64,000 bases of DNA. Source: Chthoniobacter flavus (lineage in GTDB: Bacteria; Verrucomicrobiota; Verrucomicrobiia; Chthoniobacterales; JACTMZ01). The position numbers and the translations under genes are program-made. The notes under the pieces were generated by a model. It did no database searches. It saw only the letters and a list, made by a program, of their open reading frames with translations, and was not told the origin of the DNA. This document shows positions 1-64,000 of the stretch, in pieces. Position 1 is the stretch's first letter, and each line of letters opens with the position of its first letter. Location of the stretch: the NCBI GenBank assembly GCA_945878135.1, contig CAMDUL010000003.1, positions 5,972-69,971 of the forward strand, in the 5' to 3' direction.

Positions 1-87
1 GAAGGAAGCGGAAGATTTTCATCGTGAATCAAGTTAGCGGACAACCGGCGCGGAGCCCAGCCCGCGCTCGCGAGGCCGCCGCGCCGG

Positions 88-999
88 TCAACGCACCGAG
101 GCGATATCGCGCGCAATCTGCGCGCGAAGCCCGTCCGCGGAGTCAAACTTCCGCTCACCGCGCAGGAATTCGCGGAATTCCACTTCCATTTCCCGGCCGT
201 AAAGGTCGCCGTCGAAATCCAACAAGTGAACCTCGAGGACGCGGCGGTCTCCGGAGGAAAACGTCGGGCGGACCCCGAGGTTGGCGAGCCCCCGGAACAC
301 ATCGTCACCCGTCCGGACCCGCACGCTATAGACCCCGTCGGGCGGCAACTGCAGACCGGCGGCGTCGAGGTTGGCCGTGGGAAAACCCAAACCGCCCCCG
401 CGCCTGCTGCCCGGAACCACGGTGCCGAGAACGGAATACGGACGTCCCAGCGCGTTCTCCGCGAAGGTGAGATCACCGCGCGCCACGGCCAGGCGGATGG
501 CGGTGCTGGAAATGGTTTCGTGGCCTGTGGTGACGGACGGAATCCCGTCGACTTCGAAGCCGCCCATGCGGTGGAGGAGGTCCACGTCGCCACCGCGACC
601 CTTGCCGAATTTCCAGTCGGCCCCGACGACGATGCCACCGAGCGGACGGCATGAGGCGCGCAAGTCCTCCACGAACTCCTCGGCGGTCTGTCCGGCGCGG
701 GCGGCATCGAAGGGCAAGACGGCCAGGTGCGTGACGCCCTGCCGTCCGAGCAGAAATTCCTTGTGCCGCGGGCTGGAGAGTCGCAGCGGCGGCTCGCCGC
801 GCTGGAAGAACATCATGGGATGCGGTTCGAAGGTCATGACCACCGCCGTGCCGCCGGTCTTCTTGGCATCGGCCTGCGCTTCCCCGATCAGGGCCTGGTG
901 TCCGCGATGCACACCGTCGAAAACACCGATGGCCAGATAGACGGGCCCCCGCAAAGCCGAGAGCGACCCCAGATCCTGCAGGACCTCCATGCGGATCAC
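88..999 (-). CDS. ribF: Bifunctional riboflavin kinase/FAD synthetase
   Basis: GVFDGVHRGHQ, ISSTAIR, GFPTAN, GVRPTF and EVHLLDF motifs; GTG start overlaps the truB stop (alternative ATG at 990). Confidence 0.95.
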   Translation of the reverse strand: MIRMEVLQDLGSLSALRGPVYLAIGVFDGVHRGHQALIGEAQADAKKTGGTAVVMTFEPHPMMFFQRGEPPLRLSSPRHKEFLLGRQGVTHLAVLPFDAARAGQTAEEFVEDLRASCRPLGGIVVGADWKFGKGRGGDVDLLHRMGGFEVDGIPSVTTGHETISSTAIRLAVARGDLTFAENALGRPYSVLGTVVPGSRRGGGLGFPTANLDAAGLQLPPDGVYSVRVRTGDDVFRGLANLGVRPTFSSGDRRVLEVHLLDFDGDLYGREMEVEFREFLRGERKFDSADGLRAQIARDIASVR

Positions 1000-1718
1000 A
1001 CCCCGCGCAGACGTGAAACCTCCGGCAGGCTCATGACGCGCGCCATGACCTGCTCGAGCGGGAGGGTGCGCAATTCCTCGACGGTCAGGACGCCGTCCGC
1101 CCGGAATTTCCCGGAAGCGGTGCGGCGCAGCGCTTTCAAATGTCCGCCGCAGCCGAGGATTTGACCGATATCGTGCGCGTAGGTGCGCACATAGAACCCC
1201 TTGCTGCAGACCACGCGAAATTCGATCTCGGGCAGTTCGACCTTGATGATTTCGTGCCCGTAGACATGGACCAGACGCGGTTCGCGTTCGATCGTCTTGC
1301 CTTGCCGCGCCAGCTTGTAGAGCGGCACGCCGTCTTTCTTGATCGCCGAGACCATGGGCGGCGTCTGGTAAAAGTCCCCTTGGAACTGGTTGAAAGCCGC
1401 GTCGATCTCTCCGCGGGTCAAAGCGGGCACCGGTTTTTCCTCCATGATTTGTCCGTCGGCGTCCTGGCTGCCCGTCGTCTGCCCGAGCCGGATCGTCCCC
1501 ACGTATTCCTTGTCCTCGCTCATGAGGAGATCCTGGATCTTGGTGCCGCGGCCGATGGTGATGATGAGCAAACCCGTGGCCAGGGGATCGAGCGTGCCGC
1601 AGTGGCCGACTTTGCGGGTGTTGAGGACGCGGCGCGTGATGGCCACCACGTCGTGCGAGGTCATACCCGGCGCCTTGTCGATAAGCAGGACCCCGTCAAT
1701 CGTTGATGCGGACTTCAT
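996..1718 (-). CDS. truB: tRNA pseudouridine(55) synthase
   Basis: DKAPGMTSHDVV, GHCGTLDPLATG, PPMVSAIK and CSKGFYVRT motifs; start reassigned to the ATG at 1718 (MKSASTIDG). Confidence 0.95.
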   Translation of the reverse strand: MKSASTIDGVLLIDKAPGMTSHDVVAITRRVLNTRKVGHCGTLDPLATGLLIITIGRGTKIQDLLMSEDKEYVGTIRLGQTTGSQDADGQIMEEKPVPALTRGEIDAAFNQFQGDFYQTPPMVSAIKKDGVPLYKLARQGKTIEREPRLVHVYGHEIIKVELPEIEFRVVCSKGFYVRTYAHDIGQILGCGGHLKALRRTASGKFRADGVLTVEELRTLPLEQVMARVMSLPEVSRLRGV

Positions 1719-2688
1719 GGCAAATGGCTTGCAGAACTTTCTCCTCGGCGGAGGCGAGCGGTCCGGGCAGGCGCGCCCCCGCGGCCTGGGCGTGGCCCCC
1801 GCCGCCGAAGAGGCCGCAGATCTTGCAGACGTCAAAGCGGGGTTCCTTCGAACGCATGCTCACGCGGACCTTGTTCTCCGGGAGTTCCTCGAAGAAGACG
1901 GCGACCTGCACCCCTTCGACGGCGCGCAGGTGGTCGATCAGCCCTTCGTTGTCCTCGGGGAGCACGGCGAGAGATTGCGCCGTTTCCATCGACAGGCTGA
2001 AGCTGGCCACACGGTCGTCGCAATCGAAGCGGGCCGAATTGAGCAGGGCCTTGAGCAATTCCAGCCGGCGGCGCGGGTGGCTGTCATACATCTTGCGCGA
2101 CAACTCGGGGACATCGACCCCCTTCTCGACGAGATCCGCGGCCAGACGGAAGGTGTGCGGTGAGGTCTTGCCGTATTGGAACGAGCCGGTGTCGGTCGAA
2201 ATCGCCGCGTAAAGGTTGTCCGCCATGGCCGGGGTGATCTCCGCGCCCGTCTCGCGGAAGTAATCGTAAAGAATCTGCCCCGTGGCCGGCGCGCTGTCGT
2301 CGATGAGATTCAGGTCGCCGTAACGGTGGTTGCTCACGTGGTGATCGAGATTGATCCAGGTGGTGACATGACCGGTCGCCTTGAGGACGCGCCCCAGACG
2401 CTCCTTGGTCGAGGTGTCGAGGGCGAGGAAAACGTCGAAGTCGCGCTTCTCGTGCTCCGGGGGTAGCTCCACGAGGTCGCTGTCCGGAAGGTAACGGAAT
2501 TTTTCGGTCATCCCCTCCTCGTTCCACACGGTGACATCCTTGCCCAGCGCCTTGAGGTGCAGGGCCATGGCGATGGCCGAGCCGTACGCGTCCGCATCGG
2601 GACGCACATGGCTGGCCACAATGATGCGCTCCGCCGCGTCGAGCGTGTGCTTGATCTGGCCGAACGTGGCGTCGAGACCGCGGCTCAT
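1696..2688 (-). CDS. nrnA: DHH/DHHA1 phosphoesterase (NrnA-like oligoribonuclease/pAp phosphatase)
   Basis: HVRPDADAYGS, DHH, TDTGSF and GGGHAQAAG motifs; start reassigned to 2688 (MSRGLD). Confidence 0.9.
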   Translation of the reverse strand: MSRGLDATFGQIKHTLDAAERIIVASHVRPDADAYGSAIAMALHLKALGKDVTVWNEEGMTEKFRYLPDSDLVELPPEHEKRDFDVFLALDTSTKERLGRVLKATGHVTTWINLDHHVSNHRYGDLNLIDDSAPATGQILYDYFRETGAEITPAMADNLYAAISTDTGSFQYGKTSPHTFRLAADLVEKGVDVPELSRKMYDSHPRRRLELLKALLNSARFDCDDRVASFSLSMETAQSLAVLPEDNEGLIDHLRAVEGVQVAVFFEELPENKVRVSMRSKEPRFDVCKICGLFGGGGHAQAAGARLPGPLASAEEKVLQAICHEVRIND

Positions 2689-3041
2689 GTGCCCGCCTCC
2701 TCGCCGTCGGTCCCGAGTTCCTCGAGAATGTCGAGGACGCGCGAACCGCGCTCCACCGACTCGTCGAGCCTGAAATGCAAATGCGGGGTGAACTTGAGCA
2801 CGACGCGCTTGGACACCTCGGCCTGGAGGACGCGGCGGTGGTGCTCGAGGCGCTCGAGGGCCGTCCGCTGCTGCGCCGCGGTGCCCAGAACGCTGACGTG
2901 CACGGTGGCGTTGCGCAGGTCGGGCGAGACGTCGACAGCGTTGACCGTGATGAGGGCGCCGTCGGACGGCACTTCGCGCAGGATGACGGTGCTCAGTTCG
3001 CGCTTGAGGATTTCGCCGACGCGGATGAGGCGGTGTTTCAT
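2685..3041 (-). CDS. rbfA: Ribosome-binding factor A
   Basis: VSPDLRNATVHVS and LKFTPHLHFRLDES motifs; lies between infB and DHH/truB. Confidence 0.95.
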   Translation of the reverse strand: MKHRLIRVGEILKRELSTVILREVPSDGALITVNAVDVSPDLRNATVHVSVLGTAAQQRTALERLEHHRRVLQAEVSKRVVLKFTPHLHFRLDESVERGSRVLDILEELGTDGEEAGT

Positions 3042-3049
3042 GGCGTTGG

Positions 3050-3077
3050 TTGAGAGATGAAAGTTGAGGGTTGCGGG
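3050..3077 (-). repeat. Four imperfect heptamer units CCCGCAA-CCCTCAA-CTTTCAT-CTCTCAA in the infB-rbfA spacer
   Basis: Read directly from the minus strand; the array ends 8 nt upstream of the rbfA ATG. Confidence 0.65.
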
Positions 3078-3101
3078 CGGCGGGACCCCGGCAACGCCCG
3101 A

Positions 3102-5138
3102 CTACTCGAGCTTCTGCGCGACTTTTTCGAGGGTGTAGGCCTCGATGATGTCGCCGGCCTCGTATTCGTCGTAATCCCCGAGCTTGATGCCGCATTCGAA
3201 GCCGTTACGCACTTCCTTAACGTCGTCCTTGAAGCGGCGCAGGGTCGAGATGCCGCCGTCGTAGATCGGCTGCTTGCGCCGCAGGACACGGGCCCTCGCG
3301 GTGCGCAGGATGCGTCCGTCGGTCACCATGCAACCCGCCACCATGCCCTTGGTCAGGTCGAAGACCTGACGGACTTCGGCGTGGCCTATGACGTTCTCGC
3401 GCAACTCCGGCTCGAGCATTCCGGCCATCGCCTCCTTGATCTGGTCGATCAGCTCGTAAATGATCGAATAAAGTTTGATCTGCACGCCCTCGCGTTTGGC
3501 CGCGGTGGCCGCGCTGTTCTCGGTTTTGACGCCGAAACCGACGACGATGGCGTCCGAAGCGGTGGCCAGAAGGATGTCGGACTCGCTGATCGGTCCGACC
3601 GCGGCGTGGATGACCTCGAGGTCGATCTGCTTGGCTTTGATTTCGCCCAAAGCCTGCAACAGGGCTTCGAGGGACCCCTGCACGTCGGCCTTGAGCACGA
3701 CACGCAAGGCCTTGCGCTGGTCGGCGGCGAGGTTGTCGAAAAGGCTCTCCAAGGTGGCCCGTTGCGGCGCGGCCAGCTTTTCCTGCCGCTGCTCCTCCTG
3801 CCGCTCCTCGCTCAAGGTGCGCGCGGCGCGTTCGGAATCCATGACCATCAATTCGTCGCCTGCTTTGGGCAGTCCGTCGAAGCCGAGGATTTTCACCGGC
3901 ATGCCGGGGCCGGTTTCCTTGACCGGTTTGCCGAGGTCGTTGATCAGAGATTTGATTTTGCCCCACTGCAGGCCGCAAAGGAAGGCCTGGCCGACCTTGA
4001 GGGTGCCCATCTTGACGATGAGCGTCGCGGTGGGGCCGCGTCCGGGTTCCATCTCGGCCTCGATGATGGTGGCGCGGGCCGGAACTTTGGGGCTGGCCTT
4101 GAGTTCGAGCACCTCGGCTTGCAAGGCCATCATTTCCAGGAGGTGATCGATGCCGGTGCCTTTGGTGGCGGAGACGGGACAGACAATGGTCGATCCGCCC
4201 CAATCCTCGGGCGAGAGGTCGTGTTCCTGCAACTGCTGCTTCACGCGGTCGACATTGGCCGTGGGCAGGTCGGTCTTGTTGACCGCGACAATGATGGTCA
4301 CACCCGCCGCTTTGGCGTGGCTGATGGCTTCCTCGGTCTGCGGCATGATGCCGTCATCGGCCGCGACAACGAGGACCACGATGTCGGTGACGTTCGCCCC
4401 GCGGGCCCGCATGGCGGTGAAGGCCGCGTGGCCCGGAGTATCGAGAAAAGTTATTTTGTGCCCGCCATGCTCGACCGAGTAGGCGGCGATGTGCTGGGTG
4501 ATGCCGCCCGCTTCGCCCGCGGCGACGCGGGCCTTGCGGATGAAATCCATGAGGGAGGTTTTGCCATGGTCGACATGGCCCATGAAGGTGATGACCGGCG
4601 GGCGCGCTTCGAGTTCCTCGCTCGCCACTTCGACTTCCGGTTCGGACGGCGGGGCCACGACCGGTTCGGCTTTGTGCACGCCGCCGCCGGCCTGGCGTTT
4701 TTCTTTCTCGAAAACGCAACCGTGCTTCTCGCAGACCAGCGAAGCGACGGCGGGCTCGATGGTCTGGTTGAGGTTGGCGAAAATGTTCGCCTCCATCAGG
4801 TCCTTGATGACCACGAAGGGCTTGAGTCCGAGGGCCGCGGCCAGGTCCTTCACCACGATCGGCGGCTTGATGTTGATGATTTTCTTCCCGTCCTCGGTCA
4901 CCTCGGGCTCCTCGGGGGCCATCGCCGCGGGTGCGGCGGGTTCGGGGACAACCGGCGGAGCGGCGGTCACTTTTTTCGGCTTCTCGTCGATCAAGGAGAG
5001 CACTTCGACCGGCGCTTTGGGCGCGGTTTTCGGCTTGGCCTCAGCCGCCGGTTTGGCCGCAGGTTTGGCCGCCGACGCCGCCTTGGCCGCGGGTTTCTTC
5101 GCGGCGGGCTTCTTGGTGGCTGGCGCTTTGGCGGGCAT
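3102..5138 (-). CDS. infB: Translation initiation factor IF-2
   Basis: [27 protein letters not shown] and NKTD G-domain motifs; short N-terminus with PAAKK-type repeats. Confidence 0.97.
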
Positions 5139-5158
5139 TCGTGGCAGTTAGGGGAATA

Positions 5159-6457
5159 TTATTCGGCGGCGGCGACTTCAACCGCCGCCGCGGGTGATGA
5201 TTTCTTGGCTTCGAGGCCTTTGGCCAGTTCGACGATCTCGGCGGCCTTCGCCTCGTCGATGCCGAGCATGCCGACAAGGTCGGCTGCTTCCACCCCGCCG
5301 GCCACCAGGTCCGCCGGGCTCGGGATACCGTTCTGCACGAGTTTGGCCGCCGTCTCTTCGTCGAGACCCAACTGTGTCTTGAAGGCCTCGGTCGCGCTCG
5401 TGACTTGGTTTTCGAAGGCCTGCTCTTTGGAAGCGTCCTTCTCGATGTCCACTTCCCAGCCGGTCAGTTTCGCGGTCAGCCGCGCATTCTGGCCCTTTTT
5501 GCCGATGGCGATGGAAAGCTGGTCCTCGTCGACCGTGACCCGCACGCGTTTGTCGGCCTCGTTGATCTCGATGGACTTGATCTTGGCCGGCTTGAGCGCC
5601 TCGACCACGAATTCCTTCGGCTCGTCGCTCCACTTGATGATGTCGACTTTCTCGTTGTTGAGTTCGCGGACGATATTCTTGACCCGCGCGCCGCGCATGC
5701 CGACACAGGCGCCGACCGGGTCGACCTTGCTGTCCGCGCTGGCCACCGCCACCTTCGTGCGGACGCCGGCCTCGCGGGCGATCCCTTTGAGCTGCACGGT
5801 GCCGTCGGCAATTTCGCTGACTTCCAGCTGGAAGAGCTTGCGGACGAAATTCGGATGGCTGCGCGAGAGGATGATCTGCGGGCCGTCTTTCCCGTTCTCC
5901 ACGGCAACGACATAGGCGCGCAGGCGGTCGCCCACGCTGTAGTCCTCGGTGACCACACGTTCGCGGGAGGGCATGACGGCTTCGAATTTACCGAGGTCGA
6001 AAATGACGTCACTTTTGACGAAGCGCCGCACCGTGCCGCTGACGATATCGCCCGCCCGGTCTTTGAATTCCTCGTAAATCCGCTCCTTCTCCACGCGGCG
6101 GATGCTCGACATGATGGCGTTCCGGGCCACTCCGGCGGCAATGCGGCCGAAGGCGGCGGGCTCGACTTCCACCTCGAGGGTTTCGCCGGCTTGGATGCCC
6201 GGTTTGAGGACCTGCGCGCGGGCCAGAAGCATTTCCTCCTGGGGATTGGTCACTTTGTCGACGACGAGAACGTTGGCCACACCGCGGATTTTGCCGGTTT
6301 TCGGGCTGATCTCGACCCGTAGCTCGCGGGTGTAGCCGCCGAATCCCTTGCCTGCGGCCTTGATGATCGCTTCCTGCATGGCTTGCAGCAGGGTCTCGCG
6401 CGAAATCCCGCGTTCGCGCTCCAGATATTCCAGCATTGTCAGCAGCTCGTTACTCAT
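5159..6457 (-). CDS. nusA: Transcription termination/antitermination factor NusA
   Basis: S1 and KH domains; AREAGVRTKVAV, DPVGACVGMRG and AIGKKGQNARL motifs; start reassigned to 6457 (MSNELL). Confidence 0.96.
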   Translation of the reverse strand: MSNELLTMLEYLERERGISRETLLQAMQEAIIKAAGKGFGGYTRELRVEISPKTGKIRGVANVLVVDKVTNPQEEMLLARAQVLKPGIQAGETLEVEVEPAAFGRIAAGVARNAIMSSIRRVEKERIYEEFKDRAGDIVSGTVRRFVKSDVIFDLGKFEAVMPSRERVVTEDYSVGDRLRAYVVAVENGKDGPQIILSRSHPNFVRKLFQLEVSEIADGTVQLKGIAREAGVRTKVAVASADSKVDPVGACVGMRGARVKNIVRELNNEKVDIIKWSDEPKEFVVEALKPAKIKSIEINEADKRVRVTVDEDQLSIAIGKKGQNARLTAKLTGWEVDIEKDASKEQAFENQVTSATEAFKTQLGLDEETAAKLVQNGIPSPADLVAGGVEAADLVGMLGIDEAKAAEIVELAKGLEAKKSSPAAAVEVAAAE

Positions 6458-6477
6458 GGTGGTGGTCTCTTGTAAGG

Positions 6478-6507
6478 ATAAAAAAAAGTGGGCCGGAACC
6501 CACTTTT
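6478..6507 (-). terminator. Intrinsic terminator/attenuator-like hairpin between tRNA-Val and nusA
   Basis: Minus strand reads AAAAGTGGG-TTCCGG-CCCACTTTT, with the 3' arm running into a longer T-tract. Confidence 0.75.
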
Positions 6508-6560
6508 CGTCGGAAAAGGTTGCGAGGAACCTACTGAAGCGGTCCCGGAGTGTCAAGACA

Positions 6561-6632
6561 TGCGCGATGCAGGGTTCGAACCTGCGACATCTTGCGTGTG
6601 AAGCAAGCGCTCTACCACTGAGCTAATCGCGC
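6561..6632 (-). tRNA. tRNA-Val(CAC)
   Basis: Cloverleaf GCGCGAT-TAGCTCAGTGGTAGAGC-CTTGC-TT-CAC-AC-GCAAG...GGTTCGAACC...ATCGCGC-A; CCA not encoded. Confidence 0.95.
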
Positions 6633-6684
6633 GTAGGAAACCGATTATTTGCCACGACGACCGCGGGCCGTCAATCAACTCTGC

Positions 6685-7725
6685 CTACCGCACAAGCAGG
6701 CGGTCACCCGCCGACAACCCCTCGAGCACGGGATAAAAACCGTCCAACTCCTCCCCGACCCGCACCCGCACGCTCTCGGGTCCGCCTTCGCCCGGCGCCA
6801 CGCGCAGGACGGTCGCCCCCGCCCCCTCGAGGCGCACGCAGGCGGTGGGAATGAAAAGTTGGTCCCGGTAAAGACCGACCCGGGCGGTAATTTCCCCGGT
6901 CAGACCGCCCCGCAGGGCCAGATCGGCGTTGGGCAACTCGCCTTCGACGCGGAAGAGGCGTGTGGCCTCATCGGAGGCCCGGGCCGCATGGACAACCGGC
7001 ACGTCGAAGATCTGCCCGGGCGCGGCGGGCAGGCGCAGCCGGATCATGGTGCCGGCCGGAAACGACGCGATGTCCCGCTCGTTGACATAGAAAACGACGC
7101 GCAGCCGGCTGGTGTCGACCATGCGCGCGACCGGTTGGTTGACATTGACCGCCTCGCCCACCTGCACCAGACGCTCGACGACCGACCCGTCGAACGGCGC
7201 GCGGATCGTGTGGTCATCCAAACGGGCCCGCGTGGCATCCTCTTCGGCGTCGGCCTGCCGCGTCTCGGCGCGGATCGCTTCCACCTGCGTGCGAGAGACC
7301 ACCCTGCTGCGCCCCAAGGTCTCGGCTTCGCCCAGCAGGCGCTGCAATTCCAGCAGCTTGGCCTCGGCCCGCCGGTAGTCGCTCGCCGCGATTTCGTCGT
7401 CGAGCAGCACCAACTCGTCGCCCTTCCGCACGACCGAGCCCGGCTCGACTTTCACCGCGGAGACCCGCCCGGCAACTTCGGCCGGGATGTCGGACACCAA
7501 CCAGGGATCGACCGCCGCGGCGTAACGGCGTTCGCGTTCGACGGTGCGCGGCTCGACCGTGAGGATGAAATCATCGCGCTCTTTGAGCAGCGCCTTCTCC
7601 TCCTGCAGCCGCCGCTTCTGCTCGACCGAATCGAAATAGCGCCCGACCGAAGCCAGGATCACCGCGACAAGCAAGGCCAGGCCGGCGAACGCGAGAATGG
7701 CGCGCTTGGATCGGCGGGCGAGCAT
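6685..7725 (-). CDS. Efflux RND transporter periplasmic adaptor (membrane fusion protein)
   Basis: N-terminal TM segment, lipoyl-like AEVAGRV..V.V.PGS.V.KGD.L, coiled hairpin, IRAPFDG.V motif. Confidence 0.85.
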   Translation of the reverse strand: MLARRSKRAILAFAGLALLVAVILASVGRYFDSVEQKRRLQEEKALLKERDDFILTVEPRTVERERRYAAAVDPWLVSDIPAEVAGRVSAVKVEPGSVVRKGDELVLLDDEIAASDYRRAEAKLLELQRLLGEAETLGRSRVVSRTQVEAIRAETRQADAEEDATRARLDDHTIRAPFDGSVVERLVQVGEAVNVNQPVARMVDTSRLRVVFYVNERDIASFPAGTMIRLRLPAAPGQIFDVPVVHAARASDEATRLFRVEGELPNADLALRGGLTGEITARVGLYRDQLFIPTACVRLEGAGATVLRVAPGEGGPESVRVRVGEELDGFYPVLEGLSAGDRLLVR

Positions 7726-7763
7726 AGCGGGAGCTTACACCGCGGGAAGGCCCGCGTCACGCG

Positions 7764-8153
7764 TCAGGCATCCAGCCGCACGACGCACTCGATTTCCACC
7801 TGCATGTTGAGCAGCTGCGCCCCCACGGTGGTTCGCGCCGGATAGTCGCCCCGGAAGAATTCCTGGTAGACCGCGTTCATCTCGGCGAAATTTTTCTCGG
7901 TCAACTGGGCGAGGAAAACCCTCACGCTGACCACATCGGCAAGCCGCCCGCCCGCGCCCTCGACAACCTTGCGCAAGTTTTCCAGCACCACACGGGTTTG
8001 CTCGGCGACCGGCCCCTTGTTCATTTGACCCGTGGCCGGGTCCATGGGGGTCATCCCGGAGACGAAAAGGAATTTTCCCTCCGCGGCAACCGCGAGGGAG
8101 TAAGGACCGATGGCCGAGGGGCCATCGGGAACGGCGGTGAAACATTGACGCAT
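7764..8153 (-). CDS. ridA: RidA/YjgF/UK114 family enamine-imine deaminase
   Basis: IGPYS, SGMTP, FAEMNAVY.EFF, YPARTTV and VEIEC motifs. Confidence 0.9.
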   Translation of the reverse strand: MRQCFTAVPDGPSAIGPYSLAVAAEGKFLFVSGMTPMDPATGQMNKGPVAEQTRVVLENLRKVVEGAGGRLADVVSVRVFLAQLTEKNFAEMNAVYQEFFRGDYPARTTVGAQLLNMQVEIECVVRLDA

Positions 8154-8184
8154 GGCTGCCTTTTTATCCGGTGCCGCCGCGAAA

Positions 8185-8886
8185 TCAACGCTGGCCCGCC
8201 GCGCGGCGCAAGGACTCGATCTCGCGGGCCGAAAGCTCCCTGCACAATCCGCGCGGCAGCCGCCCGAGCCGCAGGGGTCCGAGTCGCGTGCGCGTCAGGC
8301 GTTTCACCTTGTAGCCGAGGGCGGCGAACATGCGGCGGATCTGGCGGTTGATGCCCTGAGTGAGGACAACGCGAAGTTTGTTCGCGCCCTCGATGTGCAC
8401 CTGCGAGGCCTTGGCACGGCCTTCTTCGAGATAAATGCCTTTGAGCAGCTTGGGGACGAGTTGTGTGTCGAACGCGCGATCCAGGATCACTTCGTATTCC
8501 TTTTCCACGTGCCGCGAGGGATGGGTCAGCGCCTGGGCCAGGGCGCCATCGTTGCTCAGAAGCAGCAGACCCTCGCTTTCCGCGTCGAGACGTCCGACAT
8601 GGGGCAAAGTCGACGCCTCGGGCGGCAGCAAGTCGTAGACCGTCGGCTTGCCGCCCTGCGACTGCCGCGAACTGAGACAACCGGAAGGCTTGTGCAGGAC
8701 GAGGTAACGCGAGGAGGCGGGGCGCACCACGCGTCCGCGCGCGACCACCGTGTCGCCGGGTTCCACCATTGTGGCCAGTTCGCGCACCGGCCGGCCGTTG
8801 ACCCGCACACTGCCCCCGAGAATGATTTCCTCGCAAGCCCGCCGGGATCCCAGCCCGCAAAGGGCGAGGTAACGATTCAGGCGCAT
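8185..8886 (-). CDS. RsuA/RluB-family rRNA pseudouridine synthase
   Basis: S4 domain RLNRYLA..GLGSRR; catalytic HVGRLDAESEGLLLLSNDG; GINRQIRRM. Confidence 0.9.
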   Translation of the reverse strand: MRLNRYLALCGLGSRRACEEIILGGSVRVNGRPVRELATMVEPGDTVVARGRVVRPASSRYLVLHKPSGCLSSRQSQGGKPTVYDLLPPEASTLPHVGRLDAESEGLLLLSNDGALAQALTHPSRHVEKEYEVILDRAFDTQLVPKLLKGIYLEEGRAKASQVHIEGANKLRVVLTQGINRQIRRMFAALGYKVKRLTRTRLGPLRLGRLPRGLCRELSAREIESLRRAAGQR

Positions 8887-8926
8887 GGGCCGGCTCAGGG
8901 CGCCGCGGGACGGCGCACCGCGGGGA

Positions 8927-9082
8927 TCACTCGTCCGGCTTGGTTTTCTTCAGCCCGAGGACGCTTTGGCCTTCCTTGAACTGACCGCGCTTCTTGAGCA
9001 CTTCGACGCGCTCGAAACGCTTCAAAACATTGCGCTTCGCTTTGATCGCGCCCTGACCGCGGAGACTTCTGTGCTGACTCAT
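8927..9082 (-). CDS. PVC-superphylum small basic (signature) protein, 51 aa; missed by the ORF track
   Basis: Manual translation MSQHRSLRGQGAIKAKRNVLKRFERVEVLKKRGQFKEGQSVLGLKKTKPDE; resembles the Chlamydiae/Verrucomicrobia/Planctomycetes small basic protein. Confidence 0.85.
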   Translation of the reverse strand: MSQHRSLRGQGAIKAKRNVLKRFERVEVLKKRGQFKEGQSVLGLKKTKPDE

Positions 9083-9189
9083 AGTGCGCGGTAGAATAAC
9101 GGCCCGCCGCCCCGAGGCCAGACAAAAGAGGTCGGGACTCCTTGACCCTGCCGAAGCCGGGCCCTCCCCGTCCGCCCCCGGCGGGAAAA

Positions 9190-10920
9190 TCAGCCCGTTT
9201 GCTTCTCGTAAAGCCGCCGGAAGACCGGCTCGCGCATCATGGTTTCGAAATCACCATCGGCGGCAATACCTCCTTGATCGAAGAACAGAATCCGGTCCGC
9301 GATCCTGATCGTGCTGAAACGGTGCGCGACGATGAAGACGGTGCGACCCCGGCACAACTTGGCCAGCGCTTCCTGGATCTTTTGCTCGCTTTCGGCATCC
9401 AGCGCCGAAGTGGCCTCGTCCAGGATGAGAATCGGCGCATCGCGCAGGAACGCCCGGGCCAAGGCCAAACGCTGACGCTGACCGCCGGAAAGCCTCCGCG
9501 CGTTCTCCCCGACCATGGCGTCATAGCCGCCGGGCAACTCCGTGATGAACTCGTCGGCATAGGCCGCCCGGGCGGCTTCGACAATCTCCTCCCGCGTTGC
9601 GTCCGGGCGCCCGATGCGGATGTTTTCCAGGATCGCGGTGTTGAAAAGCACCGGGGATTGCGGCACGAGCGCAATCTGACCGCGCAACGCCGCCGGATCC
9701 ATGCGACGCACATCCGTCCCGTCGATGGTCAACGTCCCCGCGGAAACATCGTAAAAACGCGGAACGAGCTTCGTGAAAGTCGACTTGCCCGCGCCGCTCG
9801 GCCCGACCAGCGCGCAGACTGTGCCCGGCAACACCGTGAGGTCGATGCCGTACAAGGCCGGAACCCCGTCGCCGTAGGCGAAGGCCACCTGGTCGAAGCG
9901 CACTTCGCCGCGCAGCCGGCCGACCGCGGCCGGATGATCCGGCACCGGCACCGTCTCGGGTTCGTCGAGGACCGACTCGATCCGCTCGAACGCCCCGGCC
10001 GACTTGCTCATCTCGTTGGCCACCCGGACGAGCCGTTTGCAACCGTCGATGGTGAAGAACAAGGCCGCCCCGATGGCCGCGAACGTCTCGAACGGGATCT
10101 GCCGGCTGTAAGCGGCGACAAACATCGCGGCGATGGCCGCGGCCGCGACAAATTCCATCAGCGGTTGCGTCGCCTGGTTGTATTTCACCGCCTTCATCGA
10201 GGCGCGGTGGAACCGCGCCAGCTCCCCGCGGAACCGCGACCGCTCCGCTTCCTCCAGATTGAACGCGCGCACTTCCGCAGCCGCCAGCAGGTTCTCCGAC
10301 AAGGCACCGGTCAGCTCGCCGAGGGAACGCTGCGTCTGGCGTCCGCGATGGCGCAGATGCCTCCCGATGTAGACCACCGGCAGAGTCATCAACGGCACGA
10401 GCAGAAGCAGCACGAGCAAAAGCGCCGCGTCGCGGTTGGTCAGCCCGAGGTAAACGAGATATCCGACGCCCCCCAGCACGACAAAAGGCTGGAGCAGGAT
10501 TTCCCGCGTCGCCGCGACCAGCGCGTCCTGGATCTGCGAGGTGTCCGCCAGAATCCGCGCCAGCAGGTCGCCGGAACGCTTTCGGTCGAAGTAGAGCAAC
10601 GGCAACCGCTGCAGTTTGTCGAACAACTGCTGCCGGATCTCCCCGAGCAGACCCAGGCTGACCGCGTTGAGCAGGTATTGGTTGAAGTAAAGCGTGATCC
10701 CGCGGAGCAAAAAGACCAGCGGCAGAAAGGAAGCCACGAGGAGCACCTCTCCGAAGGACCGCCCCGCCCCCGCCTCGAAAATATCGCGGAACACTTTCTG
10801 CAAAAAGAACGGCAAGCCGAATCCGCTGGCCGCGCCGGCCAGCGCGCCGAGCGCGACCGCGCCAAGCAGCGTCCCCCGCTGTGAACGCAGCATCCGCAGG
10901 TAGCGCGCATAACGACCCAT
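9190..10920 (-). CDS. ABC transporter permease/ATP-binding protein (MsbA-like)
   Basis: TM domain followed by GPSGAGKST, LSGGQRQRLALAR and ILILDEATSALD. Confidence 0.9.
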   Translation of the reverse strand: MGRYARYLRMLRSQRGTLLGAVALGALAGAASGFGLPFFLQKVFRDIFEAGAGRSFGEVLLVASFLPLVFLLRGITLYFNQYLLNAVSLGLLGEIRQQLFDKLQRLPLLYFDRKRSGDLLARILADTSQIQDALVAATREILLQPFVVLGGVGYLVYLGLTNRDAALLLVLLLLVPLMTLPVVYIGRHLRHRGRQTQRSLGELTGALSENLLAAAEVRAFNLEEAERSRFRGELARFHRASMKAVKYNQATQPLMEFVAAAAIAAMFVAAYSRQIPFETFAAIGAALFFTIDGCKRLVRVANEMSKSAGAFERIESVLDEPETVPVPDHPAAVGRLRGEVRFDQVAFAYGDGVPALYGIDLTVLPGTVCALVGPSGAGKSTFTKLVPRFYDVSAGTLTIDGTDVRRMDPAALRGQIALVPQSPVLFNTAILENIRIGRPDATREEIVEAARAAYADEFITELPGGYDAMVGENARRLSGGQRQRLALARAFLRDAPILILDEATSALDAESEQKIQEALAKLCRGRTVFIVAHRFSTIRIADRILFFDQGGIAADGDFETMMREPVFRRLYEKQTG

Positions 10921-10992
10921 GACCCACCATGAACATCCCTCCACCGCGCCGCTGGCAAGCCATCTTTCGCCGCGGGCCCCGCCCGCGGCCTC

Positions 10993-12750
10993 CTACCTCG
11001 CCGCTGCTTCCACCCAGCGCCCGTGCTCCCGGATCAAATCGACCAGACGTTCGACCGCTTCCGCTTCGGGGATATTGAACTTCACCGCCATCTTCCCCAC
11101 GTAAAGATTCACCTTGCCCGGCGCTCCGCCGACATAGCCGAAATCGGCGTCGGCCATTTCCCCCGGACCATTCACGATGCATCCCATGATGGCGATCTTG
11201 ACGCCTTTGAGGTGCTCCGTCGCCGCTTTGATCCGGGCCGTTGTCTCCTGCAGGTTGAACAGCGTCCGCCCGCAACTCGGACACGCCACATAGTCGGTCT
11301 TGAAAATCCGCGCCCCCACGGCTTGCAGGATGTTGTAGGACAACCGCAAGGTCTGGCCCGGCGCGTCCTCGGTGCGCAGCAGCACGGCGTCGCCGATCCC
11401 GTCGCAAAGCAAGGAACCCAGCCGTGCGCTCGCCGCAAGCAACGTGCGCACGAAAGGCGTTTGCGGATCCGGCCGCGGGTCGAGCGAATCCTTGAGCAAA
11501 ACCGGATGCCGCGGGTCGATCCTCGCCGCCAACAAACGGAAAGCGGCGATGACCGGCAGATCGACACCGTCTTTCACCGTGACCAGACAAGCCCCGGGCT
11601 GCGCGTTCAAATCCTTGACCGCGACATCATCGCGCGGGTCGATTTCCATCGCGGGCAAATCCTCGTAAACCAACTCGGGTTGGAAGTCCCCCAACCCGTC
11701 CAACTTGTGCGCCACCGCCTCATGGTGCCGGCGCGTCACCACCACCCGCGGAACCTCGTCGCCACCGAGCGTGATGCCATTGATCGTCAACTTGCCGCTC
11801 TCGCGCCGCGCGTAAACAAAAGGATCGAAAGAAAGTTTCTCCCCACGCGTCCACCCCTCGCAGTTCCCCGCAAAAAGCGCGCTCAACTCCCTGGCCACCG
11901 GAATCTCGTGCACGCTGTCCTCCGTCAGGCTGACCCGGATCGTGTCCCCGATCCCGTCGGCCAGAAGCGACCCGATGCCCACCGCGCTTTTGATCCGCCC
12001 GTCCTCCCCGTCCCCCGCCTCGGTCACACCAAGGTGGATCGGATAGTTCCAGTCCGGTCCCTCCGCGGCCAAACGCGCGACGAGCAGGCGGTAAGCGGCG
12101 ATCATGACTTTCGGATTCGACGCCTTCATGGAAAAAACGAAATCGTGGTAATCCATCTCCCGCGCAAGACGGGCAAACTCGAGCGCGCTCTCCACCATGC
12201 CGAGCGGCGTGTCGCCGTAGCGGTTCATGATGCGGTCGCTCAGCGACCCGTGGTTCGTCCCGATGCGCATGGCGATGCCACCCTCCCGGCAGACCTTGAC
12301 CAGCGGCGCGAATTTCCAGCGGATGCGCCCGATCTCCGCCGTGTATTGCCCGTCGGTGTATTCGCGCACCGCGAATTTCTTCGAGTCGGCATAGTTGCCC
12401 GGATTGACCCGCACCTTGTCGACCCACTTGGCCGACTCCAGCGCGGCGTCGGGCTTGAAGTGGATGTCGGCCACCAGCGGCACATCGCAACCGCGCTCCC
12501 GCAAACCGTCGCGGATGGCCTCGAGGTTGCGCGCATCCTTCACCGTCGGCGCCGTGATGCGCACGATTTCGCACCCGACATCCGCCAGCGCGACGGAGTC
12601 CCGGACGCACGCCTCCGTGTCCATCGTGTCGCAGGTCAGCATGGACTGAACGCGCACGGGATTCCCCCCACCGATTCCGGTCCGCCCGACGCGCACGTTG
12701 CGGCTGCGGCGGCGCTCCGGGTAAAACGGAAGCGGAAGGTCGCTGCTCAT
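10993..12750 (-). CDS. ispG: (E)-4-hydroxy-3-methylbut-2-enyl-diphosphate synthase, long form
   Basis: PVRVQSM, PLVADIHF, RIGTNHGSL, IHLGVTEAG, ACPSCGR and MGCIVNGPGE motifs. Confidence 0.96.
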   Translation of the reverse strand: MSSDLPLPFYPERRRSRNVRVGRTGIGGGNPVRVQSMLTCDTMDTEACVRDSVALADVGCEIVRITAPTVKDARNLEAIRDGLRERGCDVPLVADIHFKPDAALESAKWVDKVRVNPGNYADSKKFAVREYTDGQYTAEIGRIRWKFAPLVKVCREGGIAMRIGTNHGSLSDRIMNRYGDTPLGMVESALEFARLAREMDYHDFVFSMKASNPKVMIAAYRLLVARLAAEGPDWNYPIHLGVTEAGDGEDGRIKSAVGIGSLLADGIGDTIRVSLTEDSVHEIPVARELSALFAGNCEGWTRGEKLSFDPFVYARRESGKLTINGITLGGDEVPRVVVTRRHHEAVAHKLDGLGDFQPELVYEDLPAMEIDPRDDVAVKDLNAQPGACLVTVKDGVDLPVIAAFRLLAARIDPRHPVLLKDSLDPRPDPQTPFVRTLLAASARLGSLLCDGIGDAVLLRTEDAPGQTLRLSYNILQAVGARIFKTDYVACPSCGRTLFNLQETTARIKAATEHLKGVKIAIMGCIVNGPGEMADADFGYVGGAPGKVNLYVGKMAVKFNIPEAEAVERLVDLIREHGRWVEAAAR

Positions 12751-12760
12751 CGCGCAAATC

Positions 12761-12785
12761 CGTCGGCGGGGACGCCGACGCTACA
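12761..12785 (-). repeat. GTAG-type REP-like palindrome supplying the rseP stop codon
   Basis: Minus strand TGTAGCGTCGGCGTCCCCGCCGACG; near-identical to 30899-30923. Confidence 0.7.
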
Positions 12786-14235
12786 TTCCCGGAGCGGCGC
12801 CGTCCCCGGCGCCGGCCTTTTCCGGAGCCGGCGAAAATTTCAGCTCCGCCGGCGGTTCCTCCGCTTTCCCCCGCCACGGCAGATCCTGCACGTCGAAAAA
12901 GGTGATATAAAGCATGTAGCCGATGATGAGGAAGGCGAAGCCGCTCTGCACGATTTCGAGGACGCGCACATTGATCGGCTTGCGCCGGATCGACTCGATG
13001 ATGGCCAGCATGATGTGTCCGCCGTCGAGCACGGGGATGGGCAAAAGATTGAGCAGGGCGAGGTTCACGTTGAGCACCACGCTGAACCAGAGGGCCAGAC
13101 GCCATCCGTCGGGCGACTCGAAAAGCAGATAGTAGATCCGCATGATCCCGACCGGACCGCTCAGATGCTCGGCCTTGATGTCGCTGCGCGGCGAAAAGAC
13201 CGCCGAAAGCGTGTCGACCATGGTGCGCACGCTGCCCGCGACGAGCTGCAGCGGATTCGGGTGCTCCAGCACGGTCGGACCCCGGTCGTCCCACAAGATG
13301 CCGACCCGCGGCTTGGTCTCGCCTTCGGGCAGCAACGGAGTGACGGCCAGCTGCAGCGTTTCCTCCCCGCGCTGCACGGTCAAATCGACCGGCACGCCCG
13401 CCTGGTGCTTGTCGAGATACTCGGAAAGTGAGGCCAAGCTGAGCAGTGGTTGTCCGTCCACCGCGGTGATCAGGTCGCGCGGACGGATCCCCGCCACCGC
13501 GGCCGGGCTGTCCTGGAAAACTTTGGCCACCATCGGGGTCATGGCCGGCAGGATGCCGATCTGGCGGAGGGGACGCCTTCCCCATCCCTGACGCTCCGGC
13601 ACGGTCGGCTCGACTTCGACGGTTTGCACCGCTCCGTTGCGCTCGAATTTCACCGGAATAAGCGGCTCCTCGCTGCGCACCACGTTCCACGTGACGCTCT
13701 GCCGCATGTTGCCCATGCCGGCGAATTTCGAGACCGGGTGACGGTTGACCTCGAGGATCTTGTCCCCCGGCTGCAATCCGGCCTTGGCTGCAGGCCCCTC
13801 GGGCAAGACATAGCCGATGACCGTGCCGGTTTCGGCCTGGCTGACCGGACGCCCGACCAGCCAGACGATCACAGCGCACAGCAAGGCCAGCAGCATGCTC
13901 GCGACCGGACCCGAAAGGGCCACGATGATTTTGTCCAACGCCGTGACCGGCGGCAGCGCGGCGCGGTCGTGCTTGCTCTCGCCCTCGACCGACTCCATGG
14001 GGGCCAATTGCGGCAACGCGACGAATCCGCCGGCCGGAATGGATCCGAGGCTGTATTCCACGCCGCCGATCGTTTTCTTCCAGAGCGGCTTGCCGAACCA
14101 GATGCCGAACTTTTCCACCACCAACCCGCGCCAGCGAGCCGCCACAAAATGGCCCAACTCGTGGGCGATGATGATCAGGTTAAAAAGAACGAGAACCTCA
14201 AGCAGGATCCCGGCAACTCTCAGGTAATCGGACAT
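12781..14235 (-). CDS. rseP: RIP metalloprotease RseP with two PDZ domains
   Basis: HELGH, NLLPIPVLDGG and two PDZ segments (GPAAKAGLQPGD, SPAAVAGIRPRD). Confidence 0.93.
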   Translation of the reverse strand: MSDYLRVAGILLEVLVLFNLIIIAHELGHFVAARWRGLVVEKFGIWFGKPLWKKTIGGVEYSLGSIPAGGFVALPQLAPMESVEGESKHDRAALPPVTALDKIIVALSGPVASMLLALLCAVIVWLVGRPVSQAETGTVIGYVLPEGPAAKAGLQPGDKILEVNRHPVSKFAGMGNMRQSVTWNVVRSEEPLIPVKFERNGAVQTVEVEPTVPERQGWGRRPLRQIGILPAMTPMVAKVFQDSPAAVAGIRPRDLITAVDGQPLLSLASLSEYLDKHQAGVPVDLTVQRGEETLQLAVTPLLPEGETKPRVGILWDDRGPTVLEHPNPLQLVAGSVRTMVDTLSAVFSPRSDIKAEHLSGPVGIMRIYYLLFESPDGWRLALWFSVVLNVNLALLNLLPIPVLDGGHIMLAIIESIRRKPINVRVLEIVQSGFAFLIIGYMLYITFFDVQDLPWRGKAEEPPAELKFSPAPEKAGAGDGAAPGM

Positions 14236-14286
14236 AAAGGAAGCACCGTAGCACAAGCGGCGGCATCTTCACGCCCAAAACCCGCC

Positions 14287-15288
14287 TCAGTCCCGCCATC
14301 CGCGCACCGCCACCGTGGTTTGCCGGCGGCGCTTCAGGGTTGCGGACGGCGTTTCGCCGAACATCTGGCGGTAGCGCACGGCGAAACGGCCGAGTTCGCT
14401 GAAGCCGAGTTCCGTGGCGATGTCCGTGACCTTGCAAGCCCGCGGATCCCCGCGGAGCAGCACGCCCCGCGCGTGGTTCAGGCGACGCCGCAGGAAAAAG
14501 GTGTGCGGCGTCACGCCGGTCACCGTCTTGAAAGCGCTTTCCAGGGTGCCGGGGCTGACCCGCAATAAACGGCACAGCGTCGCGACCGGCACCGGTCCGC
14601 GCGGCGTGTCGGCAATCTCGATCGCGCGCCGCACCAGCACCGCGCCCGGCGGACGTCCCGCCGGCAGGTCTTTCACGTCCAGGATGGACAGCGCCTGGCC
14701 GTAAACCCATTCCTCGAATCGCGCCGCATCCACCTGCAGTTCGCCGATCGCGGCCAGGCGCAGCAAGTGCTGGAGCCGCTGGGAAAAAGATGCCACCGCC
14801 TGCGGCTTGGCCACCAACGGCATGGTCTCACGCCCGCGCCGCAAGGCGCGCTGCACCTCCGCCGGCAAACCCGCTTCCTCCGCCAGCTGCAGCAACCGTG
14901 CGTGGTCGAGCAGGACAACAAACTGTTTCAAGCCGCCGGCCGCATACACGTCCATCTCCTCGCCGGTCATGGCCGAAGCCAGCCGCGAACGCTCCATTTC
15001 CTCGCCGGCGAACTTCAGACTCGGCCCCTGCACCGGCAAGGCGAGCCCGAACCGGTTGCTCAACAACTCGCCGGTCAAATGCGTGCGCACCGGATAATGC
15101 TCGTGGTAAAGGAACGTGTTCCCTGCGGCGATAAAGTCGATCCGGCAACGGAACGGACCGGGTTCGAGCTGCACCGCCTCCAAATCGAAAAACTGTCGCA
15201 CCGCGCCGCTCATGTCCTCGATGGCACCCCGCCGGAGCACGCCGCTGAACACCTGCCCGGCGCCCGCCGTTTTCTGCGAATTTTGCAT
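14287..15288 (-). CDS. AraC-family transcriptional regulator (EutR-like)
   Basis: C-terminal double HTH: LCRLLRVSPGTLESAF ... VTDIATELGFSELGRFAVRYRQMFGETPS; true start may be further downstream. Confidence 0.9.
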   Translation of the reverse strand: MQNSQKTAGAGQVFSGVLRRGAIEDMSGAVRQFFDLEAVQLEPGPFRCRIDFIAAGNTFLYHEHYPVRTHLTGELLSNRFGLALPVQGPSLKFAGEEMERSRLASAMTGEEMDVYAAGGLKQFVVLLDHARLLQLAEEAGLPAEVQRALRRGRETMPLVAKPQAVASFSQRLQHLLRLAAIGELQVDAARFEEWVYGQALSILDVKDLPAGRPPGAVLVRRAIEIADTPRGPVPVATLCRLLRVSPGTLESAFKTVTGVTPHTFFLRRRLNHARGVLLRGDPRACKVTDIATELGFSELGRFAVRYRQMFGETPSATLKRRRQTTVAVRGWRD

Positions 15289-15290
15289 AC
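15271..15290 (+). promoter_or_regulatory. Putative AraC operator copy 1 (TTTCTGCGAATTTTGCATAC)
   Basis: 18/20 identical to the copy at 15354; overlaps the annotated araC start. Confidence 0.55.
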
Positions 15291-15353
15291 TGACGGTAAA
15301 TCACATGCTCCGGCCGCCGGCGCGAAGCAAGTCCGCACTCCGCACCATGCCTG

Positions 15354-15373
15354 TTTCTGCGATTTTTGCATAG
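15354..15373 (+). promoter_or_regulatory. Putative AraC operator copy 2 (TTTCTGCGATTTTTGCATAG)
   Basis: Direct repeat located about 43 nt upstream of the arylsulfatase ATG. Confidence 0.6.
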
Positions 15374-15415
15374 CCGCCGGATCGCCGCTCTCCCAGAGTG
15401 TCTGCACCGAAATTT

Positions 15416-16954
15416 ATGAACATCATCCGTATTCTCTTCCTCGCCGCCCTCGCGGCCGTCCTCCACGCCTCGCCCGCCTCCGCGCAAGAGGCAGCCACCA
15501 AGAAACCCAACATCCTCGTCATCTGGGGCGATGACATCGGACAGTTCAACGTCAGCGCCTACAACATGGGCATGATGGGTTACAAAACGCCCAACATCGA
15601 CAGCATCGCCAAACAGGGCGCGCTTTTCACCGATTGGTATGGACAGCAGTCCTGCACCGCCGGGCGCGCCGCGTTCATCACCGGACAATCCCCCATCCGC
15701 ACCGGACTGACCAAAGTCGGCCTGCCCGGCGCGCCGGAGGGCATGAAGAAGGAGGACCCGACCATCGCCACGCTGCTCAAAGCGCAGGGCTATGTCACCG
15801 GCCAGTTCGGCAAGAACCACCTCGGGGACCGCGACGACATGCTGCCGACCGCCCACGGCTTCGACGAGTTCTTCGGCAACCTCTACCACCTCAACGCCGA
15901 GGAGGAACCCGAGCATCCCGACTACCCGCAGACACCCGAGTTCAAGAAAAAGTGGGGACCGCGCGGCGTCATCCACAGCTTCGCCGGCGGCAAGATCGAA
16001 GACACCGGCCCGCTGACCCGCAAGCGCATGGAAACGATCGACGAGGAGGTCAACACCAAGGCCCTCGACTTCATGGCACGTGCGGTCAAAGAGGACAAAC
16101 CCTTCTTCCTCTGGTGGAACTCCACCCGCATGCACATCTTCACCCACCTCAAGGACGAGTCGGACGGCAAGACCGGCCTCGGCATCTACGCCGACGGCAT
16201 GGTCGAGCACGACGGCCACGTCGGCCTCGTCCTGGCCAAACTCAAGGAACTCGGCATCGAGGACAACACCATCGTCATGTATTCGACCGACAACGGCGCC
16301 GAGGCCTTCACCTGGCCCGACGGCGGCACCACCATGTTCCGCGGCGAGAAAAACACCCAGTGGGAAGGCGGCTACCGCGTGCCGGCCATGATCAAATGGC
16401 CCGGCGTGATCCAACCCGGCACCGTGATCAATGACATTGGTGCGCACGAGGACATGCTCCCGACCCTGGTCGCCGCCGCCGGCAACCCGGACGCCAAGGA
16501 GCAACTGCTCAAAGGGGCCAAACTCGGTGACCGCAGTTACAAGGTGCACCTCGACGGCTACAATCTCCTTCCCGCCCTCCAAGGCGAAGGCGCCTGGCCG
16601 CGCCGCGAATTCATCTATTGGACCGACGACGGCAGCGTGGCCGCTCTGCGCTATGACAATTGGAAGATCACCTTCCTCGAGCAGCAGGCGCACGGATTGC
16701 ACGTCTGGCAGCAACCCTTCGTCGAACTCCGCGCCCCGATCCTCAACAACCTCCGCATGGACCCGTTCGAGCTCGCGCAGGATATCGGCATGGACTACGG
16801 CCGGTGGTATCTCGAACACATGTTCGTCATCGCCCCGGCCACGGCCTACGTCGGCCAGTGGTTGCAGAGCTTCAAGGAATATCCGCCGCGCCAGAAACCC
16901 GGCAGTTTCAACCTCGACCGCGTGATGGAAGCCGTCACCAGCGTCCAGCAGTAA
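15416..16954 (+). CDS. Arylsulfatase (Cys-type, secreted)
   Basis: Signal peptide; KPNILVIWGDDIG; SCTAGRAAFITG (CxAxR formylglycine motif); GKNHLGD. Confidence 0.93.
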   Translation: MNIIRILFLAALAAVLHASPASAQEAATKKPNILVIWGDDIGQFNVSAYNMGMMGYKTPNIDSIAKQGALFTDWYGQQSCTAGRAAFITGQSPIRTGLTKVGLPGAPEGMKKEDPTIATLLKAQGYVTGQFGKNHLGDRDDMLPTAHGFDEFFGNLYHLNAEEEPEHPDYPQTPEFKKKWGPRGVIHSFAGGKIEDTGPLTRKRMETIDEEVNTKALDFMARAVKEDKPFFLWWNSTRMHIFTHLKDESDGKTGLGIYADGMVEHDGHVGLVLAKLKELGIEDNTIVMYSTDNGAEAFTWPDGGTTMFRGEKNTQWEGGYRVPAMIKWPGVIQPGTVINDIGAHEDMLPTLVAAAGNPDAKEQLLKGAKLGDRSYKVHLDGYNLLPALQGEGAWPRREFIYWTDDGSVAALRYDNWKITFLEQQAHGLHVWQQPFVELRAPILNNLRMDPFELAQDIGMDYGRWYLEHMFVIAPATAYVGQWLQSFKEYPPRQKPGSFNLDRVMEAVTSVQQ

Positions 16955-16967
16955 GGCCACGCGGCAT

Positions 16968-18242
16968 ATGCCAGGCCACCGCATCATTGGCAGGGGCCGC
17001 TTGCTTCAGGGGACCGCTGCCTGCCTGATTGCCGGATTCGTCCCGGCGCAGGCGGAAAGCGTGCCGTCCAACGCGGCAACGACCTACGAGGTTCCCGGAC
17101 CCGTCGAAACCGCGATGCTCTTGCCCGGGGATCTGCGCGACGGCCCCGCCGGACGCGTTGCTCCGCGGGCCGAAGCCGACGGATGGCACGTGACCTACAC
17201 CCTCGACGGGCCCGCCGGACGCGAGATGCTCACCGGCACCCAATTTCTTGCCAACCGCGAGCGGGAAATCCGCGCCGTGGCCACGCTCCGCGCCATGAAC
17301 AAGTCCGAGGAATTCGGCAAAGCCCTCCTCGCCTCGGGCGGCGAGAAACTGCAAAGCGTGGCCGACGCGGTCAAGGATCCCGTCCACACCCTGCAAAAGC
17401 TCCCGAAAGGCGCGTCGAAGTTCTTCGGGCGCCTCGGGAACACGGTCAAACATGTCGCCGAGGGCCAAGTCGGCGCCACCGACGCCGCCGAGTCCGCCTT
17501 CGGCGTCCAGCGCAAACGCGCGCAACTCTGCCTCGACCTCGGGGTCAGCCCCTTCACCCGCGACCCCGAACTGCGCACGGAGCTCGACACCGCCGCCCGC
17601 GCCATGGCCGCCGGGGCCACGCTGGTCAATCTCACCGGACTCATTGTCGGCGGCGGAGTTGGCACCGCCATTTCCGTGGTCAATGCCAACCAGGCCTTCC
17701 AACGCGCCCTCGTGGAGTCCACCCCGGCGGAACTGGCCGCCCGCAACCGTGCCATCCTGGCGGACATGGAGGCCGACCCGGACCGCATTGCCGGCTTTCT
17801 CGACAACCCCGCTTTCAACCCGTGGCAAAAAAGCGCCGTGACCGCGGCCCTTGCCTCCGTCGGACTCGACCCCGAGCCCGTGCTCGACCGCGCGGCCGAA
17901 GCCTACACCGACGAAGACGCCGTCTACTTTGTCCAACTGGCGCGCCTTCTCGAAAACCACCACCGCAATGTGGAACCGCTCGTCGCCATCATGTCGGTCC
18001 GAGGCACCCCCTGCGCCCTCGACCGGTCCGGCACCGCCGTGGTTCCGGTCGGGGCGGATCTGGTGCGCTGGACCCCCGACTTGGAAGCACGCGCCCGCGA
18101 GTTCGTCGTCTGGTGCTCCGGCGAACCGGAGGTCAAACGTCTCCTGCTGGCCACCGACGGATCCGTCTCCGCGCAGGCCACCGCCGAACTCGCGCGCCTC
18201 GGTATCGATGTCGCGGCGCAGGCGCTCGGCTCGCCACGGTGA
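16968..18242 (+). CDS. Hypothetical exported protein
   Basis: Long ORF co-oriented with the operon (13-nt and 3-nt gaps); signal-like N-terminus; no family recognised. Confidence 0.7.
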   Translation: MPGHRIIGRGRLLQGTAACLIAGFVPAQAESVPSNAATTYEVPGPVETAMLLPGDLRDGPAGRVAPRAEADGWHVTYTLDGPAGREMLTGTQFLANREREIRAVATLRAMNKSEEFGKALLASGGEKLQSVADAVKDPVHTLQKLPKGASKFFGRLGNTVKHVAEGQVGATDAAESAFGVQRKRAQLCLDLGVSPFTRDPELRTELDTAARAMAAGATLVNLTGLIVGGGVGTAISVVNANQAFQRALVESTPAELAARNRAILADMEADPDRIAGFLDNPAFNPWQKSAVTAALASVGLDPEPVLDRAAEAYTDEDAVYFVQLARLLENHHRNVEPLVAIMSVRGTPCALDRSGTAVVPVGADLVRWTPDLEARAREFVVWCSGEPEVKRLLLATDGSVSAQATAELARLGIDVAAQALGSPR

Positions 18243-18245
18243 ACT

Positions 18246-19250
18246 ATGAACATACTCGTGCTTCCTGCCTGCCTGCTGGCCGTCGTCGCCACCGGGCTCG
18301 CCACTCCCGGAGACCCTCCGGCCAAAGTCCCGCCACCCCTCGCCTCGTGGCGCGACACGGACGCCAAAAAGGCCGTCCTCGAATTCGTCGCCAAAGTCTC
18401 CGACGAGGACTCCGCCGTTTTCGTCCCGCCCGCCGAACGCATCGCCGTCTTCGACAACGACGGCACCCTGTGGCCGGAAAACCCGATGCCCTTCCAGTTG
18501 GCCTTCGCCCTCGACGAACTCAAACGCCGCCTGCCCGATGAACCGGCATGGAAGGACGATCCCGCCGTCACCGCCGCCCTCGAGGGCAATCTCCCGGCCC
18601 TGCTCGCCGACCACTACAAAGGCCTCTTCCGTATCATCGAGCTGACCGGCTCGGGCCTGACCACCGTCGAATTCGCCGACCGCGTGCGCGCGTGGCTCGC
18701 CACGGCCAAGCACCCACGCTTCGACCGCCCGTATGACCAGCTGGCCTACCTGCCCATGCTCGAGTTGCTCGCCTACCTCCGTGCCCACGATTTCAAAACT
18801 TTCCTCGTCTCCGGCGGCGGCGCCGATTTCATGCGCGTCTTCAGCGAACGCGTCTACGGTGTCCCGCCCGAGCAAGTCGTCGGGTCAAACACCCGCGTGG
18901 TCTACGACTTGCGCGAGGACGGTCCCGTGCTGGTCAAAACGATGAACGACCTCTTCATCGACGACAAAGCGGGAAAACCGGCCGGCATCCATCAATTCAT
19001 CGGACGCCGCCCCATCGCCTGCTTCGGCAACAGCGACGGCGACCGGCAGATGCTCGAATACACCACCATCGACAACCCGCACCCGTCGCTCGGACTCATC
19101 GTCCACCACACCGACGCCGAACGCGAGTTCGCTTATGACAAGGACGCCAAAAGCTCCGGCAAACTCGTCACCTCACTGGCCGACGCGCCGGAGCGCGGCT
19201 GGATCCTCGTCGACATGCGAAATGACTGGGCGGAAGTGTTCGCACCCTGA
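18246..19250 (+). CDS. HAD-family hydrolase (secreted, acid-phosphatase-like)
   Basis: Signal peptide; FDNDGTLW, VSGGG and FGNSDGD motifs. Confidence 0.88.
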   Translation: MNILVLPACLLAVVATGLATPGDPPAKVPPPLASWRDTDAKKAVLEFVAKVSDEDSAVFVPPAERIAVFDNDGTLWPENPMPFQLAFALDELKRRLPDEPAWKDDPAVTAALEGNLPALLADHYKGLFRIIELTGSGLTTVEFADRVRAWLATAKHPRFDRPYDQLAYLPMLELLAYLRAHDFKTFLVSGGGADFMRVFSERVYGVPPEQVVGSNTRVVYDLREDGPVLVKTMNDLFIDDKAGKPAGIHQFIGRRPIACFGNSDGDRQMLEYTTIDNPHPSLGLIVHHTDAEREFAYDKDAKSSGKLVTSLADAPERGWILVDMRNDWAEVFAP

Positions 19251-19268
19251 CCGGTCGCTGTTCCTGCC

Positions 19269-19505
19269 ATGCTCGATTACCTTGCCCTCGGCCTGCTCGT
19301 CGCAGTCGTCGTGATCCTCGCCGTCGCGGTCGTCGCCCTTTTCGATTTGCCTTACCGGATCGCAGCCCGGCGCAACCATCCGCAACGCGATGCCATCCAC
19401 GCCGCTTGCTGGCTGAGCCTTTTCACCGCCGGCATTCTCTGGCCGCTCGCCTTCATCTGGGCCCTTACCGTGCCCTCCGACGGCTCCGACTCGCGCCCGA
19501 CATGA
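19269..19505 (+). CDS. DUF3302/YibI-like small membrane protein
   Basis: LPYRIAARRNHPQRDAIHAACWLSLFT..LWPLAFIWA pattern; directly upstream of HlyD. Confidence 0.85.
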   Translation: MLDYLALGLLVAVVVILAVAVVALFDLPYRIAARRNHPQRDAIHAACWLSLFTAGILWPLAFIWALTVPSDGSDSRPT

Positions 19506-20494
19506 TCGTCCTCCTCGTTCTTATCTACAGCTCGCTCCTGTGGCTTGTCTTCGGCCAATTCCGGCTCCTGCCGCTCAACAAATGGACCGGGCTCGCCGCC
19601 CTGCTCGCGGGAGTCGCCGCCATCGGCGGGATCCTGCTGGTCATGAATTTCTACCAGCCCTACACGCCGGACGGACGCTTCTATTTCTACACCACGCCGA
19701 TCGTCAGCGAGGTCAAAGGGCGCGTCGAAGAAGTCACGGTCAAAGCCAACGAGGCAGTCAAAACCGGCGATGTCCTCTTCCGCCTCGGCAGCGCCGGTTA
19801 CCGCATCAGCGTGGACACCGCGCGCGCCGCCTACGACCGGGCCGCGTCCGCCTACGACGGTGCCCGTCGCGAATACGAGCGTTCCGTGGAACTGCTGCAG
19901 AAAAAAGCCATCTCGCCGCAGGCCGTGGACACCGCGCGCGACTCCATGACCTTCGCTTACAACGAGGCCAAACGCCTCCGCTCCGCACTTGAGGATGCCC
20001 AGCACGACCTGAACCGCACCGAGGTGCGTGCGCCCGCCGACGGTTTTGTCACCCAACTGCGCCTCGAACCCGGCGCCATGGCCGTCCCCATGCCAGTCGC
20101 GCCCCTCATGACTTTCGTCAACACTTCGAAGCAGGACTTCCTCGCCGCCTTCCGTCAGAACGTCCTGCAGGAAATCGATCCCGGAGACCACGCCGAACTG
20201 GCCTTCGACGCGCTTCCCGGCCGCATCGTGCGCGGCGAAGTCGAGCGCATCCTGCCTGTCATCGCCGAAGGACAACTGGCCCCCGGCGGCGAACTCCTCT
20301 CCGCCCACCGGCGCTTCCCGGCGGGTCGCGCCGCCATCGCCATCAAAATCACCGACGACCTCTCCCGCTTTGACCTCCCTGCCGGTGCCTCCGCCCAAGT
20401 CTGCATCTACACCGGCCGCGCCAAACCCACCGAGCTCATCCGAAAAATCCTCATCCGCATGCAGGCGTGGAAAAACTATCTCTTCTTGCCCTGA
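19502..20494 (+). CDS. HlyD-family secretion protein (YibH-like)
   Basis: PIVSEVKGRV.EV.V..N..VK.GDVLF and VRAPADGFVT motifs; ATGA overlap with the DUF3302 gene. Confidence 0.88.
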   Translation: MIVLLVLIYSSLLWLVFGQFRLLPLNKWTGLAALLAGVAAIGGILLVMNFYQPYTPDGRFYFYTTPIVSEVKGRVEEVTVKANEAVKTGDVLFRLGSAGYRISVDTARAAYDRAASAYDGARREYERSVELLQKKAISPQAVDTARDSMTFAYNEAKRLRSALEDAQHDLNRTEVRAPADGFVTQLRLEPGAMAVPMPVAPLMTFVNTSKQDFLAAFRQNVLQEIDPGDHAELAFDALPGRIVRGEVERILPVIAEGQLAPGGELLSAHRRFPAGRAAIAIKITDDLSRFDLPAGASAQVCIYTGRAKPTELIRKILIRMQAWKNYLFLP

Positions 20495-20511
20495 CCCCGG
20501 TCCGCTTCATT

Positions 20512-21402
20512 ATGACACACAAAACACACCTCACCACCCTGTTGTCCGGCTTGGTTCTCGCTTCCGCGGTCTGGGCCGCGGAGGAAAAAGCGCCGGACGG
20601 GAACCCCGCCGCCAGCGTCGCTCTGGCTTACCGCGAAGCTTTCGACGCTGGCAACGCCGACCGGCTCGCCGCCCTCCACGTCAAAGATGCGGCGTGGGTC
20701 GACAGCAACGGCACCGTGCACTCCGGACGCGAAGCCATCCGCGCCGTCTTGGCCAAGGCTTTTGCCGCCGCTCCCGGACGAACCATCGAGTTCGCTGTGG
20801 AGCAAGTGCGACCGCTCGGCGACGATGTCCTCCTCGAAACCGGCTCGTCGATCGTCACCGGGCCGGACGGCGAACGCTCCACTTCCGCCTGCACCACTGT
20901 CTATGCCAAGGAGGGCGACGAGTGGCGCATCGCCCAGATCACCGAGACCGCACCCGCGAGCGAACCTTCGCCCGCCTCGCAATTGTCGGCGCTCCGGTGG
21001 CTGGAAGGGAAATGGCGCGGCGAAGACACGCGACTTCCGGTCACCCTCGAGATTTCCGAAGCGCAGAACGGCAACTTTCTCATCATTGAATACGCTTTCG
21101 GCGAGGACGGGACCGGGGGCACTTCGACCGAGGTCATAGGCTATGACGCCGCCGAGGACCGCGTCCGCTCCTGGACATTCGATTCCGAGGGCGGCTTCAG
21201 CGAAGCCACCTGGCAAGCCGATGGTGCCAACTGGATGCTCGTTTCGAAAAGCGTCAATCCGGACGGCACCCGCGGCAGTTCGCAGCTCGAGATGCGTCCT
21301 GCGACGGACGGTCGCAGCTTCACCGTCGAGGGCTACAACCGCGAAAGCGGCGGCGTGCCCATGCCGAAACTCGGACCGATCAAATTCACCGCCGTCAAAT
21401 AG
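20512..21402 (+). CDS. Secreted NTF2-like (DUF4440/SgcJ-EcaC-type) two-domain protein
   Basis: Signal peptide; YREAFDAGNADRLAALH..DA, GREAIRA and WRIAQ; second domain L..L.WLEGKW...IGYD....RSWTFDSEGG. Confidence 0.75.
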   Translation: MTHKTHLTTLLSGLVLASAVWAAEEKAPDGNPAASVALAYREAFDAGNADRLAALHVKDAAWVDSNGTVHSGREAIRAVLAKAFAAAPGRTIEFAVEQVRPLGDDVLLETGSSIVTGPDGERSTSACTTVYAKEGDEWRIAQITETAPASEPSPASQLSALRWLEGKWRGEDTRLPVTLEISEAQNGNFLIIEYAFGEDGTGGTSTEVIGYDAAEDRVRSWTFDSEGGFSEATWQADGANWMLVSKSVNPDGTRGSSQLEMRPATDGRSFTVEGYNRESGGVPMPKLGPIKFTAVK

Positions 21403-21404
21403 CC

Positions 21405-22910
21405 ATGAACCGCCGCCGTGCTTCCCGCCTCGCCGTCGCCACCATGGCACTCTTCCTCGCCGCCCCGGTGCTCGAGGCCAACCGCGCCGGACAGAATGCG
21501 GCAGCCCGCGGAGGGGGCCAACGTCCCGCCAATGTCCAGCGTCCGGCCAACGTCCAACGCCCCACCAATGTGCCGCGTCCAGCGCCGCGGCCGGCCAATG
21601 TCCAACGACCGGCCAATCCCGGTGGCGGCCGGTTGCCGGCGTCCGTGAGCAAGCCCGCCAGCGACCAGCGCCCGAACCGTCCAGCAACGTCCAAGCCGTC
21701 CGGCTCGGTGCAGCGCCCGCAAATTCCCCAGCAGAGCTCCCGCCCGGCCGCGGGCGGCAAATTGCCCTCCGGCCAGCCGGCCAAGGACCGGGTCAATAAA
21801 CCGGTCGACTTCGGCAACCTGCAGCCGCAACGCCCGAAACTGCCCGGCGACGACAAAATGGCCGGCCCCGCCGACCGACGTCCGTCCGACCTCACCCGCC
21901 CCGCCGCGCGACCCGGACAGATCCAAGGCGACGGCAACCTCAAAGACCGGCGTCCCGCCAGCGTGCCGCCGCGCGACCGCTTCGCACAATACCCGGGCGT
22001 GGCCGATAACCTCAACCGTCGTCCCGGCGGTTATGACAAATGGCAGCAGAACCGCGAGAACCATTGGGACTCCTTTCACACGCAACGCGCCGACCGTCTC
22101 GACCAATTCCAGACCAACCGCGACGACCGGTGGAACAATATCTTTGCGGTGCAGAACGACCGGCAGGATTTCTACACCAACCGCCGCGAGGACTGGCAAC
22201 GTTGGTCGAATGACCGGCAATCCTACCGCCAGGACCGCGCGTGGGAGGTCCTCGACAATGTCCGTGATTACCACACGAACCTGTTCGTGCCCGATTGGTA
22301 TTACCGCACTTCGTGGTGGCGCCCCTCGTTGGTTTACCGACCCGCGGTCAGCCCCTGGACGTGGTGGCGCCCCGCCGCGTGGACCGGACTGGCCGCCTTC
22401 CTCGGCGGTGCCGCCGTCGCCAACCAACTCGACCGCAACTACGGCACGCAGGTTTATTACGACCAGACCAACTACTACATCCAAGGCCAACCAGTGGCAC
22501 CGGCCCCCGTCTACCGCCAGCAGGCCCTCGACCTCGCCGCCGTCCCGGTCTCGGAGGAGCCGTTCGTGCCCGTCGAGAACAAGGACGACACCGGATGGTA
22601 TCCCCTCGGCGTCTGGGCCCTCACCCAAGAGGAAAAAGGCGACGCCGTCATGTTCTACCAACTCGCCGTCAACAAGCAGGGCGAAGTCTCCGGCGCCTAC
22701 AACAACGTGCTCACCGGCGAAACCTCGCCCGTCACCGGCAGTGTCGATTTCGAAACGCAGCGCGTGGCTTGGCGCACCGGCAACTCCGACTCCACCGCGA
22801 TCGAGGCCAACCTCGCGGGCCTGACCAAAGACTTCACCCCCGTCTTCGTCCACTACGGCACCGGCCAGACGCAAGAATGGCTGCTCGTCCGCATGGAAGA
22901 TCCGACCTGA
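21405..22910 (+). CDS. Secreted protein with Arg/Pro-rich disordered N-terminus and conserved-looking C-terminal domain (planctomycete 'mu-protocadherin-like' type)
   Basis: Signal peptide; RPANVQ repeats; Trp/Tyr-rich middle; C-terminal WYPLGVWAL...LAVNKQG.VSGAY.N. Confidence 0.7.
   Translation: MNRRRASRLAVATMALFLAAPVLEANRAGQNAAARGGGQRPANVQRPANVQRPTNVPRPAPRPANVQRPANPGGGRLPASVSKPASDQRPNRPATSKPSGSVQRPQIPQQSSRPAAGGKLPSGQPAKDRVNKPVDFGNLQPQRPKLPGDDKMAGPADRRPSDLTRPAARPGQIQGDGNLKDRRPASVPPRDRFAQYPGVADNLNRRPGGYDKWQQNRENHWDSFHTQRADRLDQFQTNRDDRWNNIFAVQNDRQDFYTNRREDWQRWSNDRQSYRQDRAWEVLDNVRDYHTNLFVPDWYYRTSWWRPSLVYRPAVSPWTWWRPAAWTGLAAFLGGAAVANQLDRNYGTQVYYDQTNYYIQGQPVAPAPVYRQQALDLAAVPVSEEPFVPVENKDDTGWYPLGVWALTQEEKGDAVMFYQLAVNKQGEVSGAYNNVLTGETSPVTGSVDFETQRVAWRTGNSDSTAIEANLAGLTKDFTPVFVHYGTGQTQEWLLVRMEDPT
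21519..21620 (+). repeat. 18-bp imperfect coding tandem repeats (RPANVQ)
   Basis: CAACGTCCCGCCAATGTC / CAGCGTCCGGCCAACGTC / CAACGCCCCACCAATGTG and related units. Confidence 0.75.
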
Positions 22911-22949
22911 CCGCCGCCGGTTGATCGCCTCGCAGCGCGGAACAGTTGC

Positions 22950-23597
22950 TCAAGCAACCGCCGCGGGCGAGCCTTTCGCCCCGTAGGCCTCGGCAGCCCG
23001 ACGCAAGCCTTCCAAGAGGAGTCCGCGGACGACCTCATCCCCGCCGTGCAACTCCTCCAAATCGCGGAGCGCCAGCGGATCGAGCGGGAATTCGGGATAC
23101 TCCCTCATGACGGACGGCCAGCCGGCGGCGGAATCCCGAGCCTCGCGGGCCAGCCCCAGCAAAGCGGCGCGCAACAGAACCATGCTGCCCCGCGGCGGAC
23201 CGGCGCGGTGGTCGGTCTCTTCGTGACGGGTGAACACCGCGCGGTAAGCACCCTTGGCCAGGGAAATGCGCACGCGGTCGCGGCGGCCGCTCTTGAGGTA
23301 ATAGGTCTCGAGATCACGGCGCAGCTTGCCTGCCTCGATGCGGACAATGGGATCGGTGGTCGCATTGAAAACCGGACCGCGACCGAAAATCTCCGCACCG
23401 ATCTCGTAGCCCCGCACCCGCTCTCCGGCCAGACTGCGCTCCACCACATGCGCGAGGAAGCGCCGGTTCCGGTCCGAGGCGACAAAGTCCGGACTCGCGA
23501 GGATCCGCTGCAACTGCGCGCGCACCTCGGCCTCGCCGGGCGAGCCCCCGGCCGGGGTGGCATCGTGGTTGAGCATAGCGTGGACCGTATCGTGCAT
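22950..23597 (-). CDS. Putative winged-helix regulator (N-terminal domain of the 'adenylate cyclase/TolB-like/TPR' protein type), short form
   Basis: QLQRILASPDFVASDRNRRFLAHVV..GYEIGAEIFGR...DPIVRIEAGKLRRDLETYY pattern. Confidence 0.65.
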   Translation of the reverse strand: MHDTVHAMLNHDATPAGGSPGEAEVRAQLQRILASPDFVASDRNRRFLAHVVERSLAGERVRGYEIGAEIFGRGPVFNATTDPIVRIEAGKLRRDLETYYLKSGRRDRVRISLAKGAYRAVFTRHEETDHRAGPPRGSMVLLRAALLGLAREARDSAAGWPSVMREYPEFPLDPLALRDLEELHGGDEVVRGLLLEGLRRAAEAYGAKGSPAAVA

Positions 23598-23630
23598 TGT
23601 TCCAGCAAAACAGCGTGGCGCCGCCCCCGC

Positions 23631-23650
23631 CTATGCAAAATCCGCAGATT
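23631..23650 (-). promoter_or_regulatory. Putative AraC operator copy 3 (AATCTGCGGATTTTGCATAG on the minus strand)
   Basis: 16/20 identical to copy 2; lies 34-55 nt upstream of the wHTH gene start in the same relative orientation. Confidence 0.55.
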
Positions 23651-23710
23651 CGCCACCTCCGAAGCGGAGCTTCCCAAAAGCAACCTCGCCGCTATCGTAT
23701 GCCGCACGCC

Positions 23711-25360
23711 ATGTCCAACCGTGTTGCCCTGCACCTTGTTCGCGCCGTCACCGCGACCACCCTCCTGCTCCTTCCCGCCTGCGCGGTGGTCAAGGTGAAG
23801 GTCCGCGACCATTCACCCGCGGCCCAACGCGGCGAAGTGCGCCGTCTCGACACCCGCAGCGGCCACGATGCCGCCGCGCGCCTGCTCGTCGAGTCGGGAA
23901 CCCGCGGGCGCAGCAAGGAAGAAAAGTTGGCCGCCTTGGTGGAGGCCGCCCGCTTGACCGCGGACGCCGCTTCGGGCAGCCCCGGGCGCCGCATCCATGA
24001 AATCGCCACCATGGATGCCGTGGCAATCTTGCGCGATGAGCAATTCGCACCGGTCGTCCTGCCCGATGGACGCCGCCTCGGCATCGAGGGTGCCTCGCGT
24101 CGCGTCCTCGATCCGCGGACGGCCGACGAACTCATCCCCGCGTCGGATGTACAGATCCGCAAATTGCGCCGACGCATCGTGCAGGAGGGCGCCGGCGTGC
24201 CCTACGTGGCCCGCTTTCTTCCGGACTCGCCCCGCTTGCGCGGACAACCGGGCATTCCCCCGCTGGCCGGAATTTGTGATCCCGTTACCGCCGTCTGGCA
24301 ATTCGACCGCGGGGGCGCCCGGCTTGTCTTCTACCGGACCAGAGTTTCCGACAACGCCCTCGTCGGCGGACGCAACAGCCGCCTCGCCGCGGACTTTTCC
24401 GCGCCCCTGGCCTACATGATTTCCAAGGGGCGCAACCGCAACATCGATATCCGGGCCCTCATCCGCTCCGACCGGAACATCCAGGACGCCGGACTTTACC
24501 AATTCTCCGTCTACGACCCGGAAAAAATCCCCGTCGTTTTTGTCCACGGCCTCATGTCGCGCCCCGAAACCTGGGTCCCCGCGGTCAACGAATTGCTCGC
24601 CGACCAGGAAATCCGCGAACGTTACCAATTCTGGTTCTTTCTTTACCCGACCGGGCTCCCCGTGTGGGCTTCCGCCGCCAAGCTGCGCGGAGAACTCGAC
24701 CGCTTCCGCACCGCCCTCGATCCCGCGCGGACCAACCGGAATTGGGACCGCATGGTGCTGGCCGGGCATAGCATGGGCGGACTCATCTCCGGCCTGCAGA
24801 TCCGCAGCGGGGGCGAGAAGCTGTGGAAACAGTTCCTCAACACACCGCCGGAGAAATTGAACCTCTCCCCCATGCTCAAAGAAAATCTCGTCCGCCTGAT
24901 CAACTTCCAACCCCGCCGCGACGTCTCGCGCGTTGTTTTCTTTGCCACGCCCCACCGCGGCAGCGAACTTGCGGTCAACCCGTTCGCCGATTTTTTCTCC
25001 CGACTTATCCGCTTGCCGCTCCGCTGGGTCCGGTCGGACATGATGAATCTGCGTCAAGCTCTCAAAGAAGAATTCCGCGACCTCTTCGTCGCGCCCGCCA
25101 ACAGCATCGCCTTCCTCCGCGCGCGATCCCCGCACCTCGAAGCGGTGCTCAAGCTCCCCATGCGCCGGGGCGTGCCCTACCACTCGATCATCGGTGACCG
25201 CGGACGGGGCGACACACCCGACAGCTCCGACGGCGTCGTGCCCTACTGGAGTTCAAGCCTCGAGGGAGCCGCTTCGGAACACATCGTCCCCTCCGGACAC
25301 GGCACCAACGAAAACCCCGAAGGCATCGAGGAATTCCGCCGTATCCTGCGGGCGCACTGA
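23711..25360 (+). CDS. Alpha/beta hydrolase (esterase/lipase-like), possible lipoprotein
   Basis: PVVFVHGL, GHSMGG nucleophile elbow, TPHRGS, DGVVPYWSS; LLLPAC lipobox-like segment; start reassigned. Confidence 0.8.
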   Translation: MSNRVALHLVRAVTATTLLLLPACAVVKVKVRDHSPAAQRGEVRRLDTRSGHDAAARLLVESGTRGRSKEEKLAALVEAARLTADAASGSPGRRIHEIATMDAVAILRDEQFAPVVLPDGRRLGIEGASRRVLDPRTADELIPASDVQIRKLRRRIVQEGAGVPYVARFLPDSPRLRGQPGIPPLAGICDPVTAVWQFDRGGARLVFYRTRVSDNALVGGRNSRLAADFSAPLAYMISKGRNRNIDIRALIRSDRNIQDAGLYQFSVYDPEKIPVVFVHGLMSRPETWVPAVNELLADQEIRERYQFWFFLYPTGLPVWASAAKLRGELDRFRTALDPARTNRNWDRMVLAGHSMGGLISGLQIRSGGEKLWKQFLNTPPEKLNLSPMLKENLVRLINFQPRRDVSRVVFFATPHRGSELAVNPFADFFSRLIRLPLRWVRSDMMNLRQALKEEFRDLFVAPANSIAFLRARSPHLEAVLKLPMRRGVPYHSIIGDRGRGDTPDSSDGVVPYWSSSLEGAASEHIVPSGHGTNENPEGIEEFRRILRAH

Positions 25361-25366
25361 CCGTCC

Positions 25367-26266
25367 TCAGCCGGTCACCAGCTGCCCGGCCTGCGCCTGC
25401 CGCTTGACGTGATCGTCCACCGCTTCCGACCACGGGCGAAGAGGACGCCCGAGCAAAGACTCGAGCTTTCCGCAGGACATCGCGCTGTAAACCGGACGCG
25501 GTGCCACCATCGCCGTGAGATCGGCCAACCGCAACGGTTCCACCGCTGTCGTCGCCACGTGCAGCCCGGCCGCCAGCGCCGCGTCGATGCCGGCTTGCGC
25601 CCACTCGCGCCACGTGCACACCCCGCGGTTGCACAGATGGTAGACACCGCCCGGGGCCGCGTCGGCGAAAAAGACCCGCAACGCGTCCGCCGCATCCAGG
25701 GTGTAGGTGGGCGAAGACCATTTGTCCGCCACCGCCCGCACCGGCTCGCCGCGCAGCGCCGCCTGCAGGGCCTTGTCGACAAAACTGTCCCGGTCCGGAC
25801 CGAAGACCCACGACACGCGCACCACCGCGTGGCGCGCCCCGGCCTCCAGCACCGCCTCCTCGCCCTCCAACTTGGTGCACCCATACCACGACAAAGGTGC
25901 CGCGACCGAGTCCTCCGCGTAGGGCGTGCGCGCTTCGCCGGAAAAGACATAATCCGTGCTGATGTGCACCAACCGCGCCCCGGTTTCCGTGCAGGCCCGC
26001 GCCATTTGCCGCGGAGACTCCGCGTTGACCGCGCGAGCCAGTTCGCGCTCCGTCTGGCAAAGGTCGACATTGGTCACGGCCGCGCAGTTGATGACCACAT
26101 CCGGTCGCGCCGCCCTGACCAAACGGGCGATCGCCGCGGGATCGGCCAGATCGGCTTCCGCGCGGCCGCAGGACTGGACACACGCCTCCGCATCGTAGGC
26201 CCGCGCCAAGGCGGCCCCAAGGCGGCCGCCCGCGCCGAAAACGAGGATGCGGGGGCGGGCGGACAT
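25367..26266 (-). CDS. rfbD: dTDP-4-dehydrorhamnose reductase
   Basis: ILVFGAGGRLG, HISTDYVFSG, YGCTKLEGE and SPTY motifs; start reassigned to 26266. Confidence 0.9.
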   Translation of the reverse strand: MSARPRILVFGAGGRLGAALARAYDAEACVQSCGRAEADLADPAAIARLVRAARPDVVINCAAVTNVDLCQTERELARAVNAESPRQMARACTETGARLVHISTDYVFSGEARTPYAEDSVAAPLSWYGCTKLEGEEAVLEAGARHAVVRVSWVFGPDRDSFVDKALQAALRGEPVRAVADKWSSPTYTLDAADALRVFFADAAPGGVYHLCNRGVCTWREWAQAGIDAALAAGLHVATTAVEPLRLADLTAMVAPRPVYSAMSCGKLESLLGRPLRPWSEAVDDHVKRQAQAGQLVTG

Positions 26267-26910
26267 CACTCGGCCAAGTCGGTGAATGCGCCCCGCAGGA
26301 AAGCGTGCATCTCCCGCTCGAGGATGTCGAACTGCCGGTCCTCCGCGCGGATCTTGAGGAACCACTCCATGCTCTCGTGCATCAGTCGGATCCCCAGCAC
26401 CGTGGCGAAGGCGCAGAAAAACCGGGCGTTGACCTGGTGCGAGGTCAGGCCCGGAATCGTGCGCTGGAGTTCGCCGTGGTAACATTCCAGCACCGGCTTG
26501 TAGAAGGTCTTGTGGATCTGCGCGAAGCGCTGCGGGTCGTCGATCATCATCTGGGCGACCAGACGCACTGTGATGGCGCGGGTATTGCGCCCCTGCCGCA
26601 GGGCCTTGAACATCGGGTCGACCAGCGCACCCACCAACTCGCCCACCGGGATGGGGTCCGGGGCATGCCGCTCGCGCAGCTTCGCCAACCGCTCCAAACG
26701 CTCGGTGTTGATCGGCGTCAAACGGCGGTCGGCCAAGGCGAAAATGAGTTTGTCCTTCGACCCGAAGTGGTAATTGACCGCCGCCAGATTGACCCCGGCC
26801 AGCAAAGTCACGTCGCGCAGCGACATGCCGTGGAACCCGCTCGCCGCGTAAATACGCTCGGCCGCGCGCAAGATGCGCTCACGGGTTGTTTCGGCGGACT
26901 TTTTCGGCAT
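26266..26910 (-). CDS. TetR/AcrR-family transcriptional regulator
   Basis: TRERILRAAERIYA..GFHGMSLRDVT..AGVNLAAVNYHFGSK HTH. Confidence 0.92.
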   Translation of the reverse strand: MPKKSAETTRERILRAAERIYAASGFHGMSLRDVTLLAGVNLAAVNYHFGSKDKLIFALADRRLTPINTERLERLAKLRERHAPDPIPVGELVGALVDPMFKALRQGRNTRAITVRLVAQMMIDDPQRFAQIHKTFYKPVLECYHGELQRTIPGLTSHQVNARFFCAFATVLGIRLMHESMEWFLKIRAEDRQFDILEREMHAFLRGAFTDLAE

Positions 26911-26995
26911 ACGGTCGTTTGAAGTAATGTCCGCGCCACGCCGCGCCGTCAATCCCCGTCTTGGCCGCGCGCGTGCCACGGTCTAGGTTTCCCCC

Positions 26996-27649
26996 ATGGA
27001 AACCGGATCCGACCACCCCGATGTGGCCGCCCTGCGCCGCGAGTATGCCCGGGCCGGCCTGCGTCGCGCGGACCTCCCGGGCGAGCCGTTCGGGCAATTC
27101 CGCCGGTGGTTCACCGAGGCCGCGGCCGCGGGACTGGTCGAGCCCAACGCCATGGTCCTCGCCACGACCGACGGCACGCGCCCCAGCACCCGCACCGTCC
27201 TGCTCAAGGCCTACGACGAGCGCGGGTTCGTCTTCTTCACCAACTACGAGAGCCGCAAGGCCCGTGACATCGCCGCGGCCCCGGCGGTGAGCCTGCTATT
27301 TCCGTGGTATTCCTTGGAGCGCCAAGTCGGCATCCTCGGACGCGCCGAACGTATCAGCACGGCGGAGTCTCTGGCCTATTTCTCCTCCCGGCCGCACGGC
27401 AGCCGGCTCGGGGCGTGGGTCTCGCAGCAAAGCACCGTGATCGATGGCCGGAAAATTCTGGAAATGAAATGGGACGAGATGAAGCGCAAGTTCGCCCGGG
27501 GAGAAATCCCCCTTCCTTCGTTCTGGGGCGGCTTCCGCGTCGTGCCGGCCGAGATCGAATTCTGGCAGGGACGCGCCAACCGCCTGCACGACCGTTTCCG
27601 CTACACGCGCGGGGACGGGACGTGGACCATCGAAAGACTCGCCCCCTGA
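26996..27649 (+). CDS. pdxH: Pyridoxamine 5'-phosphate oxidase
   Basis: [28 protein letters not shown] and [13 protein letters not shown] motifs. Confidence 0.96.
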
Positions 27650-27681
27650 GGGCCGGTTCCGTTAGGCTGCGGGCTGAAGTT

Positions 27682-28905
27682 ATGGCCAAAAACACAGCTC
27701 CCGTCGGCAACATGCTGATCGCCCAAAGCGGCGGTCCCACCATGGTGATCAACCAAAGTCTCGTCGGTGCCGTCCTCGAGGCGAAAAAACACCGCCAAAT
27801 CAAAAAGATCTACGGCTCGCTCCACGGGATTGCCGGGATTCTCGGGGAAAATTTCATCGACCTCCGCCGCGAGAGCGCCGCGAACCTCGAAGCCGTGGCC
27901 CAAACGCCGTCTTCCGCCCTCGGATCCGTCCGCAAAAAACCGACCAAAGACGACTGCCGCGCCATCTTCGGCGTCCTGCGCCGCTACGGGGTGCGCTATT
28001 TTTTCTACATCGGGGGCAATGACACCGCGGAGACCACGCACATCATCAACGAGGAAGCCCGCGCCCACGGCTACCCGCTGCAGTGCTTTCATATCCCCAA
28101 AACCATCGACAACGATCTCCGCGAAAACGACCACACGCCCGGCTTCGGCAGCGGGGCGCGCTTCGTCGCCGCGGCCTTCATGGGCGATAACCTCGACAAC
28201 CGGGCCCTCCCGGGGGTGAAGATCAACATCATCATGGGACGCCACGCCGGGTTCCTCACGGCCGCGGCGGCCCTCGCCCGCGTTCATCCCGACGACGGAC
28301 CGCACCTCATCTACCTCCCGGAACGGCCGTTCGACGAAAACAAGTTCGCCGCGGATGTCGAAAAGGTTTACCGGCGGCTCGGACGATGCGTCGTCGCCGT
28401 CTCCGAGGGCATTTGCGACAAAAAGGGCACCGCCATCGCCGCCAAACTCAGCAAGGAGGTCGACTCGCATGGCAATGTCCAACTGAGCGGCTCCGGAGCA
28501 CTCGGCGACCTGCTGGCCGGTATCATCAAAAGCAAAACCAACATTTCCCGCGTCCGCGCCGACACCTTCGGCTACCTGCAACGCTCCTTCCCCGGCATCG
28601 CCTCGCCCGTCGACGCCGCCGAGGCCCGGGAGGTGGGACGCCTCGCCGTGCGGCACGCCGTGGCCGGACGGACACCAAGCGGATCGGTGACCATCAACCG
28701 CAAGCCGGGTCCGAAATACGCGCCGCTTTACGGACTCGTCGAACTGAGGCAGGTCTCGCGCGAGACCCGGCACATGCCCGACAAATTCATCAACAAGGAC
28801 GCCAACAACGTCACCCCCGCCTTTGTCGCCTACGCCGCGCCGCTCGTGGGGCCCCTGCCGAAGATCGGACGCTTCAAGGGCGTGCCGGTCCCGCGACCTT
28901 CCTGA
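27682..28905 (+). CDS. pfp: 6-phosphofructokinase, PPi-dependent type
   Basis: QSGGPT, GGNDT (Asp at the phosphoryl-donor determinant), PKTIDND and MGRHAG. Confidence 0.85.
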   Translation: MAKNTAPVGNMLIAQSGGPTMVINQSLVGAVLEAKKHRQIKKIYGSLHGIAGILGENFIDLRRESAANLEAVAQTPSSALGSVRKKPTKDDCRAIFGVLRRYGVRYFFYIGGNDTAETTHIINEEARAHGYPLQCFHIPKTIDNDLRENDHTPGFGSGARFVAAAFMGDNLDNRALPGVKINIIMGRHAGFLTAAAALARVHPDDGPHLIYLPERPFDENKFAADVEKVYRRLGRCVVAVSEGICDKKGTAIAAKLSKEVDSHGNVQLSGSGALGDLLAGIIKSKTNISRVRADTFGYLQRSFPGIASPVDAAEAREVGRLAVRHAVAGRTPSGSVTINRKPGPKYAPLYGLVELRQVSRETRHMPDKFINKDANNVTPAFVAYAAPLVGPLPKIGRFKGVPVPRPS

Positions 28906-28926
28906 ACATCCGGTCACCCGGCCGTC

Positions 28927-29838
28927 TCAGAAAACGCGCGGTTCCCCCTCGCGCAGGAAACAGACCCGTTCGAGCAAGCCTTGCGCACCCGCGCATTCGA
29001 TGAGGCGCGAAGGCGGTTCCCACGCCGGTTCGTAGCTGAGCCGGAACGTCCCGTAATGCATGGGCACAAAAGTCTGCGCGCCCAACTCGACGAAGGCCTG
29101 CAGCGCATCTTCCGGTGTCATATGCACCTCCCGCCCGCTCGGCGGGTCGTAAGCACCGATCGGCAGGAGTGCGATCTCCACAGGCAGCCGTTTCCCGATT
29201 TCCGCGAAGCCCGGAAAATACGCACTGTCCCCGCAATGGAGAATGGAACGCCCCTCCACCTCGATGAGAAACCCGCCGAAACCGCGGTGCACATCCGCCA
29301 GCATCCGCGCACCCCAATGGTGCGCCGGCGTCATGGTCACCTTGACCGGACCCAATTGCATCGACTCCCACACCTCCAGTTCGTGCACCCGGTCGAAGCC
29401 CAGCCCGTGCACCAAGCGCCCGACATTGCGCGGCACGACGATCGGTTGCTCGGCCGCCACCTTGCGCAGCGTGCGCTTGTCCAAGTGGTCGAAGTGCGCG
29501 TGCGTGATGAGCACCGCGTCGATGTCGGGCAAGGCATGCAACTCCAAACCCGGCTCGCGCATGCGCTTGATCACCTTCAGCCACCGCGCCCAATTCGGGT
29601 CGATGAGCAAGTTGACCCCCGGGGCCTGCAACAAAAACGAGGCGTGCCCGATCCACGTCAGTGCCACTTGGCCGGATTTCAACTGAGGAAACTCCGGCGT
29701 ACGCCGCTCCCCCGTGCGCCGCTCGAACAAGCTAGGCCAGACCACCTCGGCCAAAAAGTTCCGCTTGTGCCAGCCCTCCGCCGGTTTAAGCCCCACATGG
29801 TTGCCCGGTTTGCCCTCCCGCAGACGGGGCAAAATCAT
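28927..29838 (-). CDS. MBL-fold metallo-hydrolase (NAPE-PLD-like)
   Basis: TWIGHASFLL, THAHFDHLD, GDSAY and PMHYGTF; start uncertain. Confidence 0.85.
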   Translation of the reverse strand: MILPRLREGKPGNHVGLKPAEGWHKRNFLAEVVWPSLFERRTGERRTPEFPQLKSGQVALTWIGHASFLLQAPGVNLLIDPNWARWLKVIKRMREPGLELHALPDIDAVLITHAHFDHLDKRTLRKVAAEQPIVVPRNVGRLVHGLGFDRVHELEVWESMQLGPVKVTMTPAHHWGARMLADVHRGFGGFLIEVEGRSILHCGDSAYFPGFAEIGKRLPVEIALLPIGAYDPPSGREVHMTPEDALQAFVELGAQTFVPMHYGTFRLSYEPAWEPPSRLIECAGAQGLLERVCFLREGEPRVF

Positions 29839-29898
29839 CCTCCGCTTGCGCACGGGCTTGTCTGGTTTCTCGGCAGCGCTCACCTTGGCTAATATCCT

Positions 29899-30447
29899 AT
29901 GCCCTCCCCGGCCAAAACAGAACTCCGCCGCCGCATGCGCGCCGAGCTTGCCCGGATGACTCCCGCTGCCTGTGCAGCCGCCTCGGAAAGCATCCGCACG
30001 AGTATCCCATCCCTTGCGCGCTGGCAAGACGCACGGGTTGTCGCCGCCTTCGCCGCACTGCCCGGCGAACCCGATTTGCATCCTTTGCACTGGGAACGAT
30101 CGAAATCCGTCCTCCTCCCCCGCACCGATGGAGAAAACTTGATCTTCCACCGTGTGGAAGACACCGCGCAACTCAAACCGGGCGCTTTCGGAGTTCTCGA
30201 ACCCGATCCGGCACAATGCCCCATCGCCGATCCCGCCACCGCCAGCCTCATTTTCATCCCCGGCCTCGCCTTCACCCCGGATGGGCGCCGCCTCGGACGC
30301 GGTCGCGGCTACTACGACCGTCTTCTCTCCACCCTGCCAAGATCAGTTGTGCGTGTCGGCACATGCTTCGCCGTTCAGATGGTCGCCGCAATTCCTGAGG
30401 AACCCCACGACGAATCCGTCGACCTCGTGCTCAGCTCGCCAGCTTGA
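29899..30447 (+). CDS. 5-formyltetrahydrofolate cyclo-ligase
   Basis: KTELRRRM, IPGLAF...GRRLGRGRGYYDR and EPHD..VD. Confidence 0.92.
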   Translation: MPSPAKTELRRRMRAELARMTPAACAAASESIRTSIPSLARWQDARVVAAFAALPGEPDLHPLHWERSKSVLLPRTDGENLIFHRVEDTAQLKPGAFGVLEPDPAQCPIADPATASLIFIPGLAFTPDGRRLGRGRGYYDRLLSTLPRSVVRVGTCFAVQMVAAIPEEPHDESVDLVLSSPA

Positions 30448-30859
30448 AACCGAACGCCGTGAGCACGGCGAAGAGCAAACACCAGGGCGCCACCCCCAGG
30501 GCAATGGCCAAGGCAATACGCGGCGCCCGCTCGCCCACCGCCAAGGCAATGACCGCCGTGGCCTGCGGACCGATCGTCACCGGCGCGATCAAACACAATC
30601 CCCACAAACCGCCCCGCTCCCACATCCGCCAAACCAATTTCGAAGAATCCCGCTCCACCGGAATCTTCAACTTGCGCACCAGCCACTCCCGCAAGGGCGC
30701 ACCCGCCACCAAGACAACTCCCCCACCTGCCACATACCCCGCCCAAGCCGCCAAACCGGCCAACCAAGACGGAGCCCCCGCCGCCGCCCCCGCAGGGATC
30801 GCCGCGACGAAATAAACCACCCCCAACCCGAAGGCCGTGATCAAACCGCTCCAACTCAT
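30431..30859 (-). CDS. Small membrane protein (small multidrug export-like)
   Basis: Hydrophobic helices; GLWGLCLIAPVTIG pattern. Confidence 0.55.
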   Translation of the reverse strand: MSWSGLITAFGLGVVYFVAAIPAGAAAGAPSWLAGLAAWAGYVAGGGVVLVAGAPLREWLVRKLKIPVERDSSKLVWRMWERGGLWGLCLIAPVTIGPQATAVIALAVGERAPRIALAIALGVAPWCLLFAVLTAFGFKLAS

Positions 30860-30898
30860 CGACTCCCACCATACCCGAATCCCGCGGAATTTCACACT

Positions 30899-30966
30899 TG
30901 TAGCGTCGCCGTCCCCGGCGACGGCCGTTTCCGAAGACAACCGGCGGCGGCGGCGCCGCCGCTACA
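30899..30966. repeat. REP doublet (REPIN-like) with TGTAGCG...CGCTACA inverted termini
   Basis: Two GC-rich palindromes in inverted orientation, each with a GTAG foot, lying between divergent genes. Confidence 0.7.
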
Positions 30967-30980
30967 GCTCCACTCAAGTT

Positions 30981-31016
30981 TCCGCCCTCTCTGCGTTCTC
31001 TGCGCCCTCTACGGTT
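30981..31016 (+). repeat. Imperfect 9-mer tandem repeat (TCTGCGTTC/TCTGCGCCC/TCTACGGTT)
   Basis: Three to four units upstream of cca. Confidence 0.55.
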
Positions 31017-31056
31017 TCCATCTCCCACCCCACCCGATAGACTCCCACCATCACCG

Positions 31057-32373
31057 ATGGATCCGAAATCCGCCGCCACTGACATCGCCCGCCGCCTCCA
31101 AGAGGCCGGCCACACCGCGTATTTCGCCGGCGGCTGCGTGCGCGACGAACTTCTCGGACTCGACCCGCACGACTATGACATTGCCACCTCGGCCAAACCG
31201 GCCGAAGTGCGGGAACTTTTCCCCCACACCCAGGCCGTCGGCGCCCACTTCGGCGTAATCCTCGTCATGGAACACGGCCGTGCTTTCGAAGTGGCCACCT
31301 TCCGCTCCGACCACGAATACCTCGACGGACGCCGCCCGGAGATGGTCACGTTCTCCACCCCCGAAGACGACGCCGCGCGGCGCGATTTCACCATCAACGG
31401 CATGTTCCACGATCCGGTGGCGGAGAAATTCATCGACTTCGTCGGCGGCCGCGTAGATCTCGCCTCGCAAACCCTCCGCGCCATCGGCGATCCCGTGGCC
31501 CGCCTCCGCGAAGACAAACTCCGCCTCCTCCGCGCCGTGCGCTTCGCCGCCCGTTTCGGCTACGAGATCGATCCGGCCACGTGGGATGCGATCAAAGCGC
31601 ACGCCGCCGACATTCATGCAGTCAGCGCCGAACGCATCCGTGAGGAACTGGTCAAGATCCTCGCCCATCCCAACCGCGTCCGCGGTTTCGATCTCCTCGA
31701 TCAAAGCGGACTCCTCAAAGAAATCCTCCCCGAGATCGAAACCCTCAAAGGCTGCGAACAACCCGCCCAATTCCATCCCGAAGGCGATGTCTTCGTCCAC
31801 ACCCGAGCCATGCTCGAACTTCTCCCGCCCGAGGCACCGGCCAGCCTCGCACTCGCCGTTCTCTTCCACGACATCGGCAAGCCCCCGACCTTCCGCTACC
31901 ACGCCGATGAAGACCGCATCCGTTTCAGCGGACACGACCGCGTCGGTGCCTCCATGACCGAAAAACTGATGGAGCGACTCCGCTTCTCCCGTCACGACAT
32001 CGACCGCGTGTCGGAAGCCGTCCGCCAGCACATGGTCTTCAAGGACGTGCAAAACATGCGCACCGCCAAATTGAAGCGCTTCATGGCCCGCGAGGGATTC
32101 GATGAGGAACTCGAACTCCACCGCGTCGACTGTCAGAGCAGCCATGGCGCCCTCGACAACTACGATTTCCTCAAAACCAAAGCGGAAGAATTCGCCAACG
32201 AACCTCTCATCCCGCCCCCGCTCCTCACCGGCCACGACCTCATGGCCCTCGGCTGGAAACCCGGCCCCCACTTCGGCCCCGTTTTGGAGGCCGTGCAAAC
32301 CGCCCAACTCGAAGGCACGCTCACCACGGCTGAAGAAGCCATCGCGTGGATCAAAGCAAACCACCCCTTATGA
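31057..32373 (+). CDS. cca: CCA tRNA nucleotidyltransferase with HD domain
   Basis: GGCVRD, DYDIAT, RRDFTING, EDKLRLLRAVRF and HDIGKP; lacks the poly(A) polymerase G(RK)RF signature. Confidence 0.85.
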   Translation: MDPKSAATDIARRLQEAGHTAYFAGGCVRDELLGLDPHDYDIATSAKPAEVRELFPHTQAVGAHFGVILVMEHGRAFEVATFRSDHEYLDGRRPEMVTFSTPEDDAARRDFTINGMFHDPVAEKFIDFVGGRVDLASQTLRAIGDPVARLREDKLRLLRAVRFAARFGYEIDPATWDAIKAHAADIHAVSAERIREELVKILAHPNRVRGFDLLDQSGLLKEILPEIETLKGCEQPAQFHPEGDVFVHTRAMLELLPPEAPASLALAVLFHDIGKPPTFRYHADEDRIRFSGHDRVGASMTEKLMERLRFSRHDIDRVSEAVRQHMVFKDVQNMRTAKLKRFMAREGFDEELELHRVDCQSSHGALDNYDFLKTKAEEFANEPLIPPPLLTGHDLMALGWKPGPHFGPVLEAVQTAQLEGTLTTAEEAIAWIKANHPL

Positions 32374-32402
32374 GCCGAGCGAAAGCGAGACAGCCCCTAG
32401 GC

Positions 32403-32430
32403 AAATCTCAGATTTCAAATTTGAAATCCC
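32403..32430 (+). repeat. Heptamer array 1: AAATCTC AGATTTC AAATTTG AAATCCC
   Basis: Read directly; ends 7 nt before the four-helix-bundle ATG. Confidence 0.85.
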
Positions 32431-32437
32431 CAAGGCC

Positions 32438-32947
32438 ATGACCTACCAGTCCTTCGAAGATTTGCCGGTTTGGAACGCCGCCATCGAACTGGCCGAGGGC
32501 TGCGAGGATTTTCTGTCCGCGGCCAAAGACCGGATTAGTTGGTCGAAGCGGGACCAATTGGAACGCGCTTCCCTCTCCGTCTCCAACAATATCGCGGAAG
32601 GCTTCGAGCGCGGGACGACTAACGAGCTCCTCAACTTCCTCTACATCGCCCGCGGCTCGGCCGGAGAAGTCCGATCGATGCTCACTTACTTCGAAAGACG
32701 CCCCGCGCTGAAAGATTTCAAATCTCAAATTTCTAATCTGAAATCCCAGGCCGAGTCCTGCTCCCGCCAGCTCCGCGCTTGGGCAGAATCGCTCCAAAAC
32801 TCCCCCATCAAAGGCCAACGCCACCTCAACAACGCCGAACGCAATCGCCACGAGCAGAAGAAAAAGGCCGACGCCTTTATCGAGAGGCTCAACGCGGCCT
32901 TGCCCGATGGACACCCGGCCAAAAAGCAGCCCAAACGCTCTATCTGA
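32438..32947 (+). CDS. Four helix bundle protein (IVS-encoded/Avd-like superfamily)
   Basis: YQSFEDLPVWNAAIELA, DQLERASLSVSNNIAEGFER, FLYIARGSAGEVRS pattern. Confidence 0.9.
   Translation: MTYQSFEDLPVWNAAIELAEGCEDFLSAAKDRISWSKRDQLERASLSVSNNIAEGFERGTTNELLNFLYIARGSAGEVRSMLTYFERRPALKDFKSQISNLKSQAESCSRQLRAWAESLQNSPIKGQRHLNNAERNRHEQKKKADAFIERLNAALPDGHPAKKQPKRSI
32713..32747 (+). repeat. Heptamer array 2 (in frame within the four-helix-bundle CDS, DFKSQISNLKS)
   Basis: AGATTTC AAATCTC AAATTTC TAATCTG AAATCCC. Confidence 0.85.
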
Positions 32948-32967
32948 AATCTCAAATCTGAAATTTC
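32940..32967 (+). repeat. Heptamer array 3 (contains the four-helix-bundle stop codon)
   Basis: CTATCTG AAATCTC AAATCTG AAATTTC; ends 7 nt before the udg ATG. Confidence 0.85.
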
Positions 32968-32974
32968 CCCAACC

Positions 32975-33763
32975 ATGTCCTCTCTCCAAGAAGCCACCGC
33001 ACTCCTCGAGCAATCCCTGCGCACGCGCCGGTCTCTCCTCGGCCGCACCCGCCCCAGCGTGACCCGCGATTCCCTCGAACGCCTGACCGAAACCCGCCCA
33101 CGACAACGATCTGAAATTTCAAATCTGAAATCTGAAATGCCTCGTTCCGCGCGTCTTGCCGCGCTGAACGAGGCCGTCCGCGCGTGCCGCCAATGCGAGC
33201 ACCTCGCCGCCTCCCGCACCCAAACCGTCTTCGGCGCCGGCAACCCCGACGCCGACCTCATGTTCGTTGGCGAAGCTCCCGGCTTCGACGAGGACAAGAA
33301 AGGCGAACCCTTCGTCGGTCCCGCCGGCGAACTGCTGACCAAAATCATCACCGCCATGGGCCTGACCCGCGATGATGTCTACATCGCCAACGTCCTCAAA
33401 TGCCGCCCCGACATGCCCAAGGGCTCCCCCGGCAATCGTCCGCCCGAACCACTCGAGATGCAACGCTGCCTCCCCTACCTCCGCGAACAAATCGCCATCA
33501 TCCAACCCCGCATCCTCGTCGCCCTCGGCAAAACCGCCATGGCAGGACTCACCGGGCGCGATGAAGCCATGGGCGCGATGCGCGGCCGTTGGTTCACCTT
33601 CGAAAACATCCCGCTCCTCGCGACCTACCATCCGTCCTATCTCCTGCGCAACGGCTCCATGTCCGAGAAACGCAAAGTCTGGGAGGACATGCTCCTTGTC
33701 ATGGAAAAACTCAGCCTGCCCATTTCGGAAAAACAACGCGGCTTTTTCCGCACCGCTTCCTGA
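32975..33763 (+). CDS. udg: Uracil-DNA glycosylase family 4
   Basis: CRQCEHL, MFVGEAPG, EPFVGPAG, NVLKCRP, C.PYL and HPSYLLR. Confidence 0.92.
   Translation: MSSLQEATALLEQSLRTRRSLLGRTRPSVTRDSLERLTETRPRQRSEISNLKSEMPRSARLAALNEAVRACRQCEHLAASRTQTVFGAGNPDADLMFVGEAPGFDEDKKGEPFVGPAGELLTKIITAMGLTRDDVYIANVLKCRPDMPKGSPGNRPPEPLEMQRCLPYLREQIAIIQPRILVALGKTAMAGLTGRDEAMGAMRGRWFTFENIPLLATYHPSYLLRNGSMSEKRKVWEDMLLVMEKLSLPISEKQRGFFRTAS
33107..33141 (+). repeat. Heptamer array 4 (in frame in the UDG N-terminal linker, RSEISNLKSEM)
   Basis: CGATCTG AAATTTC AAATCTG AAATCTG AAATGCC. Confidence 0.85.
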
Positions 33764-33779
33764 ATTGAAAGATCCGCGC

Positions 33780-34481
33780 ATGGTCTCCGCCACCGGCTAT
33801 TACCTCGGCGCGCACTTTTTCCGCATCGTCCTGGCCCCCTTCACCCGCCGCCGCGTCCTCGGCGAACACCACATTCCGCACACCGGCCCGGCCGTCCTCG
33901 CCCCCAACCACATCAGCCACTTCGACCCGCCCCTCCTCGGCATCAGCGCGGACCGCCAGGTCGATTGGATGGCCATGGAGGAACTTTTCCAAAACCCCCT
34001 CCTCGCCCGCATCCTCCGCTGGGTCGGATCATTTCCCGTGGGTCGCGGCAAGATGGACTACGCCGCCGTGCGCACCGCCATCGAACGCCTCAAAATCGGC
34101 CGCATGGTCGGCGTCTTTCCCGAAGGCGGGCTCCGCACCGGCCCGGCCTCGGTCCTTGAAGGCGCCCCGCTCAAACCCGGCGTGGCCGCCCTCGCCCAAA
34201 TGACCCAAGCACCCGTCATTCCCTGCGCCGTCATCGGCACCGACGCCCTCTACAATCCCGCCCGCTGGCTCCCCTGGCGCCAGACCAAAGTCTGGATCGT
34301 CTTCGGCCCGCCGCTCCATCCGCCCGCCGCCACCGGCGACAAGGCCGCCGCCCGCCAAGCTTTCGACGAAAAACTCGGCCAAACCATCCGCGACCTCTAC
34401 CACCGCACGATCCGGGAAGAAAGCATCCCCGCCGATTGCCTCCCGCAAACCCCGCAAAAACGCAAAGGCCGCGAGCTATGA
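33780..34481 (+). CDS. 1-acyl-sn-glycerol-3-phosphate acyltransferase-like (PlsC family)
   Basis: NHISHFDP (HX4D) and FPEGG motifs. Confidence 0.88.
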   Translation: MVSATGYYLGAHFFRIVLAPFTRRRVLGEHHIPHTGPAVLAPNHISHFDPPLLGISADRQVDWMAMEELFQNPLLARILRWVGSFPVGRGKMDYAAVRTAIERLKIGRMVGVFPEGGLRTGPASVLEGAPLKPGVAALAQMTQAPVIPCAVIGTDALYNPARWLPWRQTKVWIVFGPPLHPPAATGDKAAARQAFDEKLGQTIRDLYHRTIREESIPADCLPQTPQKRKGREL

Positions 34482-35437
34482 CATTCCTCCGCCGCCCCTG
34501 GGCCCGCGTGACCGACACGTCGACCTGCGCCCTGCTCAACCTCGCCCAATGGCGTCACCGCCGCCACGCCACGACACGCGAGGAACTCGAAGCCTACCTC
34601 GCCGCCTGCCAACCCCTCAGCGCCGGCATCTTCTACGCCGCACCACCCCTCGAGCCCCTCGAAGAATCCCCGCACCACCTCGTCTGGCCGACACCCCATA
34701 CCAGCGGCCACGATCACAACGACCGCGCCTCCGCCTGGCTCCAGCCGTGCGAACGCGGATGGTCCGCCCCGACCGTCCTCATCCTCCACGCCCTCATGTC
34801 GGTCAACGATCTCGGCTACCGCCGCCTCGCCGCAAAGTTCAACGCCCTCGGGTGGAACGCCGTCTTCCTTCATCTCCCTTTCCACTACGACCGCCGTCCG
34901 CCCGGTTACCTCAACGGCGAACTCGCCGTCACCGCCGACCTTGTCCGCAATGGCGAAGGACTCCGTCAAGGCGTCAGCGAACTCCGCCAACTCATGCAAT
35001 GGCTCCGCACCCGCGGCTGCCGCGAATTCGGCATCTACGGCACAAGTTACGGCGCGTGGACCGGCGCCCTCCTCGCCTCGCTGGAAAACGACATCTCGTT
35101 CATCGCCCTCCTCCAGCCCATCGCCGACGTCGAGCACGCCATCTGGCAAAGCCCCGCCGGCGCCACCATCCGCCGCCTCTTGCACCGCAACGGCATCGAC
35201 AGCGCTATGACAAAGCGCCACGCCCATTTGAGTTCACCCCTCCATGTGCGCCCCACGACCGACCCGGACCGCATCATCCTGGCGATCGGCGCGTATGACC
35301 GCATTGCCCCTCCCGACCGCGTCGAAGCCCTCGCCGAGGCATGGCAAACCACCCGCCTCCTCACCAGCCCCCAAGGCCACTTCGGCTACGTCGCCGCCCG
35401 CGACATGTTCGCCGCCGTGAGCGAAATCATCGCCTGA
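34478..35437 (+). CDS. Alpha/beta hydrolase
   Basis: GTSYG nucleophile motif, Asp in AYDRIAP, His in QGHFG; ATGA overlap with the upstream gene. Confidence 0.75.
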   Translation: MTFLRRPWARVTDTSTCALLNLAQWRHRRHATTREELEAYLAACQPLSAGIFYAAPPLEPLEESPHHLVWPTPHTSGHDHNDRASAWLQPCERGWSAPTVLILHALMSVNDLGYRRLAAKFNALGWNAVFLHLPFHYDRRPPGYLNGELAVTADLVRNGEGLRQGVSELRQLMQWLRTRGCREFGIYGTSYGAWTGALLASLENDISFIALLQPIADVEHAIWQSPAGATIRRLLHRNGIDSAMTKRHAHLSSPLHVRPTTDPDRIILAIGAYDRIAPPDRVEALAEAWQTTRLLTSPQGHFGYVAARDMFAAVSEIIA

Positions 35438-35456
35438 ACCCGTGACGCGCCATAAT

Positions 35457-35484
35457 ATCTCGACCCTCATCCCTCAACCCTCAA
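35457..35484 (+). repeat. Heptamer array ATCTCGA CCCTCAT CCCTCAA CCCTCAA
   Basis: Same family as 3050-3077; ends 8 nt before the downstream ATG. Confidence 0.7.
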
Positions 35485-35492
35485 CTCCTCCA

Positions 35493-36158
35493 ATGCTCGC
35501 CGTCATCACCACCGGACCCGCTGCCGCGCCGATCGACGAGGTGCGCCAGATCAGCAACTTCGCCACCGGCGAAATCGGCACGCTTTTGGCCGAAGCCCTC
35601 GTCACCCACGGTTTCGAACCCCTCCTCTTCCGCGCCCGCGGCGCCACGCACACCGCCCTTCCGGACGGCGCGCTGCTCCGCGAGTTTACCACCAACCACG
35701 ATCTCGCCCGCCAACTCGAGAAATTCGCGAGCACCCGCGCCCCCGACATCCGCGCCGTCTTCCATGCGGCGGCACTCTCCGACTACGCCGTTGCCGCGGT
35801 GCGCGGACCCGACGACTCCCCGGTCAGCGTCCGCAAAATCCCCGGCGACCTTCCCCAACTTCATCTCGTGCTCGAACCCGCACCGAAAATCCTCCCGCAT
35901 CTCCGCGCCTGGTTTCCCGGGGCGTGGATCGCCGGATGGAAATACGAACTCGAGGCCTCGCGCGAAGACGCCATCGAAATCGCCCGCGCCCAACTCGCGT
36001 CTAACCACACCGATGCCACCATCATCAACGGCACGGCCTACGGACCCGGCTTCGGCCTGCTCGAGGACGATCAACCGCCCGTCCATTTCGCTACCAAGCG
36101 CGAACTGGCTCAATTTCTGGCCTCGCGGGCCTCAACGTTTGCCAAGTCCCATAAATAA
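35493..36158 (+). CDS. coaB: Stand-alone CoaB-like phosphopantothenate-cysteine ligase (DFP C-terminal domain)
   Basis: ITTGP....IDEVRQISNFATG, FHAAALSDY and GWKYE motifs. Confidence 0.75.
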   Translation: MLAVITTGPAAAPIDEVRQISNFATGEIGTLLAEALVTHGFEPLLFRARGATHTALPDGALLREFTTNHDLARQLEKFASTRAPDIRAVFHAAALSDYAVAAVRGPDDSPVSVRKIPGDLPQLHLVLEPAPKILPHLRAWFPGAWIAGWKYELEASREDAIEIARAQLASNHTDATIINGTAYGPGFGLLEDDQPPVHFATKRELAQFLASRASTFAKSHK

Positions 36159-36290
36159 AGGCCTCGCGGACCTCGCCGTTGTGAATAAGTCACCTCACCG
36201 CGTCTGATCACTGCAGTTGACATCGGCAAAAGTCGTTGATTACCAACGGATAAACTTTTTTGCTGATTGTCGCAAAAAATCCCTTTTCCA

Positions 36291-36337
36291 CCCCCACAGA
36301 TTGTGGCTTTATAGGTGGGTTCGCCCACCTATAGTGG
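36291..36337. promoter_or_regulatory. Tandem NrdR-box-like sites
   Basis: CCCCCACAGATTGTGG (36291-36306) and CGCCCACCTATAGTGG (36322-36337), 31 bp apart, upstream of the RNR gene; resemble acaCwAtATaTwGtg. Confidence 0.7.
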
Positions 36338-36413
36338 TGTCGGGCCTGCCGGTGATCTCCCCCAAGGGTTGACTGGTTGGCGCAAAACCCTCCCCCAAAA
36401 GAGACAAGATTCT

Positions 36414-39563
<3,150 letters not shown>

Positions 39564-39596
39564 AAAACCTGTTGCGCGATTTCGCGCACCAAACCG

Positions 39597-39630
39597 AGCC
39601 CGGGGAAGCAATTCCCCGGGCTTTCCTTTT
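39597..39630 (+). terminator. Intrinsic terminator after nrdJ
   Basis: AGCCCGGGGAA-GCAA-TTCCCCGGGCT followed by TTCCTTTT. Confidence 0.85.
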
Positions 39631-39672
39631 CGCCGGTTTGACAGAGACATGGTGAAGCATCATGATGCTGTT

Positions 39673-39930
39673 GTGAGAACGACTTTAAACATCAGTGATG
39701 CTTTGCTCGAGGAACTGCGTGTCCGAGCCCACGAAGCCGGACGCCCGATGAATGCGACCATCGAGGAAGTTCTCCGCCGCGGGCTGGCCGCCAAGACCCC
39801 GACGCGCAAAGCCGTCCAAACGAAAACATTCAAGGTCGGTATCAAGCCCGCCTATCTCGGGATGAGCATGAACCAGCTTTACGACCAGCTTGAAGCGGAG
39901 GACACCCTCAAGGTCGCGGACAACAGGTGA
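39673..39930 (+). CDS. vapB: VapB-like ribbon-helix-helix antitoxin
   Basis: RTTLNISDALLEELR...IEEVLRRGL; GTGA overlap with the PIN gene. Confidence 0.8.
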   Translation: MRTTLNISDALLEELRVRAHEAGRPMNATIEEVLRRGLAAKTPTRKAVQTKTFKVGIKPAYLGMSMNQLYDQLEAEDTLKVADNR

Positions 39931-40358
39931 TCATTCCGGACGCCAACTTGCTGATTTACGCGCACGACGCTTCGTGCCCACAGCATCGCAAAGCCCGCGA
40001 CTGGTGGGAAAGCGCCTTGTCCGGTCCGGAAACCATCGGCATCCCTTGGGTCGTCGTGCTGGCTTTCACTCGGTTGATGACCCACCCGCAGATCTGCATG
40101 AATCCGCTTACGGTTGGACAAGTGCGGGAAATCATGGCCGGCTGGCTGGAGAGTCCGAACACGCGCATCATTCAAGTCTCGGAGCGCGCTCTCGCCACGT
40201 TCTTCGCACTGCTCGAAGATGCCGGGATGGGCGGCAACTTGTCCACAGACGCACTCATCGCCCTCCACGCCCGCGAACATTCCGCATTGGTCTACAGCAC
40301 CGATAGAGACTTCGATCGCTTCCCTGGCTTGCAGTGGTTCAATCCATTGCAGTTGTAG
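39927..40358 (+). CDS. vapC: VapC PIN-domain toxin
   Basis: IIPDANLLIYA, GNLSTDALIA and STDRDFDRF acidic PIN motifs. Confidence 0.92.
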   Translation: MIIPDANLLIYAHDASCPQHRKARDWWESALSGPETIGIPWVVVLAFTRLMTHPQICMNPLTVGQVREIMAGWLESPNTRIIQVSERALATFFALLEDAGMGGNLSTDALIALHAREHSALVYSTDRDFDRFPGLQWFNPLQL

Positions 40359-40424
40359 AGACCACCGGCCAAACTTCCTTACTTGCACCCGAACCCACCT
40401 TCAGCCAAGTTATCCAATCGTTAC

Positions 40425-40495
40425 TGGCCTGTGGTGTAATGGTAACACAGCGGCCTTTGGAGCCGTTATTCATGGTTCGAGTCCATGCGGGCCAG
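40425..40495 (+). tRNA. tRNA-Gln(UUG)
   Basis: TGGCCTG-TGGTGTAATGGTAACAC-GCGGC-CT-TTG-GA-GCCGT...GGTTCGAGTCC..CGGGCCA-G; CCA not encoded. Confidence 0.93.
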
Positions 40496-41483
40496 CTTTT
40501 TGAGCCCGGCCATCCTGAGATTGGCTACCCGGATCGAGAGCCTTGAGCACTCCGCCCAGTCGCGCCAGCCGTGGAGCGGCGACGCCCGCGGCCTGAGCCT
40601 GCCGCAATGGTTCGAGAAACAGACTGTCCAATTCGAGCGGTTGGCCGCGCTCGAAATCGACCAGCGTGGACGCGCGGTAGGCGCCCAGTTTCAAAGTGCG
40701 GTCAATGTTCGCCTGCGCGAGGGCGGGATCGATGGCGAGCCCCTTGGCGTTGGCGGCGGCAATAACTTCCAGCATCACCTCGCGCACGAGATCGGTCCAG
40801 CGTGGGTCGGCGAGCAGTTGGTTGGTGGTCATCACCCGCTGAACTCGCGTCACCGGCAATTGCGGGTCAAGCATGGCCTCAATGCCTGCCGCGGCGGCGA
40901 CGCCGAGTCCGTTGAACGGGATGTTCCAGACAAGCTTTTCCCAGTGGGCGCGCTCGAGGTTATCGGACACCGTGCACGGCACGCCGGCGTGGCGGAACGC
41001 GGCGGCGATGTCCTGCGTGCGCGGCCCGGCCTCGCGTTGGAATTCACCGATGAGAATGTCCCCGTGCGCCGTGTGCCGGATGACGCCGGGTTCGGTGCGG
41101 TTGAGGCACACGTAGCACAGGCCGCCAAGGATTTGCTCCGCGGGGAAAAGCCGGGCGAGCGCCTCTTCGTTGCCGAGGCCGTTCTGCAAGGTGAGCACCA
41201 CGGTGTGCGGACTGACCACGGCCGGGAGCAGTTTGGGAAACTGATTGTTGGCGGTGGTTTTCAGGCCGATCACAACGAGATCCGCGGGCCCGATCTCCTG
41301 CGGCGTGCGCGCGCAATGCGGTCGCAATTGAAAATCGCCGTTGGGACTCAGGATCTGAACGCCGTGTTCGCGCACGAAATCGTAATCTGAGCGCAGGAGA
41401 AAGTGGGCTTCGTGACCGGCACGCGCGAGCATCGCCCCGTAGTAGGAACCGAGCGCGCCGCAACCGATTGTGGCAACCTTCAC
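40470..41483 (-). CDS. panE: 2-dehydropantoate 2-reductase (ApbA/PanE family)
   Basis: IGCGALGSYYG, LQNGLGNE, WEKLVWN and LELDS; GTG start at 41483. Confidence 0.85.
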   Translation of the reverse strand: MKVATIGCGALGSYYGAMLARAGHEAHFLLRSDYDFVREHGVQILSPNGDFQLRPHCARTPQEIGPADLVVIGLKTTANNQFPKLLPAVVSPHTVVLTLQNGLGNEEALARLFPAEQILGGLCYVCLNRTEPGVIRHTAHGDILIGEFQREAGPRTQDIAAAFRHAGVPCTVSDNLERAHWEKLVWNIPFNGLGVAAAAGIEAMLDPQLPVTRVQRVMTTNQLLADPRWTDLVREVMLEVIAAANAKGLAIDPALAQANIDRTLKLGAYRASTLVDFERGQPLELDSLFLEPLRQAQAAGVAAPRLARLGGVLKALDPGSQSQDGRAQKAGPHGLEP

Positions 41484-41606
41484 TTGAAAACCCTTAACAC
41501 GCTGCCGAAAGCGCGGCGAGCGCGCAGGTGCGGGTTCGGGTTTCCCCTTGATCCGCACGATGATTGGGCGGAAAAGAAGAGTCTCCCCCGCGAAAGCAGT
41601 CAATTT

Positions 41607-43100
41607 ATGAGCAAACTCCTCCCCGTGCCGCTGTTCATCGGCGGCGAGTGGTCCAACGTCTCCGGCGTCGCCACCACTCCTGTCCACAACCCCTCGATCG
41701 GCGAAGTCATCGCCGAGACCCCGCTCTGCGGGGCCGACACCATCGACCAAGCTGTCCGCGCCGCCGCCGAAGCTTTCCCGAAATGGATGGAGACCCCGCC
41801 CGTCGAGCGCGCCCGCATTCTGATGAAGCTCAAGGTCATGCTCGAGGACCACTTCGAGGAACTGGCCCAAAGCGTGACCCGCGAACACGGAAAGACCCTT
41901 GCCGAAGCGCGCGGTGACGTCCGCCGCGGACTGGAAAACATCGAGTTCGCCTGCGGTGCGCCATCACTGCTCATGGGCGAATCGCTCGAGAACGTCGCCC
42001 GCGGCATCGATTGCGACACCATCCGCCAACCCCTCGGCGTAGTCGCCGGCATCACGCCGTTCAACTTCCCTGCCATGGTCCCGCTCTGGATGTGGCCCAT
42101 GGCCATCGCCTGCGGCAACACCTTCATCCTCAAACCGAGCGAAAAAGTCCCGCTCACCTCGATCCGCATCGCGCAGATCGCGGAAAAAGCCGGACTTCCC
42201 CCCGGCGTGCTCAACCTCGTTCACGGCGGACGCGAAGCCGTCGACGCCATCCTCACCCACCCGACAATCAAAGCCGTCTCCTTCGTCGGTTCCACTCCGA
42301 TCGCCAAATACATCTACGAAACCGGCACGGCGCACGGTAAACGCGTGCAAGCCGCCGGGGGCGCGAAAAATTTCGTCCTCATCATGCCCGATGCGGACGT
42401 CACCAATTCCGCCACCGGCCTCGTCGAGTCCGCTTTCGGCTGTGCCGGCGAACGCTGCATGGCCAGCTCCACCGCCGTGGCCATCGGCGACGCCGCCCAT
42501 ACCGTCCTCCCTGCGCTGGTCGATGTCGTTTCCAAAATCCGCGTCGGCCCGACCGACCGCGACCCGCAGGCCCAGATGGGAGCCGTCATCACGCGCAAAC
42601 ACGCCGACCGCGTCTGCAACCTCATCACCCAAGCCGCCGACCAAGGCGCCAAACCCCTCACTGACGGACGCCACACCAAAGTCGAATCCGCTCCGAAGGG
42701 TTTCTACGTCGGCCCCACCGTCTTGGATCACGTCCTGCCCGACATGATCACCATGAAAGAAGAAGTCTTCGGCCCCGTGCTCAATGTCGTCCGCATGGAG
42801 GATCTCGACTCCGCCATCGAGCTCGCCAACCGCTCGATCTACGGCAACGGCGCTGCCATCTTCACGCGCAGCGGCAAAGCCGCCCGCGAATTCCGCCACC
42901 GTATCCAAGCCGGCATGGTCGGGGTCAACATCGGCGTCCCCGCACCTATGGCCTTCTTCCCCTTCAGCGGATGGCACCAGTCCTTCTTCGGCGACCTCCA
43001 CATCCAAGGCCGCGAAAGCGTCGCCTTCTACACCCAGCAAAAAGTCACCACCACCCGCTGGTTCAGTTATGGGGAAGGTTCGATCTGGAGTGACAAGTGA
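41607..43100 (+). CDS. mmsA: CoA-acylating (methyl)malonate-semialdehyde dehydrogenase
   Basis: ITPFNFPAMVPLW, GGAKN, GCAGERCMA, EVFGPVL and FFGDLHIQG. Confidence 0.92.
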   Translation: MSKLLPVPLFIGGEWSNVSGVATTPVHNPSIGEVIAETPLCGADTIDQAVRAAAEAFPKWMETPPVERARILMKLKVMLEDHFEELAQSVTREHGKTLAEARGDVRRGLENIEFACGAPSLLMGESLENVARGIDCDTIRQPLGVVAGITPFNFPAMVPLWMWPMAIACGNTFILKPSEKVPLTSIRIAQIAEKAGLPPGVLNLVHGGREAVDAILTHPTIKAVSFVGSTPIAKYIYETGTAHGKRVQAAGGAKNFVLIMPDADVTNSATGLVESAFGCAGERCMASSTAVAIGDAAHTVLPALVDVVSKIRVGPTDRDPQAQMGAVITRKHADRVCNLITQAADQGAKPLTDGRHTKVESAPKGFYVGPTVLDHVLPDMITMKEEVFGPVLNVVRMEDLDSAIELANRSIYGNGAAIFTRSGKAAREFRHRIQAGMVGVNIGVPAPMAFFPFSGWHQSFFGDLHIQGRESVAFYTQQKVTTTRWFSYGEGSIWSDK

Positions 43101-43107
43101 CCGCGGC

Positions 43108-43371
43108 TCAACGCCCCTTGTAAATCTCCCGGCGATGACCGACGAACAGCAGATCTACCCGCTGCTCGCTAACGTCAAAGTCGTAGATCACACGGTAATC
43201 CCCCACGCGAAGCCGGAACGCATCCGTGCCCTGCAGCCTGTGATGGCCTGCCGACGAAAGGTTGCGCCCCAACAAATCAACTGCCTCGCTAACGCGGATC
43301 CGCACCCCGGCCGGCAGCGCATCGAACGCCTTGCTGAATGTCTGCGACCAAACCTGTGTGGCCGCCGGCAT
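43108..43371 (-). CDS. RelE/ParE-family toxin
   Basis: FRLRVGDYRVIY....VGHRREIY. Confidence 0.88.
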   Translation of the reverse strand: MPAATQVWSQTFSKAFDALPAGVRIRVSEAVDLLGRNLSSAGHHRLQGTDAFRLRVGDYRVIYDFDVSEQRVDLLFVGHRREIYKGR

Positions 43372-43379
43372 ACCGAACT

Positions 43380-43574
43380 CTACACCGCGTCCGGTTGGCG
43401 AATTTTCGCCTGTCCGGCGGCAATTTCACCACGGGCCCGCGCAATTGCATCCGTCACTTCATCACGGACGACGAGATCATCTTCAATCTTGTCGTCGAGC
43501 CACGCCCGAAGCTGGATCAAATCCGCGCGCGACAACCGCTCGGCCGCTTGCTCGAATTCCTGCACCGTGCTCAT
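43380..43574 (-). CDS. Putative cognate antitoxin
   Basis: 64-aa acidic ORF 8 nt upstream of the RelE-like gene on the same strand. Confidence 0.7.
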   Translation of the reverse strand: MSTVQEFEQAAERLSRADLIQLRAWLDDKIEDDLVVRDEVTDAIARARGEIAAGQAKIRQPDAV

Positions 43575-43687
43575 ACCGATATAGCTTAGTCTACTACCCC
43601 AACTGAATCAACTGCTCTAAACTCTGTCAGCTGAGCCGAGTCTTCGAGACGGGCCCCAACCAAAACTGAACACTTACCAATACTGTT

Positions 43688-45070
43688 ATGCCCCTCCTCA
43701 TCAAAAACGCTGATATTATAAACGCCGACACCCGTTACACCGCCGACATCCTTTGCGAAGGAGAGACGATCACCCGCATCGACCAAAACATCACGCCGCC
43801 CGCCGGAGCCGAAGTGATTGATGCCGCAGGCAAACACGTCTTTCCGGGTTTCATCGACCCCCACACCCACATCTACCTGCCCTTTATGGGCACCTATTCG
43901 AAAGACAACTACGAGACGGGAACTAAAGCAGCGCTCGTCGGCGGCACTACAACCATTTTCGAGATGGTCTGTCCCTCGCGCGACATGCCGCCGGCCGAAG
44001 GCTTCGCCACCTGGCAGGCGCAGGCCGAAGGCAAGGCCTGCTGCGACTACACCTTCCATATGGGAGTGACCCGCTTTGACGCCGAGTCCGCCAAACAGCT
44101 CCGCGAAATCGTCAAGCAAGGTGTGGGCAGCTTCAAAGTCTTCCTTGCCTACAAAGGCGCGTTCGGCGTCGACGACACGGAACTCTGGGAGACGCTGAAG
44201 CTGGCCAAGGAACTGGGTGTTATCGTCACCGCGCACTGCGAAAACGAAACACTTGTGGCACAGTTGCAAAAGCAACTGCTCGCCGCTGGCCGCACCGGAC
44301 CCGACGCGCACCACGACAGCCGTCCACCTTACGTCGAAGCCGAGGGTGTGCACCATTTGATGTCCTTCGCCGCCCTGACCGGCACGCACACCTACATCGT
44401 CCATCTCAGCTGCGTCGAAGCACTGCGTGAAGCCATCGAAGCCCGCGAACGCGGGGTGACAGTCTTTGTCGAAACCCTCATCCAATACCTCGTCCTCGAC
44501 AAATCCTACGCGGAGAAGCCGAACTTCGAAGGCGCCAAGTTCGTCATGTCCCCGCCCCTGCGCGACATCTCGAATCAGCAGATTCTCTGGGACGGACTGG
44601 CCAGCGGACTGGTCAACACGGTCGGCACCGACCACGCCCCGTTCGACTTCAAAGACCAGAAACCGATGGGCAAAGACGACTTCACCAAGATCCCCAACGG
44701 CATCCCGTCCATAGAGGACCGCATCAATCTCCTCTACACCCACGGCGTGAAAAAAGGCCGCCTTACTCTCCAGCAACTGGTCGCCGTGGCCAGCACCAAC
44801 GCCGCGAAAATCTTCGACCTCTACCCGCGCAAAGGTGTCATACAACCCGGCGCCGACGCCGACCTCGTCGTCTACGATCCCTCCTACCGCGGCAACCTTT
44901 CGGTTAAGACCCAGACCCAGAACGTCGACTACAACGCCTTCGAAGGCTGGGAAATCGAAGGCCGCCCGTCCATCGTCACAGTCCGGGGCGAAGTCGCGGT
45001 GCGCGACGGAAAGTTCGTCGGCACGGTCGGCCGCGGACGTTTCCTTCAGCGGAAGCCTTCCCATTTTTGA
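43688..45070 (+). CDS. hydA: Dihydropyrimidinase
   Basis: PGFIDPHTH, carbamylated Lys in SFKVFLAY, HCEN, VHLS and TDHAPF. Confidence 0.92.
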   Translation: MPLLIKNADIINADTRYTADILCEGETITRIDQNITPPAGAEVIDAAGKHVFPGFIDPHTHIYLPFMGTYSKDNYETGTKAALVGGTTTIFEMVCPSRDMPPAEGFATWQAQAEGKACCDYTFHMGVTRFDAESAKQLREIVKQGVGSFKVFLAYKGAFGVDDTELWETLKLAKELGVIVTAHCENETLVAQLQKQLLAAGRTGPDAHHDSRPPYVEAEGVHHLMSFAALTGTHTYIVHLSCVEALREAIEARERGVTVFVETLIQYLVLDKSYAEKPNFEGAKFVMSPPLRDISNQQILWDGLASGLVNTVGTDHAPFDFKDQKPMGKDDFTKIPNGIPSIEDRINLLYTHGVKKGRLTLQQLVAVASTNAAKIFDLYPRKGVIQPGADADLVVYDPSYRGNLSVKTQTQNVDYNAFEGWEIEGRPSIVTVRGEVAVRDGKFVGTVGRGRFLQRKPSHF

Positions 45071-45100
45071 CTTGGCACGCTTGCCCTGTTTGTAGCTGTC

Positions 45101-46558
45101 ATGCATCCCGCACCCGACCAACACGACCCGCGACTCTGGAATGCGGACCTGGCCCCCGTGCCGCAGGACCGCCGCACCTGGACCACTTGGAACGTCGCCG
45201 CTCTCTGGGTCGGCATGGCCGTGTGCATCACAACCTACACCTTGGCCAGCAGCCTCATCGAACAAGGCATGAACTGGTGGCAGGCCACGCTGACCGTCTT
45301 TCTCGGCAATCTCATCGTCTTGGTTCCCATGACGCTCAACGCGCACCCGGGCACGGCCTACGGGATCCCGTTCCCCGTGCTGCTCCGTGCGTCATTCGGC
45401 ACGTTTGGTTCGAACATCCCGGCACTGATGCGCGGGCTGGTCGCCTGCGGATGGTTCGGCATCCAGACATGGGTCGGCGGAGCGGCGATCTACGCCACGG
45501 GCGCCGTCGTCTTCGGCTTCGACCCCGCAGCCCGGCAGCCCCTGCCGATTCTCGGAATTTCATCCGGTGAATTCCTCTGCTTCATGATTTTCTGGGCGAT
45601 CAATGTCTACTTCATCGTTCGCGGCATGGAGTCGATCAAATGGATGGAAACCCTCAGCGCGCCATTCCTTCTCCTTGTCGGCGTGGCGCTCGTCTGGTGG
45701 GCTTGGGACGCAGCAGACGGCTTCGGTCCGATCTTCACCCAACCCGCCAAACTCGACACCGCGGCGAAATTCTGGCCGGTCTTCGGCGTTGGACTCACCG
45801 CCATGGTCGGCTACTGGGCCACGCTTTCGCTCAACATCCCCGACTTCTCCCGCTACGCCCGCTCGCAGCGCGATCAGGTCGTGGGGCAAGCTCTCGGCCT
45901 GCCCGCGACGATGACATTTTACGCTTTCATCGGCATCCTCGTGACCAGTGCGACGATCGTCATTTTCGGCTCGGCCATCTGGGATCCGGTGCAGGTCATC
46001 GCCAAATTCGGCAACCCGTTGGTCTCGGCCTTGGCGCTGGTCACCCTTGCCGTGGCCACTCTCTCGACCAACATCGCGGCCAATGTCGTCTCGCCGGCCA
46101 ATGACTTTTCCAACCTCGCCCCGCAACGGATCAGCTTCCGCACCGGCGGACTGATCACCGCTTTCCTCGGCATCCTCATGATGCCATGGAAACTTTACCA
46201 GGACCCGAGCGGCTACATTTTCACCTGGCTCATCGGTTACAGCGCCCTGCTTGGACCGATCGCCGGCATCATGATCGCGGACTACTTCGTCTGGCGACGC
46301 AAGAAGCTCGATGCCGCCCAGCTTTACCAGCGCCACGGGATCTACCGCTACACCGGCGGATTCAGCCTTGTCGGCTTTGGTGTCTTGATCGCCGCGGTTT
46401 TGCCGAATCTCCCCGGTTTTCTCGTCACGATCAAGATCCTCCCGGCCGATGCTTTCCCTGCCTGGTTGGTTGCCAGTTACCATTACGCGTGGTTTGTCGG
46501 GTTTGCTCTCGGCTTTCTTCTGTATAGTCTGATCCGCCCTCTCTTCCCAAACCGATGA
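45101..46558 (+). CDS. NCS1-family nucleobase:cation symporter
   Basis: [34 protein letters not shown] and [12 protein letters not shown]. Confidence 0.93.
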
Positions 46559-47898
46559 AAACACCCGCGCTCCCCCCGACCGAGCACCAACCCCGGCCTT
46601 ACACCGGTCCGTCCCCCGGGGACGTTCTCGCCCTGCGCAAGCAGTTCATGAACCCGGGTATTTTCCTCTACTACAAAAAGCCCCTCATGGTTGTCGAAGG
46701 CCGCATGCAATACGTGTGGGACGAGAAGGGCAAACGCTACCTCGACGGACTCGGCGGTATCGTCACGGTCAGCGTCGGTCACTGCCACCCGCACGTCATA
46801 GCGGCCGGCAACAAACAAAACGAACTCTACCAGCACTCGACGACGATTTATCTTCACCCGAATGTCTCGCAATACGCCGAGAAGCTCGCCTCGAAAATGC
46901 CCGGCGACCTCAAGGCCTGCTATTTCGTCAATTCCGGCTCCGAAGCCAACGACCTGGCCATCCTCATGGCCCGCGCCTACACGGGAAACTTCGACATCAT
47001 CGCCCTGCGCAACGCCTACCACGGCGGCAACCACGCCACCATGGGTGTCACCGCCCACGGCACATGGAAATACAACATCCCGCAGGCCTTCGGCGTGCAC
47101 CACGCGCTCGCCCCTTATCCTTACCGCGGCATCTGGGGCTATGACGATCCGCAGGCCGGACCCAACTATGCCAACGATGTGAAGGAAATCATCGATTACG
47201 CCAGTTCGGGACGCATCGCCGGCTTCATCGCCGAATCGATCCAAGGCGTCGGCGGCTTCGTCGAATTCCCGGCCGACTATTTGAAAAACGTCTACGGCTA
47301 CGTCCGCGCCGCGGGCGGCGTCTGCATCGCGGACGAGGTCCAGACCGGCTTCGGACGCACCGGCACGCATTTCTGGGGCTTCGAAACGCAGGGTGTCATT
47401 CCCGACATCGTCACCATGGCCAAAGGCATCGGCAACGGCTGTCCCCTCGCCGCGGTTGTCACCACCCATGAAATCGCCCAGTCCCTCGTCGGCAAGGTCC
47501 ACTTCAACACCTTCGGCGGAAACCCCGTGGTCAGCGCCATGGGCAAAGCCGTGCTCGAAGTCATCGAGAAAGAGAACCTGCAGGAGAACTCGCACAAAAT
47601 GGGTGAATACATCCTGGCCGGACTGAACAAACTGAAGGAGAAGCACAAAATCATCGGCGACGTCCGCGGCAAAGGCCTCATGCTCGGTATCGAGATGGTC
47701 AAGGACCGCAAAACCAAGGAGCCTGCCACCGCGGAATGCGCCCAAGTGCTCGAAACGGCCCGCGATCTCGGACTCCTCCTCGGCAAAGGCGGATTGCGCG
47801 GACAAGTCATCCGTTTCGCCCCACCGATGTGCATCACCAAGGCCGATGCCGACTTCCTCCTCGAAGTCCTCGACGAAAGCTTCAGCCGGCTGGGCTAA
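46555..47898 (+). CDS. Class III aminotransferase (AGXT2/PYD4-like beta-alanine/beta-aminoisobutyrate:pyruvate aminotransferase)
   Basis: [18 protein letters not shown] and MAKGIGNG (PLP Lys); pyrimidine-catabolism context. Confidence 0.85.
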
Positions 47899-47911
47899 TA
47901 CCCGTCTCTCC

Positions 47912-48715
47912 ATGAGCGACGTGCTAGAGGAGTTGCTCGAAGCCCGCCGCACCGGACGTCCCTGCGTCTTGGCAACCGTCGCCGCGACCAAGGGATCCGT
48001 CCCCCGCCATCCCGGCGCCAAAATGATCGTCTACGCCGATGGATCCATCTCCGGAACGGTCGGCGGCGGCAAATTCGAATCCCTCGTCATCGCCGAAGCA
48101 CTCGGCTGCCTCGACCGCAACGAGCCCCTGCTCAAGACGTGGCCGCTGCGCGAAGACCAACCGGACTCTTTCGGCGCCATCTGCGGCGGCGAAGTGACCA
48201 TCCTGATCGAACCTCAGTCTCCCGCCCACCGCCTGCTCATCGTCGGCGGCGGGCACTGCGCCCAAGCCATCGCCAAACTCGCCGCCGAATGCGGCTTCCA
48301 CGTCACCGCCCTCGAGGACCGCGAAGATATCCTCGGACAATGCCAAGCCGCCCACCAGCGGCTGACCGATCCGGCCCCGGCTTACATCTCCTCGCGCGCC
48401 TGGAAAAAAAGCGATGCCATGGTCATTGTCAGCCGTCATTACGATATCGACCGCGAAGCCCTCGCCGCCGCGCTGCAGCACGGAGCCCCCGGTTACGTCG
48501 GCATGATCGGCAGCCGACGTAAAGTCCTCCAGGTCTACGACCGGCTCAAGGCCGACGGCTTCACCGCCGGACAACTCGCCACCGTCCACGCCCCCACCGG
48601 CCTCGACATCGGCGCGGATTCCCCCGCGGAAATCGCCGTGAGCGTCGTGGCGGAAATCCTCGCCGTCCTCCGCAACAAGTCAGGAAACTCCCTGAAACTC
48701 ACGGCGAATCTATAG
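47912..48715 (+). CDS. XdhC/CoxI-family Mo-hydroxylase maturation factor
   Basis: GSVPRHPGAKM, GTVGGG, CGG, GMIGSRRK and PTGLDIGADSPAEIAVS. Confidence 0.9.
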   Translation: MSDVLEELLEARRTGRPCVLATVAATKGSVPRHPGAKMIVYADGSISGTVGGGKFESLVIAEALGCLDRNEPLLKTWPLREDQPDSFGAICGGEVTILIEPQSPAHRLLIVGGGHCAQAIAKLAAECGFHVTALEDREDILGQCQAAHQRLTDPAPAYISSRAWKKSDAMVIVSRHYDIDREALAAALQHGAPGYVGMIGSRRKVLQVYDRLKADGFTAGQLATVHAPTGLDIGADSPAEIAVSVVAEILAVLRNKSGNSLKLTANL

Positions 48716-51679
48716 TCAGCCCTTTGCCTCCAAGTCGGCGAGCAGTCGCGCGGCGGCCTCGGGAATAACCGTGCCGGGGCCGAAAATCTCGGCCGCGCCG
48801 TTCTGGTGGAGGAATTCGTAGTCTTGGTGCGGGATGACCCCCCCGATCACGACCAGAATATCCGGACGACCGAGTTTCTTCAGCTCGGCGACCAACTGCG
48901 GCAGGAGCGTTTTGTGTCCGGCCGCCAGCGAACTGAAGCCGACAATGTGCACGTCGTTTTCCACCGCCTGCTTGGCTGTTTCCTCGGGTGTCTGGAAAAG
49001 CGGACCGATATCGACGTCGAACCCGAGGTCGGCGAAGGCGGTGGAAACCACCTTCGCCCCGCGGTCGTGTCCGTCCTGACCGATCTTGGCCACGAGCATG
49101 CGGGGACGGCGTCCGTGACGTTTCTCGAAGTCCGCGCTCATGCGCCGCACCTCGGCGATCTGTTTGTTTTCGCCGAACTCGCGGCCGTAAACACCGGAAA
49201 TGGATCGGACCACGGCCATGTGGCGACCATACACTTTTTCCATCGCGTCGGAAATCTCCCCGAGTGTGGCGCGGGCGCGGGCGGCCTCCACGGCAAGGGC
49301 CAGGAGGTTCCCCCGGCCGCTCTCCGCTGCCTTGGTCATGGCCCCGAGGGCCGCGGTCACCTTGGCATTGTCGCGTTCGGCGCGGAGCTTCTTCAACTGC
49401 GCGACCTGCTCTTCGCGGACCGCGGTGTTGTCGACCTCGAGAATGTCGAGCGGAGCTTCTTCGGACAAACGGTATTTGTTCACCCCGACGATGGTCTCGT
49501 GTCCGGAATCAATGCGGGCTTGGCGCCGCGCCGCGGCTTCCTCGATGCGCATCTTGGGCAATCCAGTGTTGATCGCCTTGGCCATGCCGCCGAGTTTCTC
49601 CACCTCGACGAGATGCGACCACGCGCGTTCCATCAGGTCGCGGGTCAGGCTTTCCACGTAATACGACCCGCCCCACGGGTCGACCGTGCGGCAGATGCCG
49701 GTCTCTTTCTGCAGGAAGATCTGCGTGTTGCGCGCGATGGCGGCGGAGAAATCGGTGGGCAGGGCGATGGCCTCGTCGAGCGAATTGGTGTGCAGGGACT
49801 GCGTCCCGCCGAAGACCGCAGCCATGGCCTCCACGCACGTGCGCACCACGTTGTTGTAGGGGTCCTGCTCGGTCAGGCTCCAACCGGAGGTCTGCGAGTG
49901 GGTGCGGAGGGCCAGCGATTTCGGATCCTTCGCCCCGAGACCGCTCATCAGCTTGGCCCATAGCACGCGCGCGGCCCGCATCTTGGCGATCTCCATGAAA
50001 AGGTTTTTCCCCTGGGCCCAGAAGAACGAGATGCGCGGGGCAAAGGTGTCGATCGGGATGCCGGCCGCCACGCCCGTGCGCACGTATTCGACCCCGTCGG
50101 CCAGCGTGTAGCCGATTTCCAGATCGGCCGGCGCACCGGCCTCGTGCATATGGTAACCGGAAACGCTGATGCTGTTGAACTTCGGCATCATCTTCGAGGT
50201 GTAGGCGAAAATGTCGGCCACGATGCGCATCGACGCCTCGGGCGGGTAAATGTAGGTGTTCCGCACCATGTATTCCTTGAGGATGTCGTTCTGGATCGTG
50301 CCGGTCAGCTTTTCCGGAGGCACCCCCTGCTCCTCGGCGGCCGCGATGTAGAAGGCCATGATCGGAATGACGGCGCCGTTCATCGTCATGGAGACCGACA
50401 TTTTGTCGAGCGGGATGCCATCGAAGAGCATCTTCATGTCGAGGACGGAGTCGACAGCCACCCCCGCCTTGCCCACGTCGCCGACCACCCGCGGGTGGTC
50501 GGAGTCGTATCCGCGATGGGTGGCGAGGTCGAAGGCCACGCTCAGTCCCATCTGGCCCGCGGCGAGGTTGCGGCGATAGAAAGCATTGCTCTCGCGGGCG
50601 GTGGAAAAACCCGCGTATTGGCGGATGGTCCACGGACGGACGACATACATCGTGGGATAGGGTCCGCGCAGAAACGGGGCGATACCGGCGGTGAAACCGA
50701 GTTGCGGGCAATCCGTGCGATCGGACGGCCCGTAGAACGGTTTGACCGCGATATGTTCCATCGTTTCCCCGGACGGCGCCCCGCCGCGCGCCGCAGCAGG
50801 GCCGGCAACCGGTTCAGGCGCCCCGGCCGCATCCCCCAGTCCGGACCGCGCTTTTTCCCAGGCAGCTTCGCCGATCTCTTTGCTCAAGGATTCGACAAAC
50901 CACGAACCCCCGCCCGCATCAGCCACGCCGGCGAGAAGGCATTCCTCCCGGAAGATGCGTTGCGTGTTGACGGCCAAACGTCGCGAAAACTCGGTCTTTC
51001 CGCCGTCGAACGGAAGCACGGTCAAGCTGTCGCAACCGCCGAGCACCGCCCCGCAGGCGGCCACCGTGTAGCGAAGAATGTTGGTGTGCGGATCCTCCCC
51101 CTCACGAACGCAGGGCGGAGTGGTCGCGTGGATGGTCATCCGCGCCGAGGCTGGCGATCCGCCCAGCGCGGAGACGAGACGCGACCAACCGTGCCGCGCG
51201 GCGCGGAGCTTCGCCATGATGACAAAAAACTCGCCGGCCGCGGCGAAGGTGAAACGGATTCGTCCGGCCGCCTCGTCAATCGTATGACCGGCGGCTTGGA
51301 GCGAGTGCAGGGCCTCGAGACCGCGGGTCCAAGCGAAAGCCACCTCTGCCGCGGCGCCATCGGCGGCGTGCACGGAAGCATCGACCCGCACTCCCCCCTC
51401 GGGCAAAGGAGGTTCCCCCTCCGCTATGGTGATCCAGTCGGCCAGCGCTTTGCCGCCGCGCAGGAAGGGAAAGACGCCGGGATCGGCCTCGCCGCCGGAC
51501 AAGATCGCAGAGTTTTCGCCGGTGTAGATCGGCCCGACTGCCAGACCATCCTGCGTCTCGGAGTCGAGACCGGCCAGGGGCTTGCCCTTCAATGCGGCTT
51601 CGGCCGCGATACGCCAATCGGCGAGGGACGAGGGCGGAAAATCGGACAGATCAAGTTTCTCCGCAAAGAGCTGGCTCAT
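48716..51679 (-). CDS. scpA: Methylmalonyl-CoA mutase with fused degenerate small-subunit (MutA-like) N-terminal module
   Basis: From about aa 300: [17 protein letters not shown] (Tyr specificity residue), [19 protein letters not shown] (B12 DxHxxG); aa 1-290 resemble a shortened MutA. Confidence 0.9.
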
Positions 51680-53142
51680 CCGCCCACCTCCTCGACTTCC
51701 ACCGTGTGCTCTTTTCCTTCGATGTGCATGAGGTATTTTTTCGGACGCGAACCGGACTTCGGGGCAGGCGGGGCGGCGGGGGCAGCGGCCGGCGCAGCAG
51801 CCGGCTTTTCACCGCGCAAAAGCTTCTCGGTCTCAACCGGAAACATGGCGAATAGCACCGCCGTCTCATCGTCGTCCGGCAGATCCTTCTCCCGGAGTTT
51901 GCCGCGCAAGGCGGGCAGCCCCGGCACGAGCAGATCGGCCGGACGCACCGTGACAGCCTTTTTGCCGCTTTGCTTTTCGACCAGCGCGAGAAGGTCACGG
52001 TCCACCGGCCCGGGTGTCTTCCCGTATTTCCCGAGGACCACGTCCTGCGCCGGCTGCGAAATCATCTTCCAGCGTCCGAATTTCACGTTGAGCATGGCCT
52101 GCGTCCCGACGATCTGGGAAGTCGGCGTGACCAGCGGGATGTAACCGAGCGCGGCGCGCACGACAGGCATTTCCTTGAGAACTTCGTCATAGCGCTCGGC
52201 CATTCCCTGCTCCTTGAGCTGGTTGCGGAAGTTGCTCAGCATGCCGCCCGGCACCTGGTAGGTCAGGATGTCGACATCGACCCGCTCGTTGGCCGGACTG
52301 GTGAAGGCCTTCAAGTCCGCATAAACCTTCTCGAAATGGGCCCGCAGGCGCGCGAGGCGTTCGCGATCGTAATCCGGACAGCGCGGATGCCCCGCAAGCA
52401 GGGCCATCATGCGCAAGGTGTCCGGTTGCGACGTGCCGTTGGCGAAAGGGACAACCGACGTTTCGACCACATCAACCCCGGCCTCGACCGCGGCAAGATA
52501 CGAGGAGGCCGCCAGGCCCGCGGTGTCATGGCTGTGCAGGATGACGGGGACACTGACGCGCTTTTTCAGCGCGGAGACCAGATCGTAGGCGATCTTCGGC
52601 GTGATGAGACCGGCCATGTCCTTGATGCTGACCGACTGGCAACCGAGGTCGACGAGGTCTTCGCCGAATTCGACAAAGGCCTCGACGGTGTGGACCGGAC
52701 TGATCGTGTAGCAAATCTCTCCCCGCGCGTGCTTGCCGGAGGCCAGCGTGGTGCGGATGGCCGTCTCCAGGTTGCGCGGATCGTTGAGCGCGTCGAAGAT
52801 GCGCAGCACATCCATCCCGCGGCCGGCCGTGCAACGGATGAAGGTCTCGACGACATCATCGGGAAAACTCGTGTATTGCACGATGTTCTGACCCCGGAGC
52901 AGCATGCCGTGCGGCGTTTCCGGGGCGCCTTTTTTCAGTGCGGTGATGCGCTCGAAAGGATTTTCGCCGAGGTAGCGCAGGCAGGAATCGATGGTGGCCC
53001 CGCCCCACGTCTCGAGTTGGTAAAAGCCCAAGGCGTCAAGATCCGCCAAAGCGGGGAGCATCTGCGCAGTCCGCATGCGCGTGGCGGCGAGGGACTGGTG
53101 TCCGTCGCGGAGCACCGTGTTGGTGAACTCGACGCGCTTCAT
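51676..53142 (-). CDS. Pyruvate/oxaloacetate carboxyltransferase (transcarboxylase 5S / OadA-like) lacking a biotinyl domain
   Basis: [38 protein letters not shown] and [11 protein letters not shown]; no AMKM motif. Confidence 0.85.
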
Positions 53143-53241
53143 TAGCCGTGCTAATAGTTAGCATGCAAGCCGGGCCGACGGCAAGTGAAACCGGTGCGGC
53201 CAATCTTCCCAGCGGGCGCTGTCACACGCTAGGTTACGGTC

Positions 53242-53463
53242 GTGAATCCAGACCAAGCCGCGGCCGATTGGGAGAAGTTGCGCACCTGGACCATGCCCTT
53301 CGGCCGCTACCGGGGGCGCGCGCTCCATGCGTTGCCGGCCGAGTATCTTTGCTGGTTCGAACTCAAGGGATGGCCGTCGGGCGACCTCGGACGTCTCCTG
53401 CAAATCGTGCTCGAGGCCAAACGCCAGGGTGCCGATCACGCGTTCGACAGTCTGCGCCGTTGA
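53242..53463 (+). CDS. DUF3820-like small protein
   Basis: MPFGRYRGR.L..LP.EYL.WF..KGWP.G.LG.LL pattern. Confidence 0.8.
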   Translation: MNPDQAAADWEKLRTWTMPFGRYRGRALHALPAEYLCWFELKGWPSGDLGRLLQIVLEAKRQGADHAFDSLRR

Positions 53464-53524
53464 GAACCGGGGGGATGCGGAAACCGGATTTGCCTCCGGA
53501 CGGAGCCCGTTTTACAGTGATGCG

Positions 53525-53665
53525 ATGAGAGCCCTGCTGCTGATTTTCGCCCTCCTCGTTGCCGCCCTGACTCCGGTCCGGGCCCAATGCAAAGACTGCG
53601 GTTGCCGAGCGAAGTGCTCGCCGACCTGCCAGTGCAAGGACGAGGAGAAGACAAAAGCGCCGTGA
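53525..53665 (+). CDS. Small secreted Cys-rich peptide (46 aa)
   Basis: MRALLLIFALLVAALTPVRA (signal peptide with AxA-like site) followed by QCKDCGCRAKCSPTCQCKDEEKTKAP; stop overlaps the next GTG. Confidence 0.65.
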   Translation: MRALLLIFALLVAALTPVRAQCKDCGCRAKCSPTCQCKDEEKTKAP

Positions 53666-53886
53666 ATTCCCTCGACCCGCGGGCCAAACGCTTCCGCGCG
53701 GCCGACAAATGCCTCCAGCAGGCGAAACTGGCCCTGCAAGGCGCGCAGATCGCCCTGGCCGACCTGCCCGGCTCGCGGCACTCCGCACTTTCAGCGGCGC
53801 TGGAATCGATCGATAATGCCGCACGCGAAATCGGCAATGCCGCCGCATCGCTCGATGACGCACGTTTGGAATCAACGGAGGAATAA
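53662..53886 (+). CDS. Small helical hypothetical protein
   Basis: GTG start overlapping the previous stop; ends 3 nt before gnd. Confidence 0.55.
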   Translation: MNSLDPRAKRFRAADKCLQQAKLALQGAQIALADLPGSRHSALSAALESIDNAAREIGNAAASLDDARLESTEE

Positions 53887-53889
53887 CCC

Positions 53890-54903
53890 ATGCAACTCGG
53901 AATGATCGGACTCGGCCGGATGGGCGCCAATATCGTGCGGCGCCTCATGCGGGAAGGACACACCTGTGTCGTTTATGACACCCACCCGGATGCGGTCGCC
54001 GCGCTGGTCAAAGAGGGCGCCACCGGTGCCTCATCGCCGGAGGAGTTCGCAGCCAAGCTGGAAAGACCGCGCGCCGCCTGGATCATGGTCCCCGCCGCGG
54101 TGACGGACAAAGTCATCCAGTCCCTCCTGCCCCATTTCGAAAAGGACGACATCATCATCGACGGAGGAAATTCCTACTTCCGCGACGACCGGCGGAGGGC
54201 CAAGGAGTTGCACCCGCGGGGCATCCACTACATCGACTGCGGCACCAGCGGCGGCGTATGGGGCCTCGAACGCGGCTACTGCCTGATGATCGGCGGCGAA
54301 AAGGGACCGGTGCAGCACCTCGATCCGATCTTCAAAACCATCGCCCCCGGACGCGGCGACCAGCCCCGCACTCCGGGTCGCGAGGCCGCCGGCGGCACGA
54401 GCGAAGACGGCTACCTGCATTGCGGACCGGCCGGCGCCGGGCATTTTGTCAAAATGGTCCACAACGGGGTGGAATACGGCATGATGGCCGCGCTGGCCGA
54501 GGGCTTCGACATCCTGAAAAACGCCGATGTGGATTCGCGTCCGGTCTCCCACGATGCCGAGACGGCGCCCCGCATGGGGAACGACCTCGACTACCACCTC
54601 CCCATCGGCGAGATCGCCGAACTCTGGCGCCGCGGCAGCGTGGTGCAGTGCTGGTTGCTCGACCTGATCGCCGTTTCCATGGTCGACGACCCGGAGTTGA
54701 AGAAATTCTCCGGACGCGTCTCCGACTCCGGCGAGGGACGCTGGACGATCATGGCCGCCATCGAGGAAGGCGTCCCCGCCGACGTTCTCAGCGCCGCGCT
54801 CTACGCGCGCTTCCGTTCGCAGGAGCCGGCATTCTCCGACAAGGTCTGCTCCGCCATGCGCTACCAGTTCGGCGGACACCTCGAGAAGGCGGCCGGCGGG
54901 TGA
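53890..54903 (+). CDS. gnd: 6-phosphogluconate dehydrogenase (decarboxylating), short form
   Basis: [31 protein letters not shown] and SDSGEGRW. Confidence 0.95.
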
Positions 54904-54909
54904 GCACTT

Positions 54910-55476
54910 TCACTGGCCCGCGATCAATCCGTTGACGAAGCGGATGGCCGGCCCGAGCAGCGGCAAGTGCTGGTAGATGCCGGTGGCGGGGTTCCAAAAG
55001 TCCTGGTGCAGGACGATGCGACCTTCGTCGTCAAAGCGGAGTTGCGACACCCCCTCCGTGATGATCGGCCGGCCACCGGCCAGATTTTTCGCGCGGATCT
55101 CCATCGTCCAGCGCACATAGCAGTCGGAACCGGAGACGGCCACGTCGTTGATCTTCGCACTCACCGCCTCGGCACCCTCCGCGGTCTTGAGCAGGTATTT
55201 CTCGATGGCATCGATGCCGGCCTCGGTGGCAATGGTGTCGTTGAACCATGCCCCGGGCGCGTAGACCTTGCGCGCGTTGGCCGCGACGTTGGAGGGCGAA
55301 AGATCACCGTAGAGTCCGGCGAACCCTCCCACCGCCGTGCGGGCGGACTGCGAAGTGAGGACGACACCCGGCCGCGCGGCCAGCGCCTCGCGGTAGTCTT
55401 TGGTAAAATCGGTCGGGCCGCCGGAACAACCGGCGAGGATCATCGAAGCGGTCAGGGTCAGGACAGGAATCTTCAT
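54910..55476 (-). CDS. NTF2/SnoaL-like lipoprotein
   Basis: LAGC lipobox; YAPGAWFND, GVSQLRFDDEGRIVLHQDFW. Confidence 0.75.
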   Translation of the reverse strand: MKIPVLTLTASMILAGCSGGPTDFTKDYREALAARPGVVLTSQSARTAVGGFAGLYGDLSPSNVAANARKVYAPGAWFNDTIATEAGIDAIEKYLLKTAEGAEAVSAKINDVAVSGSDCYVRWTMEIRAKNLAGGRPIITEGVSQLRFDDEGRIVLHQDFWNPATGIYQHLPLLGPAIRFVNGLIAGQ

Positions 55477-56510
55477 GCCTCAGATTCGGGTCTGCGCGGT
55501 GCGCTGGCAACGGCTTCCTGCAGCATGCGGGTGAAACGCGGTTTCACCTGCGCGTAAAACGGATAGGTCTCTTCCGGTTCCGGCGGGCGGAAGCGCCAAT
55601 GCCGGTAGGCCCAGAGCCAGGCCTCCGGCTGACGCCGGACTTGGGGCTCGAAAAAGTCCCAGCATTTTTGCACGATCTCCTGTTCGGTCGCGTCGGCCGG
55701 AAAATAAAGCGGGTCGTGCGCGATGGTCCGGTAGCGTCCGTCCGGCAAGGGCACGCTTTCGATCGGGATGACGGGAAGCCCCGTGTGCTTCTGCAGCATG
55801 GCGTGAATTTTGGCGGCCGGACGCCAGCGGCCGAAGGAGCGCAGGGGCACGGACGGGTCGTTCGGATCAAGCTGCAGGTCGAAAAGAATACCGATATTCC
55901 CCCCCTTGCGCAGGTGCTTCAGGGTCACGAGCATGGAGCGTTCCTGCGAGATGATGCGGTGCCCGCTCAGGGCCCGCAGCCGGTCGAAGATGGGTCCGAG
56001 CAGCGGATTGCGGAACTGCTGTGTCACGATGCAGCCGGGCAGGCGCTCGAAGGCGCCGGCGATGCTCAGCCACTCGAAGTTTCCGTAGTGCAGGCAGACG
56101 AAAATTCCGCCCTTGTGCTCTTGGTTGAGGGCACGCGCTTGCTCCCAGCCTTCCATCACCATGTATCGGTCGTAGTTTTCCGCGGTGAAGTTGGACGCCC
56201 AGAACAGTTCGAGCATGGTGCGCGCGAAATGGACCACGGAACGGCGGGCGATGCCGCGGATTTCCCCCGGGCTTTTCTCGCGGCCGAAAACCATCTCCAG
56301 GTTGGCCACGGCCACCTCACGGCTGCGGCGGTCGAGGTAAAAAGCGGCCGTCCCGAGGATCCCGGCCAGCCATCGCACCAGCGGCAAAGGCAGGAGCGGA
56401 ACCAAACGTGAAACGATCCAGAGCCCCGCAAATTCCAAGCGATACCTCACCCGCCGCCACCAAGGCAGCTCGGGCCACGGCGTAAGGGTCTGGCCGACGG
56501 CTTCAGGCAT
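55473..56510 (-). CDS. Lipid A biosynthesis acyltransferase (LpxL/HtrB family)
   Basis: HYGNFE (HX4E/D), LFDLQ and AWLWAYRHWR; start reassigned to 56510. Confidence 0.85.
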   Translation of the reverse strand: MPEAVGQTLTPWPELPWWRRVRYRLEFAGLWIVSRLVPLLPLPLVRWLAGILGTAAFYLDRRSREVAVANLEMVFGREKSPGEIRGIARRSVVHFARTMLELFWASNFTAENYDRYMVMEGWEQARALNQEHKGGIFVCLHYGNFEWLSIAGAFERLPGCIVTQQFRNPLLGPIFDRLRALSGHRIISQERSMLVTLKHLRKGGNIGILFDLQLDPNDPSVPLRSFGRWRPAAKIHAMLQKHTGLPVIPIESVPLPDGRYRTIAHDPLYFPADATEQEIVQKCWDFFEPQVRRQPEAWLWAYRHWRFRPPEPEETYPFYAQVKPRFTRMLQEAVASAPRRPESEA

Positions 56511-58056
56511 TGCTCTCGGCGTCGAGGCGCGGGAAGACCGGCGTGGGCTCCCCGAGTTGGTGACCGGCGGCCAGCACTCCCCACGCCACGGACAAATTCC
56601 CCGCGAAGCCGAGTTGAGCGAGCAGCTGGTCCGAAGATTTCGGGATGACGGGATGAGCCAAAGCAGCCGCCAGACGCGAGGCTTCGACCAGCACGGCCAG
56701 CACTTCGTCGAGGCGCGCGGACTGCGCCGGATCCTTGGCCAGTTTCCACGGTGCGGAACTCTCCACGAACCCGTTGGCCGCGGCGATGAGCTCCCACGCG
56801 GCCTCCAGCGCGATGTGGACTTGGTAGCTGTCCATCGCGATGTCGAAACGCCGCGCCGCCTCGGTGCCGAGCGTTTCCAGCGCCACGGCGTCTTCGGACT
56901 TGTCGGCCGGCGCGGCGGCCAGCGTTCCCCCGCGGTAGCGGCGCCCCATGCTGACCGTGCGGTTGACCAGGTTTCCGAGGTCGTTGGCGAGGTCGGCATG
57001 GTAACGGGCACGCAGACGCTCCTCGTTGAAGTCGGCGTCCTGCCCGGTGGCGATGTCGCGCATCAAGTAGTAACGCAGCGCTTCCGCCCCGTAGCGGTCG
57101 GCCAGCGCATCGGGATCGACCGCATTGCCCGCGCTCTTGCTCACTTTGGCCCCGCCGAGATTCCACCAACCGTGAACGAGAAGTTTCGGCATCGCCTCGA
57201 CGCCGGACGCTTTGAGCATGATGGGCCAGTAAATCCCGTGCGCCGGCACAAGGATGTCTTTGCCGATGACGTGCGCATCGCACGGCCAGAGGCCGGCGAA
57301 ATCGGGAAGCGATGAACCGTCCTTCGCGCGATAGCCGGCGAAAGTGGCATAGTTCATCAGGGCGTCGAACCAGACATAAGTGACGTAATCGCGGTCGAAA
57401 GGCAGTTCGATGCCCCAGCCGAGACGCGACTTCGGACGCGAAATGCAGAGGTCGCCGGCCTCTTTGGCCACGGCATTGGCCAGCTCGTTGCCGCGGAAAG
57501 CCGGGTAGACAAAGTCCGGATGGGTCGCGATGTGTTCCGCGAGCCACGGGCGGTATTTCGACAGCCGGAAATACCAGTTCTCCTCCTCGATGAAGACAAC
57601 CTCGCCCCACTCCGGGCCGAACTCGCCCTGCTCGTTGCGCTCTTTGTCCGTGAGGAACTGTTCCTGCCGCACACTGTAGTGCCCGCTGTGCCGAGCTTTG
57701 TAGAGATCGCCCTGGTCATGCAGGTGCTGCAGCACCTCCTGCACGGCGGCGATGTGGCGCGGGTCGGTTGTCTCGGCCCAACCGTCGTAGTCGACGGCCA
57801 GCTTTGCCCAAAGCGCCTTGAACCGGGCGGTGATATCCCGCGCGAACTCCGCCGGAGCCACGCCCGCTTTTTCGGCCGACTGCTGCACCTTCTGCCCGTG
57901 CTGGTCCACACCCGTGAGAAAAAATACCGGCCGTCCGCGCTCGCGATGCCAGCGGGTGATCACATCGGCCAGGACTTTCTCGTAAGCATGCCCGATGTGC
58001 GGCGGCGCATTCGTGTAATCGATCGCCGTGGTGATAAAAAATGGTTTGGCGGGCAT
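56503..58056 (-). CDS. metG: Methionine--tRNA ligase (short form)
   Basis: TTAIDYTNAPPHIGH, YVWFDAL, IGKDI, KVSKS and LANDLGNL. Confidence 0.95.
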   Translation of the reverse strand: MPAKPFFITTAIDYTNAPPHIGHAYEKVLADVITRWHRERGRPVFFLTGVDQHGQKVQQSAEKAGVAPAEFARDITARFKALWAKLAVDYDGWAETTDPRHIAAVQEVLQHLHDQGDLYKARHSGHYSVRQEQFLTDKERNEQGEFGPEWGEVVFIEEENWYFRLSKYRPWLAEHIATHPDFVYPAFRGNELANAVAKEAGDLCISRPKSRLGWGIELPFDRDYVTYVWFDALMNYATFAGYRAKDGSSLPDFAGLWPCDAHVIGKDILVPAHGIYWPIMLKASGVEAMPKLLVHGWWNLGGAKVSKSAGNAVDPDALADRYGAEALRYYLMRDIATGQDADFNEERLRARYHADLANDLGNLVNRTVSMGRRYRGGTLAAAPADKSEDAVALETLGTEAARRFDIAMDSYQVHIALEAAWELIAAANGFVESSAPWKLAKDPAQSARLDEVLAVLVEASRLAAALAHPVIPKSSDQLLAQLGFAGNLSVAWGVLAAGHQLGEPTPVFPRLDAESNA

Positions 58057-58122
58057 CAGTCGTTCATCAAAGCCGCCCCGCGCCCCCGACCCAACGCCAA
58101 AATGACGCGGCGGCGGCCGCGT

Positions 58123-59631
58123 TCACATCATGGGACGCAGCACCTGCAGACCGGAGGTCTCCCGCGCGGCCGCCAGCCACTGCGCGAAAAGAAGCATTTC
58201 TTTGCCCTGCCGCATGCCTTCTTCGATTTTCGGCCGGCGCTCGGCCAGCGCCTCGGCGCCGGGTTCGTTCCGCGCCGCCACGTAGGCGGCGAAGCCGCCC
58301 TCAGGTCCGGGCACGAACTCGCCAAGCGTGCCGACCGCCTGATCCATCACCGCCATGGCCACCCGCCGTTGGGCGGGCGTGAGGTCCTCGGCGAAAGGGG
58401 AGACTCCCTTCATGGTCTCGGTGTCGGCTTCGGCCGCCTTGACCGCCGCGGCGAACGAATCTCCCTTGGCCATGGCCTCGCGCACCTTGCCCAAGGTCGC
58501 CGCCGCCGCCTCTTGCAACGCGACCGCGCGCTTCTGCTCGATGAGGCCCGCACGCAGCCCGGCACTCGCCTCCTCCAAGGTCAGCGGGCGCGCCGCCTGC
58601 ACCTCGGCCACTTCGATGATGGCGTAGCCGTCCTGCGCGAGCTCGATGATTTCGAAGTTTCCCGGTGCGGCCGGCAGACGGAAAGCCACCGCCGCCGCAG
58701 CGGGCACAACTTCGCCGTCAAGATCGGCCAAAGCCCCCGTGGTCGCACCGCCGGCCCCGAACAAAGGACTCGTGCGGACCTCCAAACCGCGGGCTTGGGC
58801 GGTATCGGACAAAGAAGCCCCCTCGCCCAGCGCCTGCGTCAAGTCGCCCGTCGCAGTGGCCAATTTTTGCAAAGCCGCCACGCGGTCTTTGTCCGGCAAC
58901 TCCTTCTCCCCCGGGGTCAGCACGAGGGCGACATAGCGCACCGAGCGTTTTTCCGGCGCCTGCAGGGTGGACTTCTTTTCCTCGAATGCCTTTTGCAATT
59001 CCTCGTCGGTCACCGTGATGCCGCGGACGGCGGCCGCGTCGAAGCGCAGGACCTCGAGGTCGACGGGAGCGACGCGCTGCAGCGCCGGTTCCACCTCGCC
59101 CGGCAGCAGCACCGCCGGTGCCTGCACCAGCGCCTTCACGCCCTCGAGACGCAAAGAGTCTTTGATCACGTCCTCGAGCTGCCGCTCGGTGAAACCGCGG
59201 GGCGCCAGCTGCTCCTGCATGAAGCCCGAGTATTTCACAGGGTCGAATTTCCCGTCGGTCTGGAAAACCGGCAATGCCTTGATGCGTTCGACCACGGCCG
59301 CATCGCCGGGCTCGACGCCGAGTTGCCGTGCCTCGTGCTGCAGGACCATGAGGTTCCAAATGAAATTGTTGGCCGCCTCGTCCTCCGTCTGGGCTTGGCC
59401 GGCAAGATCGCGCACCAGGTCGAACTGCCCCAGGGCGAGCGCCAACTGGTAGACGCGGACCGCCCTTTCGATATCCACGGTCATGACGTCCCGCCCGTAA
59501 ATGCGGGCCACGATATTCGAACCCACCCGGTCCATTTCCGTGGTGTTGTACAAAAACGCGAATGCGATGATGGTGAGGAAGGCGATGAGCACCATGAGCC
59601 AGCGCTGGTGCTTGCGGATAGTCGTGAACAT
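58123..59631 (-). CDS. SurA N-terminal/PpiD-like periplasmic chaperone
   Basis: N-terminal TM anchor; FQTDGKFDP.KY, PEKRSVRYV and LTLEEA patterns. Confidence 0.75.
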   Translation of the reverse strand: MFTTIRKHQRWLMVLIAFLTIIAFAFLYNTTEMDRVGSNIVARIYGRDVMTVDIERAVRVYQLALALGQFDLVRDLAGQAQTEDEAANNFIWNLMVLQHEARQLGVEPGDAAVVERIKALPVFQTDGKFDPVKYSGFMQEQLAPRGFTERQLEDVIKDSLRLEGVKALVQAPAVLLPGEVEPALQRVAPVDLEVLRFDAAAVRGITVTDEELQKAFEEKKSTLQAPEKRSVRYVALVLTPGEKELPDKDRVAALQKLATATGDLTQALGEGASLSDTAQARGLEVRTSPLFGAGGATTGALADLDGEVVPAAAAVAFRLPAAPGNFEIIELAQDGYAIIEVAEVQAARPLTLEEASAGLRAGLIEQKRAVALQEAAAATLGKVREAMAKGDSFAAAVKAAEADTETMKGVSPFAEDLTPAQRRVAMAVMDQAVGTLGEFVPGPEGGFAAYVAARNEPGAEALAERRPKIEEGMRQGKEMLLFAQWLAAARETSGLQVLRPMM

Positions 59632-59684
59632 GGGATGTAAAGGTTGAAAAACGGCGAGCTTTGGATTATCTCAACCCTTTCAGG

Positions 59685-60425
59685 ATGAAAGCAAGCCCCC
59701 TCCCCGCCCTCCTCGTGCTCGCCTGCCTTGCCACGACCGGCCCGGCCGCCGCGCAGGACGCGGTCATTCTCAAAAACGGCACCGCCCGCGAGGGCAAGAT
59801 CACCGGGGTGAGCGGCGGCAACGTCCGGGTGCAAACCCCGAACGGCACCACGGGCACGCCGATCTCGGAGATCCGGGAAATCCGCATGGCCGCGCCACCG
59901 GAATTCGACGCCGCCGCATCGCAACTCGCCGCCGGCGACGCCCCGGGCGCGGTGGCTGCCCTGACCGCCGTCAACGAGAAGTTCTCCGGGCTCCCGGCTG
60001 CCTGGGCCGAACGCGCCGCCGCCCTGCTCGGCGATGCCAAACTGGCGGCCGGCGACAAAGAGGGTGCGGCTGCGGCTTATGACACTCTGACCAAGACCTA
60101 CCCGCAGGCCACCGCGCTGGCCAACCTCGGCCGCGCCCGCCTGGCCGTCGATGCCGGGAAGTTTGCCGAGGCGGCACCGCTGCTCTCGCCCTTGCTGGCC
60201 TCGTCGGACCGGGTGGTTTTTCCCCCGCCGGCCGAAGGCCCGGCACTCTGCCAAGCCAACTACCTGATGGGTCGCGTGGAGGAGGCCTCCGGTGACTACC
60301 CGTCCGCCCTGACCAGTTACCTGAAGGCAGCCGCCCTTTTTCCCTTCGACCAAAACGCCGCGAGCGATGCGCAAAAACGCGCCGATGCCCTGCGGGCCGA
60401 GCACGCCGGCTTGATCGCACCTTGA
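59685..60425 (+). CDS. Exported TPR-containing protein
   Basis: Signal peptide; helical TPR-like repeats (A.YDTLTKTYP, YLMGRVEE..GDYPSAL.SYL). Confidence 0.75.
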   Translation: MKASPLPALLVLACLATTGPAAAQDAVILKNGTAREGKITGVSGGNVRVQTPNGTTGTPISEIREIRMAAPPEFDAAASQLAAGDAPGAVAALTAVNEKFSGLPAAWAERAAALLGDAKLAAGDKEGAAAAYDTLTKTYPQATALANLGRARLAVDAGKFAEAAPLLSPLLASSDRVVFPPPAEGPALCQANYLMGRVEEASGDYPSALTSYLKAAALFPFDQNAASDAQKRADALRAEHAGLIAP

Positions 60426-60448
60426 TTTTCCCTGATACCAAAGCAGCC

Positions 60449-61357
60449 ATGACTTCCAACCGCTCCCTTCCTGTCCCTTTCCTCCTGCTCGCCGGCCTGA
60501 TGGCCGCCCCGCCCGCACGCGCCGCGGAAACAGAGGGGGGAAGCACCTCGATCATCGAGATGATCCTCCACGGCGGGCCGCTCATCATCATGATCTGGCT
60601 GGCCATCATCGCCACGTCCATCGTCATGGTGACCTTCATCATCCAACTTTTCCTGCAGGTCCGCCGCCAGAGCCTCGCCCCGAAAGCCCTCGTGGACGCG
60701 CTCGATGAGTCCTTGCGGGCCGGGAATTTCCAGGAGGCCTGGGAGACCTGCCGCGCCAACACCAAGACCTACATCGCCGCCGTGCTCGGCGGGGCGCTCG
60801 AACGCATCGGGCGCGGCAAAGATGCCACGGACAACGCCCTCATCGAGTTGGGCGTGCGCGAGTCGCAGGCCTTCAAGACCCGCAACAGCTATCTCTCGGT
60901 CATCGGCGTCATCGCGCCGATGATCGGTCTGCTTGGCACGGTCATCGGCATGATGGGCGCCTTCGCCGTCCTCGGACAATCCGGCGTCTCCGACCCGCGC
61001 AAACTGGCCATGAGCATCGGCGAGGTGCTGCTCGCCACGGCGAGCGGCCTCTTCATCGCCATCCCCGCGTTCATCTTCTATTACTACTTCCGCAACCGGA
61101 TCAACGACGCCACGGTTTACGCGGACAGCGAATTGAACCATCTGGTCGAAGATATACCGTTCGACGAAGTGCAGGGCCTGCGCATCGGGGAGAATTTCAA
61201 CGCCGGCGACGGCCTCACCGCCGGATCCCCGCTGTCGAAGGTCTCCCACAAGGTCTCCATGCAGCTTTCGACCAACTGCCCCGTCTGCCAGGCGGCCATC
61301 GTGGCCGGACAGAACCCCTGCCCGAGCTGCGGAACCACCCTCGACTGGCAGTCCTGA
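60449..61357 (+). CDS. MotA/TolQ/ExbB proton-channel protein with C-terminal Zn ribbon
   Basis: IAPMIGLLGTV.GM..AF, LLATASGL.IAIPA; tail CPVC...CPSC. Confidence 0.88.
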   Translation: MTSNRSLPVPFLLLAGLMAAPPARAAETEGGSTSIIEMILHGGPLIIMIWLAIIATSIVMVTFIIQLFLQVRRQSLAPKALVDALDESLRAGNFQEAWETCRANTKTYIAAVLGGALERIGRGKDATDNALIELGVRESQAFKTRNSYLSVIGVIAPMIGLLGTVIGMMGAFAVLGQSGVSDPRKLAMSIGEVLLATASGLFIAIPAFIFYYYFRNRINDATVYADSELNHLVEDIPFDEVQGLRIGENFNAGDGLTAGSPLSKVSHKVSMQLSTNCPVCQAAIVAGQNPCPSCGTTLDWQS

Positions 61358-61360
61358 CCC

Positions 61361-61840
61361 ATGTCCGACGCCGCCCCCCAGCGAGGCAAGAAAAAGCGCC
61401 GTCAGCCCGAACCGGAAGCCGATCCGGAGTTCCAGATCGCACCGATGATCGACATCCTGCTCGTGCTCCTCGTTTTCTTCATGTCGATCAGCTCGACCGA
61501 GGTGCTGCAGTCGAACAAAGACATCCGCCTGCCGGTGGCCAAGGAGGCGAAAGACGCCAAGGAAAATCCCGGCCAGATCATCGTCAACCTCGCGGTCAGT
61601 CCGATCAGCAACGCCGTGGCCATCAGCGTGAACGAAAAGGATTACCCGTCGCCCGGCGACCTCATCCCCGTCCTGCAAAACCACATCCAGAAAAACCCCA
61701 TGGTGCGCGTCCTCATCCGCGCCGACAAAGATGTGCGCTACTCGTCCATGAAAAGCCTGCTCGAAGCGGTCGGACGGGCCGGCATTGCCAATGTGACTTT
61801 TTCCGTCGTCGACAAGGAGGCGGCGCCCACGCCTTCGTAA
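61361..61840 (+). CDS. ExbD/TolR biopolymer transport protein
   Basis: IAPMIDILLVLLVFFM and IRADKDV. Confidence 0.9.
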   Translation: MSDAAPQRGKKKRRQPEPEADPEFQIAPMIDILLVLLVFFMSISSTEVLQSNKDIRLPVAKEAKDAKENPGQIIVNLAVSPISNAVAISVNEKDYPSPGDLIPVLQNHIQKNPMVRVLIRADKDVRYSSMKSLLEAVGRAGIANVTFSVVDKEAAPTPS

Positions 61841-61881
61841 GGTGCTTGCGCCGCGACCGCACCGGGTAGAATTATCGTGTT

Positions 61882-62301
61882 ATGGGTGGTTCCGCAGGCT
61901 CCGAGGACGGCGACGTCGGTTTCCAGATCGCTCCGATGGTGGACGTGGTCTTCGTTCTTCTTTTGTTCTTCATGGCCTCGGCCGGTTCGCAGGTCGTGGA
62001 GCGCGAGTTGAACATCAGCCTGCCCAGCGGACGCGGCGGCGCGGCCAGCGGCCCCCCGCCCACGCCGGTCATTATCGACATCGGCGCCGACGGGGTGGTC
62101 AGCATGAACAACCGCATCTTCGACACCCCGGCCAGCAAGGAACTCCCCGAGCTGCGCGCGCAACTCAAAGACAATATCGACCGCTTCGGCGACAAGGATC
62201 CGGTCATCATCCGCCCGGACGAAAACGCCCGGCAGGAACGCGTCATCGACGTGCTCAACTCCGCCGCCGCAGCCGGGGTGAAAAACCTGACCTTCAGTTA
62301 G
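61882..62301 (+). CDS. ExbD/TolR biopolymer transport protein (second paralog)
   Basis: IAPMVDVVFVLLLFFM and IIRPDENA. Confidence 0.9.
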   Translation: MGGSAGSEDGDVGFQIAPMVDVVFVLLLFFMASAGSQVVERELNISLPSGRGGAASGPPPTPVIIDIGADGVVSMNNRIFDTPASKELPELRAQLKDNIDRFGDKDPVIIRPDENARQERVIDVLNSAAAAGVKNLTFS

Positions 62302-62310
62302 CCGCGAGGC

Positions 62311-63999
62311 TCAACCCGAATACGCCGCCGGTTCGGGAACCGACGGCTCGGCTCCTGTCGTGCCGACGAGGCTTTCGAGGTAACCGGCGGCATGGACCCC
62401 GGACAATTTGGCCCGCGCGCTCTCCAAGCGACGGACAAGACCCAGTCGCTCGACGACGCCGGCGTTGCCCGGTTGGCGCACCACCTTCTCCAAGTAGGCC
62501 GCGTGGCGCTCCCAAAGACGGACATCGACCCCCTGCTTGGCCCGGAGGCGCTCGCGATACCAGTCGCTGGCCAGCACGCTTTCGCGGGTGAAGAGCGCGC
62601 GGATTTCCGGATCGGCCAGAGTTTTTTCCCCGAAATGGTCATCGCGCATGATGTGGAGCAGAGCTTGGAGCGGCGGGCAGGCCCATTCGATGCTGCCGTC
62701 GGCGAAATAGTGCGCAGCCACCCGTTTCTGCGTGGCCACCACATTCTCCACGCCCTCGACAAACAGATCCATGCCCTGCAACTCGGGCCGGAGCATCTCG
62801 TCGGTCAGCACGACGTGCGGGTGATTGAAAACGCGGCCGAAGAAAGTGTTGGCGAACTTCTTGGTGATGCGGCTGCCGAGACGGCCGGCCAGAACGGGGC
62901 GCCCCTCGTGCTCGAAGTCGGCCAAGCGCTCGAGATAGCCGTGGGCCAAGAGGAAGGCGGGCGACCGCTCTTCGACCGACATGCGGCACCAGACCTCCGG
63001 CACGAGCAGACTGATGTCGTGGTCGACGCGGGCATGCGGACCGACACAGCCGGCGGCGGTGACAAATCCCTCGTAGCCGCTGAGGGCATACGAAACGAGC
63101 GCGGAATTGAGGTCGTAAACCGGAGGCAAAGCATTGAAGGGCCCCTTGGTCAGTGCACCCTCCGACCCCGCCCCGGTCGTCGAGGGAGACTTGCCCGTCA
63201 TGCTGCAGATGAACTCCATGAAGAGCTCCGGCAACTCCATGTGGTGGATCGGATTGTAGACGGCCAGCGAACGGATGCCCGCACCCTTGTCGGGCGGGTT
63301 GTTGCGGCGGCCGGACAACACGGCGTTGACGGGGGTGAGCGCCGGTTGCTCCGCCCGCAGCCCGCGGGCCAGACGGATGCCGACCCCGGCGAGATACCGT
63401 CCGCGCGGGTCAAGCAGATCGGGACGCGTCTGCAGGTAGCGCGGATTCTTGGTCGGACGGCCTTCGACCAGGCGCGGGTTGGCATTGCCGACGAAAAACG
63501 CGGGGTGACCGGACGCGACGTAGCCCTCGATCAATTTCTGCATCGGACGCGTGTATTCGTGAAAACCGATGGCGTCTTCGAGAATGGTCTGCGCGTCCCG
63601 GATGGTCAGTGGCTGGTAGTTCGAAAAGAAATTCCCGCCGTGCGCGAAATCGGACTCCGTCACTTTGTCATAGCCACGGTAAACGGCATCGTCCGGCCGC
63701 TGGAAGAGCCGGTATTCGCAATTGTGGACGAACTTCACCCCGGGCAGGCCCGCGGTCTGCGCGTCGAGCAGCGTGGCGAGATGCCCGCGGGGCACCAGGG
63801 TGGAAGCGGTGATGTCGTCTTCCATCTGGATCTTCACCGCGGGGAAGTAGTCCTTGCGCAGCCCGAAGGTGCGCCACGAGTCTTCAGCGTCGAAGCCGAC
63901 GCGCAGGAAATTGGCCACCAGTTTGCGGCGCTGGAAGCGCAACTCGTTGGCCGGGTGACCGTTGACCGTGTCGACGCTGAAGTTCTCCCTCCAGTGCTC
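62311..63999 (-). CDS. Probable PPi-dependent phosphoenolpyruvate carboxykinase (5' end lies outside the window)
   Basis: Frame is open to the window edge; CEYRLFQRPDDA, KNPRYLQ.RPD and GKSPSTTGAGSEGALTKGPFNAL recalled as motifs of the PPi-PEPCK family. Confidence 0.65.
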   Translation of the reverse strand, partial: EHWRENFSVDTVNGHPANELRFQRRKLVANFLRVGFDAEDSWRTFGLRKDYFPAVKIQMEDDITASTLVPRGHLATLLDAQTAGLPGVKFVHNCEYRLFQRPDDAVYRGYDKVTESDFAHGGNFFSNYQPLTIRDAQTILEDAIGFHEYTRPMQKLIEGYVASGHPAFFVGNANPRLVEGRPTKNPRYLQTRPDLLDPRGRYLAGVGIRLARGLRAEQPALTPVNAVLSGRRNNPPDKGAGIRSLAVYNPIHHMELPELFMEFICSMTGKSPSTTGAGSEGALTKGPFNALPPVYDLNSALVSYALSGYEGFVTAAGCVGPHARVDHDISLLVPEVWCRMSVEERSPAFLLAHGYLERLADFEHEGRPVLAGRLGSRITKKFANTFFGRVFNHPHVVLTDEMLRPELQGMDLFVEGVENVVATQKRVAAHYFADGSIEWACPPLQALLHIMRDDHFGEKTLADPEIRALFTRESVLASDWYRERLRAKQGVDVRLWERHAAYLEKVVRQPGNAGVVERLGLVRRLESARAKLSGVHAAGYLESLVGTTGAEPSVPEPAAYSG

Positions 64000-64000
64000 G

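Follow-up and report, generated by a model that had tools for sequence, protein, structure and literature searches.

A four-helix-bundle gene and its AAATYTS heptamer arrays move together between unrelated operons, most often into CRISPR-Cas loci

We found that a four-helix-bundle gene of the PF05635 family and the AAATYTS heptamer arrays that accompany it move together between unrelated operons, most often into CRISPR-Cas loci. The copy studied here lies between cca and udg in a stretch of 64,000 bases (the window), and is an old, vertically inherited offshoot of a lineage linked mainly to CRISPR adaptation; because the cca-udg gene has been inherited vertically within its own clade, it is not a recent insertion. 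We read gene and repeats, with a probability of roughly 0.5, as a promoterless, intervening-sequence-like PF05635 cassette residing in host operons and acting in cis on the transcript through its repeat arms. The locus comprises the following features:

31057..32373, + strand: cca, CCA-adding tRNA nucleotidyltransferase, upstream operon gene (PF01743, PF12627 and HD domains; NF009814)
32402..32430, + strand: A1, upstream array AAATCTC AGATTTC AAATTTG AAATCCC, containing the palindrome GATTTCAAATTTGAAATC
32438..32947, + strand: four-helix-bundle gene, 169 aa, ATG to TGA (PF05635/TIGR02436, extra C-terminal helix)
32713..32747, + strand: A2, internal in-frame array encoding DFKSQISNLKSQ, at the start of helix 4
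32940..32967, + strand: A3, downstream array holding the TGA stop (32945-32947) of the four-helix-bundle gene
32975..33763, + strand: udg, family-4 uracil-DNA glycosylase, downstream operon gene (TIGR00758 9.3e-55, PF03167)
33107..33141, + strand: A4, array in frame in the udg N-terminal linker, encoding RSEISNLKSE; predicted pairing partner of A1

Profile matches of all three genes bear out the preliminary description, made from the sequence alone, of a four-helix-bundle gene between cca and udg. The cca synteny is kept in the related loci L001, L002 and L006, and udg carries a 54-aa N-terminal extension that is conserved in L002 and L006. Three arrays had been described, which we place at 32402-32430, 32713-32747 and 32940-32967, whereas the fourth, at 33107-33141, had been missed. 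Searching for (AAATYTS)x3 with at most 2 mismatches returned 15 overlapping matches in four clusters, all within 32402-33141 and none elsewhere in the 64,000 bases (chance expectation 0.00, from 100 dinucleotide shuffles), so the family is indeed confined to this locus in the window. GC content is 64.3% for the whole window and 54-58% across the four-helix-bundle gene. No promoter or terminator was predicted on the + strand between 31000 and 34000, and Rfam gave no match at 32200-33300. In agreement with the earlier statement that no mobility gene lies nearby, gene calls over 10 kb around the syntenic locus L001 include no transposase, integrase or reverse transcriptase (RT), and no RT turned up among the called or annotated genes of the further contexts inspected.

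Since the heptamer is quasi-palindromic (AAATTTC reads GAAATTT on the opposite strand), arrays of the one AAATYTS family can pair mutually. A1 and A4 are 91% complementary over 23 nt and A1 and A3 79% over 28 nt, and pairing of A1 with A4 is predicted in the MFE and centroid folds alike. Neither this complementarity between arrays nor the CRISPR link had been remarked on in the preliminary description. A4 is found in 6 of the 8 members of the cca-udg clade, and the coding arrays preserve the reading frame. A -1 frameshift on AAATTTS has little in its favour: one unit only lies in the X_XXY_YYZ phase, with no supporting feature.

The window protein matches PF05635 (6e-21, 75.1 bits vs. a cut-off of 33.8) and TIGR02436 (2.8e-19, 69.3 bits vs. 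a cut-off of 24). PF05635 is a very large family (more than 7,500 database clusters past the E-value cut-off), in which two structures have been solved, both without a known function, and Avd is the one member known to be characterised. An AF2 monomer model (pLDDT 87) places helices at residues 10-28, 35-58, 61-86, 89-120 and 132-154, and its best Foldseek matches in the PDB are 2gsc (TM 0.79-0.87 normalised by target), 2rld, and Avd (4dwl/8ub7). Going by this model and the profile matches, the protein is an up-down four-helix bundle of the IVS protein/Avd family, the fold that had been proposed for it, with an extra C-terminal helix that carries conserved IKGQRHL and LPxGHP motifs. The R..A..S....NIAEG block is present as RDQLxRAxLSVSNNIAEGFERG, invariant or nearly so in sets of 15 and 82 orthologs, and aligns with the equivalent block of Xcc0516; more than 120 orthologs were found at 72-96% identity. 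The relatives 2gsc and 2rld have five chains each in their solved structures, and Xcc0516 comprises five four-helix bundles according to the reference list of PMC3936711. By analogy with the five-chain 2gsc and 2rld, the window protein, modelled as a monomer only, is probably pentameric.

We compared the window with 85 related loci (60-96% identity, GC 0.39-0.68). The subfamily, of 165-190 aa, occupies at least 12 unrelated gene neighbourhoods, including cca|udg, proC|AI-2E transporter, SRAP|lyase and CRISPR-Cas types I-C, I-E and I-U, with AAATYTS arrays accompanying it in each. These contexts are interspersed on the protein tree, in most loci the gene runs in the same direction as both its neighbours, and the neighbours identified by Pfam are Cas4, Cas1, a Cas4-Cas1 fusion, Cas6e, GSU0054, Cas7, P5CR and AI-2E. 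The internal array is present in 72 of 80 metagenome loci and flanking arrays lie upstream in 46 and downstream in 44 of 77, while only 26 other arrays occur over 418 kb of flanks. Array density falls from 5.3/kb within 100 nt of the gene through 1.19, 0.28, 0.11 and 0.04 to 0 farther out, with zero arrays in the 357 kb of related loci lying more than 2 kb from the gene. The proposal that gene and repeats travel together is thus supported by the number of neighbourhoods and by the density gradient alike.

Individual arrays consist of 3-5 imperfect units, with a length mode of 35-36 nt (5 units; 95 arrays) and only 13 arrays reaching 42 nt or more. Their orientation favours the sense strand by about 2.5:1, and the distance from array end to ATG has a median of 22 nt, filled by a C/A-rich spacer without a Shine-Dalgarno sequence. 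About one third of the subfamily, the type I-E-linked group included, has the internal array only and no arms, and extra arrays occur inside the neighbouring coding regions of cas4, cas1 and udg. Orthologs at the same locus that lacked the repeats had been named as evidence that would speak against a shared cassette; some cca|udg orthologs do lack one or both flanking arrays while retaining the gene, but the internal array is kept throughout. No empty cca|udg site was obtained: the window's CCA enzyme matched 120 clusters, all at 89% identity or above and therefore of the same clade as the window, so that the argument for mobility draws on the protein tree together with the canonical adjacency of cas4-cas1, cas6e-cas1 and accB-accC.

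The converse rule, that arrays always stand beside a four-helix-bundle gene, was rejected. Among 120 stretches with an exact 21-nt array, which span Acidobacteriota, Planctomycetota, Cyanobacteria, Bacteroidota and others, only three (L072, L101 and L095) have such a gene nearby. About 22-33 of the 120 are ORF-less inverted array pairs, and some low-GC matches are plain coiled-coil coding sequence.

In its commonest context the subfamily gene immediately precedes cas1, in CRISPR-Cas operons of types I-C, I-E and I-U. A cas neighbour is present in about 37 of 88 related loci, and the nearest relatives of the window protein directly precede cas1 or a cas4-cas1 fusion; generic PF05635 members also occur at cmr2|cmr3 and cas6|cas4-cas1d. 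A gene placed upstream of cas1 in three type I subtypes may modulate spacer acquisition. In locus L183 the CRISPR repeat is a typical type I-C repeat and no array was found in the CRISPR leader. CRISPR-linked 23S_rRNA_IVP genes appear in Zhang, Doak and Ye 2014 (PMC3936711) and Altae-Tran et al. 2023 (PMC10910872, Fig. 6B); as in our loci, these are PF05635 genes in cas operons adjoining cas4, cas6 or cas1, and the keyword-matched passages of the two papers make no mention of flanking repeats or a mechanism. Unlike them, the window copy stands outside any cas locus: none of the cas proteins taken from related loci had a tblastn match in the 64 kb.

We next turn to the internal array, in which synonymous positions are fixed as in the heptamer consensus (GC3 0.28 vs. 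0.70). Lysine codons are AAA rather than AAG at 141:5 within the array vs. 330:296, and asparagine codons AAT rather than AAC at 71:0 vs. 158:370. These counts show that the internal array is constrained as nucleotides, beyond what the protein needs. Rare-codon pausing was rejected as the reason, since loci with a GC of 0.39-0.46 show identical codon fixation. In-frame repeats of this kind have a parallel in the Rickettsia palindromic elements, short repeats inserted in frame in unrelated protein-coding genes and tolerated there, as in-frame arrays are in udg, cas4 and cas1; those elements differ in sequence and size, and insertions of the window type cluster round a specific gene.

Arms of a comparable design also mark PF05635 genes outside the subfamily. 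Complementary heptamer arms exceeded shuffles in 8 of 10 plasmid PF05635 genes, with the pairs GGGAACA/TGTTCCC, GGGGTGT/ACACCCT, ACAGGTG/CACCTGT, AAGGTTY/RAACCTT, GGGAAAA/TTTTCCC and GGAGATA/TATCTCC, and in Xanthomonas arrays of GGGAATC and its reverse complement flank Xcc0516 orthologs between accB and accC. These generic cassettes have no internal array and precisely complementary arms, which in the predicted fold of one of them (L330) pair around the ORF with z = -6.6. The generic plan is thus an ORF within an operon between reverse-complementary tandem-heptamer arms, the heptamer varying from cassette to cassette. In the window's own subfamily, flank complementarity is clearly above shuffles in only 16 of 64 loci, a number that rises to 31 under a less strict threshold. 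These figures come from direct scoring of the arms, as RNAduplex run against mononucleotide shuffles of the 110-nt flanks proved insensitive where these are GC-rich (median z -0.3).

Among the closest known counterparts is the ORF-bearing intervening sequence (IVS) of 23S rRNA. In Leptospira and Coxiella such sequences are sporadic, later vertically inherited, and tolerated in an essential transcript (PMC4990558); that of Coxiella, a selfish element of 428 nt, contains an S23p ORF. The window cassette resembles them in its PF05635 ORF, its lack of a mobility gene, and its sporadic distribution followed by vertical inheritance. It differs in sitting in a protein-coding operon, between cca and udg, instead of in helix 9, 25 or 45 of 23S rRNA, in having tandem quasi-palindromic heptamers where IVS arms are unique inverted repeats, and in carrying an array within the ORF and more in neighbouring genes; RNase III cutting of the window cassette has not been shown. 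As to a transposon or MITE, no transposase was found (L001), and the arms of the generic family are inverted.

By analogy with the inverted repeats at the ends of 23S rRNA intervening sequences that carry an ORF, the arms would pair on the polycistronic transcript and so bracket the ORF, an inference for which there are no RNA-level data. The resulting stem would probably be an RNase III substrate (cutting is untested) and would join the upstream stop with the downstream start, which would let the host operon tolerate the insertion and the cassette be expressed. The protein may bind the arms, though binding too is untested, and the arrays would grow, shrink, decay and reseed locally. Several observations sit poorly with this intervening-sequence model. 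The arms of the subfamily are A/U-rich and imperfect, a third of the subfamily is armless, arms are lost in close relatives, and arrays lie inside cas4, cas1 and udg. C-type units would give A·C mismatches on the sense strand where the antisense strand would give G·U. The bracket cannot account for the internal array, and the heptamer periodicity is left unexplained because a stem needs complementarity, not a 7-nt period.

In a rival operator model, the arrays would be sequence-specific RNA or ssDNA binding sites for the oligomeric four-helix-bundle protein, one heptamer per subunit, much as the TRAP ring reads GAG repeats; the protein would set translation of its own and the next gene, and pairing between arrays would be incidental. 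We treat this as a serious possibility, if an unlikely one. In its favour, the internal array is present in most loci (72/80), with its synonymous sites fixed even where flanking arrays are absent, and arrays lie only close to the gene in the genomes of related loci. A mode at 5 units with a steep fall above it fits the five chains of 2gsc and 2rld and the five bundles listed for Xcc0516 in PMC3936711, and placement a median of 22 nt before the ATG, after which comes a C/A-rich spacer with no Shine-Dalgarno sequence, suits translational control; each generic paralog having its own heptamer, and Avd being part of the DGR ribonucleoprotein (8ub7), point the same way. Yet there are no binding data, and Avd is reported to bind nucleic acid without sequence specificity. 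Across the family the heptamers diverge widely but the protein block RAxxSVxxNIAEG stays conserved, close relatives dispense with flanking arrays, the sense-strand preference is just ~2.5:1, and a single-strand operator does not predict the reverse-complement arms of the generic family.

The arrays might instead serve expression or insulation without any role for the protein, as AU-rich unstructured ribosome-landing sites whose G-type units add TGA stops in three frames, so that a gene dropped in a foreign operon is translated and upstream read-through ended. A1 and A3 each end 7 nt ahead of a start codon (those of the four-helix-bundle gene and udg), and upstream genes often stop at an array TGA, the window gene ending ...KRSI* and the tRNA-synthetase (PF00152) gene upstream in L004 ending ...PKSEI*. 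In another Verrucomicrobiia genome, arrays abut the starts of genes that by inspection look like a sugar kinase and an aminotransferase, with no four-helix-bundle gene nearby, and TAACTGA heptamers of Beggiatoaceae lie just 5' of start codons (PMC4679880). We nevertheless hold this improbable, as it does not explain the restriction of arrays to within 2 kb of one gene, the internal coding array with its fixed synonymous sites, the arrays within cas4 and cas1 or the reverse-complement rule of the generic family, and all other gene junctions of the window are without arrays. A neutral account, under which the internal array alone is functional and the others are short-lived local copies (by slippage, template switching or gene conversion) that then decay, is in line with the steep drop in density with distance, the rapid gain and loss of arrays among relatives of 80-92% identity around a constant internal array, and the survival in neighbouring coding regions of in-frame, stop-free arrays only. 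It has equally little to recommend it overall: flanking arrays are placed at gene junctions and not at random, their lengths show a mode and ceiling with no geometric tail, and generic cassettes without an internal array still keep precisely complementary arms. Finally, the fold common to Avd could suggest a DGR-like system with its RT encoded elsewhere, and tandem repeats differing in copy number between strains could suggest contingency microsatellites that switch expression by phase variation. Avd shares the four-helix-bundle fold and probably the pentameric assembly, and belongs to a ribonucleoprotein, but its identity to the window protein is only ~14%, the latter has the extra C-terminal helix with IKGQRHL and LPxGHP, no RT was called within 10 kb in L001, and the heptamer arrays are the only repeats that were noticed. 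The arrays are short (3-5 units) and imperfect instead of long near-perfect tracts, the coding arrays stay in frame, and the arrays flank housekeeping or cas genes instead of genes for surface proteins, so that either version can scarcely be credited.

Returning to the intervening-sequence reading, the preliminary description offered two options, selfishness of the element or a protein that has binding sites of its own; the choice is unresolved, and the two are not mutually exclusive. The label selfish has been attached to ORF-bearing intervening sequences since 1993 with no mechanism known, and catalogues of heptamer tandem repeats go back to 1990 with no known partner or established function. 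The locus and its relatives link PF05635, ORF-bearing intervening sequences and heptamer tandem repeats: an ORF family bears heptamer-array arms outside rRNA, within mRNA operons; the arms covary as reverse complements; and one subfamily also writes the repeat into its coding sequence, held at synonymous sites.

Another bacterial heptanucleotide tandem repeat is the cyanobacterial STRR. Further heptamer repeats are TAACTGA in Beggiatoaceae, Cyanobacteria and Bacteroidetes (PMC4679880) and GGGAATC in Xanthomonas and GGGGAYT in Nostoc (PMC4692102), and keyword matches in these two papers revealed no link of the repeats to a protein family. Known heptamer repeats share with the window arrays 7-nt units in 2-6 copies, positions at co-directional gene junctions within ~50 nt of stops and starts, and sometimes an in-frame place in ORFs, but TAACTGA and GGGAATC are described as scattered genome-wide whereas the window arrays are confined to one gene's neighbourhood. 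We raise, as a conjecture that we consider far more apt to fail than to hold, that PF05635 pentamers are the missing protein partners of heptanucleotide repeats, each paralog recognising, and perhaps propagating, its own heptamer (AAATYTS here, GGGAATC for Xcc0516 of Xanthomonas, and GGGAACA, GGGGTGT, ACAGGTG and others in cyanobacteria), with the gene marked by arms of that heptamer. If true, it would account for an excess of 7-nt repeats that has long been noted in prokaryotes (STRR, TAACTGA, GGGAATC). A class of intervening-sequence-like cassettes would then be defined that act at the RNA level and colonise operons, especially those of CRISPR adaptation modules. A tractable host is available in Xanthomonas, where Xcc0516 lies between accB and accC. 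In IMG/VR we found no relative of the window's four-helix-bundle subfamily; the AAATYTS array pattern does turn up in viral contigs.

The four arrays of the AAATYTS heptamer at the cca-udg locus are a real feature of a window whose GC content is 64.3%, and lie in and around the following genes.

31057-32373, + strand: CCA-adding enzyme gene (cca), upstream neighbour of the four-helix-bundle gene
32402-32430: array A1, ending 7 nt 5' of the four-helix-bundle gene ATG
32438-32947, + strand: four-helix-bundle ORF, 169 aa (PF05635, 6e-21; TIGR02436, 2.8e-19)
32713-32747: array A2, in frame inside the four-helix-bundle gene, encoding DFKSQISNLKSQ
32940-32967: array A3, including the four-helix-bundle gene TGA stop and ending 7 nt 5' of the udg ATG
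32975-33763, + strand: family-4 uracil-DNA glycosylase gene (udg), downstream neighbour
33107-33141: array A4, in frame in the udg N-terminal extension, encoding RSEISNLKSE

Gene order and profile matches (PF05635, 23S rRNA intervening-sequence protein; TIGR02436, four helix bundle protein) agree with the preliminary description in placing a four-helix-bundle gene between cca and udg. The three arrays that it reported (A1-A3) are present, its count having missed A4, and its remark that the array family was unseen elsewhere in the window is borne out: all 15 matches to (AAATYTS)x3 with at most 2 mismatches fall within the A1-A4 clusters, with 0.00 expected from 100 shuffles of the window. Three heptamers make 21 nt, or 7 codons, which translate to the heptad (S/K)(E/Q)ISNLK with Ile/Leu at coiled-coil spacing, and a pure AAATCTG array contains TGA in all three forward frames. 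Neither a sigma-70-like promoter nor a terminator was predicted on the + strand at 31000-34000, and an Rfam search gave no match at the locus. The 54-aa N-terminal extension of the family-4 UDG (MSSLQEATALLEQSL...), kept in relatives, carries A4 in its linker (window 32975-33141); an ATG directly 3' of A4 (33137) occurs in the window and in comparison loci L127 and L001, and not in L128, L129 or L130. Tandem Repeats Finder also reported two unrelated repeats in the window, at 21518-21617 (period 18, 5.9 copies) and 5035-5096 (period 30, 2.1 copies).

The encoded protein belongs to the PF05635 family. Database clusters that match it over the full length at 72-96% identity number more than 120, and their named sources are Chthoniobacterales or Terrimicrobiaceae MAGs. 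Its AlphaFold model (pLDDT 87) has helices at 10-28, 35-58, 61-86 and 89-120 and an additional one at 132-154, with the peptide encoded by A2 at the start of helix 4. The best solved structural matches are the Xanthomonas protein Xcc0516 (2gsc), BT_0352 (2rld) and the DGR protein Avd (4dwl, 8ub7), which together with the PF05635 profile uphold the fold earlier proposed as shared with IVS-encoded proteins and Avd. Both uncharacterised structures (2gsc, 2rld) contain five chains, and published work describes Xcc0516 as five four-helix bundles (reference list of PMC3936711).

The arrays accompany the gene from locus to locus. L001, L002 and L006 (80-88% identity) retain the order cca, four-helix-bundle gene, udg. 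At 75-77% identity the gene occupies other sites, flanked in L004 by a tRNA synthetase gene and cas3 and in L005 by genes for an SRAP protein and a lyase, with arrays present there too. A metagenome contig scan yielded 80 further loci (60-92% identity, GC 0.39-0.68), with an internal array in 72/80, an upstream array within 150 nt of the gene in 46/77 and a downstream array within 300 nt in 44/77; other arrays in the 418 kb of flanks came to only 26. The co-travelling cassette inferred from the window is thus met again at L004, L005 and the metagenome loci, and across 85 related loci the arrays are confined to the gene's neighbourhood.

Array density by distance from the four-helix-bundle gene (85 loci)
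0-100 nt: 5.3 per kb
100-250 nt: 1.19 per kb
250-500 nt: 0.28 per kb
0.5-1 kb: 0.11 per kb
1-2 kb: 0.04 per kb
beyond 2 kb: 0 (357 kb in total)

Array length has its mode at 35-36 nt (95 arrays), followed by 28-29 nt (60 arrays), with only 13 arrays of at least 42 nt. The idea that orthologs at the same locus keep their repeats held for the internal array, found in all members of the cca-udg clade, but not for the flanking arrays, which come and go; A4 occurs in 6/8 members, and a subfamily group with the internal array alone also exists. In two related loci we also observed PIN-domain (VapC-like) genes at a distance of a few kb (L005 2652-3343 and 5407-6047; L001 17202-17908); one has a VapB antitoxin gene as its partner.

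In most loci the gene runs in the same direction as the genes on either side. Neighbour clustering, with Pfam on representatives, defined the contexts below, and a cas gene is a neighbour in about 37/88.

Genomic contexts of the four-helix-bundle gene
type I-C: cas7, cas4, four-helix-bundle gene, cas1, cas2
type I-E: cas6e, four-helix-bundle gene, cas1
type I-U: GSU0054/csb2, four-helix-bundle gene, cas4-cas1 fusion
cas3: four-helix-bundle gene adjoins cas3 in some loci
proC: proC, four-helix-bundle gene, AI-2E transporter (8 loci)
cca-udg: cca, four-helix-bundle gene, udg (7 loci)

In two type I-C operons (L183 5197-7961, L185 5083-8011) the gene lies between cas4 and cas1, both of which hold several in-frame heptamer arrays, such as GYESQISNLKSEIRIL and RESEISDFQSQISE; the cas1/cas2 junction reads TGA, array, ATG, and L183 has a real type I-C CRISPR array. 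Contexts are intermixed in a protein UPGMA tree, where the window falls in a monophyletic cca-udg clade that has CRISPR-linked groups nearest to it. No homolog of the queried cas proteins was found in the window, nor was the subfamily found in IMG/VR. PF05635 genes in cas loci were already known (PMC3936711; PMC10910872, Fig. 6B).

Codon usage in 82 unique orthologs shows the internal array to be constrained at the nucleotide level. Codons 93-102 have the consensus gAT tTc AAA TCT cAa ATt TCA aAT tTG AAA TCc, with GC at third positions of 0.28 against 0.70 in the rest of the gene, Lys AAA:AAG of 141:5 against 330:296 and Asn AAT:AAC of 71:0 against 158:370 (Fisher p = 5e-28 and 9e-34, inflated because orthologs share ancestry). 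Synonymous sites outside the array are freely mixed in the same genes. Codon rarity is ruled out as the cause, since identical codons are equally fixed in low-GC loci.

Because the heptamer is quasi-palindromic (AAATTTC has the reverse complement GAAATTT), arrays of the same family can pair. Complementarity is 91% over 23 nt for A1/A4, 79% over 28 nt for A1/A3 and 81% over 26 nt for A2/A4, and folding of 32380-33150 predicts A1:A4 pairing in both MFE and centroid structures, in a stem that would enclose the ORF and the udg extension, with a z of only -1.96. Subfamily arm complementarity is clearly above shuffles in 16/64 loci. When arrays pair on the sense strand, their C-type units (AAAUCUS) produce A·C mismatches, positions that would be G·U wobbles on the antisense, so that an antisense transcript would fold better than the sense.

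Ten generic PF05635 genes, more distant members fetched after tblastn against plasmids (27-46% identity), extend the pattern: in 8/10 the ORF is flanked by reverse-complementary arms scoring above shuffles, most of them tandem heptamers, with each cassette having its own.

Arm units of generic cassettes
upstream GGGAACA, downstream TGTTCCC
upstream GGGGTGT, downstream ACACCCT
upstream ACAGGTG, downstream CACCTGT
upstream AAGGTTY, downstream RAACCTT
upstream GGGAAAA, downstream TTTTCCC
upstream GGAGATA, downstream TATCTCC

These genes, too, are co-directional members of operons, found at the cmr2-cmr3 junction, in the interval from cas6 to cas4-cas1d, downstream of a gene for a conjugative coupling protein, and downstream of lepA and an accessory gene of Fe-S assembly; the internal array is absent from all of them. 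Folding of one cassette (L330) pairs its two arms, with the entire ORF enclosed between them (z = -6.6). On an Anabaena sp. 90 plasmid (L333 1158-1403), 22 exact ACAGGTG units spread over ~250 nt (~35 unit lengths) occupy the space that separates cas6 from the four-helix-bundle gene, and three CACCTGT units (1952-1972) lie within the annotated start of cas4. In Xanthomonas, Rhodanobacter and Lysobacter (L338 2923-3375, L339 2983-3440, L340 2983-3440), orthologs of Xcc0516 occupy the accB-accC junction, with GGGAATC-type units on the upstream side and, reaching as far as the accC ATG, their reverse complement on the downstream side. The repeat runs into N-terminal codons in L339 and L340 (MGIRDSS, MGNRESS). 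GGGAATC is a published Xanthomonas heptamer repeat (PMC4692102), and keyword searches of that paper did not find the Xcc0516 gene. Arms that vary by cassette yet remain complementary amount to whole-arm covariation in the wider family, which argues for selection on pairing.

The evidence best supports reading the locus as a promoterless cassette, similar to an intervening sequence, whose repeat arms act in cis on the transcript. We infer that the arms would form a stem in vivo, that RNase III may process it, by analogy with Coxiella and Leptospira intervening sequences (PMC4990558), and that the host operon would be insulated from the insertion. Binding of the arrays by the four-helix-bundle protein is the main rival, or a complement, to this stem model, and remains open. 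ORF-bearing intervening sequences with terminal inverted repeats were already known (PMC4990558 and works cited there), as were heptamer repeats near starts and stops (PMC4679880, PMC4692102). Full-text searches found no published link between PF05635 genes outside rRNA and flanking heptamer arrays and no published description of the AAATYTS subfamily, an absence that does not prove novelty.

The enrichment of arrays near such genes, raised in the preliminary description, is evident outward from the gene, but not from the arrays: scanning one genome from each species for exact matches gave at least 120 stretches (~17 by chance, a rough estimate under uniform composition), of which, among the matches listed, only 3 have a four-helix-bundle gene nearby. 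Listed stretches span Acidobacteriota, Planctomycetota, Verrucomicrobiota, Cyanobacteria, Bacteroidota, Chloroflexota and other phyla; some abut start codons of unrelated genes, and some low-GC matches are ordinary coiled-coil coding sequence. In an 8-kb stretch (L057) that lacks a four-helix-bundle gene and comes from a Verrucomicrobiia MAG, arrays at 4341-4378 and 7753-7797 lie directly 5' of the start codons of two genes, by inspection only sugar kinase-like and, on the other strand, aminotransferase-like. Inverted array pairs 1-160 nt apart without an ORF between them occur in ~22-33 of the listed stretches and may be empty or decayed cassettes, or independent hairpins; examples from other phyla are L098 355-507, L118 2725-2823, L123 969-1129 and L064 1472-1530. 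Finally, arrays of GGCAGGA, AATCCGC, GAAACGT, GGACTGT and GGAATCT directly adjoin AAATYTS arrays (L094 ~7590-7680, L115 ~6530-6600, L075 2540-3610), suggesting composite heptamer-repeat tracts.

What the first reader, a model, noticed from the sequence alone, without database searches (positions are those of the whole stretch)
48716..51679. Single-chain methylmalonyl-CoA mutase: shrunken MutA-like module fused to MutB
Seen in sequence: one uninterrupted 987-aa ORF. Residues 1-290 carry small-subunit-like motifs ([30 protein letters not shown]...[25 protein letters not shown]...[10 protein letters not shown]) but are about half the length of a normal MutA. An Ala/Pro/Gly linker joins them to a complete catalytic subunit with RQYAGF and DxHxxG. 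Established knowledge: MCMs are MutB homodimers or MutA/MutB heterodimers. Inference: a covalent pseudo-heterodimer with a minimised structural subunit, which is an unusual architecture. meaB and epimerase genes are not in the window.
Basis: partly seen in the sequence, partly recalled or inferred. Interest (0 to 1): 0.65.

Follow-up and report, generated by a model that had tools for sequence, protein, structure and literature searches.

The report
Single-chain mutase with shrunken partner subunit

Summary
The 987-codon ORF (48716-51679, minus strand) is real. Residues 306-987 are a complete MutB with all catalytic and B12-binding residues. Residues 1-286 derive from MutA. They keep only the N-terminal arm and five of the eight barrel strands (β1, β5-β8), and lack MutA's C-terminal Rossmann-like domain.

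It is not an assembly artefact. About 40 protein clusters of 985-989 aa and seven Chthoniobacterales (Verrucomicrobiota) genome loci carry the same frame. Independent metagenome and metatranscriptome contigs cross the junction without indels.

The N module is under purifying selection (dN/dS 0.07-0.25). AlphaFold models it confidently (pTM 0.91).

One metagenome contig (L081) keeps the likely ancestral state: 5S carboxyltransferase, a stand-alone short MutA (478 aa) and a stand-alone MutB (88% identical). One in-frame deletion would therefore explain the fusion, and the linker looks like MutB's own N-terminal tail.

Short stand-alone MutA proteins are widespread in Acidobacteriota and other phyla. 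MutA-MutB fusions arose about ten times in my sample.

The architecture is thus common in databases, though I found no paper describing it. Oligomeric state and MeaB dependence are untested.

Verdict: a new variant of a known enzyme, of moderate interest.

The parts
48716..51679 (-). Whole fused mutase gene, 987 codons plus stop
   Evidence: The same frame is conserved in L001-L007.
51434..51679 (-). Residues 1-82: MutA-type N-terminal arm ([32 protein letters not shown])
   Evidence: It aligns to MutA residues ~36-96 and to human MMUT chain positions 31-85. pLDDT is 89-94 in the full-length model but only 40-59 for residues 51-80 when the module is folded alone.
50822..51433 (-). Residues 83-286: partial TIM barrel that keeps strands β1 and β5-β8 plus the post-barrel helix. 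About 110-140 residues (β2-β4 and their helices) are deleted relative to full-length MutA.
   Evidence: Pfam PF01642 positions 215-386 only. MutA 215-419 aligned. Model strands at 83-85, 97-100, 141-146, 182-187 and 218-221. Short forms have 22-38 residues where full forms have 122-167. Best fold matches are MutA chains 7req_B and 1req_D, TMq 0.75.
50765..50821 (-). Residues 287-305: Ala/Pro/Gly linker, probably derived from MutB's own N-terminal tail
   Evidence: Sequence read. It aligns weakly (low-complexity sequence) to residues ~12-30 of the stand-alone MutB of L081. It is the least constrained segment, dN/dS 0.2-0.4.
49520..50764 (-). Residues 306-720: MutB arm and complete catalytic (β/α)8 substrate barrel
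   Evidence: PF01642 over its full length. The equivalents of Tyr89, Gln197, Arg207, Tyr243 and His244 are all present in the alignment to 1req_A. TMt 0.92-0.94 to MCM alpha chains.
49115..49519 (-). Residues 721-855: MutB interdomain linker
   Evidence: Aligned to 1req_A throughout.
48719..49114 (-). Residues 856-987: cobalamin-binding Rossmann domain with DGHDRG (DxHxxG)
   Evidence: PF02310 and TIGR00640. The His610 equivalent is conserved.
51676..53142 (-). Upstream gene in the same operon: 5S/OadA-type carboxyltransferase with no biotinyl domain. Its stop overlaps the mutase start (ATGA).
   Evidence: The same pairing is seen in L007, and in the unfused L081, where the 5S gene precedes the stand-alone mutA.

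Best explanation
The gene encodes a functional adenosylcobalamin-dependent methylmalonyl-CoA mutase. It interconverts (R)-methylmalonyl-CoA and succinyl-CoA, here probably in propionyl-CoA assimilation alongside the co-transcribed 5S carboxyltransferase. All chemistry is done by the C-terminal MutB part (residues 306-987).

The N-terminal 286 residues are what remains of the inactive partner subunit MutA after two reductions. The first was loss of barrel strands β2-β4. That loss is also seen in stand-alone 'short MutA' proteins, so it pre-dates the fusion. The second was one in-frame deletion running from about MutA codon 300 to about MutB codon 10. It removed MutA's linker and Rossmann-like domain and joined the two genes, leaving MutB's own N-terminal tail as the tether.

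What survives is the N-terminal arm plus the β1/β5-β8 face of the barrel. I infer that these are the parts that contact the catalytic subunit. On this reading the module works as a built-in structural partner, an intramolecular 'heterodimer in one chain', that stabilises the catalytic barrel and binds neither CoA ester nor B12.

Shown: the architecture, its conservation, its origin, purifying selection and intact catalytic residues. Inferred: the intramolecular docking, the structural role and the enzyme activity.
For: - MutB identity: NF006944 scores 1384.6 bits against a cut-off of 876. The module is 66-67% identical to P. shermanii MutB and human MMUT, with TMt 0.92-0.94 and rmsd 1.6-1.9 Å. 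The Tyr89, Gln197, Arg207, Tyr243, His244 and His610 equivalents are all present.
- MutA origin of the N module: it scores higher against the MutA model than the MutB model (172 against 114 bits). It is 42-48% identical to MutA proteins and 33-36% to MutB. The best fold hits are MutA chains.
- Not an artefact.
- The module is selected: dN/dS is 0.07-0.25, against 0.03-0.08 for the catalytic barrel and B12 domain (up to 0.17 in MutB's interdomain linker) and 0.2-0.4 for the fusion linker.
- Ancestral-like unfused state: L081 carries the 5S gene (70% identical), a short MutA of 478 aa (59%) and a MutB (88%), with overlapping genes in the same order. The linker aligns to MutB's N-terminal tail. 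On the tree the fused clade plus P0124 has 100% support.
- Docking: whole-chain pTM is 0.91 with the N module at pLDDT about 90. The arm loses confidence when the module is folded alone.
- Interface: the human MMUT dimer-interface residues P86, Y316, R369 and G426 (PMC4441004) fall in the arm and second half of the barrel, which are the segments retained here. I mapped them through the alignment, using a numbering offset I worked out myself.
Against: - No biochemical or structural data exist for any fused form.
- I could not get model coordinates, so I could not superpose the model on the 1REQ heterodimer. The intramolecular interface rests only on confidence scores.
- A single-chain AlphaFold run cannot tell an intramolecular arrangement from a domain-swapped dimer.
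- MCMs that are MutB homodimers (human) need no MutA at all, so why this lineage needs the remnant is unexplained.
- The genome search tool was shut. I do not know whether a second mutA or mutB, meaB or the epimerase exist elsewhere in this genome.
- The linker-to-MutB-tail alignment is low-complexity and weak.
Confidence: 0.8

Rival explanations
1. The fused chain does not fold on itself. Instead it forms a domain-swapped homodimer, in which the N module of one chain pairs with the catalytic module of the other. The result would resemble an α2β2 assembly, not a monomeric pseudo-heterodimer.
For: The tether of about 20 residues is short and Ala/Pro-rich. A single-chain AlphaFold model cannot exclude swapping. 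Human MMUT and IcmF are dimers.
Against: pTM of 0.91 for the single chain shows that an intramolecular arrangement is sterically feasible. Repeated loss of MutA's C-terminal domain only in fused forms suggests that tethering replaces an assembly function.
Confidence: 0.2
2. The N module is a functionless remnant drifting towards loss after an accidental deletion fused the genes.
For: It evolves two to three times faster than the catalytic part: 68-80% against 87-94% identity, and a higher dN/dS. It retains no ligand-binding residues.
Against: dN/dS of 0.07-0.25 is clear purifying selection. Length and frame are held at 985-989 aa in about 40 clusters. The fold is predicted confidently. Independent lineages converge on a similar module of 250-320 aa and do not lose it.
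Confidence: 0.05
3. The remnant has taken on a new job. It might dock the co-transcribed 5S carboxyltransferase for substrate channelling, or replace or recruit the MeaB/adenosyltransferase cofactor-loading machinery.
For: The 5S gene is translationally coupled to the mutase in the window and in L007; the unfused L081 keeps the same gene order with overlapping genes. No MeaB gene lies within ±6 kb in 0 of 7 fused loci, against 42 of the 73 other loci.
Against: The unfused L081 relative has the same 5S linkage, so the linkage pre-dates the fusion. The inactive subunit is not predicted to contact the MeaB G domain (PMC9974510). MeaB may simply lie elsewhere in the genome, which I could not check.
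Confidence: 0.08
4. A sequencing or assembly error hides a stop codon or frameshift between two separate genes.
For: None found. One related MAG locus, L004, does carry a frameshift later in the gene.
Against: The same frame occurs in 7 genome loci and about 40 protein clusters from different studies. Independent contigs cross the junction with no indels. No remnant of MutA's C-terminal domain or of a mutB start context lies at the junction.
Confidence: 0.01

Closest known systems
Heterodimeric methylmalonyl-CoA mutase MutA/MutB of Propionibacterium shermanii (PDB 1REQ-7REQ) and Mycobacterium tuberculosis (6OXC/6OXD)
   Same: There is one active B12-binding subunit and one inactive homologous partner. 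The C module is 66-67% identical to MutB with all catalytic residues. The N module is closest to the MutA/β chains in sequence and fold.
   Different: The partner is fused to the N-terminus of MutB. It is about 290 aa instead of 616-638 aa. It lacks barrel strands β2-β4 and the whole linker and Rossmann-like domain. The first ~36 residues of MutB are replaced by or used as the tether.
Stand-alone 'short MutA' (about 450-495 aa) encoded next to mutB, and often meaB, in Bryobacteraceae/Solibacteraceae (Acidobacteriota), other Verrucomicrobiae and Anaeromyxobacter. The closest example is P0124 on L081.
   Same: It has the same barrel deletion of about 110-140 residues. P0124 is 59% identical to the N module and sits in the same 5S-mutA-mutB gene order.
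   Different: It is a separate polypeptide that still carries the linker and the C-terminal Rossmann-like domain. To my knowledge this form is also uncharacterised.
Other MutA-MutB fusions in sequence databases, for example Dyadobacter soli 'methylmalonyl-CoA mutase' of 975 aa (P0075), metagenomic proteins of 928-1006 aa, and forms of 1080-1321 aa with a full MutA barrel or a complete MutA
   Same: The order is the same: MutA-like module, linker, complete MutB. Many also have the short module without a Rossmann-like domain.
   Different: Their N modules are only 24-41% identical to this one and lie on separate branches of the MutA tree. These are independent fusions, with about 10 state changes on the tree.
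Human MMUT and other homodimeric MCMs (PDB 2XIQ, 8DYJ)
   Same: The catalytic module has the same fold and 66% identity. The dimer-interface residues map to the regions that the N module retains (PMC4441004).
   Different: Both protomers of the homodimer are active and full length. There is no inactive partner.
IcmF, the fused isobutyryl-CoA mutase (PDB 4XC6)
   Same: It is a naturally fused acyl-CoA mutase.
   Different: In IcmF the fusion partner is the MeaB-like G-protein chaperone, not an inactive mutase subunit. NF045497 scores 303 bits against a cut-off of 1500. The specificity residues here are the MCM type.

Membership tests
Methylmalonyl-CoA mutase catalytic subunit (MutB; NCBIfam NF006944 equivalog) | Whole-protein score above the curated equivalog cut-off | tested here: met
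   1384.6 bits against a cut-off of 876, residues 305-985.
Methylmalonyl-CoA mutase catalytic subunit (MutB; NCBIfam NF006944 equivalog) | MCM-type active-site residues (P. shermanii Tyr89, Gln197, Arg207, Tyr243, His244), as opposed to the Phe/Gln of isobutyryl-CoA mutases | tested here: met
   All are present in the residue-by-residue alignment to 1req_A. The Y89F (5req_A) and H244A (1e1c_A) chains fix the numbering. The roles of these residues are from my own knowledge.
Methylmalonyl-CoA mutase catalytic subunit (MutB; NCBIfam NF006944 equivalog) | C-terminal cobalamin-binding Rossmann domain with DxHxxG | tested here: met
   PF02310 at 860-975, TIGR00640 at 200.6 bits, DGHDRG at 869-874.
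Methylmalonyl-CoA mutase catalytic subunit (MutB; NCBIfam NF006944 equivalog) | Fold of solved MCM α chains | tested here: met
   TMt 0.92-0.94, rmsd 1.6-1.9 Å to 8dyj, 2xiq_A and 4req_A.
Methylmalonyl-CoA mutase catalytic subunit (MutB; NCBIfam NF006944 equivalog) | AdoCbl-dependent methylmalonyl-CoA/succinyl-CoA isomerase activity | not testable with these tools
   Needs an enzyme assay.
Methylmalonyl-CoA mutase small subunit (MutA; TIGR00642 equivalog) | Score above the curated equivalog cut-off (617.25 bits) | tested here: not met
   The N module alone scores 172.1 bits.
Methylmalonyl-CoA mutase small subunit (MutA; TIGR00642 equivalog) | Closest relatives in sequence and in fold are MutA chains, not MutB | tested here: met
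   (7req_B and 1req_D, TMq 0.75).
Methylmalonyl-CoA mutase small subunit (MutA; TIGR00642 equivalog) | Complete (β/α)8 barrel | tested here: not met
   Only β1 and β5-β8 remain. There are 26 residues where full-length MutAs have 122-167.
Methylmalonyl-CoA mutase small subunit (MutA; TIGR00642 equivalog) | C-terminal Rossmann-like domain that does not bind B12 | tested here: not met
   Absent. The module ends at about residue 286 and runs into MutB. The domain is present in the stand-alone relative P0124.
Methylmalonyl-CoA mutase small subunit (MutA; TIGR00642 equivalog) | Separate polypeptide that forms an αβ heterodimer | tested here: not met
   It is fused in frame. The oligomeric state is not testable here.
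IcmF-type fused acyl-CoA mutase (NF045497) | MeaB-like G-protein domain within the chain and a score above cut-off | tested here: not met
   303 bits against a cut-off of 1500. No MeaB domain in Pfam.

The most novel reading that the evidence does not exclude
The N module is a natural open fragment of a TIM barrel, five strands of eight. It folds only by docking within the chain onto the catalytic subunit. That would make the enzyme a true monomeric 'heterodimer in one chain'. The repeated, independent trimming and fusion of MutA would then define the minimal function of the long-unexplained inactive subunit, and might be linked to loss of dependence on a neighbouring MeaB chaperone.
Probability: 0.2. 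Interest if true: 0.6.

Novelty: new variant of a known kind. Interest (0 to 1): 0.4.

Why it matters
The role of the inactive subunit in bacterial heterodimeric methylmalonyl-CoA mutases is poorly defined. This locus and its relatives form a natural deletion series: full MutA, then short MutA lacking β2-β4, then a fused remnant that also lacks the Rossmann-like domain. The series points to the arm and the β5-β8 face as the only indispensable parts. That can be tested directly with truncations and structures.

A single-gene, single-chain MCM would also be a practical part for metabolic engineering of propionate, succinate and methylmalonyl-CoA pathways.

On the annotation side, these proteins are named only 'methylmalonyl-CoA mutase', and the short MutA proteins score below the MutA equivalog cut-off. 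Subunit composition is therefore misread in pathway reconstructions for Verrucomicrobiota, Acidobacteriota and Bacteroidota.

Tried and rejected
- Genome search: the genome search and the fetch from genomes were shut. I could not check this genome or other Chthoniobacterales genomes for meaB, a second mutA or mutB, the epimerase, or the 12S and 1.3S transcarboxylase subunits.
- Representative-library search with the N module: it returned mostly stand-alone MutA and MutB proteins, because clusters are represented at 50% identity. It still yielded the key stand-alone relative P0124.
- Single origin of the barrel deletion: the AU test gave p = 0.043 with 3 changes on the ML tree, and I named the group after seeing the tree. 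I treat this as inconclusive.
- Literature: five full-text searches found no description of a MutA-MutB fusion. Subscription journals are not held. Froese et al. 2010 (PMC2992254) could not be read.
- Rfam scan of the window found only two tRNAs, and no riboswitch near the operon.
- Sequencing-error and decaying-remnant explanations were considered and rejected.
Full report
**Observation.** The window holds one uninterrupted 987-codon ORF on the minus strand, 48716..51679. Pfam and NCBIfam place a complete methylmalonyl-CoA mutase large subunit at residues 305-985. NF006944 scores 1384.6 bits against a cut-off of 876, and the B12-binding domain covers 860-975.

Residues 1-300 scanned alone hit the same barrel family in two pieces and score best against the MutA equivalog. 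TIGR00642 gives 172 bits, which is far below its 617-bit cut-off, while the MutB model gives 114 bits. Against the PDB the best hits are the MutA chains 6oxc_B and 1e1c_B. Query residues 20-76 align to about MutA 36-96, and query 78-277 to MutA 215-419. About 120 barrel residues in the middle of MutA are therefore missing, and so is everything after about MutA residue 420.

**Not an artefact.** A word-indexed protein search restricted to the N module found about 40 clusters of 985-989 aa. They are 68-80% identical over the N module and 87-94% identical over the MutB part. A scan of one genome per species found seven Chthoniobacterales/Verrucomicrobiota loci (L001-L007, 73-94% identity). In all seven the MutA-like region runs in frame into RQYAGF. 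L004 has a later frameshift and L006 is cut by its contig end.

Logan contigs from four independent freshwater metagenomes cross 50500-51100 with substitutions only and no indels. Contigs from lake-water libraries labelled RNA-Seq do the same, including one 2019-nt contig at 94% identity. That is consistent with expression, although DNA carry-over cannot be excluded. GenBank names these proteins simply 'methylmalonyl-CoA mutase [Chthoniobacterales bacterium]'.

**Anatomy.** The catalytic part aligns to P. shermanii MutB from chain position 37 to the end at 66-67% identity. The equivalents of Tyr89, Gln197, Arg207, Tyr243, His244 and His610 are all present. The Y89F and H244A mutant chains fix the numbering. 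The roles of these residues are from my own knowledge.

AlphaFold2 with a 51-sequence alignment gives mean pLDDT 87.8 and pTM 0.91. Foldseek matches the model to MCM α chains at TMt 0.92-0.94 and rmsd 1.6-1.9 Å.

In the model the N module has strands at 83-85, 97-100, 141-146, 182-187 and 218-221. By the internal alignment to the catalytic barrel and to full-length fused MutA modules, these are β1 and β5-β8. Strands β2-β4 and their helices are deleted. Short forms have 22-38 residues where full-length MutAs have 122-167. Folded alone, the N module's best structural matches are again the MutA chains 7req_B and 1req_D (TMq 0.75) and 6oxd_B.

**Is the remnant functional?** Pairwise Nei-Gojobori estimates against five Chthoniobacterales orthologues give dN/dS of 0.07-0.25 for the arm and partial barrel. 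The catalytic barrel and B12 domain give 0.03-0.08 (up to 0.17 in MutB's interdomain linker), and the fusion linker gives 0.2-0.4. The remnant is therefore under purifying selection, though less tightly than the enzyme proper.

In the full-length model the arm (residues 51-80) has pLDDT 89-94. In the isolated-module model it drops to 40-59. This is expected if the arm is ordered only against the catalytic module. From my own knowledge of the 1REQ structure, each subunit's N-terminal arm wraps around its partner.

The human MMUT residues reported at or near the dimer interface are P86, Y316, R369 and G426 (PMC4441004). Through the alignment they map to the arm and the second half of the barrel, which are the two segments retained here. 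The numbering offset is my own count, so this is an inference.

**Origin.** The exhaustive representative search returned P0124, a stand-alone 478-aa protein 59% identical to the N module. It has the same barrel deletion but keeps the linker and a C-terminal Rossmann-like domain without DxHxxG. Its contig, L081, carries three overlapping genes in the same order as the window:
- the end of a 5S carboxyltransferase, 70% identical to the window's;
- the short mutA;
- a separate mutB, 88% identical to the window's C module.

On a maximum-likelihood tree of MutA modules, P0124 is sister to the fused clade with 100% support. The window's N module aligns to P0124 up to about residue 292. Its linker aligns, weakly because both are low-complexity, to residues ~12-30 of the L081 MutB.

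The simplest history is one in-frame deletion from about mutA codon 300 to about mutB codon 10.

**Wider distribution.** Most of the other genome loci (L008-L080) encode stand-alone short MutA proteins of about 450-495 aa. They occur in Bryobacteraceae/Solibacteraceae and other Acidobacteriota, other Verrucomicrobiae and Anaeromyxobacter, typically followed by mutB and meaB. L010 shows short MutA, then a 714-aa MutB, then MeaB.

Other fusions exist with short modules (P0044, P0048, P0052, P0078, P0082, P0091, and the Dyadobacter type P0071, P0075, P0111), with full-barrel modules (P0045, P0069, P0118) and with complete MutA (P0046, P0047). On the tree the fused/unfused state changes about 10 times.

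The barrel deletion changes 3 times on the tree. A single origin is only marginally rejected (AU p = 0.043, group named after seeing the tree), so that question stays open.

Earlier notes of this scan flag comparable fusions in at least six other genomes. One follow-up judged the Bacteroidota version real and common. Those are unverified leads, but they agree with my.

**Context.** The mutase start overlaps the stop of a 5S/OadA-type carboxyltransferase that has no biotinyl domain (ATGA). That pairing is conserved in L007; the unfused L081 keeps the 5S gene just upstream of its separate mutA. No MeaB or 12S carboxyltransferase homologue is in the window. Neither lies within ±6 kb of any of the seven fused loci, whereas 42 and 45 of the 73 other loci have them. 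Whole-genome checks were impossible because the genome tools were shut.

On the other strand, a hydantoinase-type amidohydrolase, a permease, a class-III aminotransferase and XdhC converge on the operon. This fits a role in handling propionyl-CoA and methylmalonyl-CoA from pyrimidine or branched-chain catabolism. That is an inference.

**Explanation and rivals.** The best-supported reading is a working AdoCbl-dependent MCM in which the inactive partner subunit is reduced to its contact-making parts and tethered to the catalytic subunit. Identity, origin, conservation and selection are shown. Intramolecular docking, the structural role and the activity are inferred.

A domain-swapped dimer cannot be excluded. 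A functionless remnant is unlikely given the dN/dS values and the convergent retention. A new docking role, towards the 5S protein or the cofactor-loading machinery, is possible but unsupported. A sequencing error is refuted.

**Known or new.** Heterodimeric MutA/MutB, homodimeric MCM, split archaeal forms and the G-protein fusion IcmF are established (PMC9974510, PMC9403272). I found no paper that describes a MutA-MutB fusion or the short MutA in five full-text searches. The sequences are nevertheless abundant in public databases under a generic name.

I rate this a new variant of a known kind and of moderate interest. The enzyme itself is ordinary. The natural deletion series for the enigmatic inactive subunit is the useful part.

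Noticed in passing
window 51676-53142 (-); L007 4529-6004; L081 2-436: The co-transcribed 5S/OadA-type carboxyltransferase has no biotinyl domain. It ends in an Ala/Pro linker followed by a short conserved tail (…[15 protein letters not shown]; in L081 …IDGEDHAVEVEEVAP). To me this resembles the start of a 1.3S biotin-carrier subunit. No 12S subunit or biotin carrier lies nearby in the window or in L001-L007.
   Followed up: partly
L008-L080, e.g. L010 5959-7398; L081 433-1869: A widespread family of stand-alone 'short MutA' proteins (about 450-495 aa) lacks barrel strands β2-β4 but keeps the Rossmann-like domain. They occur in Acidobacteriota (Bryobacteraceae/Solibacteraceae), other Verrucomicrobiae and Anaeromyxobacter, usually followed by mutB and meaB. 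By length they cover at most about three-quarters of the 620-position MutA equivalog profile, so they probably miss its cut-off (not scanned here). The family seems undescribed.
   Followed up: partly
L004 5980-8930: In this Verrucomicrobiota MAG the fused gene is broken by a frameshift near MutB residue 465. The ORF stops at 780 aa and tblastn continues in another frame. GenBank calls the product 'Methylmalonyl-CoA mutase large subunit'. It is either an assembly error or a pseudogene.
   Followed up: no
L001-L007 versus L008-L080: A MeaB gene lies within ±6 kb in 0 of 7 fused loci but in 42 of the 73 other loci. The 12S carboxyltransferase shows 0 of 7 against 45 of 73. The fused lineage has a different operon layout.
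   Followed up: partly
window 43688-48715 (+): An amidohydrolase (hydantoinase-like), a cytosine/purine-type permease, a class-III aminotransferase and an XdhC-family maturation factor run towards the mutase operon from the other strand. Together they look like a pyrimidine or β-amino-acid degradation cluster that feeds methylmalonate semialdehyde and propionyl-CoA.
   Followed up: no
protein cluster of P0044: The 1006-aa short-module fusion P0044 shares a 90% cluster with a 1160-aa member (P0292). At least one lineage therefore has length variants of the fused protein.
   Followed up: no
window 50764-50775 (-): An in-frame ATG (Met307) preceded by GGGGAAACG sits exactly at the start of the MutB module. 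Internal initiation that also produces a free MutB cannot be excluded from sequence alone.
   Followed up: no
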